Assembly (NCBI GenBank): GCA_963575745.1
Contig: CAUYUJ010000053.1
Span: forward strand, 62,001 to 118,929
Origin: Prorocentrum cordatum
Lineage: Eukaryota
DNA length: 56,929 bases
Direction of reading: 5' to 3'
Shown here: one piece after another, positions 1 through 56,929 of the stretch
Position numbering within the stretch: the stretch's first letter is position 1
How the letters are laid out: every line of letters begins with the position of its first letter
The notes under the pieces: model-generated
What the model was told of the DNA's origin: nothing
What the model saw: only the letters and a program-made list of their open reading frames with translations
The model's database searches: none
Made by a program: the position numbers and the translations under genes

Positions 1-343
1 ACCCGCAAGCCATGTTGACACGTAGGTGCCATTGGCAGCGTCAGGTCGTTCTGGCACAGATGAGTTCGGTGACATGCGCGCTTTTTGACTCATGTTCCGC
101 TGCCAACAGCATCTGGCACTGTCAGGCGTTCAGAGCGGGCTCAGGCGGGTTCGCATCCCAAGTTGAGATTGACCCAGCGGTAGCAATTTCGATTTCGCTC
201 GCTGAGAGTTGTTCACCAGCCCCACCGCGGCTGTCGCAGCACGCGAGTGGGAGTAGAAGCAGGCATGCTGCAAACCGTTTGCTGTATGTCCGCCGAGACA
301 TCATCCCGGGTCTGCGAGGTGTCGATGGTCCGGCCCACACCTC

Positions 344-2286
344 TCGACTAGACTTAAAAGTGACCTTTCGCCAGAGTGACCTTTGGTCAGTTGAGCGGAA
401 GATCGGGACAAATCGGAACCAGAGATTCTGGGAGAGTTCCAGAGAAAAATAGAACGCCGATTTGTGGAGCGTAGCGCGCGCATTCGCAGAAGTTCCCAAA
501 GAGTGTTCGAGGGCTTGAGGAGCCCAAGTAACACATGGGCGTTCAATTAAACTGTTGAGCGTGGGCAGAAAATCTGGTGCGCACGAGCATTGTGAGCGGG
601 TGCGCGGCTTGCGCGGGGGGCGCAGTAGGTTTGCGTTTCAGGGATTTCGGCGCTGGCCAATGCGCTGATTGAGGGCCCGAAAATGCGTCGCACATATTAC
701 GCCTGTGGCGCCATGGAGGCCGCATTTGCGGTTGCAGTTGGGCGGGCGCCCCGCCGCGCGCACCGTGGCGACAGCTCTCTTGGGCGCCCGCCCGCCGCCG
801 TGGACGTAGTGGACCCAGCTAGTCTCTCGGTCGGCGCGCGGCGGGTCGGCAGCCGCGACGCTGGCGGCCTGAAAATGCTTCGAAAGTGTTTCTCCCCGAG
901 CCCGGGGCTATTGTACGTTTTCGGTGGCACGCGCAGCTCGGAGAAAAATCGCCTTGTCCGTCGGCGGCCAGTTGGATGTCGTCGCGCAGAAGTACCGGCG
1001 GATGGCGCGGTCCACGCTCAGCGCAGAGAGCGTGTCCATGAGCGTGGACTCGTCGAGGGGCAGGAGGAAGGACCTCGCGGTCGGGACCATTGCGGCCCGC
1101 GATGTCCACGGCCCCCACCCTGGGCGCGCGAGGACCTGCTGGGCGCCGCCGCAGCGCGATTTCAGAGAATCTCGGAACCATAAATCCGGGCGCGCCAAAT
1201 TTCGCGGGCCGAAGAACTTTCAGAGAGTTTCGGCCAGCTCCGAGGTTTTGGGTTCATGGGAACGTTTCGCGCGGGGTGGCTAGTTCAGAGATTTTCAGAG
1301 ATTCTCAGAGAAGTTCGGACGCCAGAATTTGGCGCGCCCCGGTTTCTGGTTCTGTGAATCTCTGAAAAGCGGTTCCTTAGGTTTTACCGGGTCTCCAGGC
1401 GTCCTACTGTCAGCCAGAGACGAGCGATTGGCTGGCGCCGCGCCCGATGCTTCCGGAGTTGCGAACTCGGTCTTCGATTCCCTGGGGCCCGCGGGCCCTT
1501 GGGCCAATCGCGAGGTCGCCGAGGCCCCCAGGCGGTTGCGCGCGATTGTCTCGGAAACCAGAGTTGGGCATCCATGGTGGACGCCCGCGCGCACGCGCTA
1601 GGTGTCCGCGAGATTGTTCGGCGGCGGATCTTGCATGGCGCGGGCACTTTCCACAGACTTTCCGGGGTGTTCTCTACGGTTATTTCGGCGCGCTTCGGTA
1701 ACCTTGGGGCGGCGCGGGGAAGTCGCCTGGCCGCGCGCGGGATATTTTTTCCAATGCCTTCTTGGGCATTATCGCCGTGTTGCGTGGCCGAAGAGGTCAC
1801 AGAGCAACGCGCTGTTTGACATGTTCGTGTTTTTTTCGTTGCGTTGGTTGCGTGATTGTTTTGGCGGTCCGCCTCCTTGGGGCCCCCTTGGGGCCTGAAA
1901 TTTGTTTTGTTGACGTCGGGCCTTCTGGAGTGAAAGGCGCTCGGCGCTGAATTCCCTCAGGCGTGCGCGTGGCCAAATACGCGCCGTGGCTTCATCCGCG
2001 CCAGGGCGCATGTCTTCCCTCGCGAAGCCGATGGCGCCCAAGGCGTGGCAGGCCCGTTCGGCGGCGCCCCCGGTGATTTGAAAAACCGAGCATGATTTTT
2101 ATCCCGGTCAAATTTTGCCCCGATCCCGGCTTCATCTTGTTTGGTGCGGGCACAGATGGGTCCCCAGATGGCTGAGAACAAAGCAGGAGCAGCGGCTTGC
2201 GCGCCTCAGTTTGGTCCCCCCGCGGCCCCCCAGAAGCCGCGCACCAAAGGTCACTCTTACCCAGGGTCACTCTGGCGTGTAGCCGA
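344..2286 (+). mobile_element. MITE family H, expanded copy carrying a ~1.75-kb nested insertion (388-2139)
   Basis: Termini TCGACTAGACTTAAAAGTGACC...GGTCACTCTGGCGTGTAGCCGA with a perfect 5-bp TSD ACCTC (339-343, 2287-2291). The ends match the 185-bp copy at 32029-32213. The inner insert is flanked by a duplicated TTTGGT. Confidence 0.85.
1161..1365. repeat. Inverted repeat (~40-bp arms), probable further nested MITE
   Basis: TTCAGAGAATCTCGGAACCATAAATCCGGGCGCGCCAAATT pairs with AATTTGGCGCGCCCCGGTTTCTGGTTCTGTGAATCTCTGAA. Confidence 0.7.
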
Positions 2287-2479
2287 ACCTCTCGGAATTG
2301 TTTTGGGTTGATGCAGGGCACATCTTGCAAATGATTCGTCGCGTTCTGGCTCATCGCAGGCACTCCGAGCTTTCCCACGAGTCAAGAGGCTTGCGCCGTT
2401 CCGCCGACCCCCCCGCAAACAGTGAGTTTTGTCGAGAGCCGCTGCGCCGTGCCTGGCCTGTGGGTCGGGAGCGTTGGTG

Positions 2480-3057
2480 CCTCTCCTGGGATGCCTCTCG
2501 GGGGCGCCTTTTTTTTTTTTTTTGTTTCGGGGACCTCTCGGGTGCGTCTCGGGGGCCGCTTGGAAGCTCCTTGGGGCCTCTTGTGGTCTCTTGGTGGCAC
2601 CCCGTGGGGGGCTCTTGTGACGTTGCATCTTCGGGGGGCCCCTCCTGACCCCCAAAACTTGTGTATTTTCTTGTGCCCGACGTGGGCTCGATGCGGGCTC
2701 GACGCGGAGTTGGCGCGGACTCGACGCGGATTCGACACGGATTCGACACGGCTTCGACACGGACCCGACGAGTCCAACATGGATTCGACACGGATTCGAC
2801 GCGGACAGGGACGAGAGGAGACAGACAAGGTCCCCCAAGGATGGAACATACCTCTCGTGGTCTCTTGGTGGCACCCCGCGGGGGGGATCGGGGGGGCTTC
2901 CGGGCCACCGTGGCGGGAGAGGTATGATATGTGGGAGATCGTACTGCCCCTCGTGGGGGCCCTTTCGGGGCCGTCCCGTGGGCCCCCGGGGCCGTCTTGG
3001 GGCCCCCGTGGGGGCTCCGTTGGGCCGTCTTCGTGCCCTCTTGGGGGCCTCGTGGGC
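2480..3057. repeat. Degenerate ~11-bp GC-rich minisatellite (CTTGGGGCC/GCCGTCTTGG type) with an internal GGATTCGACAC block
   Basis: Recurring CTCTTGG/GGGCC motifs. The same class recurs at about 5210-5330, 9605-10140, 11125-11260, 13395-13960 and 30640-31030. Confidence 0.75.
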
Positions 3058-3079
3058 TCCGTAACCATTTTGGCTCAAG
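3058..3079 (+). other. Dinoflagellate spliced-leader (DinoSL) copy: relic SL or SL RNA exon
   Basis: TCCGTAACCATTTTGGCTCAAG versus consensus DCCGTAGCCATTTTGGCTCAAG is 21/22 identical, and it is followed by GT. Confidence 0.85.
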
Positions 3080-3180
3080 GTTTTGAGTTTCCCTGGGGAA
3101 CGAGTGGATACCGCTAGTCCGCGGCTAGTTCCCAAGGGTTTCAACGCACCGCTGTGTGGGCCGGCCCCCCCATGTGATAC

Positions 3181-3349
3181 TCAGGAGAGGAAAAAACACA
3201 CACACAGACACAATGAATCCTCGATTCCCCCCCAAAAAGATGGGAACATATGGGAGGTGGGGGGGAAGACAGAAACCCAGAAACTATGAGAAAACATGGG
3301 GAATCTTGTTACTTGTGTGTATTTATTTGTGTGTCCTGGGGCCCCTTCA
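3181..3349 (+). mobile_element. Short element family A, copy 1
   Basis: TCAGGAG...GGCCCCTTCA with TSD GATAC/AATAC. Eight homologous copies are in the window. Confidence 0.85.
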
Positions 3350-4295
3350 AATACGATGTTCGGCCCTGGGGGAGGGGGAACGGGGGAGGGGGACAGCCAA
3401 TCACCTTGCACGCCGTGTCGCCCCGGGCAAGCGGGGGTCGGCGGATCTGGTAAGTGGACGGGTCTTTGCCCTGGCGTAAGGTGTGTTTGTCCGTTGCTCC
3501 CCTCTTCCACCGCCCTGTTCGTGAGGACCCCACATAAACCCTTCCTCGAAGTTGCGTGCGCAAGTGTGCGCCAGTTTGCAAATACTCGAGTGGCATGAGG
3601 GTGATGCTGATGCCCGCCCTACGTTGAGCCATGTTTTCGTTGGTGCGAAGCTGTTGGAGGATTGCTGGATGGAGACGGAGTGCACAAATGAAAGGTCAAG
3701 AAGAGGACATGACGAGGCACCCTCAATGGCTCCTCAATGTATGAATGAGTCAATCGCCTGGTCATGAGTTGTGACTGTAGACCTGCTCAAGAAATCGCTT
3801 ACCACAAGGTTTCGCTCGCACTCCTACCTTTGCCTGCTCCATGGACGGATACAGCGTGAGTACAGCTCCCCACCTGGACAGACACGTAGTGATACCGACG
3901 TATAGCTATGTGAGGTATCGGTGAGTATTGAAATCGATAAGTGTATTGATACCGAGGTCGATAGTTCCACACTGAGGCGTGGCACCGGGTATGCAATGAT
4001 ATTGACATGTGTACACACGTCTGTATACATACATACATATATGTAATGTATATTTTCATGTAAGTGCTTGTTTGTTTATTTGTTTATTTGCTGATTTGTT
4101 GGCTTATTCATTGCTCACATGCATTATCGGAGGTTGGTGGGTGAGATCGACGTGCAACGTTGACCACCCTCACTTGGAAATCGGTTTCGGTTTCGTGTTT
4201 GTGTCGTGCGTGTGGACGAGGCGAAGCTGCGTAGGCGGGCGAGAGGAATGAACCCTCTTCTGGCTAGGGCACGGCACCACAGCTGGACCTTTGTT

Positions 4296-4945
4296 GACTC
4301 CCGCAGGGAGTATTCTATTGTATTGTATTGTATTGTCTCCAGCAGGGAGTGTTGTATTGTCTTGTCTCCCGCAGGGAGTATTGTCTCCCAGGCATCACAT
4401 GCACCAGAGGCACCACCGACACCCGGACGCCACAGGCACCACAGGCATCACAAGCACCAGAGGCACCACCGACACCCAGACACCACGGGCGCCTCAGGCA
4501 CCGCAGGCACCGCAAGCGCCACAGGCACCACAGGCACCAGAGGCACCACCGACACCCAGACGCCACGGGCACCACAGGCACCAGAGGCACCGCCGGGCCA
4601 AAATGACTGCCCCCCTCGGGTTGTTTGATGGTGTCCCAATGATGTCCCGATAGTGTCCCGATGGTGTCCCGCTGGTGTCCTAGTGGTGTTCCGATGGTGT
4701 CTTGGTGGTGTCCCGCTGGTGTCTCACTGGTGTCTCGATGGTGTCCCGACGGTGTCTTGGTGATGTCCCGATGGTGTCCTGGTGGTGTCCCGATTTGTCC
4801 CGAAGGTGTCTCGATAGTGTCCTGATGGTGTCCCGATGGTGTCCCGATGGTGTCCCCGTGGTGTCCTGATGGTGTCCCCCGGTGGTGTCCCGGTCTGTAT
4901 CCCGATAGGTGTCCTGATGGTGTTTCGAGTGTGTCCCGATGATGT
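4296..4945. repeat. Stacked minisatellites: CTCCCGCAGGGAGTATT x3, 9-bp GGCACCACA/GGCACCAGA, 11-bp GATGGTGTCCC
   Basis: Directly visible tandem periodicity. Confidence 0.85.
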
Positions 4946-5411
4946 CTGCGGTTGTCATCAGTCAGGTCCTTCTCCTCACAACCTCCTTATCACCCGAAGG
5001 GTGGCCGTATAGGTACATCGAAGACGCCTACGGCGAATCACCGCCGCTCCCTGTCCTTTCGGAATCGCCTAAGTGGCCGAACGTTGTGGCCAGAGGCCTG
5101 CCAAGCTATCGGACCATGTGTTCTTCGAATCGGTTTGGAAAGCGTTCGGGGAACACGGTGGGGGAGGAGGAAGGGGAGGTGAGGGAGAAAGAAGGAGAAG
5201 GGATGAGGAATCCTCTTGGGAGCCTCTTGGGCTACTCTAGGGTTCTATTGGGCCATATTGGCCGTCCTGGAGGCGTCTTTGGCCAGTCTTGGAGGCCATC
5301 TTGGGCCGTCTTCGAGGGATCTTTTGTGGACTGAGGTCATGTATGGTCTGAAGCAGTTCTTTTTCCCGGTAAACAGGGCTATTTCCCAGTAAACTGGGTT
5401 CTTCCCCGGTC

Positions 5412-6053
5412 TGACTGAGAGATTCTGAGTGCTTCTGAGAGCCTCTGAGAACCATTGAGTGCTTCTGAGAGCCTCTGCCAGCTTCCCAGGGCCTCTGAGA
5501 GTTTCTGGGAGCTGCTGAGAGCTTCTGAGAGCTTCTGAGAGATTCTGAGAGCTTCTGAAAGCTTCTGACAGCTTCCGGGATCTTCTGAGAGCTTCTGAGA
5601 GCTTCTGAGAGCTTCTGAGATATTCTGAGTGATTATTCGAGAGCTTCTGAGAGCGTCTGAGAGACTCCCAGAACCGCTGTGAGCTTCTGAGAGCTTCTGG
5701 GAGCTTCTCAGAGCCACTGAGAGCTTCTGAGAGATTCAGAGCGCTTCTGAAAAATGCTCAGAACCTTTGAAAACCGGTTTGAACCTCTGAGAACTTCTTA
5801 GAGCCTCTGAGAACCTTTGAAAACCTCTGAGAACCTCTGAGAGTTTCTGAAAACATTTGAGATCCTCTGAGAGCCTCTGAGAACCTCAGAGTACCCTTGA
5901 GAACCGCTGAGAGCCTCCGAGAGACTTGGAAAGCTTCTGAAACCATCTGAGAAACTTTGGGAGCCTCTGAGACCCTCTGAGAAATTATGAGAGACTTTGA
6001 AAACCCCTGAGAGCCTCGTGGAACCTCTGAGAGCCTCTGAGAACCTTTGAGAG
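5412..6053. repeat. 10-bp minisatellite (CTTCTGAGAG type)
   Basis: Directly visible, degenerate tandem 10-mer. Confidence 0.9.
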
Positions 6054-6146
<93 letters not shown>

Positions 6147-6204
6147 TTATTACTATTACTACTACTACTACTGCTACTACTACTGCTACTACTACTACGA
6201 CTAC

Positions 6205-6262
<58 letters not shown>

Positions 6263-6312
6263 TGTAGTTGTAGTTGTAGTAGTAGTAGTAGTAGTAGGAG
6301 TAGTAGTAGTAA

Positions 6313-6352
<40 letters not shown>
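6054..6352. repeat. (CTA)n followed by (TAG)n: self-complementary microsatellite
   Basis: The strand switch is at ACTAGT (6203-6208), with arms of ~150 bp each. Confidence 0.95.
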
Positions 6353-6353
<1 letters not shown>

Positions 6354-6907
6354 ATGGTCATGATGTTGTCAGTGATGACTTGCATGCTGGTTGTGATCTT
6401 GTCAGCGATGGTGCTGATGACTCCGCTCTTCCATCCAGCGGCCGCTCTCGCTTGTGGAACCGCTCACCGACACGCGCTAGAACTTGAGCGCGCGCGAACT
6501 GCGCGCGATGGTTATACTGTGTGCTTGGGTATGCTGATCCAGGCGGCATCCGTCCGAGCTCCTCACCTCCCTGTCGCGCGCGAGAGGTGGAACGGGGGGA
6601 TGAGGGAGGACGATGAGGGCCACGATGTAATACATGTTCTTGCACATGAGCTCTGGGCGTTGATTTGTGGCAGAGTCCGCGTCCAAAGTACTTTGCTGGA
6701 CATGTGCGGGCCGGCGCTCGCATGTTCATTCTGAGGTGGGCTTCGTGTTCATGCGCGAAGGAGCCAAGCATGTGTGTCTGTGTGTGTGTGCGTTGCCTAA
6801 GTCGGAGCCTCTCCGTTGGTCAGCGAGAGAATTAAGAGGAGGAGGAGGAGGAGGAGGAGGAGGAGGAGGAGGAGCCTCTCCACTGGTCAGAGAGAGAGAA
6901 GACAGAA

Positions 6908-6951
<44 letters not shown>

Positions 6952-7272
6952 CGAGCGAAAGAAACGGTGCCACCGCGCGGGCCCTGGCAACTGTCCACGC
7001 CCCTGCTGCCTCGGGCGCCGACCTGACATTCCCACGGGGTCGGAGGAAGGAGAGGCGACACCACAACCAAGGGGATCAGCTCCAGCGAGGGGGGGCTACG
7101 CCTCCCTGAGCCCAGGACGTGGGGATCCCTCGGGTGGGGGGTGGGGGCTTTCACCAGGAGGACCCCAGCCGGCTCCTCGCGCCGGTGGTGGTGGTGGTGG
7201 CGTCGCGTCCCTTGGTTCCTGGATGGGCCCTCCAGGGTCTCGCTGCTGGGATCGCCTGCTGGTGCTCGGATA

Positions 7273-7448
7273 CAGTCCGGGCCCTGAAGAAGGAACCCTT
7301 TTCGTTGGGGAGGGGTTCCGCGTTCCTTACGTGTTTCACAGCTTGCCTCAGGCTTTCCTGATGTTCTCGACCGGAAACCGAAGGTTAACTTATGGAAAGA
7401 AGGGGCCTCGTTCCTTATTTTGGGTTCCTCAGGTCAACGCCCCGACTG
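7273..7448 (+). mobile_element. Tc1/mariner-like MITE (family T)
   Basis: TA|CAGTC...GACTG|TA termini. Homologous copies at 41745-41920 and a 3' part at ~43280-43357. Confidence 0.8.
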
Positions 7449-8376
7449 TACGCGGACACTCGGCCCAAGGAGGCGGGAACTTTTTAGACGCACGTGCGCG
7501 GCACGGAGGCGAGGGCCCCATTTTGAAAAGGAGCCGCCGTCCATCCGTGCAACGGTTGCGACTGTAGCCTTGGGGGCCTCGCGACTCCCGCAGCACGAGC
7601 GCACCGGAGGGGGGCCGCCCGAGGCAGCGGAGGAGCTCTCTCCCGCCCGGGACCCCGGGCCAGCGTGAGGCCGCGCGGCGGCCTTGGTGGCTCAAGCCGT
7701 GTTGCCCTCGGCAGGATATTGAGGGTTCGATTCCCCGCAGCCTCCATTCAGCGAGCGAAGAACGGTATGAAATAAACTTTTTCGCCGTCGGGGGCGCCTG
7801 CCCCCGGGCGGCTGGAAAAGTTGATGTTACACTGTTCTTCGCCCGTTCATCCATGGCATCTTTTGGGCTCTGCGGGTCTGGTAGACTTGACGACTCAGAG
7901 TCTGCACCGCCAAAGGAGAGTGGCGTCCGCGCCGATGCGGAGGGGTCGATGGAGTTTCCGGGTGTCGACACTGGTGCTGCATCAGCATCAGATGCTGGGT
8001 CGGGATCTTCGGGGGCCAGTTCACAGACAACTGCTCTCGCAGCCCTGCGACTGGCTTTAGCAGCCCTGCTGCCAACGAACATTATTGCAAACGTGTGGTC
8101 ATGCGCAGGGAGTCACACAAGCAATACCGCGGTCTGTGAAGAAACTCCAGATTCTGAGGTTCGGGCATCCGTGGCAAGATTACCCAGGCCAGAGGTTCTC
8201 AGGGTATCCACGCCGGATGGAGGAGACGGACCGCCCGAGATGTATTTGTGCGACTCACCCAGGTTCAACGTTCGTCTCCACCTGCAGGATGAAATTCATC
8301 AGGCGCACGCTGTGCGGATTCGTTGATGAAGACTCGGACTGAGGGCCGATTCCATCTCTCCCTTCCCCTCTTCCCT

Positions 8377-8554
8377 TGGTGGGCTTGTTTCCCACCACCA
8401 CCACCACCATAAGTACAAGGGGGAGGGGGTCCCCCTCCTCCTCCTCCTCCTCCTCCTCCTCCTCCTCCTCCTCCGCCAACTCCTGCGACTCCTCCACCCT
8501 CTCCCCCCCTCCAACTTGTTGTGGTGGTGGTGGTGGTGGAAGACGGGCCCATCA
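8377..8554. mobile_element. MITE family L with internal (TCC)n/(GGT)n
   Basis: TIR TGGTGGGCTTGTTTCCCACC...GGTGGAAGACGGGCCCATCA with a perfect TSD TCCCT. Homologues at 29712-29863 (reverse orientation) and 51523-51669. Confidence 0.8.
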
Positions 8555-8764
8555 TCCCTGCCGTCTTCTCCCTTCCCCCTCCTCGTCGCCAGCCGGCGGT
8601 TTTGTCCGCTGGGCCGCTGCTCGAGCTGCTCGGCCCAGCGAGCTGATCCCGGCCGGCACCCGCCCGCCCCGGCGGGGTGCGGCCCCGAGAGCTGGGGGGG
8701 GGCCTTCGCGGCCCTCGCAGCCCTTGCCTTGCTTCTAGGCCTCCCAGATGGGGTCGGAGCAGAG

Positions 8765-8957
8765 TGAAGTCGGGCCTGTCCCCCTCCAGGGGGACTGTCG
8801 ACGAAAAACGAAAAAATACCCCGAGCATGGCCAAAACATAGTCCAAAAGTAGTCGGGAGACTATTTTTCGAGCATCTTTTGACCTTTTTGGGGTATCTTT
8901 GGGGTATGTTTTGTTTTTCGTCGACAATCCCCCTGCAGGGGGACACGCCCGACAGAA
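8765..8957. mobile_element. hAT-like MITE family B, copy 1
   Basis: TIR ..AAGTCGGGCCTGTCCCC / GGGGACACGCCCGAC; 8-bp TSD GAGCAGAG/GAGTAGAG. Confidence 0.85.
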
Positions 8958-10292
8958 GAGTAGAGTCGGCCCGGATTAGTAGGTCGACCCTGCAAGCTCA
9001 AGGGTACCCTTGTGTCCTGTGCCTCGCTTCGCGTGCTCTCTTACACTCCAATGGCGATGTTGCCTTCGGAATGGTCTCGTGTCCTCTCGCGTGTCCTCTC
9101 CAATCAAGTCCGACTGTAGATGGGGTCGGAGGATCGCGCCGCATCGCCGATGCAACGACGATGCGGCTCGATGTGGAGCCCGATTTGCTTCACGTCGACG
9201 TTGCCGATGCATCGCCGACGTCGACGATGCATCGCTGGTGCATCGCAGCTGCATTGGCGATGCGGTGCGATCCTCTGACTCAAGAGGCCTCTATTGATGG
9301 AAGGGTCTGACCCTGAACGTGTCTGATGCCTGCGGGCGCTGTGCGCCGTTGAAAGAGGCCACGTTGAAGACACTACTTCAGGGACTCTTGATGATTTTCC
9401 GTTTCGTGCACTGAGAATTTGTCATTCAGGACATTTTGCCGCCAAGAGTGCGTTCCGTCTCTGCGCCCAACAGGCGCCCTGTCACACGTGCGTGTCAGAC
9501 ACACTTTGCCAATTTTACCATAACTAGTACTATCCAGCTGCCTCCGGCAATTCTGCCACCGTGCCAGCGCAGCATCTGGGATGCCAACTATTCGAGAAGG
9601 CAAAAGGGGGCCCTGTTGGGGGCTTTTTGGGGCAGCAGGCTCGAATTCTTGGTTCCTGTTCCCACTCATGGGCCTTTTTGGGGGGCCGTCTTGGGGCCCT
9701 CTTGGGCAGTCTTGGGTGCCTCTTGTGCCGTCTTGGAGCTCTCTTTGGAGCTTCTTAAGCCGTCTCGGGGGACTCCTGTTTGGGGGCCTCTTGGGCCGTC
9801 TTGGAGCTTCGGCAACTCGAAACGGCGAGAACACAAAATACATTGAAAACGTGATCGAACATCCAAGGGTTTTGCCTCTCGGGGCCCTTTTGGGGGCCTC
9901 TTGGGGGCCTCTTGTGGCCCTCGTGGGGCCTCCTGAGCCATCTTGGGGCGGAAGGTTCGAATTGTCGGTTCGTGTTCATCCTCTTGGGTCGTCTTGGGTC
10001 CGTCTTGAGGCCCTCTTGGGCATTTGGGCGCCTCCGGGGCCGTCTTGGAGCCCTCTTGGGCCTTCTTGGGGGCCTGTTGGGCCGTCTTGGGGCAGTCCTG
10101 GCGGCCTCTTGGGTCATCTTGGGACGCGGGAAGTTCGAAAAGGCGAGAACCCAAACCATATTGAACAATTCGTGAACCACCCATTTCTCCCAACCATCCT
10201 GTGGTTCCTCGTATTGAAGAGACAGCGCCCCGCGTCACTCCTCCTCCTCCCGCTGCCCCCTCCTCCCTCTCTCCTCCCGCTGCCCCCCCCTC

Positions 10293-11040
10293 ACTTTGGC
10301 ACACCCCTCACACGTTTCGTGGTCCCATAGGGAGCTCCACCGAAGGCCCCAGTGGCAGGGTCCGCATGCGGATCCCCGCCCATTTCGGCAGACCCCTCGC
10401 ACGTTTCGTGGCTCCATAGGGAGATCTACCGAAGGCCCCAGTGGCAGGGTCCGCATGCGGTTCCCCGCCCATTTCGGCACACCCCTCACACGGTTCGTGG
10501 CTCCATAGGGAGCTCCACCGAAAACCCTAGTGGCAGGGTCCGCATGCGGTTCCCCGCCCATTTCGGCACACCCCTCACACGTTTCGTGGCTCCACAAGGA
10601 GCTCCACCGAAGGCCCTAGTGGCAGGGTCCGCATGCGGTTCCCCGCCCATTTCGGCACACCCCTCACACGTTTCGTGGCTCCATAGGGAGATCTACCGAA
10701 GGCCCCAGTGGCAGGGTCCGCATGCGGTTCCCCGCCCATTTCGGCACACCCCTCACACGGTTCGTGGCTCCATAGGGAGCTCCACCGAAAACCCTAGTGG
10801 CAGGGTTCGCATGCGGTTCCCCGCCCATTTCGGCACACCCCTCACACGTTTCGTGGCTCCATAGGGAGATCTACCGAAGGCCCCAGTGGCAGGGTCCGCA
10901 TGCGGTTCCCCGCCCATTTCGGCACACCCCTCACACGGTTCGTGGCTCCATAGGGAGCTCCACCGAAAACCCTAGTGGCAGGGTTCGCATGCGGTTCCCC
11001 GCCCATTTCGGCACACCCCTCACACGGTTCGTGGGCCCAT
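10293..11040 (-). repeat. 89-bp satellite array (~8 units, homogeneous)
   Basis: GGCACACCCCTCACACG...CCCGCCCATTTC recurs with period 89 (10298, 10387, ...). Confidence 0.95.
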
Positions 11041-11839
11041 GGGGAGGGTCGCCGAACGATGGACCCAGAACGCGGTATCCACACATGCATTGGACGGGTC
11101 CTTCGTCAGGCTAAGTTTTGCCTCTCGGGGCCCTCTTGGAGAGGCTCTTGGGGCAATCCTTGGACGCCTCGACGGTTTCAAGCGATCTTGGGCCGTCTTG
11201 AGGCCAAAGTTCCTTGTCTAGGAGCGATCTCGGGCCGCCTTGGGGACATCTGGGCCTCGGGAGTGCCAATCTGTTGTATTTTGCGAGGAGTTGTGGCTCG
11301 GGCAGAGGGCGGGGGTGGTGCACGCAGGTGGGTGCTTCCTGAGGGAAGGGGTTGCCTTCAGAAAATTACAGCAGCCCTACCATACAGCCCGGTGCTTTGA
11401 AGGTCGCACGACGCGCGGAATTGGGAGTAGAGCAGTCTTTGTGTAGCATGGTTAAGACATGCGGCAGATGTTTCGGCCCAGCCCGCAGGCGGGAGCGGCT
11501 GGATTTCCGAGGATATCCACAATTTTAGAGCCCACGTCTTCGCGAACGCATCGCGCCTGACCCGCTATTTCAATCTGTCTGAGTTGAGCTCCGTGCCAAC
11601 ACGCTGCGTTTTGTGTGCTGCGTGTTGGGGCAGCTGGGGGGCCTTGCCGAAGTGCACCTGTCGTGGCACGCCCCCGGCCATGACTTTTTGTTGCCGTGTG
11701 CCTGCCCCGTGCAAGGCGGATCATGACTTTTCGATGCCGTGTGCCTGCCCCGTGCAAGGCGCGCCCGAGCCAGCCAATCCCTGGCGCACGCTTTCCTCGG
11801 CTTGTGTGGTCTGGAACTTCCAGCTCGAGCAGTCAATTT

Positions 11840-11971
11840 CCAGGAGGGGAAAAAACACACAGACACAATTAATCGTCGATTCCCCGGAAAATATGGGAAA
11901 ATCTTGGAAGTGGGCGGGAAGCCGAAAACCCAGAAAATATTTGAAAATAGGGGGAACCCTGTTTTTTTTTT

Positions 11972-12017
<46 letters not shown>

Positions 12018-12029
12018 AGGGCCCCTTCA
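11840..12029 (+). mobile_element. Family A, copy 2
   Basis: Perfect TSD AATTT (11835-11839, 12030-12034); internal (TG)n expansion. Confidence 0.9.
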
Positions 12030-12067
12030 AATTTGTGCCCATCGCAGTGCGTGCCAGCGGGCATTCA

Positions 12068-12238
12068 CCAGGAGGGGAACAAAAACACACAGACACAATT
12101 AGTCGTCGATCCCCCGGAGAATCTGGGAAACTGTGGGAAGTGGGGGGGGGGGGCAAGACGAACGCCAAGAAGATATGGGGAAATACGGGGAATCCTGTCA
12201 TTTGTGTGCATTTCTTTGCGTGCCCCAGGGCCCCTTCG
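12068..12238 (+). mobile_element. Family A, copy 3
   Basis: Perfect TSD ATTCA. Confidence 0.9.
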
Positions 12239-12417
12239 ATTCACACCGAGGCGGAATAGACAGCACAAGCATGCGCCTGCGGCGCTGCGCGCGGACTTCC
12301 TGGAGGCGTGCCCGGCCGCCCGGGCGGCGCCCCCAGCGCGGGCCCCGGCGAGCTCCGCGCTCTGGGGAGGGGGGCCCAGGGCGGATCCGAGACATCCGCG
12401 CGGGTCTCCAACAGGTC

Positions 12418-12612
12418 TCGGGCCGGGCGAAAGGGGGGGATTGGGAAAAGGGGGGGTACGAAATTTGCTGCATGCAGCTGGTTTCGGCCTCACCGAGGGG
12501 CCCATTCCTCGATACATGGCCGCCTCCGGCGCCGGGAGGCGCCGGGAGAATCAGCTGCGTGAGCTGATTCTCAAACCCCCCCTTTGCTAACCCCCCCTTT
12601 CGCCCGACCCGA
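12418..12612 (+). mobile_element. MITE family E, copy 1
   Basis: TIR TCGGGCCGGGCGAAAGGGGGG...CCCCCCTTTCGCCCGACCCGA; near-identical to 25695-25888. Confidence 0.9.
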
Positions 12613-13015
12613 AGTTTGTGCTTGTGCCCCTTGTTTGTTCCTCCAGGGTCTGCCATCCCTAGGCTCCGCCTGGTGCTATTTTTTCTATCTGCGCGCCCCG
12701 CTTTGCGGCTGAGTCTCGGCGCGCCCTCTTCAAAATGGGCAGGAGCTGCCGTCGGTCGGTCCTCGTCCCCCTCTCTTTCCGCACCCAATTCGATCGCCGG
12801 AGGGGGGGGGGGGAACGTCCTCGGTGAACCAAGAAACCCGCTCCACATCGCCCCCCAGACCCCTCTCCGGCTCTGTCCTGGCACGTGTTTTAAAGTGGCT
12901 CCAGCCGTGGCGTCGAGAAGCCTCAGGGAGGCCGAAGAACGAAACGACCGAGGAGGCTGACTCAGAAGGCTGCCGTTGTTTCGACTGGTCCATCCTCTGA
13001 AAGAGGTGCCATCTG

Positions 13016-13199
13016 CTGGGTAGTCGAAGGCCAGACTGTCAGATTGGATTATTGGGCCCCACGGGCCAATCTGGCCCGGCCAAACTGGATGATTTGGGTT
13101 ATTCGCCAGACTGGGTTCGCGCTGGCTCCCTCGCCAGATTGCCCCCGTTTGCCAGATTGGGCCTGCCAGATTGGCGCCAGATTGGCTTCGACTACCCAG
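13016..13199. mobile_element. MITE with subterminal GCCAGATTG repeats
   Basis: TIR CTGGGTAGTCGAAG...CTTCGACTACCCAG. The TSD is unclear. Confidence 0.7.
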
Positions 13200-14268
13200 C
13201 CTGTTTCAAGCACTCTCGCGGAATCGTCGTGTTCATCCCCTTCATAGTCATTGGCTGACGCCGCACCGCCGACTCCTTGGGGCGGCAGTACAAGAGCGAA
13301 GCGTGGATTTTGAGGAGAACGCGCGCGATTTCTTGGGATGCTTGGGGTTTCAGTTTCTTGGGATTTCGTCGGGGGCGGTTGGCGGATCGCGGCTCTACTC
13401 TTGGGCTTCTCTGGGCTCTCTTGGCAGCACTTTTGAAGCCTCTTGGGAGCCGTGTTGAGGCCTCTAGGGGCCTCGTTTGGGCCTCTCGTGGGAGCTTCTT
13501 TGGGGCCTCTTGGCGCCTCCTCAGGTTTGTTCGGGACGAGTACTCGAAATGTCCACTCGGGTTCCCCCTCTGGGCCTCCTCTTGGGACTGTCCTGGGGTC
13601 CTCCTGGGCCGTTTTGGAGGCTTCCATGGCCGTCTTGGGGCCCTCTTGGGCCGTCGTGGATTCCTCCTCTTGGGGGCCTCTTGGGCTATCTTGTGTCAAT
13701 CTTGGATGCTTCTTGGGCCGTTGTGGGCCTCGTGAAAACCCAAGAGGCGAATGTGCGAAGCATATACGTTTTCCCTAGGGAGTGGGTCGATTTCTGTTTC
13801 TGGAGGGCCTCTTGGGACGCCTCTTGGTGGCTTCTTGGGGCGTCTTGAGGGCCTCTGGGGCCGTCTGGAGGCAATCTTGGGCGTCTTGGAGCGATTGGAC
13901 AATCCGGTGGGCCTCTTGGGGCCCTCTTGGCCCGTTCTGGGGCCCTTTGAGGCTCCGAGGGTGCGGCCGACAGTTTTGCCCCTCCCCCCCCTTTCAAACG
14001 GGCTGGACTGGGCTCCCGGGGGAGGGGTTTTGGGAGGGGGGAAAGCATCTCACAGGCCGTGACCCCAAGTGGTCGGCGGATTCCCCCCCGTCCCTTGCTG
14101 GGCGGGTTGGCCGCCGCCGCGCGCCCGCAGGGGGCAGGGGTGCCAGGGAGAGCTTGGGGTTCGCGCCTTTTCCCGCTGGGGGGGTGGGGTTGCGGATCCG
14201 GGGGTGGGGTGCAAACGCATGGTGCGGTCGCCAGGGGGCGGGTTGGCCACGCCGCGTCCTCACGTTCG

Positions 14269-14368
14269 NNNNNNNNNNNNNNNNNNNNNNNNNNNNNNNN
14301 NNNNNNNNNNNNNNNNNNNNNNNNNNNNNNNNNNNNNNNNNNNNNNNNNNNNNNNNNNNNNNNNNNNN
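14269..14368. other. Assembly gap (100 N)
   Basis: Run of N. Confidence 1.
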
Positions 14369-17300
14369 GCGCGGCGGCCGAGCTCGCCTGGGCACCGCCC
14401 TCGCCCGCGCCCTCGGCGAGGAGGCGGTGGCGGGGCGAGGCGGCAGACAGCGCGGCGCGCTGCCGCGGCCCGCTCGCCCATTGGGGACGCAGCGGCGGAC
14501 TTGGCCAGGATGTGTCTCAGGATTTCCAGAGCAGCTAACGGCCCTCACTTCTGCGGAACATCAGACAGGAAATCTTGCAAAGTCGGGAACTGGCCATCGC
14601 TCGGACGCGCGTGCCCTGCGAGCTGCGCAGCACGGCCTTCGCTTGGGGCCCCTGGCGCTGGAGGTGGCCAGCCCTCGGCAGCGGCGGCGGCCCTCAGCAG
14701 GCGGCGAGGCGGCAACCCCAGCCGGTGGTCACGGGCCATGGGCGGAGGCAACAGTTTTCGTCCCTGCGGGACGTTAGGAACCGCTGTCGAGGGGAGTGCG
14801 CTGTACATGTGGAGCGGCTGTCTTCTCGGACGTCGGCGGCCCACCCAGCGGTTTTCCGCGATGCACGGGGACGCCGCGAGCGTCCAGGAAACACGTGGAG
14901 GGCGAGCGGATGTTTGAAGCCCCTGTCACGCCCCTCGCGGTCTCGGCGCAGCACTCCGAGAAGGGGGGCCAGATCCTGAGGGACGCCGCCGCCGTGGAGG
15001 GTGGCGCCCACCCCATGCTGCAGGCGGCGGTCCCAAGGCAAGTGGATAAACAGGGCAGGCATCATGAATATGCTGACTACATGTAAGACTAAGGCGGCAC
15101 TGAAAGGCCGCGGCCTCTTCGGATGGCCGTGAGAAACCCGTCCTTCAGAGGGATGACAGCGACGACCAGGTCATCGACGGCCTGTGCGTGCGACTCGCGA
15201 ATGAGATGGAGCACGCAGAAGTGCTACTTCGCAGTGCGTACTGGAAAGCGGCCGCTGCGCGCAGGCTGCTCCGCCGTGCCGGCGCGGAGGCGAAGGGGGC
15301 CTGGCTTCTGCAGCTTGGGCCTCGGATGACCGACGTGCTGCGCGACGCCGCCGCCTTCCGCGTGGCAAGCCGCCTTGCCGCCGTGCTACGGCGACCTGGG
15401 CGAGCAGCGGGGCACGGCGTCCATCCGGGAGGCGGAGGAGGTCATCGGCGAGCTCGCTGGAGTCCGCGCGGCCTCCCACGCGGAGGCCCCCGAGGCGCGC
15501 GGCGGCCGAGCTCGCCTGGGCACCGCCCTCGCCCGCGCCCTCGGCGAGGAGGCGGTGGCGGGGCGAGGCGGCAGACAGCGCGGCGCGCTGCCGCGGCCCG
15601 CTCGCCCATTGGGGACGCAGCGGCGGACTTGGCCAGGATGTGTCTCAGGATTTCCAGAGCAGCTAACGGCCCTCACTTCTGCGGAACATCAGACAGGAAA
15701 TCTTGCAAAGTCGGGAACTGGCCATCGCTCGGACGCGCGTGCCCTGCGAGCTGCGCAGCACGGCCTTCGCTTGGGGCCCCTGGCGCTGGAGGTGGCCAGC
15801 CCTCGGCAGCGGCGGCGGCCCTCAGCAGGCGGCGAGGCGGCAACCCCAGCCGGTGGTCACGGGCCATGGGCGGAGGCAGCAGTTTTCGTCCCTGCGGGAC
15901 GTTAGGAACCGCTGTCGAGGGGAGTGCGCTGTACATGTGGAGCGGCTGTCTTCTCGGACATCGGCGGCCCGCCCAGCGGTTTTCCGCGATGCACGGGGGC
16001 GCCGCGAGCGTCCAGGAAACACGTGGAGGGCGAGCGGATGTTTGAAGCCCCTGTCACGCCCCTCGCGGTCTCGGCGCAGCACTCCGAGAAGGGGGGCCAG
16101 ATCCTGAGGGACGCCGCCGCCGCCGTGGAGGGTGGCGCCCACCCCATGCTGCAGGCGGCGTCCCAAGGCAAGTGGATAAACAGGGCAGGCATCATGAATC
16201 TGACTACATGTAAGACTAAGGCGGCACTGAAAGGCCGCGGCCTCTTCGGATGGCCTCTTCGGATGGCCGTGAGAAACCCGTCCTTCAGAGGGATGACAGC
16301 GACGACCAGGTCATCGACGGCCTGTGCGTGCGACTCGCGAATGAGATGGAGCACGCAGAAGTGCTACTTCGCAGTGCGTACTGGAAAGCGGCCGCTGCGC
16401 GCAGGCTGCTCCGCCGTGCCGGCGCGGAGGCGAAGGGGGCCTGGCTTCTGCAGCTTGGGCCTCGGATGACCGACGTGCTGCGCGACGCCGCCGCCTTCCG
16501 CGTGGCAAGCCGCCTTGCCGCCGTGCTACGGCGACCTGGGCGAGCAGCGGGGCGCGGCGTCCATCCGGGAGGCGGAGGAGGTCATCGGCGAGCTCGCTGG
16601 AGTCCGCGCGGCCTCCCACGCGGAGGCCCCCGAGGCGCGCGGCGGCCGAGCTCGCCTGGGCACCGCCCTCGCCCGCGCCCTCGGCGAGGAGGCGGTGGCG
16701 GGGCGAGGCGGCAGACAGCGCGGCGCGCTGCCGCGGCCCGCTCGCCCATTGGGGACGCAGCGGCGGACTTGGCCAGGATGTGTCTCAGGATTTCCAGAGC
16801 AGCTAACGGCCCTCACTTCTGCGGAACATCAGACAGGAAATCTTGCAAAGTCGGGAACTGGCCATCGCTCGGACGCGCGTGCCCTGCGAGCTGCGCAGCA
16901 CGGCCTTCGCTTGGGGCCCCTGGCGCTGGAGGTGGCCAGCCCTCGGCAGCGGCGGCGGCCCTCAGCAGGCGGCGAGGCGGCAACCCCAGCCGGTGGTCAC
17001 GGGCCATGGGCGGAGGCAGCAGTTTTCGTCCCTGCGGGACGTTAGGAACCGCTGTCGAGGGGGGTGCGCTGTACATGTGGAGCGGCTGTCTTCTCGGACA
17101 TCGGCGGCCCACCCAGCGGTTTTCCGCGATGCACGGGGACGCCGCGAGCGTCCAGGAAACACGTGGAGGGCGAGCGGATGTTTGAAGCCCCTGTCACGCC
17201 CCTCGCGGTCTCGGCGCAGCACTCCGAGAAGGGGGGCCAGATCCTGAGGGGCGCCGCCGCCGTGGAGGGTGGCGCCCACCCCATGCTGCAGGCGGCGGTC

Positions 17301-17894
17301 CCAAGGCAAGTGGATAAACAGGGCAGGCATCATGAATATGCTGACTACATATAAGACTAAGACGGCACTGAAAGGCCGTGGCCTCTTCGGATGGCCGTGA
17401 GAAGCCCGTCTTTCAGAGGGGTGACAGCGACGACCAGGTCATCGACGGCCTGTGCGTGCGACTCGCGAATGAAATGGAACACGCAGAAGTGCTACTTCGC
17501 AGTGCGTACTGGGAAGCGGCCGCTGCGCGCAGGCTGCTCCGCCGTGCCGGCGCGGAGGCGAGGGGGGCCTGGCTTCTGCTGCTTGGGCCTCGGATGACCG
17601 ACGTGCTGCGCGACGCCGTCGCCTTCCGCGTGGCAAGCCGCCTTGCCGTCGTGCTACGGCGACCTGGGCGAGCGGCGGGGCGCGGCGTCCATCCAGGAGG
17701 CGGAGGAGGTCATCGGCGAGCTCGCTGGAGTCCGCGCGGCCTCCCACGCGGAGGCCCCCGAGGCGCGCGGCGGCCGAGCTCGCCTGGGCGCCGCCCTCGC
17801 CCGCGCCCTCGGCGAGGAGGCGGTGGCGGGGCGAGGCGGCAGACAGCGCGGCGCGCTGCCGCGGCCCGCGCGCCCATTTGGGACGCAGCGGCGG
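14369..17894. repeat. Tandem array of a ~1.13-kb unit (3 full units plus a partial one running into the gap)
   Basis: Units start with ACTTGGCCAGG at 14499, 15627 and 16767; unit lengths are 1128, 1140 and 1128. Confidence 0.97.
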
Positions 17895-19748
17895 GCGCGG
17901 CGAGCGGGGGCCGCGCGCGTCATGGACGCCGACGCCGCCTTCGACCTGGAGGCGGGCTTCATGGGCCCAGGTCGGCGTGGACAGAGCCTGGGGTTTAACC
18001 CAAGCTCGGCCTACACTTAGGGGGGATCCTGAGGGGTCCCGTGTCGCGAGTTCGTCGTGCATGAGCTTCTCGGGTCTAGTCTTATCTCCTCCTCCTCCTC
18101 CTCCTCCTTGCTCTCCAGCGAGCAAGTCCGCTTGTCCCCTCACGCCCCCCACGTTTCTTGACGGCGTTCTTCACCAGACCCCCCCATAGCTTCTCCCCCT
18201 CAGTTATCAGCGCGTCGAGGTGTGGGCCTATGATGGCCCCCTCCTACACCAAGACGAACGCGCCCAAAACATTGTTTCGAGCACTTCAGCATGCCAATCA
18301 TGTTGAAGTTTTACGTGTTTGCGTGGGCACTCTAACAGATCTGTTTCATTCTATGTCTAAGTATGTGTTGTTCCCCCGTGGGCCTCCAACATAACTGGTC
18401 CAGAACCCCGCGGGAAGCTGGCAGGACAATTTCCGTGGGCTGCTGGTGCTTCATGAAAAAACGGGAGTTGGGAGAGGGTCCTTAACTTGCCCTGTAGAAG
18501 CCCTCCCCATACACAAGCGGGCACAATCACTAGCACCTCCATCGGCACAAGCATCAGCACACTTTCCTCCACAAGCGCCAACACAAAGACTACACGAGGT
18601 CAAGGCTTTCTGTTTCAAAAGGTGGCCCTCGCATTTAGGTGAAATTGAGAGAGGTTGGGCCCGACTGTCTCGGCAACGTATGTCTCGATGCAAGTTTTGA
18701 GTGCGTCGCTCGGGCGCCCCGTAATGTTGTTCTTGCACGACGGGCTGGCAGCAGCAAACCCTGCCCGCTCGCTCATGTTTACACGCCAGTCGCTGAAAAT
18801 AGGTATTTTGGGATTCCCAGATCCCAGTCTACTTCAAGCGTCTTCCTACTTCAAGAATCGATACGCTTTTCCTGTGTTTTGTTATTCCCTGGGGGGGGGC
18901 CTTGACCCAATCAACTTAATCCGCCTTCCTACTTCGTGTTTTTACCTACTTCTTCTGACCGACGTGTATCCTCAGCTTCCGCGTGTACATATTTCCCTCT
19001 CTGCGTTCCTCCTCCCCCCCACGCCCCTCTTCCGCCCTTCATCCATCGCCTCGGCCCCTCTCCTTGTCACCTCCCCTCCCTTCCCCTCTCCCCCTCCTCT
19101 GCCCTCCGGCCTCCTTCCTTCGAGTGCTTCGGCAGAGGAAGTGACACAGATATGCGTTCGGTGGTCCGCGTGGGTTTTCCTGGGTCGACGCCGGACCCCC
19201 CCCTCACGCCTGACGGCGCCTCCGGCGTCGTCCCCAGTGCGTTGCGCGAGCTGAGCAAGGGGTGCGGGATTCGGCCACGCGCAGCAGGGGAGGCGGGGGC
19301 AAGCTTCTCAGAAGCACCCCTGCTTCTCAGCAGGCGCGGGCCTTGCCGATGGATGTTAGGCGGGCGCCATCTGAGAAGCACCCTCTTTCTTCACCAAGTC
19401 AAAACAGATGCCCAATCCCAAAAACGCGAGGGCCAAGGCAGAATGCAGGCTCCTCGAGACTTCGGGGAGGGAGATTTTGGGGTAGGGTTTTACCAGGGCG
19501 ACGACGACGAACGCAAAACATGCCCCGAAATCTTTGGCCGATCTTCGAATCCTCGGTGAATCCGCGATTTTGGGATTGGGGATGTGTTTTTTTTTCGTGG
19601 TCACTTCTCAGAAGCCTCGAACGACGCTCAGAGGCGCCTCGTAGCTCCCACGTGGCGCCCACACGCGCCGCGCGAGGGTGCGGCGCTGCGCCCGCCTTGC
19701 GCGCGGTTGGGCGCGCTGCTGGACGCGCTGTGGGGCGCCATAGGGGAC

Positions 19749-19878
19749 TTGGCATCGCTCGGACGTGTGCATTTTTCTTGTGGCGAGGGCCATCGAGGAG
19801 CATCCTCGATCATTTGGCGAAAAAGCCACGCACGAAACCGACAAAAACACAGGAGATGGACGTCCGAGCGATGGCCAG
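19749..19878 (+). mobile_element. MITE family D, copy 1
   Basis: TTGGCATCGCTCGGACGT...ACGTCCGAGCGATGGCCAG; perfect TSD GGGAC. Confidence 0.9.
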
Positions 19879-19983
19879 GGGACGGCCAGAAGCCTCCGTG
19901 AGCTGCTTTCTCAGGGTCCCGCCCGGCCTAGCGCCGGTCCAACTTGGTCCTTGGGCCCCTGCTGGGGCCCAGCCTGACCCTCT

Positions 19984-20184
19984 GGGTCGGAGCAGATGGG
20001 GTCGGAGGATCTCGGTGCGTTGCCGACGCATCGGCGACGCGAGTCGATGCCGAGCCCGATTTTCTCCACGCCGACGTCGCCGACGTATCGCCGACGTCGC
20101 CGATGCATTGCCGAGGCATCGGCGATGCATCGCCGATGCGTCGCCGATGCGGTGCGAGCCCCTGACCCCCATCTGCTCCGACCC
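19984..20184 (+). mobile_element. MITE family C with internal CGCCGACG/CGCCGATG repeats
   Basis: TIR GGGTCGGAGCAGATGGGG...CCCCATCTGCTCCGACCC. A diverged copy lies at ~9107-9290. Confidence 0.8.
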
Positions 20185-20193
20185 CACCTAGGA

Positions 20194-20350
20194 TCAGGAG
20201 GGAACAAAACACACGGACACAAGTCATCTTCGATTCCCCAGAAGATATGGGGAAACATGGGGAGTGGGGCGGAAGACGAAGCTCCAGAACATATGGGAAA
20301 TTGAGGGGAATCCTGCTCTCTGTGTTTTTTTTTGTTTTTGTTTTTTTCTG

Positions 20351-20389
<39 letters not shown>

Positions 20390-20401
20390 AGGGCCCCTTC
20401 A
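20194..20401 (+). mobile_element. Family A, copy 4
   Basis: Perfect TSD TAGGA. Confidence 0.9.
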
Positions 20402-20572
20402 TAGGAGGCCTCTGGGCCCGCTCCTCGCGGCGGACCTGGCCGCGGCGACGGGCAGCCTGCAGCGTGGAGGCCCCAGCCAGGGCGAGCATGCCGGCAGCGA
20501 GGGCCGCCCGTGCCTCGGCGGCCCCTTCGCCCCGGCCCGCTCCCACCATGAGCCTCGATCGGGGCTCAAGAC

Positions 20573-20698
20573 TCAGGAGGGGCAAAAACCGCACAGACAC
20601 AAGGAATCGCCGATTCCCCAGAAAATATATGGAAAAACATGGGGAAGTGGGGGGGAAGACAGAAACCAAGAACATTTGGGTGTCCCAGGGCCCCTTCA
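20573..20698 (+). mobile_element. Family A, copy 5 (internally deleted)
   Basis: Perfect TSD AAGAC. Confidence 0.9.
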
Positions 20699-20950
20699 AA
20701 GACACGGGGGTCAATGCAAACGGGGGTCAGCCAGGGCAACAGATCTTGCAGGATCCTGCGAAGACCCCCTTTGGCTGACCCGGGTCGGCGAGCCGCCCGT
20801 GGCCGCGAGGCGACCGCGCATGTTGGCTGACCCGGGTTGGCGAAGACCTGCGTTGCAGTTGTTTGCACTGCAGTGTTTTGGTTTCCGGCTGACCTGGGTC
20901 TGGATTGACCCGGGTCAGAAGATAGCCGACTCGAACTTACAGCCCCATCC

Positions 20951-21110
20951 TTAGGTCGGCCCTCTTCAGGAGGAATCTTCGACAATAGTTTTACCACATA
21001 GTCTGGGGAGGTTTTTGTTGTTCCACTATGTTTGAGCATGTTGGGACATTTGTTGGCCGTCTTTCATTTTTCGCCCAAGGCCCGCCCGTAGGAGGACACG
21101 CCTAACCCAA
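20951..21110. mobile_element. Family B copy
   Basis: Degenerate TIRs; 8-bp TSD CCCCATCC/CCCTATCC. Confidence 0.75.
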
Positions 21111-22129
21111 CCCTATCCCCAAGATTCACCGCGCGCGTTCTAACGCTCGCAGAGTGCCTACTCGCAAACGCTCGAAGAACAGATGTCTTCTGCTATGTAT
21201 GTGTAGTAAGTCCCCCGCTGCGGCTACAGGCCATCTGCGAGTTGTTCCTTTGCGAGGAGTGGAACGCGCTTGTCCAAATGGTGGCATGCCGAGAGGCGAG
21301 GACGATCTTGGGGATGAGCTCTCAGAAGCCGAGGGTACCCTCAAGCTTGGCATCGAGTTGAGGCGACGCCAGTCATCGGGCTAGGGTTGTGTCGCCGCGC
21401 CGCTTGTTCCGACGCGCTTCCCCACGCCCTGGGGAGGGCGCCTCGGCACCCAGTGCTAACTCCTCCGACGCAGAGCTGACCGTGGGATTGCCGCGGGTCT
21501 GGCTTCGTCTACTTGGGGCGCGGGACGTGACGCAGGGCTTGTCGTGGGTTTGCCGTGGTTTCGGCGTCGCCATTTTGGGCGCGTCGAGGACAAGCGGCGC
21601 GGCGACACATGAGGCGATGCCAGTCACAGGGATGGGGATGCCCAGACAGCCGACGTCATGACTTTGTCAGAACGGCGACCCCCAGAGGTCTCGACCCACT
21701 CCCCGAGACCGGTGTTTCGTCCTGCGTTGTTTTGTCCACGGTCCCGAGGCCCAGCGAGGCTCCCCAGAGGCCGAAAACAGCGGAAAGTCTCCCGCCGTGA
21801 TGTTTTTGTCACGACCCGAGGGGACGCCCAAAGACTCGTAGGGCAGACGATATCAAACAACATGGTGCAGACAGTTACTGGTCACGGAAAGTGGGTTTCA
21901 ATGGCAAAATCGGGGGCTCAGAAGTTGACACCAACACCAAGATCGGCGGCGTACCTCCACCGAGGGAAGAGGATCCCGATCTCGGTGATGGTGGTAGTAT
22001 TCTGACTTCCAAGGTGGCCGAACTGTCACCACCAGCACCGACACCCCAGTGGCACCCCCCTGTGGATGCACCCCCCCTGTGCTGTCTGTGCTGGTGCCCA
22101 TCTCCCAGGGCCCCCGACCCTCGCCCAGC

Positions 22130-22267
22130 CTGGCATCGCTCGGACGCGTGCATTTCTTTCTCGGCGAGGACCCTGGAGGAGGAGCATCCTGGACCACCGA
22201 GCAACAAACAAAAAAAACACGCACGAAACCGACAAGTGCACGGGGACTGGACGTCCGAGCGACGGTC
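22130..22267 (+). mobile_element. Family D, copy 2 (diverged)
   Basis: Homologous to 19749-19878 along its whole length. Confidence 0.8.
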
Positions 22268-22437
22268 CATCCCTGGCCACCCTCGTGGGCCAAACCCCGC
22301 CTGAAAGACCGGGCCCGCGGCCGCCCGCGGCCCTCCCCTTCTCGTGTGCGGGCCAGCGGCCTCTCTTTATGGGCCGGCAGCGCCCCGAGGCTCTCGCGCT
22401 CGGCACGCCCGAGGTGGGCATGCGGAAAGAAGGGGTA

Positions 22438-22631
22438 CGGTAGGTTCGCGTCGTGTCGACCGGCGGCGACCCCGCCGCCGACGTTCAACGTTGAACGCCG
22501 CCGGCGGCCCAGAATCGGTCGATGTTGAACGATCGGACGTTGCGGAGACGGCCGATCGTTCAAGGTTGAACGATCCAGCGCGGTGTCAGGAACCAACGCC
22601 AGGGTCGACACGACACGGCACGGACCTGCAG
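22438..22631 (+). mobile_element. TA-flanked MITE family K, copy 1
   Basis: TA|CGGTAGGTTCGCGTCGTGTCGACC...GGTCGACACGAC..GACCTGCAG|TA, with GTTGAACG/CGTTCAA internal motifs. A second copy is at 23856-24557. Confidence 0.75.
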
Positions 22632-22811
22632 TACAGTGCCCAACATCAGAGCGTGCATTACCTGCCCTGTTTTCGCCTCCAGGCGAAACCAAGTCACACC
22701 ACGCGCCTCCGCGGTCACGCGGCCCGACCAGTGCAGGCCGCGGTTTGGCGTCGTTTGGTATCGCTTGGAAGCGAGGGTGGTCAAGAGCGAGGTCGGTTTG
22801 TTTTCCCCCTA

Positions 22812-22945
22812 CAACAGCAGTTCCTGCTCATTCTGAGCAGGACTCGCTGCCCGCGCCGCCGCGGCCGGTGCCCATTCGCGACAGAGGGCCGCCGGCCCAA
22901 CAGCGGCCGCTGTTGGTTTGGGACAACACTTGTTGTTGGGCATTG
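22812..22945 (+). mobile_element. Family J copy (5' end eroded)
   Basis: Homologous to 32438-32578. Confidence 0.75.
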
Positions 22946-22948
22946 TTA

Positions 22949-23143
22949 GAGGAACAAAAAGCCACGTAAACATAAAAACTCGGAGGTCCGCGCGGATTTC
23001 TCGGATCGGCGCTGGACCCCCCTCCCTGGCGCGCGGAGCGCGCCCGGGGCGGCGCCGGAGGCGCCGCCGGGGGGGTCCGGCGCGGATCCGAGAAATCCGC
23101 GCGGACCTCCGAGTTTTTATGGTTATGCCACTTTTTGTTCCCC
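22949..23143. mobile_element. Foldback MITE with ~75-bp TIRs, TA-flanked
   Basis: GAGGAACAAAAAG..CATAAAAACTCGGAGGTCCGCGCGGATTTCTCGGATC is mirrored at the right end. Confidence 0.85.
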
Positions 23144-23347
23144 TAATTTCCCGGACCTTCCAGAGTGCTAAAAATTAGCACTCCAGACCCATAGATCTAT
23201 CTGGACTGCCTCAAGCCTCGACAGGAATCAGGACGTTGACGCCCTGGTGCTATTTTTTGGCCCTGCTGGGAGGTCAGGGTTCGGGCGTCCAAGCTCGCGC
23301 GTCCTCCGCCCGCACCCCCCCCCCGGCGCGCGAGCGGCGGCACCCTG

Positions 23348-23530
23348 ATGGTCCGCTACCGAAAATTTCCGGTAGCGCTCCGCAGAGATCGGTCGCTACC
23401 GAAATACCGAAATGTAGCGCCCAATACCGGTATCAGACCGTTCTGAAATCCGCTATTTCAACGCCCCGGTCGCTACCGAAATTCGGGGTGCGTCGAAATC
23501 GCTACCGAAAATTTCCGGTACCAGACCATC
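23348..23530. mobile_element. MITE-like element with CGCTACCGAAA repeats
   Basis: GATGGTC...GACCATC ends; four CGCTACCGAAA motifs. Confidence 0.6.
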
Positions 23531-23660
23531 TGGGCAGGGCACGCCCGGCGCGGTGCGCGAGCGGCTCTACTTCGAGGCGCCCCGGCCGCCCCCCGCCGTG
23601 GGGGGGGAAGCCCCCCCTCGGAGGCCCTCGGAGGCCTCCGGCCCGGAGGGGCCTCTCGTG

Positions 23661-23692
<32 letters not shown>

Positions 23693-23693
23693 G

Positions 23694-23728
<35 letters not shown>

Positions 23729-23777
23729 TTTCCTCGTCGTCGTCGTCGTCGTCGTCGTCGTCTTCGTCGTCAACGTT

Positions 23778-23843
<66 letters not shown>
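23661..23843. repeat. (GTC)n microsatellite
   Basis: Directly visible. Confidence 0.95.
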
Positions 23844-23844
<1 letters not shown>

Positions 23845-23855
23845 GTTTTGGGCTA

Positions 23856-24557
23856 CGGTGGCTTCGCGTCGTGGCGACCCGCGGCGACGCTCGCCACGGG
23901 GGAAGCGGGTCCGGAGGGAGGCGGGTCCTGAGGTTTCTCTTCGCCGCCTTCGGCTTCCTGGGGCCCTCCCCGGGTAAATATTGGTCCTCTGGGAAACGAA
24001 CCCTGTGGGGAAAAAACACAGCCTGTGGGGAAAAAACACACAGTCTGTTGGGAAAAAACACACAGGGAGACGGGTCCTGAGGTTCTCTTCGCCGCCTTCG
24101 GCTTCCCGGGACCCTCCACAGGGAAATCTTGGCCCTCTGGGAAGGCTCCAGGGTCCAGGGCCAGTTTCACTCAGGACCCGCTTCCCCTATGCTTAAGTCG
24201 GGCGTGTCCCTCTACAGGGGGATTTTCGACGAAAAATAAAGATATTCAAAAATACACCAAAAACGTAAACAAAATTTTCAAAAAATAGTCCCCAGACCAT
24301 TTGGATTATTTGTTGTTTTTTTTTTTTTTTTTTGGTATTTTGTATTTTTCGTCGAAAATCCCCCTGTAGGGGGACAGGCCCGACTTAACCCTATGCTGAG
24401 AGCCCACCGTTGGCGTTCAACGTTGGACGCCGCCGGTTACCCAAAATCGGTCGATGTTGAACGGTTTGACGTTTCGGAAACAGCCGATCGTTCAAGGCTG
24501 AACGATTCCCGCGGCATCAGAAGCCGACGCCGAAGTCAGCACGGCAAGAACCTTCCG
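23856..24557 (+). mobile_element. Family K copy 2, split by two nested MITEs (23899-24187 and family B 24193-24388)
   Basis: The K left end is at 23856 and the remainder resumes at ~24400. Inner TIR GGGGAAGCGGGTCC...GGACCCGCTTCCCC. Confidence 0.75.
24193..24388. mobile_element. Family B copy (young)
   Basis: Near-perfect ~45-bp TIR TTAAGTCGGG...CCCGACTTAA; perfect 8-bp TSD CCCTATGC. Confidence 0.92.
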
Positions 24558-25291
24558 TATGTTCTCCAAATAGGGTTGTCCTATAGGAGTTCTGATTCAA
24601 ACCATACTAATTGGCCCGTTGCCCCCCTCCAATTTCTGTGCCGCCCCCCTCATTCCTATGGCTATGCTCATGCCTATGCCTATGCCTCCCCCTAACTCCT
24701 ATGCCTACGCCTATGCCTATGCCTGTTCCTATATACCACCTCTGAGCGCTCCTATGCCTATACTCAATAAACTTGCTTGCTTGCTTGCGCGCTTGCACGC
24801 TTGCTTGCTTGCTTGCTTGCTTGTGCGCTTGCGCGCATGTTTGCACGCTTGCTGAGTTGCGGATTCCAAGCATGCTCGATTCCTTTGATTCCTTGATTTG
24901 AGTCGTCTAATCTATTTGGAGTCAGCGCTAGCTGATCTTTGTTGTCGCCGACGTCTCCGTCGTTCCGGGGTGATGTTCGGGGCCATGCTTTCTGTTCGGT
25001 TTCTGGTGTGCCGCCGTGGTGTCGCCGTCTCTGGGGGCCTCTGGAGGCCTCGAGGAGACGTGTGGAGGTCGCTGTCTGCGTGCACTCCCCCGCGCGCGAG
25101 GAGGAGGAGAAGGAGGAGGAGGAGGAGGAGGAGGAGGAGAAGGAGGAGCAGGAGGAGGAAGACAAAAAGGAGGAGGAGAAGGAGGAGGAGGAGAAGGAGG
25201 AGGAGGAGGAGTGGGAGGAAGAGGAGGAGGAGGAGGAGGAGGAGGAGGAGGAGGAGGAGGAGGAGGAGGAGGAGGAGGAGGAGGAGGAGGG

Positions 25292-25552
25292 CTCATGCAC
25301 AGCATAATGGCCCTACCCAACAATTGCAGGTGCAACCACGGAAGAGTAGCACACCCAATGCTGCTGGGCAGGAACCAAGACGGCACTTGGAAGACTGCAG
25401 CCGCCAAGACATATCCGACCGACATGTGCTTCATCATCGCGGACGCACAGCACCAACCTGGGCTCACCACAACGAAGCAGAACTGGGACCTGCCAGAATA
25501 CTACCGCGACTTCCACACCCCGATGGCACAGACTGACCCAACTGGCACATAG
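25292..25552 (+). pseudogene. Coding fragment resembling the C-terminus of a retrotransposon-borne cytosine methyltransferase-like domain
   Basis: Translates as LMHSIMALPNNCRCNHGRVAHPMLLGRNQDGTWKTAAAKTYPTDMCFIIADA. The C..H...H..L.G...G...T..AK.YP..xC..IA pattern was recognised from memory, not searched. Confidence 0.5.
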
Positions 25553-25694
25553 CTCGGCATCCCTCCATACCATACGCCTCTTCTGAGACCCCAAGCACAA
25601 GCTTCTCGGCCGCCATCTCATGCGCGGGAAGGTACAAGGACGGGCGTCACACCAACATGCCACCCGACTGGTGACAACCAACGCAGCAGTTGTT

Positions 25695-25888
25695 TCGGGC
25701 CGGGCGAAAGGGGGGATTGGGAAAGGGGGGGTTACGAAATTTGCTGCATGCAGCTGGTTTCGGCCTCACCGAGGGGCCCATTCCTCGATACATGGCCGCT
25801 TCCGGCGCCGGGAGGCGCCGGGAAAATCAGTTACGTGAGCTGATTCTCAAACCCCCCCTTTGCTATCCCCCCCTTTCGCCCGATCCGA
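25695..25888 (+). mobile_element. Family E, copy 2
   Basis: TCGGG...TCCGA termini; perfect TSD TTGTT. Confidence 0.9.
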
Positions 25889-27614
25889 TTGTTGGGCGCC
25901 TAGCCTGGGAGAAGAGAAAGGGTGAGGGCCTGCGGCGAAGGGAGACCGCAGCCTCCACGACCTCCCCTCGTGCCCTCCACCTAACCACCGCCGCCACTTC
26001 CTGCCAGCCAGCAGCCAGCAACGCCTCCAGCCAAGGGGGCCACACCGTAGCCACCAGCATGCACGAGCACGACAACCATGCTTCTACCCCTCCTGTGTTT
26101 GCTGCCGACGGCAGGACACGGAGGCGGGACGGCCCCACGACGGCCAGACGGCCGCTTCAAAACCCACAGCCGACGATGAGACATGCGGCGGACCGTCTGG
26201 GCTACCAACTCATGGCACGCTTACGGCTCATTCCACACAATACGACGCTATCCCATAAAGGCCCCTACGCCAGGGCGGCAAGGGGACTCTGAACCAGTGA
26301 GGGCAAGAGCCTCTCCTGAGGCCCAAGCATACGGTTCTTGTGCAATGTCTGTTGCGAGGGACAAGCACAAGATTGGCGGAATTGGGCACTCTCACATCAT
26401 TAGACTAGTGTCTACCAGCGCAGCAGTTCCTGATCGCCTGACTCGAGAGGGGAGGCTGCCCATTTTCACAATGGGACATCGACGCCCACTTCACACATAC
26501 AGCGCGCTATGACCCATGCCGTCCACGCCTTCCTATGCCCGCTGCCGGCGTGAGGACATGGAGGGGGTGCGGCCACCAGCGCGTCGACCACCAATCCGCT
26601 TCAAAATCCGCTGCAGGCGGTGGAACATGTGGCGGATTGAGCGGACTGCAGCATGCACTAGCACATCCAAGCGCTCACAGCCACGCCTGTCCACCCCCTC
26701 CCATGTCTACTGCCGGCGTCAGGACATGAAGGGGGATCAGCTACACAGCAGACAGCCAGCCCACGCCCACCCCGATCAACAACATCTAGAACGACGAGCG
26801 GCAAGCGAGGAACAACCACACCAAGACCAACTCGCCCATGCACCCAGAATTCGATCAACAAAAACGTCGTCAAGGTCACCGACAAGAGTATGCGACGAGT
26901 GAGAGAAGGACAACCTACGGCGGAGACCAGGAGGACTGGGGCGCAGTAGCACGTCGAAGCATTGCGACACGTGGCAGCGAAACCTTGCCGGCATAAACAG
27001 CATCGGACACAATCATGTCCCTCATCATCCTTCCCCCCCGATCCCGCATCGCCGGTGACCCAATGACCCTGTGCTTTTTGCTGCAGTCTTGGCTCAAGGT
27101 ACCTCGCAGGGGCGGAAGCCATGCGACCATGCTGGGAGCTTACAGACCCTCACGTCCAAGGCCATCCCCCCATTAACTCGAGCTGCCACGGGGCGATACC
27201 TAAATCAGGTTCGTCCGCCCGCGCGAGTGGAGCTCGCCAGGCCGGCCGCGGGGGGAGTTGATTTAGTCATCCCCCCGGCCCACTTCTGACCCACAGTTTC
27301 GCCGCAGCTGTTGTGGGTTGGCTCAAGTGAAAAGTTTCGCGGCCCGCTCGCCCGGCGCGCGCGCCCTCCCTGGCGCTCTCCCCCGGCCGGCCCGCCCCTT
27401 CATATTCTGCTGTTCGCCCAAGCTTAGCGGACACACTACCATATTCATTTAGCCATGGCACGGAGGGGTCCATCACCTACTTTGAAGATGAACCTGAGTA
27501 AGAGCGTACTTCGGGAAGAAGACGAGGAGTTATACTTACGAGACGAACGTGATCTCATGTTACCGGTCAGCATGGTCAAAAAACACAAATCAACAATGAG
27601 TTGGCACATATATT

Positions 27615-28265
27615 AGGATGAGGAGGAGGCGGAGGAGGAGGAGGAGGATGAGGAGGAGGAGGAGGAGGCATGCAGGAGGAGGAGGAGGAGGAGGAGGAGG
27701 AGGAGGAGGCGGAGGTGGGAGGAGGAGTGGAGGAGGAGGAGGAGGAGGAGGAGGAGGAGCAGGGAGGGAGGAGGAGACGACCCAGAGCGCCGCGCCCAGT
27801 GCGCCCGCTTCCACCCCGAGATCAAGGAGCGGGACAGGGCGGCGCTGGTGGCGGCTGGGCTCCGCGAGCCCCCGCCGTCGCCGACGCCCCTGGCGCCCCA
27901 GCAGCTGGGGCAGCAGGGCGCCAGGAGCCGCGGCGCCGCCCCTCGGCGACTTCGAGAACCGACAGTGGGGTGGCGAGGGTCGAGGGGCATCGAGGATCGA
28001 GGAGGAGGATCGATGGTCGGCGGCCGGGGAGGAGGGTCGAGGATCGGGGATCGAGGGGGAGGAGGAGGAGGAGGCGGAGGAGGAGGAGGAGGCGGAGGAG
28101 GAGGAGGAGGAGGAGGAGGAGGAGGAAGAGGAGGAGGAGGAGGGCTCACGCACAGCATAATGGCCCTACCCAACACTTGCGCGAGGAGGACGAGGAGGAG
28201 GAGGAGGAGGAGGAGAAAGAGGATCGAGGAGGGGTGTCGAGGAGGAGGATGAGGATGAGAGGATG

Positions 28266-28361
<96 letters not shown>

Positions 28362-29290
28362 CGATGACGATGATGATGATGATGATGCTGATGATGATGA
28401 CGATGATGATGATGATAGTGATGATGATGATGTCGATGACGATGATGACAATGACGATGACGATGAACATGATGATGGTGATGATGTTGACGATGCTGAT
28501 TCGTATGATGATGGTGCGGGTGACGATTGTGTTGGTGATGATGATGACGCTGATGATGAAACGGATGATGTTGAGGATGATGGCGATGATGATGTTGTTG
28601 ATGATGTTGGTGATGCGATGGTAAAGGTGATGGTGATGTTGATCGTGACGGTGATGGTGATGCGGATGGTGATGATGCGGATGACGACGTTGATGATGCT
28701 GATAATGATGCTGATGCGGCTGCTGATGCTGATGCTGATGCTGATGCTGGCGATGATGACGATCATGGGTGTGCTGCTGATGATGATTATGTTGATGACG
28801 ATGCTGATGATGATGGTGGTGGTGATCATGATGCTGATGATGGTTACGCTGCTGGTGATGATGAGGATGATGATGGTGATGATGAAGATGCTGATATGAT
28901 GCGGAGGAAGAGGAGTAGAAGGGAGGAGGAGGAGGTAAAGGAGGAATAGGACCAGTGTAAATCCAAGAACCATCAACGACGTTGAAGCAAACCATCTTTC
29001 CAAGGTGTCGGGGCCAAGGGTGGCCTCGGGCGGTGGGTGTCTGTTCAACGGGAGGAGGAGGGAGGAGGAAAAGACAGAGGAGAAGGAGGAGGATGAGGAG
29101 GAGGAGGAGGAGGAGGGGGAGGAGAAGGAGTAGCATGAGGAGGAGGAGGAGGAGGAAGAGGAGGAGGAGGAGGAGGAGGAGGAGGAGGAGGAGGAGGGAC
29201 ATCGAGGATCGAGGAGGAAGGTCGGTGAGGATCGAGGATCAAGGAAGAGGATCGGTCCTCCTCGATCCTCGAGCCCCTCGACAGGGGGCC
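27615..29290. repeat. Compound microsatellite block: (GGA)n, GAGGATC repeats, ~630-bp (GAT)n
   Basis: Directly visible. Short unique inserts at 28142-28180 and 28940-29003. Confidence 0.9.
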
Positions 29291-32028
29291 CAGGCCTCCG
29301 TCGCGGCACCAGGGGGGGGGGAGATCTGCAGGAGTGCACGGGGTCTGCTCCGAGGTGATGGGCCGATTTTTTCACCACCAATGTCATAGGCAGGACGGCA
29401 GGGAAGGGAGGATGGGGAGGTCCTCTTCTTCCGCCTCCGTCCCCCTTCCTCCTCAGTCCTCCTCCAGCGCAGATCCAAGAAGTCCGCGCGGACCGTCAAA
29501 AGTTGGAGCTCATGCGGCTTTTCCTTCCTCTAGACACGTGTGCACGACGGCCTGGCGCATGTTGGAGTGCGCACGTGCCCGCAGAATGCGGCCATTCGGG
29601 CACCCGCCAGAATGACGCTGGGATCTGATCGCCTCCTGTCTCAAAGCCCAAGATGACATCCCCACCCGTGGCCACAGCGGTCTGGCCGAGCGGATGCCGC
29701 GACTGGGGGTATGATGGGCCTGTTTTCCACCACCACCAGAAATTGGAGGGGGGAAGGAGGTAGAGGATGAAGAGGAGGAAGAAGAAGGGGGAGGAGGAGG
29801 ACCCCCTCCCCCTCCTACTTATGGTGGTGGTGGTGGTGTTGGTGGTGGAAAACACGCCCACCAGGGGTGAACTTTGGGGAACGTCCCGCGCTCGAGCGCC
29901 TGCCCCAGAGGCCGCGGGAGTCGCACCCCCAACCCTTCCGATGCCCGTACCCCGACTGCCAGGGCTGCCCGCGGGTGCCGCCGTCTCCCTCCTCCTCCTC
30001 CTCCTCTTCCTCCTCCCCCTCATCTTTCTTCTCCTCCTCCTCCTCCTCCTCCTCCTCCTCCTCCTCCCCTCCTCCTCCCTCCCTCCCTCCTCCCTCCCTC
30101 CCTCCCTCCCTCCTCCCTCCCCTTCCCTCCCTCCCTCCCTCCCTCCCTCCTCCTCTTCCTTCTCCTCCTCTCCTCTCCTCCTCCTCCTCCTCCTCTCCTC
30201 CTCGTCCTCCTCCTCCTTGTCCTCCTCCTCCTCCTCCTCCCTCCCGCTTTCCCTCCCTCCCTCCCTCCCTCCTCCCTCCTTCCTCCTCCATCTTGGACAA
30301 TCAGAGTCTCAAAATTTGATATCGGGATCCGGTCGGAGGCGGTTGCGTACAGGGGGAAGGAATCTCAGATGACCGGAGAGTCCCAACGAGGTCGGCGACG
30401 ATGCTTCTTTGTCGTGGGTATGCTTTGCGGTCGCGCTTGCGATTGTGATTTCGAGGGAGATTGGGGGAGGATAAGAGGAGGAGGAGGCGGAAGAGGAGGA
30501 GGAAGCGGAGGACGAGGAGGAGGAGGAGGAGGACGAGTAGGAGGAGGAGGAGAAGGAGGAGGATAAAGAGCAAGATGGCGCTGCGCTGACTCAATGCAGC
30601 CATTGCGGCTGGATGCATTCGGTTGTGAAGATGCTCCAGGGCTCCCTTTGGCGCCTCCTGGATTCACTTTGGGCTGACTTTGAAGCCATCTTGGGCATAT
30701 TTGGGAGGCTCAGGAGAGTGCCATGGGGATGTCGTAGCGCCCAGGGAGCCTTGGGAAGGTGGACGTCGCGTGCAGTTGAACGCTCGTGGAGGGTTTTCAA
30801 TTTACTCCTTCTGGGATTCTTGACGGGAACACCCCGAGACCCCCCAGAGGCCTCAAGAGCGTATCAAAGGGCACCTAAGAGGCCTCCCAATACAGCCTAT
30901 GAGGTGTCCCAGGAAGACCCCAGGAGAGCTCCGAGGGGCTTCAAGATGCCCTTACGAGGGCTGGACAACGCCCGGAGAGACATTTCGGCCCCAGGAGCTC
31001 AAGACAGCCCCAACTGGCCCACGACAGCCCGACATGGCCATGTGTGCTTAGTTGTTTACATTTGTTCTCGTAGATCCCAGAGGACAGAATTGGAGCACTC
31101 TTCGTTTCGGTTTTCACTACTCGTGAGGTACGGTTGTGCAGGCTTCCACAAATTTGGCCACATGTGTGATCCCGCATGAAACATTTGTTTCCTTAAGATA
31201 ATATCGCATGCGCGTGCGAAGTACGCGTGGGGGTTCACAAGGTAGCCAGACTGGTAATTGATGAGTGTCCAGTGTTGCAAGGGTGAGGGATGACGAGTAC
31301 TCCGAAGTCATGTGAAGCCGAAAAGCTTCGGAAGCGCACAGCATTCGGAACCTCCTCCTCCTCCTCCTTGTTTGATTTCATGTGTGTGTTGCCTCCCTGG
31401 GCCTCGCCAGAGACCTTCCCGGGCGCCTTCCTGGGCGCCTCCCGGGGCGCCTCCTGGGGCATATTAGGCTCTCTGGGGCACCGCTAACCCCCCACAGTTG
31501 GTTAAGGAGTGTTCCTCCACGGCCAAAACGACGCAGAATTTAGCGAGAATTGATGCGTGCAAGTACCCCCACCCCTCGGGCCCACCGAAGGTGGTCCGAG
31601 AGGCAGAGAGCAGCAGATGTGCCAAATGAGGCAGGGACTTTCGCCGTCCTCTAGCCGAACATTCCCGAACATTCCTCCTTCCATTTGCTCGTGCAATGCT
31701 CTGTCTCTTCAGTTTCACAGTCGTGGGGCACTTCATTGTTCTGCTTCACAGTCGTGGTGCACTCCGTTCGGTGTGCGTCACTGTCGTGATGTGCTTCGCT
31801 TTTCGGCCTCGCGCTCCAGCAGCCTACGGGTAGGAGCTCTACCAGGAATTGGTCCCATGTCGACCCTCTTGCTACTGCCAACGTCTCTTACGGATGCACG
31901 GCTTCTCACGTGCCAGGCTGGGCCATCTTCAATCGCTCGGCTATTTTCCCCAAGCGCCGCGCCGAACGCTGGCGCATGGCCTCTGTACTGTACCGGGCAT
32001 CGCTGGGCTGCCTTGGGCTGGACTTCGG

Positions 32029-32213
32029 TCGGCTAGGCGTAAGAGTGACCTTTCGCCGGAGTGACCTTTGGTGCGGGCCCAATGGGGCCCCCCAATCGCC
32101 GAACGCGATACGATAGTGGCGTCTTGCGCGCCTGTGTTTGGTCCCCCCGCGGCCCCCAAAAAGCCGCGCACCAAAGGTCACTCTTACCAAGGGTCACTCC
32201 TGCGTGTAGCCGA
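32029..32213 (+). mobile_element. MITE family H, intact short copy
   Basis: TCGGCTAGGCGTAAGAGTGACC...GGTCACTCCTGCGTGTAGCCGA; perfect TSD TTCGG. Confidence 0.9.
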
Positions 32214-32437
32214 TTCGGGCAGCCTGCACCCGCACAGCCGATGGGCAGCAGTCTTGGGGCCGCCCTGCGGCCGTGCCGCCGCGCGGAGGCGCGGGGAAGG
32301 CCGTGGGGGCACCGCCCGCAGAGCAGCGCCCCCCAGGGAGAGGTCCGGCCGCTCCCACCCCGGCGGGCTGGGCCGTGCGAGGCCCGCAGCTTCAAGGATA
32401 GATCTGCACGAACGAGATGGGCACGAAAAGAATGGTA

Positions 32438-32578
32438 CAATGCCCAACAGCAGTTCCTGTTCATTTTGAACAGGACTCGCTGTCGGCGCGGCCGCGGCCT
32501 GTGTCCATTTGAGACAGAAGGCCGCCTGCCCAACAGCGGCCGCTGCTGGTTCGGGACAACATTTGTTGTTGGGCATTG
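32438..32578 (+). mobile_element. TA-flanked MITE family J
   Basis: TA|CAATGCCCAACA...TGTTGGGCATTG|TA, inserted in the centre of a host palindrome (GAATGG..CCCATTC). Confidence 0.85.
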
Positions 32579-32916
32579 TACCCATTCTTTCGGTACCCAT
32601 TTCGGGTGTCCAAAATAGAGGGCTGGTCCTTCTCAAAGTGTGGCTCCAGCTTTCGCGCCGCGCACGTTCACCCCCAAAGTTTGCAGCAGCTTCAAGGCTG
32701 GAGGGCGGGTCCTCTTCAGAGTGTGTTGCTCTCGCGTGAGCGCCGCGCGCACTCGTCGCAAAATGCTGCAAGCATTTTACGGATGGAGGGCGGTTTTGTG
32801 TGTGGCTTTCGCCTTAGCGCTGCACACATTCGTTTCAAAGTGTACAACTATTTCAAGGGGTCGCATTGCCCGAAATGAAACAGAAATTCTTGTAGGGGCA
32901 TGGGAATAGGTAACTT

Positions 32917-33085
32917 TCGGGGGTTCCTAGAAGTGCCCCTGGCCCAAGGTGCCCCCAGCTTTTCGCTCCATTTTGGAGCCCCTGGGGCCCTCTGAGCCTA
33001 GTGAGGGGTGCTCTGGAGGCCGCCGGGCCCCCCCCCGAGAATCCTGGGGGCACCTTGGGCCAGGGGCACTTCTAGCAACACCCGA
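32917..33085. mobile_element. MITE family I
   Basis: TIR TCGGGGGTTCCTAGAAGTGCCCCTGGCCCAAGGTG; perfect TSD AACTT. A solo right end is at ~43360-43392. Confidence 0.9.
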
Positions 33086-33180
33086 AACTTGGAGGGAGGA
33101 TTTGCTTCAACGTCATTGTTGCTACTGGGGTTTACACTGGTCCGACTCCTCCTTTTGATCCTCCTCTTCCTCCTCCTCCG

Positions 33181-33257
<77 letters not shown>

Positions 33258-33276
33258 ACATCAACATCAACATCAA

Positions 33277-33308
<32 letters not shown>

Positions 33309-33390
33309 CCATCACCATCACCATCACCATCATCATCATCATCAGCATCATCACCAGCATCATCATCATCAGCATCACCATCACTATCAC

Positions 33391-34185
33391 CACCCGGGCT
33401 CCGCCCAGGCCTCCGAGGAGAAACAAAAACGCAGACGGATATCTATTGATGTAGCCATCGTGTGGAAACAACCAACCAGGTGGTGCATCATGGCGGACTG
33501 CTGGGGTGACAACTCAACGGTGGTCGGCTGAATCAACAGGACGCTCCGGATCAATTCGCCGTACTACCGGGCCTTGGTCTCCACAGTGCAGACACGTCTC
33601 TGGGAACTGTGTAACAACTTCCCCCTCCGCACGGCCAGGCGCGGTGGTCTCTGGTTCCGTCACAACCTCCGGGAGGGCAATATCGTTGCCGACCTGAGGG
33701 CGACGAAGGCAATCCAAGACCGCCAAGATTCCACCTCGGATTTCAGTGCTGGCTTGCACGTCGACCCCACCAGACCCATGAAACTCCAGTGCAGCTTCGA
33801 CGGAGGCAAGCAAGGTCCTCTAGCAGGCTGTGGTTGGCATATGACGTGTCGGGACAATGCTTCCGGAGAGTTCCGCACCCTATGGCAAGCGTCAGTTTTC
33901 CTCCTTGGCGCCACCTCCACTGAAGCGGGGCTCCGAGCGGCCGCCTCGTTAGTCAAAGAATTGTCTCTCGCAGTTCGTCTTTCTAGATCCAGGATCGTAG
34001 CGCACGCAGCAGCGACCAGGTGACAACTATTGACATGACCACCCCACTCCAGGACAGCGCTGGGGTTGACGGTCTGGGAATCCTGGTGCCTCGCACATGC
34101 TAGCATGCCTCTCCCGTCTCATTGTTGCCATTCTCGACCTCGAGATACACCGGCGGAAATGCACAAACATCATCATCATCATCAT
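33391..34185 (+). mobile_element. 5'-truncated non-LTR retrotransposon 3' end: RNase H-like ORF remnant, 3' UTR, (CAT)6 tail
   Basis: One frame from 33391 to 34023 with one internal stop (TGA 33529-33531). Motifs GDNSTVVG*IN, FRHNLREGNIVADLRA, SFDGG..AGCGW, TSTEAGLRAA. (CAT)n lies on both sides. Confidence 0.75.
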
Positions 34186-35009
34186 TAACATCTTTATCGT
34201 AGTCCTCCACCTCCCCCTCCTCCTACATCCTCTTCCCTCGCTCGTCCTCAGGAGGTCTCCTCTCTGCCCCCAGGTTCCCTGACCAGTCCCTGAAAGTAGG
34301 ATAAAGGCCATCGAAGAAGTTTCTGAGCCCCAAAAACAACTTCTCGGAAGGCGCGCGGGCTTCTGAGAAGTCCCGCCCCCATCTGAGAAGGCCTTCTCCT
34401 TCTCACTTCCCCCCCTTCGCTCGCCGCCGAAGCCGGCTTCGGAAAACCCTGAACTTCAACTCGCCCTTCGGAGGAGGGAGATGCGACGCCAACACCACCA
34501 GGGGGCCCACCTCCATCGAGGAGGTCCACGATGCCTCCCCGAGCTGGAGGCTGGGGACGTCTCGAGCGAGAGGGGGGGACCACACCACCATGGAGGCCTC
34601 CCTTGCTCTTCGCATATCCTCGCCCTGTTGGTGTTGGAGTCGCCTTTCCTTTGTTCCTGGGAAGAGGGAAGAGGGACGAGGCAGGTTGCGCGAACCATGC
34701 CGCAGGGCATGGGGGGAGAGGAGGTTCCCACGAAGCCCGAGGGGCGCCCGTAGATCGTGTGTGTCCCTCTTCTCTTCCCTCCTCTTCCTGCTCCTCCTCC
34801 TCTTCGCCCTCTCGCCTCCCCCCCGCTCCTCAATCCTCGCCCTGTTGGTGTTGGTGTCGCCTTCCCTTGTTCCCAGCCCCCTCCCCGTTGGCGGGGCCCG
34901 TGCGCGTGCCAGCCGCTGGCGGCAGGAGCGGCGGGCACCACGACCCGTTCGTGCCGGAGCCCAGGGCGGCCTCGGGGCGGCGGGTGTCTCTCTTCAGCGG
35001 GAGGGGGAG

Positions 35010-35156
35010 GGAAGAGGATGATGATGATGAGGAGGAGGAGGAGGAGGAGGAGGAGGAGGAGGAGGAGGAGGAGGAGGGGAGGAGGAGGAGGAGGAGGAGG
35101 AAGGCAGGAGGAGAGGAGCAGGAGGAGGAGGAGGAGGGAGGAGGAGGAGGGGAGGT

Positions 35157-35194
<38 letters not shown>

Positions 35195-35625
35195 GAAGGG
35201 ACAGGAGGAGGAGGAGGAGGAGGAGGAGGAGGAGGAGGAGGGGAGGAGAGGGAGGAGGAGGAGGAGGAGGGAGGAGGGGGAGGAGGAGGAGGAGGAGGGA
35301 AGAGGAAGAGGCAGGAGGAGGAGCAGGAGGAGGAGGAGGAGGAGGAGGAGGAGGAGGAGGAGGAGGAGGAGGAGGGAGGAGGCAGGAGGAGGAGGAGGAG
35401 GAGGAGGTAGAGAGAGAGAGGGAGAGAGAGAGAGAGAGGAAGGACAGGAGGGAGGTGGAGGAGAGGAGGAGGAGGAGGAGGAGGGAGGAGGAGGAGGAGG
35501 AGGAGGAGGAGGAGGAGGAGGAGGGAGGAGGAGGAGGGAGGAGGGAAGGGGGAGGCGGAGGACGAAGGGGAGGAGAAGGGATGAGGAGGGCGAGGGGGGT
35601 AGGAGGAGAAGGAAAAGGAGGAGGA
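35010..35625. repeat. (GGA)n/(GA)n purine tract
   Basis: Directly visible. Confidence 0.95.
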
Positions 35626-36576
35626 CCCGAGTAAACAGAAGATGCGTCAGCGATGCTGCAATGCACCCTCCCGTCGCAGATCCCCGCGTCATAAGTCCCT
35701 GCAGGCCTTACCCCCTTTCAGAAGCACCCCCTTGAGCGACCAGCACCCCTAGGGGCCTGCTTCTGTTTTTGGCGGGGGGCCCACTTCGTCAAGGAACTGG
35801 CTGCTCTGTATCCCACGTGGGCGGACGATCTTCAATGTTTTCTTGAGGCCGCTGGGCTTGAGGAGTCGTGGCTGGATTGCCCTGGAGACTGGGACGAGCT
35901 GGAGGAGAGCTTCCCCGCGCGGTGCACCGAGATCGCGTGCGGGCTTCGGCCCGTCCAAAACTCGGCCTGCAGGGGGACAGGCCCAGCTTGAGGCCGGACG
36001 TTGTGCGCGCGTGCGTGTTCGTGTTCTGGCGAGCAATGAGAAACGAGCGACGGTAGAGTCGTGCAGTTCGGCGAGGGGTCGAGCGAGACCCCCGCTCTTC
36101 AGCGGGCCTGCCCAGATTCGTGCAGCTCGTTGCACGGGCCTTCAAGGTCTGGCCACGGGGCGTCGACGAAGCCTCGGAGGCGCAAAAGAGCCGTTCTGAG
36201 CAGGAGCCGCCTTCCTTCCGTGCAGGTGCGCGCTGTGCTCAAGCTTCTGATCTCGGGGCTCGAAAAGAAGGGTTCAGGCGACCGCCCATTTCTGTCAAGG
36301 AGCCGCGCTGGGTCCGTGCAGCCCGTGCACGTCCCCAATCTCTATCTCCCAGTAGCTGGCGCGGGAGCGGTCACCAGCGAACGCCAGCTGTCTGGAGCAG
36401 GAGCTGCCAGTCATCCCCGACGAGGGCGCGCGGCACGCCGAGTTCCGCGAGCCCCAGCTTGACGAGGAACTGCCCTGCTCCGCCTGTCGAGAGGCACGTG
36501 CGCGGCGCGGGGGCGAGAGCCGCGGCCTGAGACAAGAGCGGGCCTCCGTCCTCGAAGGCGGTTCTTGAACAGTTGC

Positions 36577-36706
36577 TTGGCATCGCTCGGACGTGTGCGT
36601 TTTTCCTTCGGCGAGGACCATCGAGGAGCATCCCTAATCATTTGGCGAAAACACCACGCACGAAACCGGAAAAAAAACAGGGAATGGACGTCCGAGCGAT
36701 GGCAGG
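36577..36706 (+). mobile_element. Family D, copy 3
   Basis: TIRs present; TSD GTTGC. Confidence 0.88.
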
Positions 36707-37672
36707 GTTGCACCGACCTCCAATCAGTCTGCAGCAAGAGCAGCCGAAAGATGCGCGCGGCGTCCAGGCGAGAGCTCCGTGTGGACCGCCGGCCCTCGGC
36801 ATCCTGGAGCTGCTGCGCGCTTCTGAATTCGGGCGTGCGCGGCGCGCGGGCGAGAGCCGCATTTTGCAGACGCCCCGCAGCCGCTGCAGACGTCTCGAGC
36901 GACTGTGTGCGGCGATCGGGCGAGAGCCACATGTTGACAACGAGCCGGCCTCCATGCTCGAAGCCGGTGCGCGTTTTCTTCTTGGGGACGCAGGCGCGGC
37001 TCAGGCGCGGGCCAGGAACCCCCCCCCCTCCAGGAGCTGCTGCGAGCTTTTTAAAAGACGAGCGTGTGCGCGGCTCTCAGGAGAGAGCCACGTGTTGACA
37101 GACACCCCCCCTGCACCACAAAAGAAACTGCTCCAGAGTTGAACATGCGTGTTTGCGGCGCTAGCGCGAGATCCATATGCCGAAAACGACCCCCCTCCAT
37201 GCTTCAGGCTGTTCCAGCTTTCAGGTGTCAGTGTCAGACGCAGTGCCGCCTGCGTCGTTTTTTTGGGGGGGCCTGGGTGGACACGTTAGCGCTAACACAC
37301 GTTGTGAGGATTATCGGCAGACGTCTGCGACCGAGGACTGCGGACATTTGCGCGTAGGCTGCCCGTGTAAGGTCTTGCGCAAGCGCCCTCGTTTCCAATG
37401 TGGCGTGCCGCGCTGGCTGTCCACGTAAGCCACCGCCTAAGGTCGCTTCAGTCGAAAACGATAGTAAGGATCGGTAACCTTCCCAAATGTGACTCTTGCA
37501 TCCTTGCCTCTTCGGTCCACCCGTAACCGCTCTCGATGGCCAGCCCCGTTCGAAGAGCTTCGACGTGTGCGTCCGAGGGGCCTGCATCCGAATCGCGCAT
37601 CCTTGCCATCAGTTCTGACTGCCAGCCATCCGTCGTAAGACCCGCCCATGTTCGTCGCTCAGATGCCTGGGA

Positions 37673-37832
37673 TTAAGTCGGGCATGTCCCTTTACAGGAG
37701 GGTTATTCCAAAATCGTCAAAACATAGTCTGGGGACCTCTTTCGACCATTGTTGACTGTTTTGAGGTACATCTTTTGACCATATTTTATGTTCCTTCCCA
37801 AGTCCGCCTGTAGGAGGGCATGCCCGACCGAA
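37673..37832. mobile_element. Family B copy
   Basis: Perfect 8-bp TSD GCCTGGGA. Confidence 0.9.
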
Positions 37833-38249
37833 GCCTGGGACCGATGACCGCGTCTCGGGGCTCCCCGGGGAGCACAGGTGGTGGACTGCCGCGACCCCAC
37901 GCCGACGCGGCGGGACCCCGCGCCGGCGCGCCGGAACGCCACGCCGCCGCGGCAGCGGGACTTGGCGGCGCCGCGGCGGGACGCGACGCCTCCGCGGAGG
38001 AGCGCCTTCGCAGCCGCGGCAACGAAGCCCGGGTGATCGAGGTGCGGGCAATCTTTACATCCGCATCCGGTGCGTCTTGGGATTTGCTTGGACGGGGCGC
38101 CACAAGGCCGAGGAGCACCGGAGAGGGATAGAGACCGAGCCTCTATCGAGGGCAAACTCATCCACGTCCACTGCGCCTCGGACTTTCCAGGGAAGGGGGC
38201 CCGAAATTTCATACTGCTGCGGATCTGGACAGAAGTATTGCCCGCACGA

Positions 38250-38502
38250 CGGGGGATCGAGTCGGATCGACTCGGCAGGAGGAAGCGTCATGCCCCGCAG
38301 CGCCGTCTGGGCCCCCGAGCGGAGTCACGGCAGCGGTGCCCGGGGATCGAGGGGGGAATCGAATCGATTCGGCAGGAGGAGGCGTCATGCCCCGCAGGCG
38401 CCGTCTGGGCCCCCCGAGCGCCACGCAGCCACGGCAGCGATGCCCGTGATCGAGGGGGGATCGAGTCGGATCGTCATGCCCCGCAGCGCCGTCTGGGGCC
38501 CC
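38250..38502. repeat. ~90-100-bp degenerate tandem repeat (about 2.5 units)
   Basis: CGTCATGCCCCGCAG..GCCGTCTGGG occurs three times. Confidence 0.75.
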
Positions 38503-38993
38503 CTCCTTTTCGGGGGGGCGCAAGGGTGGAGCGTTGCGCTCAAGCATCAGTCAGGGCAACATTTAGGCCCCTGCCCGGCGGAAAACCAAAACCACCCAGG
38601 CCCCAACCTTCACCCTGCGAGGGGGATCGAGGTGTAGTTCGGGGGAGGAGCTGAAGCTGGCTGGGGGCCTTGGGTGGCGCAGCCTTGGCTCTGGCCAGCA
38701 GGCAGGAGGGGGGCGAGGTTCGGGGTTCTGGGTTCGAGCAGGTTTTTGGCCTCCTTCGGCCTCTGGGCGTCGTGTTCGGGTCCCGGGGCTGTGAAAAGCA
38801 GATCGGGGGCAAAATCTGCACCAGACAAACTCCAGGAGGGGTCGCGGGACCGATGTTGAGCAGACTTGGCCTCCTCCCCCCCCCCTGACCGATTTTCTCT
38901 CGGGGCCCAGGCAGCTCGGACCACCTGGCCGCTTCCAGGGGAGGAGGACCTGGACATCCTGGAAGCTGCCCAGTTTCTGTTTTTGTTTTTGTT

Positions 38994-39082
38994 CCCTGGG
39001 GAGGAGCAACAAAACAAACAAACAACAACAGGGGAGGACAGTTTGTTTGTTTGTTTGTTTGTTTTGCTGCTCCTCCCCAGGG
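38994..39082. repeat. Near-perfect hairpin
   Basis: CCCTGGGGAGGAGCAACAAAACAAACA...TGTTTGTTTTGCTGCTCCTCCCCAGGG. Confidence 0.8.
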
Positions 39083-39138
39083 GATGCCCCTTGCGTGGGG
39101 AAGGGGGTCCCGCCGCCGTGGCGGGCCAGGCGGTAGCG

Positions 39139-39408
39139 TGAAGTCGGGCCTGTCCCTCCACAGGAGGAACATTCAAAAATGGTCAAACAAATTATCCGGG
39201 GACAATCTTTCTATCTGATATATATATATATACATGTAGGAGTATTATTATTATTACTATTATTATTATTATTATTCTTATTCGTATTATTATTATTATT
39301 ATTATTATTTATATTTATTTGTTTTATTATCATTATTTTTGGATCACTTTCTTCCGATTTTTAATTGTTCGTCCAAAGTCCGCCTGTAGGAGGACACGCC
39401 CGACCCAA
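39139..39408. mobile_element. Family B copy with internal (TA)/(TTA)n expansion
   Basis: TIRs present; 8-bp TSD CGGTAGCG/CAGTAGCA. Confidence 0.8.
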
Positions 39409-40305
39409 CAGTAGCAGCACGAGCAGTAGCAGGCGCACCGGTCAAGAGGCCACGGCGGCGGCGAGGACGGCGAAGGCCGCCAAGACGGCGACGATAACTG
39501 AGACAACGGCGACGTGCACGACCGACCAAGGCGGCGACGACGACGCTCAGCGGCGGTGACGACGACGACGATGACGACGACGACGACGACGACCAGCGGC
39601 GGTGACGACGACGACGACGACGACAACGAAGACGACGGCGTCGACGACGACGACGAGGACGACGGCAAGGACGACGACGACTGGATGCGACGGCGACGAA
39701 AAAACGCAAAAGCAATGAAGAGCCTGTCTCGTCAGCTGTGGATTAACACTTCTCGTCCCCTGGAAGTAATACCCCGCCCCCCCGACCCCTCACTACATTT
39801 TTCGCTTGTCTCCGTAAATGGCTCAATGGTTTCGACAGTTATCTTTGCCAATTTTGCGCGGTGACGATGTGAACCCAAGGAGAATTCCTCTTCGATGGGA
39901 ACCCTATAAGGATTCTTCTGCCATTCGTCTTACTCCCATCGCCCCCCTGCGGAAATATTCTTCATTTGTTTGGGATGCTAAACGGTTTCGCTCGCCAGTT
40001 CCCTCCCTCGGGAACGAACTGTAAGACCGCTGTCTCGCACGCCGCCAGCTGCCTCCGTCAACGCTGCGTACTTTGATTGCCCTCCGTTTTCGGTTGTGCC
40101 TCCCTCTTGCGTGGACGCTGACGGAATTCCGGAGCGATCTCCATCGCATTGGGGATGCCGCACTCTGCGTGGCGTGGGCACGCGCCGATCTCGGCCGGAT
40201 CCGGGGCCCCGCAGGGGCCACGGACTTTCGTGCTCACAGCTCGTGCCCGTGCGACCCACGCTGGCGTCGGGGATCTGCTCCGAAAGTGGTGTGCTCTTGA
40301 TAGAC

Positions 40306-40647
40306 TTAGGTCTGGCCTGCCCCCCATACGCGCGGATTTCGGAAGAAACATAGGACATGCCCCCAGCATGCTCCGAGTCTGCTCCCACACAGTCGGAGCA
40401 TCGCCCCCGGAACTGTGGCTTGTTTGTTTCTGAGAAGTTCGGGGATGGACAGACCCCCCTTTAGCAAAACGTGGTTTAGTGAAAACGGCCCGAGGCCCAA
40501 ACCTGGCGGGCGCAAGCCTGGAAAATAACGGCCACGGCGCCCTCTCGAGAACCGAAAACGGACAATTCACCAATCGACGTGTCACTGTTGGGGGTTCTGT
40601 CCACCCCCGAATAAAGTGCCCCCTGTAGAGTAACAGGCCCGACTCGA
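40306..40647. mobile_element. Family B copy containing a nested TCGG...CCGA MITE (40439-40610)
   Basis: Degenerate B TIRs with TSD TGATAGAC/TGATGGTC. Inner TIR TCGGGGATGGACAGA...TCTGTCCACCCCCGA. Confidence 0.7.
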
Positions 40648-40952
40648 TGATGGTCAGGCTCGACCTGCCTCGTCCGCCTCCTGCCGCTCCGGGACGTCCG
40701 GCGGCGCGGCCCCCTTTGCGCGGGACGCGCACTTGCTTGGCTGCGGCCGAGGATCCGGCACGGCGCGGCTGCCGACGCGCAGCGTTCGTGCGCATTCTGC
40801 TTGCGCGGCTCAGCACGTGCCTCCGAGCGCCGCGGCGCTGTCCGCGCCGCCCCCCTGGGGGGGCACCACCTGCACGGCGTTCGTTTCCCATTCTTTGTCA
40901 GCTCTTTGCTTTCTCTTGGGGGGCCACGATCCTGTCGCTTCGAGTTGCTCCA

Positions 40953-41200
40953 TCCGGGGAGAGGTGCGCAGAGGCCTCTGGGCTGCCCCTCGCTCAGCTT
41001 CGGATCGGCCCCAAAAAATGCGGGGTGCAGCGACACTGGGGTGGTGCAATACACATGGTTCACGTCTGTTCTTCGAGAGTTCTTTGAGTTGTTGGGGAGC
41101 CAAGATCTTTTCATTTCTAATTGTTCTGTCCTGGGCCTCTTCCTGGCCACTAGGGGGCCAGGAGCACTTCGAAACGAGCACAATGAGAACTGAGCACGGT
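40953..41200 (+). repeat. ~245-bp dispersed repeat, copy 1 (copy 2 at ~44000-44243)
   Basis: Two highly similar direct copies 3 kb apart; no TIR or TSD resolved. Confidence 0.9.
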
Positions 41201-41476
41201 CAGGCATGACCGACGCGTGGTCTGGTGCGGTGCGATGTCATGTCTTGTGCCCGTGGGCCCTCTGCGCGTGCGGCACGGAGCGCCGCAACCCACCCGTTCG
41301 GTACCTGACTGTCTTCTCTCTCGTAGGATTGCGTCGGCCTGCATGCGCGAGGGTTTGCTGACTGCTGTCGCTTGGACCCGACGCGCAGCTCACGCAGCGA
41401 GTGGCCAACGCAACACTGCGGAAACGGAGAGGAACCAAGACGAGAGCGACGGCCACGGCGACGGCGACTGCGATGA

Positions 41477-41508
<32 letters not shown>

Positions 41509-41559
41509 CTAACGATAACGATACCGACGACGACGAGGACGAGGACGAAGACGACGACA

Positions 41560-41603
<44 letters not shown>

Positions 41604-41636
41604 AAGGACGAGGACGAGGACGAGGACGACGACGAG

Positions 41637-41696
<60 letters not shown>

Positions 41697-41744
41697 TTCT
41701 TCCACAGCCCCTGCCCAGAATGCACGCGGCACGGATCCCTGGTA

Positions 41745-41920
41745 CAGTCCAGGCGCTGAAAAAGGAACCCTTTTCGTTGGGGAGGGGCTCCGTGCTCCTT
41801 AGTTGTTTTGCAGTTTGCTTTGGGTTTTCCTTAGGTTTTCCATGGGAAATCGAAGTTCAATGTGTGGAGAAAAGGGGCATCGTTCCTTATTTAGGGTTCC
41901 TTAGGTCAACGCCCCGACTG
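41745..41920 (+). mobile_element. Family T copy 2
   Basis: TA|CAGTC...GACTG; homologous to 7273-7448. Confidence 0.8.
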
Positions 41921-42049
41921 TGAGCTGCCGGGGTTCCTCCCGGGCCATTCTCTCGGAGAGCCGCCGCGCACCCCGTGGCGACGAGCACCCCCAGGGAGCC
42001 CCGACACACAAACGCCTCGGCAGCGACCGCGGCCCTCGCCACGGCGACA

Positions 42050-42356
42050 GCTCCGAGGGCCGCCGAGGATCGCCGCCGAGGGCCGCCGAGGGCCGCCGAA
42101 AGACCTCCGAAGGCCGCCGAGGGCCGCCGAAAGGCCTCCGAGGGCCGCCGAGGGCCGCTGAAAGACCTCTGAGGGCCGCCGAGGGCCGCCGAAAGGCCTC
42201 CGAGGGCCGCCAGAGGCCGCCGAGGACCGCCCCGCCGCCGCGGCGGGACGCCACGCCGCCGCGGCGGGACGCCACGCCGCCGCGGCGGGACGCCACGCCG
42301 CCGCGGGACGCCACGCCGCCGCGGCGGGACGCCACGCCGCCGCGGCGGGACGCCAG
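42050..42356. repeat. 11-bp (GAGGGCCGCC/CGA type) and 21-bp (GCCACGCCGCCGCGGCGGGAC) minisatellites
   Basis: Directly visible. Confidence 0.9.
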
Positions 42357-42438
42357 CAGCCGCAGCGTCACGCCGCAGAGGCGGGCACGCGTCGCTCGCT
42401 CCTGTCAGCGGAGGAAGGCCACCCCGACCCCGATAATT

Positions 42439-42602
42439 TCAGGGGGGGGAGAAACACACCGACACAATGAATCGTCGACTTCCCAGGGAACTATGCGAAA
42501 ATATGGGAAGTGGGGGGGAGGACAGAAACCCAGAATCTGTGGGAAAATATTGGGAATCCTGTTATTTGTGTGTTCTTCTTGGTATGTCCAAAGGCCCCTT
42601 CG
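42439..42602 (+). mobile_element. Family A, copy 6
   Basis: TSD TAATT/TAACT. Confidence 0.8.
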
Positions 42603-44999
42603 TAACTGGCGTTTGCTAGACGGCCCGTGGCGTTTTTCTGAACAGCCCTGCCTTGTGCGATTCCTTCCTTGGGCGCGTCTACGACATGGCTTCGCCTGTC
42701 GGGGTGCTTCTTCTGAGGGTGGACTTGTGGCTCCCTATTCTGCTCGATCCTGACGACAAGTCTTCTGGCTTCTGTTGCATGTGTTGCAACCTTTTTAGGA
42801 GTCTCAGAGGAGGCAGAGGATACCGGTACCCTTACTTTTCCCTCGTCTTCCCCTCTAGGGGCCTCCTGGAAGGCCCTCGTCGCCACTGCTGGATTCGCCT
42901 CGACATTCTGGCCAGGGTGCACCTCAGGAGAGGCCCCGGGAGCTGCGGCATCCGTACCTGTTCGGTTTCCCCAGAATCTGTGAGTCTCGCCTCCTTCTCC
43001 TCCTCCTCCTCCTCCTCCTCCTCCTCCTCCTCCTTCCTCCTCCTCTTCCTCCGCGATGGCTTGAGTCTGATGTCCTGTTCCCGCGCCAGAGTGCGTGCGG
43101 CTTGCGAGGCAGGAGTGGCGCACGAGATCGCCTGCAAGTTTCCCCCCGTCGCGGGCATCATCAGGCCGGACCTCGGCCTTGACTCCCTGCGCGCCCTCTC
43201 CAGGCGTCTGGGAGCGCCCGCATCGCCACGGCCAGGTCCGCTTCGGCACTCTGGCCGGGGCGCGCCCCGGGAGAGTCGGTGGGAAATCGAAGCTGCACTT
43301 ATGGGAGAAAGGGGCCCCGTTCCTTATTTGGGGTTCCTTAGGTCAACGCCCCAACTGTACCTTGGGCCAGGGGCACTTCCAGCAGCACCCGAGCGAGGCC
43401 CCCTGGGGGCCCGCTCTCGCGCAGGCAGCCTGCGCGCGTGCGCGCCGCTCCGAGGATCGAGGGCCGACGGCCCGTGGTCTCTCGTGGTGGCCCGTCTCGG
43501 GGGGGGCCTCCTCCCCCTCCTCCTCCTCTCCTCCTCCTCCTCCTCCTCCTCCTCCTCCTCTCCTCCTCCTCCTCCTCCTCCTCCATCCTCCTCCTCCGCC
43601 CCCTCCTCCCTCCTCCTCCCCCTCCTCCTCCCCTCCTCTCCTCCTCCTCCTCCTCCTCCTCCTCCTCCTCCTCCTCCTTCCTCTCCCCTCCTCCTCCTCC
43701 CTCCTCCTCTTCTCCTCCTCCTCCTTCTCCCCTCCTCCTCCTCCTCCTCCTCCTCCTCCCCCTCCTCCCCTCCTTCCCCCTCCTCTCCCTCCTCCTCCTC
43801 CCTCCTCCTCCTCCTCCTCCTCCTCCTCCTCCTCGTGGTGGCCCGTCTCGGGGGGGGGGGGGGCCGCGATCGGGGGCCCTGCAAGGGGGGCGCGGCCCGC
43901 AGCGAGAGCCGTCGCGAGCGGGTTGGCGGCGGCGCGGGGCCAGGACCCATGGCTGCTTGCTGCGGGGGGGGGGGACCGCCGGAGGCCTCCCGAGGCAGCT
44001 CTGGGGAGAGGTGCGCGGAGGCCTCTGGGCTGCCCCTCGCTCAGCTTCGGGTTGACCCCAGATACGGGGTGCAGCGACACTGGGGTGGTGCCATACACAT
44101 GGTTCATGTCGGTTCTTCGAGAGTTCTTTGAGTTCTTGGGGAGCCAAGATCTTTTCATTTCTAATTGTTCTATCCTGGGCCTCTTCCTGGCCACTAGGGG
44201 GCCAGGAACAATTAGAAACGAACGCAATGAGAAATGAGCACGATTAGAAATGAACGACGTGTAGATTTGGTGCAATAGATGTGTGTGTGTGGACTGCAAT
44301 AAATTTGGGGCGTGCAATACATTCTGGGGCGCAAGTCTATTGCTGGTTTTTTGCGTGCAATGCATTACCTGCAATACAATGCCACACAATTCCCCGGCGC
44401 AGTACATTTGCAATGCAGTTGCCCGAAATCTATGGCACCGCCCCCTCTCAGCTGGACCCCCTTTTGGGTCACCCAAATGGATGCGCGGATGGTCATTCGC
44501 CCTTTCCTTGGCTTGCAGACCCCGTCCTCCGCCCTTTCGCTCCCTCCCCTTCTCCTCCTCCTCCTCCTCCTCCTTCTCCTCCTCCTCCTCGCAGATGCAG
44601 CCGTCCAGGACGCAGGCCCCGAGATGAGAGGTTCCCAACAGTTCCCAAGGAAGACTGCCCATAGAGGCTTCCAAAAGTTCCCCAAGAAAGCCCCCCAAAA
44701 GAACCCCAACATCACGCGCTTGGAAAATATCCATGTGCCCACAAGACTGGCTTTCCATGTCTTAACTGGTTTTTGCCTCTTACGTTGAGGATGGCTGGCT
44801 TTTTTCCCTGCCGGCCCACTTCGCATGGCCCCTTACGGCAACTTGCGCGCGCCCGCTATAGGCCATACCACGAGCATGCATTTGCAGAATTCGAACATAT
44901 GATCTCTGTGTATTTGTTATACGGTTGACAATACTCGCGCGCGCGCGTGGAGAGTTTGGCAAAGTTCACAATTGTTCAAATCGCCATGCCGGCCTTAAA

Positions 45000-46287
45000 A
45001 TTAAAGCTCACCGTTAAAAGTTCACTTGAGTTTCCACGTCAACATGGTGACTTCTCCATTGTTGGTAATACAAAACTTGCCACGCGCGCGCCCGCGCGTG
45101 CGCCCACGCGCGTGCGTGTCATCCGAAATCCCGCTGGTCACCGTTAGAAGCGCACTATAGCTTCCAGGCCAACATGGCAACTCTTCCGCGTTTGAGAATG
45201 TCAGGCAACGCTTGTCAACTTCAAAGTCCGAGTTGTCACCGTTAAGGTGTCATTTTGGTTTCCAAGCCAACTTGGCGAGTTTTCCATTGTGGGCAATACA
45301 AAATTTCCTACTCGCGCGTCCGCGCGCGCGCGCGATCGGGTGGCCCATGCGCGGGCGGGGCCCCGAGGTCCCGCTGGTCACCGTCAAGGGTTCACTTTAG
45401 TTTCCAGGCCAACGTAGCGACTGTTCTCGGTTTGCAGATATGAGAGGACAACGCACGTGAACTTCAAAGTACAATCGATCACCGTTACGGGACCATTTTA
45501 ATTTCCAGGCCAAGATGGCGAGTGTCATATGTTTGAAAATGCCGGGAACGCATGTGGACTTCAAAATCCAATCGGCCACTGTTAAGGTTTCACTTTAGGT
45601 CCCAGACCAACATGGCCGCTTTTTCATTGTGGACAGTACACACTTCGCCACGCGCTCGTCCGCGCGCGCGCTCGCGCGATCGGATGACCAGCGCGCGGGC
45701 GGGTCACCCGAAATCCGGCGGTCGGTCACCGATAAAAAGGTTCATTTCAGTTTCCAGATCACCCTGGCAATTTTGCCATGGTGGTGAGGCAGACTTCCGT
45801 ACGCGCGCGCCCGCGCGCGCGCGCGATCGGGTAACCCACGCGCGGACGGGTCACCCGAAATCCGGTTGGTCACCTTTAAGGGTTCACTTCAGTTTCCACG
45901 CCAACAGATGGTGATCGTGTGACACACGCGCGGGCGTGTGATTCGAAATCCCGCAGGCTACCAGTAAGGGTTCATGTGAGCTCCCACGTCAAAATGGCAG
46001 CTATTCCATTTTTGACAATTTCTGTAGTTGTCCGCATTGAGAATTCGCCATGATGTTTGGGAAACTGAAGTGAACCGGTAATGATGACCAACCGGATTTC
46101 GGGTGACCCGCCCGCGCGTGGGTCACCCGATCGCGCGCGCGGACGCGCGCGCAGGTAATTCTGTATGTCCACAGTGGCAAAATTGCCATGGTTGCTTGGA
46201 AACTGAAGTGAACCCTTCACGGTGACCGACCGGATGTCGGGTGACCCGCCCGCGCGTGGGTCACCCGATCGCGCGCGCGCGGACGCG
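45000..46287. repeat. Higher-order array: ~40-bp core with two alternative linkers and an orientation flip near 46020
   Basis: Core TCACCGTTAAGGGTTCACTTTAGTTTCCAGGCCAACATGGC at 45008, 45138, 45236, 45378, 45479, 45576, 45726, 45870 and 45958; inverted at ~46047 and ~46185. Confidence 0.8.
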
Positions 46288-46329
46288 TGTGGTGGCCACG
46301 AAGCGTCGCAACGTCGATGCGTGTGAGGG

Positions 46330-47350
46330 GTGGACGCATGCGAACCCTGCCGCTGGGGCCTTGGTGGGGCTCCCTATGGGGCCCCAAAGCGTGCGAGGGG
46401 TGTGCCGACATGGGCGGAGGGACGCATGCGAACCCTGCCCTTGGGACCTTCGGTGGAGCTCCTCATGGGGCCACGAAGCATGTTAGGGGTTCGCCGACAT
46501 GGGCGGGGAAACGCATGCGAACCCTGCCACTGGGGCCTTCGGCGGAGCTCCTGGTAGGGCCACGAAACGTGTGAGGGGTGTGCCGAAACGGGAGCGCATG
46601 CGAACCTTGCCGTTGGGGCCTTCGGTGGAGTTCCCCATGGGGCCACGAAACGTGTGACGGGTGCGCCGGAATGGGCGGGGGGACGCGTGCGAACCCTGCC
46701 ACTGGGGCCTTCGGCGGAGCTCCCTATGGGGCCAAGGGGCGTGTGAGGGGTGTGCCGAAACTGGCGGGGGGACGCATGCGAACCCTGCCACCAGGGCCTT
46801 CGGTGGAGCTCCTAGTGGGGCCACGAAGCGTGTGAGGGGTGTGCAGAAATGGGCGGGGTTGACGCATGCTAACCGCTGCCACTGGGGCCTTCGGCGGAGC
46901 TCCATATGGGGCCCCGAAGCGTGTGAGGGGTGTGCCGAAATGGGCGGGGGGACGCATGCGAAGCGCTGCCATTGGGGCCTTCGGTGGAGCCCATTATGGG
47001 GCCACGAAGCGTGTGAGGGGTGTGCCGAAATGGGCGGGGGGACGCATGTGAACATTGCCACTGGGGCCTTCTGCGGAGCTCCCTATGGAGCCACGAAGCG
47101 TGTGAGGGGTGTGCCGACACTGGCGGGGGGACGCATGCGAACCCTGCCACCGTGGCCTTCGGTGAAGGTCCTTATGGGGCTACGAAGCATGTGAGGGGTA
47201 TGCCGAAATTGGCGGGGTTGACGCATGCTAACCGCTGCCGGTGGGGCCACGGTGTGTCTCCCTATGGGGCCACGAGCCGTGTGAGGGGTGTGCAGACATG
47301 GGCGGGGGGACGCATGCGAACCCTGCCGCTGGGGCCTTCGGTGGAGCTCC
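46330..47350 (+). repeat. 89-bp satellite array (~11 units, diverged), opposite orientation to 10293-11040
   Basis: GACGCATGCGAACCCTGCCACTGGGGCCTTCGGTGGAGCTCC recurs with period ~89. Confidence 0.93.
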
Positions 47351-47407
47351 GTGTAGAGCTTTTTCCCGTGGGTTCCAGTTGCTGTGGCAGTTGCAGTTGC
47401 AGTTGCG

Positions 47408-48272
47408 GGAGGAGGAGGAGGAGGAGGAGGAGGAGGAGGAGGAGGAGGAGGGAGGAGGAGGAGGAGGAGGATGAGGAGGAGGAGGAGGAGGAGGGAGGAG
47501 GAGGAGCGTGGAGGAGGGGAGGAGGAGGGGAAGGAGGAGGGGAGAGGAGCGAGGAGGAGAGGAGGAGGAGGAGGAGGAGGAGGGAGGAGGAGGACGAAGA
47601 AGAGCAGCCGTTGCAGTTGCAACAGGAGGAAGAGGACGAGGACGAGGAGGAGGAGGAGGTTGACGAGGAGGAGGAGGAGGAGGAGGAGGAGGAGGGGGAG
47701 AATTGGGGGGAGGAGGAGGAGGAGGAGGAGGAGGAGGAGGAGGAGGAGGAGGAGGAGGAGGAGGAGGAGGAGGAGTCGCATGAGGAGGAGGAGGAGGAGT
47801 CGGATGAGGAGGAGGAGGAGGCGGATGATGATGAGGAGGAGGAGGCGGAGATGGAGGAGGAGGAAGAAGAGGAGGAGGAAAAAGAGGAATACAAAGAGGA
47901 CTAATACTAAGAATAATAAGACGACGAATAATAAGAAGACGATTACTAATAATACTAATATACCAATAATGACAACAATATTATTAATATTAATAATAAG
48001 AAGAATACGAATAATAATACGACGAAGACGAATACGACACCTACTAATCATAATATTAAGACGAAGAAGAATACTACGATTACTACGAAGAAGCATACTA
48101 CGACTAACACTAATAGTACTATTACGACGAATGCAAAGAACAATAAGAAACACAATGCTACTAATAAGAAGAATAATAAGAACACTAATAATCGTACGAA
48201 GAAGAATTATACGAATACGACGAATAATAAGAAACATACTCGTATTAATATCAGTACTACTACTACCACTAG

Positions 48273-48307
<35 letters not shown>

Positions 48308-48816
48308 ATACTACTACTACTAATAATAATAATACTACTAATAATAATAAGAATGATAATAATAATAGTAATAATAATAGTATTAATACTGATAATACTA
48401 ATAATAATACTAACGATGCTAATGATAATAATAATAATGCTAATGATAAAATAATAATACTAATAATGATAAAACGGATAATGATAATGCTACTACTACT
48501 ATTACTAATACTAATAATACTATTAATATTAATAACAATGACAATACTACTACTATTAATATTAATAGTAAGACTAATACTATTAATAATAATACTACTA
48601 CTAATAATACTACTAATACTATTAATAATAATAACAATGATAATACTAATAATAATACTAATAATAATGGTAGTAATAATAATACTAATACTAATACTAT
48701 TAATAATACCAATAATAATACTACTTACAATAATAATACTACTATTAGTAGTAATAATAATAACAGTAATCATAGTAAGAATATAATAATACTACTAATA
48801 CTACTATTAATACTAC

Positions 48817-48856
<40 letters not shown>

Positions 48857-49935
48857 GATAATAATAATGATAATAATACTAATACTAATACTAATACTAA
48901 TACTAATAATAATAATGATATTAATAATACTAATAATAATAACACTAACACTAATACTACTTTTACAAATAATACGAATAATGCTAATATGAATAATCAC
49001 AAGAAGACGAGGAGGAGGAGGCGGAGGAGGAGGAGGAAGAGAGGAGGAGGCGAGGAGGAGGAGGCGGAGGAGGAGGAGGAGGAGAGGAGGAGGAGAGGGA
49101 GAGGAGAGGAGGAGGGAGGAGGAGGAGGAAACGGAGGAGACGAGGAACGCGAGGAAGACAGGAAGACGAGAAGACGAGAAGACGAGGAATACGAGGAATA
49201 CGAGGAGGAGCGAGGAGGAGAGAAGGAGAGAGGAGGAGGAAGGAGAGGAGGAGGAGGAGGAGGGAGGAGAGGAGAGGGAGGAGGGAGAGGAGGAGGAGGA
49301 GGAAGGAGGAAGGAGGAGGCAGGGCAGATGAGGAGGGGAGGAGGGGAGGAGGGAGGAAGGAGCGAGGGAGGAGGCGAGGGGGAGGAGAGAGGAGGAGGAG
49401 GAGGGAGAGAGAGGAGGGGGGAGGAGAGAGGGGAGAGAGAGGGAGAGAGAGGGGAGGAGGGAGCAGGAGCAGGGAGGAGGGAGGAGGAGCAGGATCAGGG
49501 AGCAGGGAGCAGGGAGCAGGGAGCAGTGAGCATGGAGCAGGGCACTAGCAGGGAGCAGGGAGCAGGGAGGAGAGGGGAGGAAGGGAGGAGGAGGAGGAGG
49601 AGGAGAGGAGGAGGAAAAGGAGGAGAAGGAGGAGGAAAGGAAAAAAGGAGGAGGGTGAGGAGGGAGGGAGGGGGAGGGGGAGGGGGGGGATGGAGGAGGA
49701 GCAGGAGGAGGAGGAGGAGGAGAGGAGGAAGGAAGAGGAGGAGAGGAGGAGGAGGAGAGGAGGAGGAGGAGAAGGAGGAGGAGGAGAGGAGGAGGAGGAG
49801 GAGGAGAGGAGGCAGGGAGGGGAGGCGGGAGGAGGAGGAGGAGGGGGAGGAGGAGGAGGAAGGAGGAAGAGGAGGAGGAAGAGAGGAGGAGGAGGAGGAG
49901 GAGGAGGAGGAGGAGGAGGAGGAGGAGGAGGGGGA
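47408..49935. repeat. 2.5-kb low-complexity block: (GAG)n, then degenerate (AAT/ACT)n, then (GAG)n
   Basis: Directly visible. Confidence 0.95.
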
Positions 49936-50612
49936 GGCCTGGCATTGCGCTCCCCGCCGCAGGCGCGGTTCCCAGCAGTCGAGGCAAGGCCCAGCCGCCC
50001 AGCAGCTGGGCGCCACCGCGCTCCGGCGCGGCGCCACGCCCCCGAGATGCGACCAGGCTGCCCTGCGGCTCCGGCCGCCCGGCCCCCTTCAGGGGAGAGG
50101 AACCGGCGACGGCGTCATTTCGGGCGGGGCCACGGCTAGGATGCAGTGGAGAGACATTCTCGCGTCGTGGAGAGGTAGTCGCGGCGGGGAGCTTTTTGCT
50201 GTCGTTGCCGCTTGTGGCCCTCCGGGGGCCCGTGACGGGACCGTCAGAAACGACTCGGGGTGAACAGCCTGCCTTGGGGACAGGGTCAGGGCTTCTGGGG
50301 GCCCGTAGTGAAAACAGGAAGACACATCATGTCGGGGGGGCAGCATCGTCCCGGAGCGTTCTGGCGGATCGCTTCCCCCGGCTTTCCGGAGCAGGGGGCG
50401 GCCAGCCCCCCCCCACAGAGGCGTCATGAGGGGAGGGGGCTTGAGGGATCTCTTCCTTTTCGAACTCCTGAACCCTTCCCCAGACCCGCACCAAGTCATG
50501 AGAAAATGGCGACGGGAGTCTTTTCGTCACGCTCGGTTCCTGGGGGCCCTTCTTACCGGTCTGGGGCCGTCCCGGGAATGGGTCGAGGCCTCTGTGGGTC
50601 GACGTTGTGAGA

Positions 50613-51177
50613 CATCATGACGTCGGGGGTTGGAGGCCCCCCAGGCTCAGACAACGGTTCGGGATGACGAACCAGTCTCGAGGAGAGCTCTCGGGAGGAC
50701 AGGACCCGTTCGCGTTCGGCTTGTGGCAGTGGTTTCGTTCCAAGCAGCGAGCTGGGCCTCTCTCCAGTCGTGGCCGCGAGCCCATTTCAGGCACCCCAGG
50801 AGCGGAGCGGCGTCTCTGGATCATGACGTCGGGGGTCTGGGCCCCCCAGGCTCAGACAACGGCTCGGGATGAAGCGCCAGTCTCGAGGAGAGCTCCCGGG
50901 GGGACGGGGCCCGCTCGCCTCAGGACTCCTTCGGCTCGTGGTTCAGCGGCTTCGCTCCAGGCAGCGAGCCGGGCCTCTCTCCGGTCGCTTGGCATCGCTC
51001 GGACGTGTGCATGTTTCCTTCGGCGAGGGCCGTCGAGGAGCACCCTCGATCATTTGGCGAAAAAGCCACGCACGAAACCTGAAAAAACACAGGACATGGA
51101 CGTCCGAGCGATGGCCAGGTCGTGGCCGCGAGCCCTTTCAGGCACCCCAGGAGCGGAGCGGCGTCTCTGGATCATGC
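50613..51177 (+). repeat. Tandem duplication of a ~207-bp unit, second unit interrupted by family D copy 4
   Basis: ATCATGACGTCGGGGGT at ~50614 and ~50820; both units end GCGGCGTCTCTGGATCATG. Confidence 0.88.
50989..51118 (+). mobile_element. Family D, copy 4
   Basis: TSD GTCGC/GTCGT; the empty site GTCGT is at 50767-50771. Confidence 0.93.
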
Positions 51178-51837
51178 GCCGTGGAGGTTGCAGAGGGCTT
51201 GCCTTCCTCGTCGTGGCATGTTTGATACTCGGTTGCCCTTTGGCTTCGTGCGCCTCTCCCCCACCCGCGGACCCCGTCCGCCAGGTTTTCTCCGTTGGCC
51301 GCTTCGTCTCTCGTGGCCTCCCCCACGGCGGCCATGTCTGTCGCACTTGTTGGCGGTCGCTTGGGTTTCATGGCTTCCTATAGATGGCTTCCAACCACAA
51401 TCGGCGAGGGGTTGCTCGCACCCCGGGGCATTGATGCGGTCAGGAGGTTTGCCGTAGCGTGTCGTTCCGCCGGTCCTGGCCCACCACGATTCTGCGCGAC
51501 ACGCTCTCCACGTCCCCATAACTGATGGGCTTGTTTTCCGTTGCCACCACCATAAGTTGGAGGGGGAGGGGTCCTCCTCCTCCTCCTCCTCCTCCTCCTC
51601 CTCCTCCTCCTCCTCCTCCTCCTTCCCCCCTCCAACTTCTGGTGGTGGTGGTGGAAAACGGGCCCATCGGTAGCCCAGCGTCAGTGTGCCGAGCTTGTCC
51701 CCGCCTCGCGCCTCGCGGAGCGGAGCGACCTCCAGCAGCTCGCAGGGCGCGGCGTGTCGACGGGGCCGCCGCTGCGACATGCTGAGCAGAAGCGCCCAGC
51801 TGCGGGCTCTGCCCTCTCACTGAGGCCGGACTTGACC

Positions 51838-51959
51838 TCAGTCGGGCCTGTCCCTCTACAGGAGGAATCTCCAGAGATGATCAACCATGTTGGTTTATAT
51901 TTAGACTATCTTCATTTTTTCGCCCAAAATCCCCCTGTAGGGGGACAGGCCCGACCTAA
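51838..51959. mobile_element. Family B, short copy
   Basis: GTCGGGCCTGTCCC...GGGACAGGCCCGAC. Confidence 0.8.
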
Positions 51960-52643
51960 ACTGAACCGCTCCACTCCTCATACTGCGTTCTCATACTTAT
52001 TACGCGCGGCCATTCATGTTCAAACAGCCTAACTACGAGCATGCCAGCCAGTCCCGGTATCACCCGTCCCTCCCCCTTGATCCTTGTCGAATGGTATTTG
52101 CGGTGCGACAGCGATAATCTAAGAGGTGTTTTTTGTACAAGTCCCTTGCAACATACATGATGCGGGTCACACGCGCGTCCCGTACCGCCGCGCGCGCATG
52201 TCATGCTCATTCGAACTTACTATTTCTAGAGTCACAGCTTCTACAAGCGTCACGACGAGATTCGCGAGCACCGCCTGGCGCTTCCACAGACGGCTGCCAC
52301 AGTTCTGCGCGCGCGCGCTCGCTGGACGTTGGAACCGTACATCACGTGGTGGTGCCTTGGCCGCGCTGTCCAGCGAGGCCCCGGCGGGCCGCACGCCCCC
52401 GCGGGTCGCCAGCGGTCACCGAGCAGTGCGCGCCGGCCAACTCTGGCGAGCAATGCAGTTCGGGTATAGCCAGGACCTCGGTGAAGGGGAGCCGGTCAGT
52501 GATTGGTCCCCGAAGCCCAAAGTATGGATTGGAATCGCTAAACCAGGTCTGCCGTAGCTGATGCTTTTCGGGTTACGGCAATTCCAGTTAATGGAGGATG
52601 ACGATTGATAAATGACCTGGTGTCGTGTTCACGCGGCGGCGCC

Positions 52644-52680
52644 CGGGATGACGATTAGAAAAAACCGGCCGCGGGCTGGA

Positions 52681-52736
<56 letters not shown>

Positions 52737-52826
52737 GTTCTTCTCCAGTCAGAAAGTTGTGCAGAAATAGCAGAAAACTATTTTTTTGATCGGTCTCTCC
52801 TATTTTTTAAAGTAATCGTCATCCCG
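52644..52826. mobile_element. MITE with internal poly-T
   Basis: Perfect 14-bp TIR CGGGATGACGATTA...TAATCGTCATCCCG. Confidence 0.75.
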
Positions 52827-53899
52827 CACTCGTGGAATGGGACGCGGGGGGCGCCCCCCGGTACACATCACTAAACCAGGTCCCACTAAGCCCAGTTCTG
52901 CCAGCGCCCGAGCAGTGCAGGCTGCGCGCGCACGCGTCTCCGCGCGCGCAGGGCTGAAGCCTTGCAGCAATGCGGGTCCTCTGGGCGTGCCAGCGCAGGT
53001 GTTTGAACACCCACGGGGCCCAGCCGCTCATCAGTGCACAGCGCTACCATGCTGACAGGGCTTCTGCGGGCGCGCACTTCGTCAGCATCGTTGCCAGCAC
53101 AGGCGTTATCATCATCGTCAGCGTCATCATTGCCATCGTCATCGTCATCATCGTCATTATCGTCGTCGTCATCATCATTATCATCATCATCATCAGCATC
53201 ATCATCTTCGTCATCCTCATCCTCATCATCATCATGACCGTCGTTGCCATGATCACCGCCGCCATCGTCATCCTCATCCTCATCATGACCTTCGTGGCCA
53301 TGATCACCGCCGCCATCGTCATCGTCATCCTCGATGCCGTCGTCCTCGTCCGATCTCTGCGCGCACACTTCCTCATCATCCTCGCGACCTCATTGTCATC
53401 GCCAGCGTCAGCGTTGCCACCGTGCACAGTTGAGTTTCGCCAACAAGTAGCGGATGGGTGGGTCGGGTGATTGCGTGAGTGTTGGAGGTGGTCAAGCGCG
53501 GATCCGGTCAAAAGTCAGTTTGCCCCAGAGCTTCCTGTTCCTCCAACAAATATACCCCTTTGTATATATATATATATATATATATTCATTCTGCACGGTC
53601 CATCATGCTACGTATCAGACATCATTCCCGCCAGCCGGTATCGACTCCCTTTCATCCGTGTCGGGTATTAATGTACGGTGCGCGTATGTTGATCTAAGCA
53701 GTGTTTGGTTTGAGGGCCTCCCGGCAAAGAAGCGATGCGGGGCACATGCGCGTGCCTCCGTGCGCGCATGTCAGAACCGTTCAACAGCTATTGGGGTCCG
53801 GCTATGTTCGCAACATAGCTGCGCAGCAAGATATCAAAAACCCTTGGCTCTTCAACATCAGAGTGTTGAGACTTTTGCGCGCGCTCACTATAGCCATAA

Positions 53900-54066
53900 T
53901 CAGAAGGGGAAAAAACACACAGACACAATTAATCGTCGACTCCCCGGAAAATATGGGAAAATATGGGAAGTGGGGGGGAAGACGGAAACCCAGAAAATAC
54001 AGGAAAATATGGGGAATCTTTTGTTGTATTTGTGTGCATTTATTTGTGTGTCCCAGGGCCCCTCCA
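53900..54066 (+). mobile_element. Family A, copy 7
   Basis: Homologous to the other copies; ATAA is duplicated at the flanks. Confidence 0.85.
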
Positions 54067-54215
54067 ATAAGAAGACCAGTCGTGTGTGGCCATTCTGCCA
54101 CATCAGGCAGCGCGGGCCCCACGCGCGCGCCTCCGCGCGCACGTCGGAGTCCTCCTCCGGCACCAGTGGCTATATCCAAGCATGCCAGCACGGATGTGTT
54201 CAGAGCACACACGAA

Positions 54216-54411
54216 TCGGGGGCGGCAAAGAGGGGGGGTGATGACTAAGGGGGTGTGGATATCATGGCGTGGGGCCATGATATTTCCCCAGATTTCATGG
54301 CGCCTCTTCTTATTTCATTACGTCCCTGGCCCCCCCGCTGGGCCGCGCACATGCCGCCGGTCATGATTTGCACCCCCCCCTCTTGGACACCCCCCTCTTG
54401 GCCGCTCCCGA
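54216..54411. mobile_element. TCGG...CCGA MITE
   Basis: TIR TCGGGGGCGGCAAAGAGGGGGG...CCCCCCTCTTGGCCGCTCCCGA; perfect TSD ACGAA. Confidence 0.9.
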
Positions 54412-54604
54412 ACGAAAACCCAAGGACCCAAGGGTCTGTCAGTACAGAATACGTCAGGGATGCCGAATCTCTGCGAGCGCGCACTTCCTCATCATCCTCA
54501 TCTGCACAATCGTCGTCATCATCGCCAGCGTCAGTATTGCCATCGCTGCGTCATCATGATCATCACCACCATCATCATCAACAGCACCGCCATCATCATC
54601 ATCG

Positions 54605-54655
<51 letters not shown>

Positions 54656-56060
54656 ACAACATCATCATCGTCGTCATCATCATCATCCTTTATCATCACC
54701 ACCAACGTCGTAGATATTATCCACCGCTGTCATCGTCGATGTCGTCGCCCTCGTCGGATTGCTGCGCGCGCGAACTTCCTCGTCATTCTCACCAGCACCA
54801 TCGTTATCGTCATCGCCGACGTCGTACTTTCCACCGTCATTATCACCATCAGTTTCATTACCATCACCATCTTTGGCGACCATCGTCGTCATGAACGTTA
54901 TAGTCATCATCGTCGTCGTCGTCTTCGTCGTCGTCGTTGTCGCCGCCTAGCTGCTGTTTGCCAATCAGTTTTGAGTGGTTGTGTGGGATGTTTACACGAG
55001 CATCTGTGGTTGTCATGCGTTGATGCGGTCAGCCTAAAGTGCACCGCATAGATTTCACAGAGTCGTTGGTGTTGGGCACATACGTTGGCATCAGATGAGC
55101 AAAGCGTGAAGGGTCAGGATATGATCATACCTACCAGCATGGATTTGCAGAGTATATTCCGACCGACCGGCCGACTACGCGTTCGGCCCCACCCCCTTCA
55201 GAAAGGGCGGACCTGGAGGCGAGGGCGAGGATTTGCAGTGTCGCGCAAGCGGTTGCGCCGCTCAGGCAGGAGGGGGAGGGGTGAAGACGAGGAGGATGTG
55301 CCCAGTAGCGGACATGCGACAGACCCAAATGCCCGACATCGCGGGCTGCATTACGCTTCTCGCACTGAGTCTTCATCGCGCCTGGTCGCCCTGGCAGGAA
55401 ACACGCAGTACCACGCATGCCAAGTTCTGTTGCCCGTGGTTTTTCCCTGATCCCGCGCCTAGCCTTTGCTAGGCGCATGCTTGTGCCCCCGCGCCTGGTG
55501 GCGCATGGCTTGTTCGCTCGTTCCGTGAAGCCTGTGCCCTGGCGCACACGTGCAAGACCTTCACGGTCTGAGCGTGCTCCGTCTCTCGCGGCCTCTTCCT
55601 CCCCCCGCGCCCTTTTTTTTTTTTTTTGTTCCTTCCGTGCCCGCTTCGGCTCCGAGGTGTCTCTCGGCCACCCCGACCGGGTCTCGGACCCAGGTCGCAG
55701 CTGACAGCAACAGACACCGTTCGTTGTTTCGCTCCTGCTTCTGCCCGCGAGCTGCGCCTGCACGCGGGCTGCGCGAGCTGCACCTCGAGTGCGGCGGGGC
55801 CTCCGCGAGCTGCGCCTCGAGTGCGGCGGGCCTCGAGTTGCTACCCCCCTCCCCTGCACGCGGGCTGCGCCCCGAGTGCGGCGGGGCCTCCGGGGCAGCA
55901 CGCCCGCGCGGCTCTCCCCCAGCCGGAGAGCCATCGGGAGAGGGCCCGCCGCCCGCGGGGCGGAGCGGGGGAGCCTCCACTCGCAGGGCCCGAGCCCCAA
56001 GCGGTTTCCGCCGTGCGCAGTGCCAGGCGCCATGTCCAGTGTTGTGGAGGACGATCAATG

Positions 56061-56223
56061 TCAGGAGGGGAAAACACACAGACTCAATTGATCGCCGATT
56101 CCCAGGAAATGATATGGGAAAGTATGGGAATTGGGCGGGAAGACAGAAACCCAGAAACTATGGGAAAATATGGGGAATCTTTTTATTTGTGTGTTTTAAT
56201 TTGTGTGTCCCAGGGCCCCTTCA
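56061..56223 (+). mobile_element. Family A, copy 8
   Basis: TSD CAATG/CCATG. Confidence 0.85.
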
Positions 56224-56929
56224 CCATGGAGAGGAAGCATGTTGCCAAATGATTTCCAGATGTCTAAATCCTGTGATAAACATGTTTTTAGCATGTAGAG
56301 CACACATTTTAACCATGTTTCAAACATTTCCCGAAGTGTTCAACACATTATGAATTCAATGATAGGACTGTTAGGGTGTCCTCTGTCGTGGCATACGCAA
56401 GTCTGGTGTGTGCGGCGCGTTTCGGAAGCTCTTCGCTCCCTTCGTCGGGCATGGGCCCAAATGGCTGCCGCGCGGCGCACGCTCACAATACACGCGGCGA
56501 GTGCGACTGATGGCACATCTTGGAACCCACGAGTAAGCATGATGGCAAAGACGAAAGCCTTCACGATGACCTCGCCTGAAGGAGGGCCCCAAGCAGAGTA
56601 GGTAGGGCCCTGTATGAAACAGGGATCTGGAGGTCCCCGTCGGAGCAATAGTACCTCTGACGAGCACCATCGTACTGGTGATCCAAACTTGAGGTTGAAG
56701 GCAACAGTCAAGCACCACCGCACCTGTGGTCCACAATTGTGGTTAGAGGCCCCAGTCGGCGAAACAGCACCCGTGAGGAGCACCACCGTGCTTGTGAACC
56801 GGAAATTCTGGTTGGAGGTCCCCGTCGCCGCAAAAAAGTAACCGCGACGAGCAGCACCGACGGCACACCGAGGGAGGGAGGGAGGGGAGGGGGGAAGAGG
56901 GGGAGGAGGGGAGGAGGAGGCAGGGGGGG

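Follow-up and report, generated by a model that had tools for sequence, protein, structure and literature searches.

The window, by which we mean the whole stretch of 56,929 nucleotides of Prorocentrum cordatum DNA analysed here, probably carries at positions 33400–34023 the decayed, 5'-truncated 3' end of a LINE belonging to a family with a circularly permuted C-terminal type-1 RNase H of the 'archaeal-like' (RVT_3) kind. In the proposed architecture the chain would start at strand beta4 with the GD[SN] motif and proceed through alphaB/alphaD, beta5 and alphaE (H..RE.N..AD); a linker of about 20 residues would then lead to beta1 (FDGG), beta2, beta3 and alphaA (T..AE), where the chain would end. 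Both halves are predicted to form a single RNase H-like domain in which four acidic residues are brought together. The copy in the window is itself non-functional: since its upstream part is missing, alphaB is interrupted by a stop and the catalytic Glu is replaced by Gly, it cannot work, and no function is expected of such a dead fragment.

Translation of 33400–34023 on the forward strand gives a single frame that reads GDN, an in-frame stop, WFRHNLREGNIVAD, a linker, SFDGG, TSTEAG and the final stop. From 33469 to 34023 (+) the same frame runs through QPTRWCIMADCWGDNSTVVG, a stop, INRTLRINSPYYRALVSTVQTRLWELCNNFPLRTARRGGLWFRHNLREGNIVADLRATKAIQDRQDSTSDFSAGLHVDPTRPMKLQCSFDGGKQGPLAGCGWHMTCRDNASGEFRTLWQASVFLLGATSTEAGLRAAASLVKELSLAVRLSRSRIVAHAAATR and the terminal stop. 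Written as a string of motifs, 33400–34023 (+) consists of SAQASEEKQKRRR, CWGDNSTVVG, the internal stop, INRT, WFRHNLREGNIVADLRATKAI, about 22 residues, KLQCSFDGGKQGPLAGCGW, TSTEAGLRAAASLV and AAATR followed by the terminal stop. The frame, extent and motifs that the initial annotation had given for 33481..34023 are thereby confirmed. The parts of the fragment and its flanks are as follows.

33181..33384 (unstranded): imperfect (CAT)n microsatellite that adjoins the 5' truncation point, a flank lying outside the element (Tandem Repeats Finder: period 6, 33.8 copies, score 315)
33400..34023 (+): dead, 5'-truncated remnant of the ORF of a non-LTR retrotransposon, comprising the last ~205 codons and the stop (tblastn with relatives)
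33400..33486 (+): Lys/Arg-rich spacer beginning with SAQASEEKQKRRR, found ahead of the RNase H domain in relatives (alignment to the K/R-rich region of P0001, P0018 and P0015)
33487..33528 (+): equivalents of strand beta4 and the start of helix alphaB (match to 3u3g chain residues 72 onward; strand E35-41 of the P0002 model)
33505-33513 (+): GDN, counterpart of the E. coli D70 motif (G and D each in 20/22 aligned relatives)
33529..33531 (+): in-frame TGA stop, the first lesion (W in 21/26 aligned relatives at that column)
33538-33540 (+): Arg codon in the N-G turn, a third departure (G in 24/26 relatives)
33652..33714 (+): equivalents of strand beta5 and helix alphaE, WFRHNLREGNIVADLRATKAI, where E. 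coli H124 and D134 have their counterparts (3u3g, 4e19 and 3hst align here through H..RE.N..AD)
33715..33780 (+): linker of ~22 codons bridging the original chain ends, from the end of alphaE (old C-terminus) to the start of beta1 (old N-terminus) (variable columns between conserved blocks)
33781..33912 (+): equivalents of strands beta1, beta2 and beta3, with KLQCSFDGG and then the G.GW turn (aligned to DGG, 3u3g residues 7-62; strands E132-143, E146-156 and E162-171 of the P0002 model)
33799-33801 (+): counterpart of E. coli D10 within KLQCSFDGG (F 34/36, D 36/36, G 36/36, G 35/36)
33913..34020 (+): equivalent of helix alphaA, starting with TSTEAGLRAAASLV, and a short C-terminal tail of the ORF (aligned to T..AE..A of solved RNases H; helix H177-204 of the P0002 model)
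33928..33930 (+): Gly codon at the site of the catalytic Glu, counterpart of E. coli E48, the second lesion (E in 33/34 aligned relatives, including the closest relative, P0001)
34021..34023 (+): terminal TGA stop of the ORF (P0001 ends at the same position)
34168-34185: short (CAT)6, 145 nt past the stop

In the beta5/alphaE block, positions are conserved among aligned relatives as H in 34/35, R in 35/35, E in 34/35, N in 35/35, A in 35/36 and D in 35/36. Both lesions that the initial annotation had proposed, a W-to-stop and an E-to-G change, are borne out by the residues that relatives carry in those two columns. The same holds for its observation that the ORF ends ahead of any further D70 motif: the frame stops at 34021–34023 and no second beta4/GDS strand follows 34023. 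In most relatives the alignment likewise places the end of the ORF shortly past the alphaA helix.

The fragment is short and stands by itself in the window. Searching with eight long family proteins (tblastn) gave matches confined to 33400–34017, and P0001 aligned over its residues 329–533 with 64% identity (E 7e-70) from a homology start at 33400. The window copy thus starts at the equivalent of residue 329 of P0001, where it adjoins the microsatellite. No other copy of the stretch was detected elsewhere in the window by blastn or tblastn, and Pfam searches of 130 ORFs from 23.9–42.7 kb (stop-to-stop, at least 60 aa, after removal of those with residue entropy below 3.6 bits) showed no reverse transcriptase (RT), endonuclease or RNase H domain at E<=0.1. 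Among sequencing runs, one DNA run contained 0.43 of the sampled words, and no RNA run was among those listed. Related copies were also sought on metagenome contigs, where 100 pattern matches for the alignment A3 and 92 for the P0002 query yielded no confirmed copy. The G+C content of the window is about 60% and microsatellites are dense in it. At 3059–3079 a 21-nt stretch agrees, with one mismatch, with the dinoflagellate spliced leader, a match found in none of 100 shuffles. Taken together, these three features of the window point to a dinoflagellate-like genome.

A phmmer search of 1.84 billion representative proteins with the 163-aa window ORF returned 35 relatives at E<=1e-3, three of them at E<=1e-10 and one at E<=1e-30. 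With so many relatives in a collection of that size, the resemblance of the window ORF is far beyond chance; a fortuitous likeness of motifs is ruled out by these relatives together with the PDB profile matches described below. The best of them are P0001 (9e-65, 80% identity) and P0002 (2.1e-19, 46%), and all 35 alignments are collinear with the window ORF over both motif blocks. A profile search added four further relatives (P0037–P0040) and a search for longer ones added a single protein, P0036, bringing the family to about 40 relatives with the rearranged order; a word-indexed protein search with the window ORF gave no match. P0001 matches the first-half HMM at positions 39–83 only and is without an in-frame GD[SN] strand. 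In the 38-row family alignment, the presumed catalytic positions are conserved as D of GD[SN] in 21/23 (counting only the rows that have a residue at that column), H of RH in 36/37, D of AD in 37/38, D of FDGG in 38/38 and E of AE in 33/36. Overall identity in that alignment is about 23–37%, yet these positions are nearly invariant.

For the window ORF alone, Pfam gives no match at E<=10, and therefore the assignment to RNase H must rest on its relatives. The family profile, an HMM built from the 23 rows of alignment A1, was searched against all PDB sequences, where the leading matches were 3u3g_D (E 3.9e-9), 4e19_A (8.2e-9), 4h8k_A (2.1e-8) and 3hst_B (5.1e-8), all of them type-1 RNases H. 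Each of these four matches consists of two stretches in swapped order. In 3u3g, profile positions 104–162 align to chain residues 7–62 (DGG...AE), while positions 4–80 align to residues 72–138 (DS...H..RE.N..AD). Weaker rows cover a single half: the RNase HI of S. tokodaii, one more RNase H chain and RT/RNase H chains of retroviral type. At E ~0.02 the search also listed two designed chlorophyll proteins, which were set aside as noise.

Pfam matches of the individual relatives point in the same direction. RVT_3 (PF13456) is found at E<=0.1 in 20 of the 35 relatives and is absent at that threshold in the other 15. Its positions 57–123 are matched by the early part of the protein in 18 relatives and its positions 2–56 by the late part in two, P0008 and P0012. 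The gathering cut-off is exceeded in 3/35 (P0006, P0009 and P0031) and also in P0038, whose geometry is that of the other relatives; PF00075 is not among the Pfam matches listed for the relatives. In the ESM Atlas, the clusters closest to P0002 are RVT_3 (0.92) and RNase_H (0.91). The prediction that RNase_H/RVT_3 matches should fall in two swapped segments is thus upheld by the PDB profile pieces as well as by the early and late RVT_3 matches. The family shows both the profile match and the catalytic D-E-D-(H)-D set of a type-1 RNase H, the latter being broken in the window copy by Gly for Glu and by the stop. The canonical chain order, beta1-beta2-beta3-alphaA-beta4-alphaB..alphaD-beta5-alphaE, was not found; it is rotated in the proteins, in the PDB alignments and in two AlphaFold models. 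Judged by its sequences, the family is a permuted variant of type-1 RNase H and not a standard member.

The order of the halves is uniform. When 36 family proteins were scanned with separate HMMs for the two halves, the beta4-to-alphaE half came first and the beta1-to-alphaA half second in 34/34 proteins with both halves significant, 23 of the 36 scanned proteins having also served to build the half-HMMs. In none of the 34 proteins with both halves did a further N-terminal half ahead of the GD[SN] strand reach an i-E below 2. In eight proteins, between 117 and 1090 residues lie upstream of the first half. The longest view is offered by P0036 (1263 aa), which has an Exo_endo_phos match at 19–235 (E 5.1e-5, 23.6 bits against a cut-off of 24.5), an RVT_1 match at 539–747 (E 1.3e-6, 28.7 bits against a cut-off of 29.6; PF00078 is present as a precomputed domain as well), the first half (beta4 to alphaE) at 1091–1172 and the second half (beta1 to alphaA) at 1184–1252, close to the protein end at 1263. 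It is this layout, Exo_endo_phos and RVT_1 followed by both halves, that places the family among LINEs: as the encoded domains indicate, the family is probably the ORF of a non-LTR retrotransposon with an RT and a putative N-terminal endonuclease of the apurinic/apyrimidinic type, and the permuted domain stands at its extreme C-terminus. The view of the initial annotation that the RNase H closes a LINE-like element accordingly stands for the family through P0036; in the window there is a truncated tail in which neither RT nor endonuclease was found.

An AlphaFold model of P0025 (559 aa, mean pLDDT 74.8) contains no strand in residues 53–351, which are predicted as helices and low-confidence coil only, while residues 352–517 repeat the domain in the element order of P0002 (see below), mostly at pLDDT >90. 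An arrangement of one full and one truncated RNase H domain is ruled out by the half-HMM scan, the P0036 layout and the strand-free region 53–351 of P0025. A normal DG...AE half ahead of GDN, whose absence had been noted from the window, is thus missing in the 34 proteins, in P0036 and in the upstream region of P0025 alike.

The canonical RNase H comprises beta1–3, alphaA, beta4, alphaB–D, beta5 and alphaE, and its sheet has five strands in the order 3-2-1-4-5 with beta1 parallel to beta4. AlphaFold2 modelled P0002 (224 aa, 38-row alignment) with a mean pLDDT of 88 and a pTM of 0.83. The elements of the model are E35-41, H44-50, H59-77, E81-83, E91-93, H96-112, E116-119, E132-143, E146-156, E162-171 and H177-204, so that the predicted order is E-H-H-E-E-H-(E)-E-E-E-H; the linker corresponds to residues 113–131 and includes the short strand E116-119. 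As modelled, these elements are the RNase H list rotated to begin at beta4. Foldseek against the PDB gave no match at E<=0.001, its top rows being PelC with a TM of ~0.3, and RNase H was not ranked first by either of the sequential fold searches (Foldseek and VIA-align). A permuted chain would give such a failure of sequential searches, and the failure in itself constitutes no positive evidence.

Association of the two halves was assessed by folding P0002 residues 30–120 and 128–206 as separate chains with ESMFold2 and no alignment. The two chains docked with an ipSAE of 0.73, compared with 0.01 for the best of three controls; the ipSAE mark applied is reached by 51/78 solved complexes and 2/108 mismatched pairs. 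Agreement of contacts between runs was at least 92% and partner pLDDT at least 83. The contacts of lowest predicted error pair residues 37–41 with 134–138, rising together as in a parallel beta4-beta1 ladder, which would set D42 beside D139. Further contacts join A102 and residue 106 to D139, and 102, 106, 109 and 110 to 148–150 and 169, which would lay alphaE across beta1–beta3; those of 65 and 68 with 182 and 185, and of 39 with 188, would place alphaA against a first-half helix and beta4. The interface lists include 34–43, 101–110, 131–143 and 178–182, and the acidic residues D42, D103, D139 and E181 are all at the interface; from these contact lists we infer that the four carboxylates would cluster. 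The two-chain pass may be due to the model's memory of RNase H structures, in which case it would show likeness to RNase H, which is the point at issue. Both halves are thus predicted to pack as a single RNase H-like domain with beta4-beta1 pairing. For the RNase H fold that had been anticipated, the outcome is therefore mixed: one confident AlphaFold domain and the beta4-beta1 pairing agree with it, and the sequential searches did not place RNase H at the top. The preference of the initial annotation for circular permutation over tandem domains gains support from the order of the halves in 34/34 proteins, the swapped PDB pieces and the single predicted domain.

In active elements the domain would serve to clear away the RNA template once target-primed reverse transcription has formed an RNA:DNA hybrid, a function suggested by family membership and residue conservation. 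It seems rather likely that a LINE clade, probably of dinoflagellates, possesses a natural and catalytically competent permuted type-1 RNase H that arose by duplication and truncation and has its new ends between helix A and strand 4. As to how the permutation arose, the likeliest route would be that the RNase H domain was first duplicated in tandem and its outer halves were then lost; an intermediate of this kind was not encountered. It is conceivable, though we think it improbable, that the domain is a non-catalytic relic, permuted and derived from RNase H, which acts as a structural or nucleic-acid-binding module in elements relying on host RNase H. A model for such a relic is the 'connection' domain of retroviral RTs, a degenerate derivative of RNase H; many LINE clades do without RNase H altogether, and the RVT_3 score lies below the Pfam cut-off in most relatives. 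However, relatives as divergent as 20–46% identity retain the His and all four acidic residues at 21/23 to 38/38, and such conservation of the catalytic positions makes a purely structural module unlikely.

The order of the halves might also be explained without a co-folding domain. Should they be leftovers of two tandem RNase H domains that do not fold together and of which neither is functional, the sequence would look the same as under circular permutation, and tandem duplication is the usual route to a permutation. We regard such leftovers as less probable still than a relic, because AlphaFold builds one compact unit with its pTM of 0.83 extending over the whole 224-aa chain, the halves dock (0.73 against 0.01 for the best control) through beta4-beta1 strand pairing, both halves and the length of the linker are conserved jointly in 34/34 proteins, and the hydrophobic core would lie exposed if only half of an RNase H sheet were formed. 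Least credible of all is an artefact in which gene models or assemblies fused the 3' half of a truncated copy with the 5' half of the next in a tandem array. Most relatives are indeed short protein predictions from assemblies of metagenomes or runs, and the closest of them, P0001, has no in-frame GD[SN] strand; yet the window shows the arrangement in contiguous DNA and in one frame, the junction recurs with its specific linker and no RT between the halves in 34 proteins of 20–46% identity from three source collections, and the ORF ends shortly past alphaA in nearly all relatives. We therefore retain a circularly permuted RNase H as the preferred reading.

The solved proteins that the family most resembles are RVT_3 (PF13456) RNases H, namely LC11-RNase H1 (3u3g), Halobacterium RNase H1 (4e19), Sulfolobus tokodaii RNase HI (2ehg/3aly) and the N-domain of M. 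tuberculosis Rv2228c (3hst). The motifs DGG, T..AE..A, GDS and H..RE.N..AD are common to both, as are the predicted secondary elements and the predicted parallel pairing of beta1 and beta4. In contrast to these enzymes, the LINE family would run beta4-alphaB-alphaD-beta5-alphaE-linker-beta1-beta2-beta3-alphaA, with new termini between alphaA and beta4 and a linker of ~20 residues, and searches that follow chain order (Pfam on single members, Foldseek, VIA-align) detect at most one of its halves. In E. coli RNase H, the region between helix A and strand 4 belongs to the early folding core.

A full-text literature search, in which few subscription-journal papers were covered, turned up no account of a retrotransposon with a permuted RNase H. 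The sole near match is an RNase H-like permuted pair in the CIRPIN survey of circular permutation (PNAS 2026, PMC13552848; preprint PMC12667903); the accessible portions of that text identify neither the proteins of the pair nor an organism or retroelement context, and the CATH superfamily 'Ribonuclease H-like' is very broad. In plant and oomycete L1 LINEs, an archaeal-like RNase H (aRNH) follows the RT and has been described as a modular acquisition (Ustyantsev et al. 2017, PMC5348765). These elements share with the present family an RVT_3-type RNase H placed C-terminal to the RT of a non-LTR retrotransposon but, in the accessible part of that article, differ in that their aRNH is presented as an RNase H domain of the ordinary kind (PMC5348765). 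The terms 'permut', 'dinoflagellate', 'Alveolata' and 'Symbiodinium' have no occurrence in the searchable text of the same article (PMC5348765).

RNase H is among the best-studied enzyme folds and a standard model of folding, and its gain, loss and exchange are used to follow the evolution of retroelements. If the permuted reading is true, the family would provide the first natural permutant of this textbook model of folding and catalysis and, being conserved, a ready-made test of how chain order bears on both. It would also mean that order-dependent domain annotation misses RNase H domains of retroelements. Since Pfam is blank on the window copy and fold searches rank RNase H low, RNase H in protist LINEs may be under-called by order-dependent tools. 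The family would, in addition, define a recognisable LINE lineage composed of endonuclease, RT, a helical region and a permuted RNase H.

The relatives P0025, P0001 and P0036 of the window ORF, which were found by protein searches, contain a conserved region of ~250-300 residues separating RT from the circularly permuted RNase H. This region is mostly helical and has no Pfam match in these three proteins. A W.R...WED....G..WR motif is located inside it and is common to the relatives P0015, P0017, P0018, P0026 and P0037.

Another relative, P0034 (908 aa), which does not come from the window, is a single predicted protein that combines the permuted RNase H block (residues 343-475) with DAHP synthase (PF00793 at residues 590-716, E 8.7e-39); the N-half of the permuted RNase H is cut short. 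P0034 is probably a gene model that spans a LINE fragment and then a host gene.

Mirrored microsatellites are present on both sides of the LINE fragment of the window (33400-34023, + strand). These flanks are listed here with the other features of the window.

33147-33384: upstream flank of the LINE fragment, order (TCC)n then (CAT)n
34168-34249: downstream flank of the LINE fragment, order (CAT)6 then (TCC)n-like
27613..29238 (-): ORF whose translation contains the peptide ...CFNVV.G..YTGP.PP...
33076..33531 (+): ORF whose translation contains a similar peptide of the pattern ...CFNVV.G..YTGP.PP...
14269-14368: assembly gap, 100 N

The whole window is rich in microsatellites; the (CAT)n beside the LINE fragment may be the tail of the element, its target or a coincidence.

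Arrays of (ATG)n and (CAT)n make up an inverted repeat whose arms, at 28269-28503 and 33143-33377, are ~82-84% complementary. Adjoining these arms, the two similar peptides lie on opposite strands. The arms and the neighbouring coding stretches may form a repeated unit bearing the microsatellite. An 89-bp tandem repeat also occurs as two mutually inverted arrays (10183-11105 and 46347-47337), ~36 kb apart and 82-86% complementary.

At 3059-3079 (+), CCGTAACCATTTTGGCTCAAG matches the dinoflagellate spliced-leader sequence with a single mismatch; 100 shuffles gave 0 such matches. The site is possibly a spliced-leader relic from a retroposed transcript, and the match would give a hint of the host lineage.
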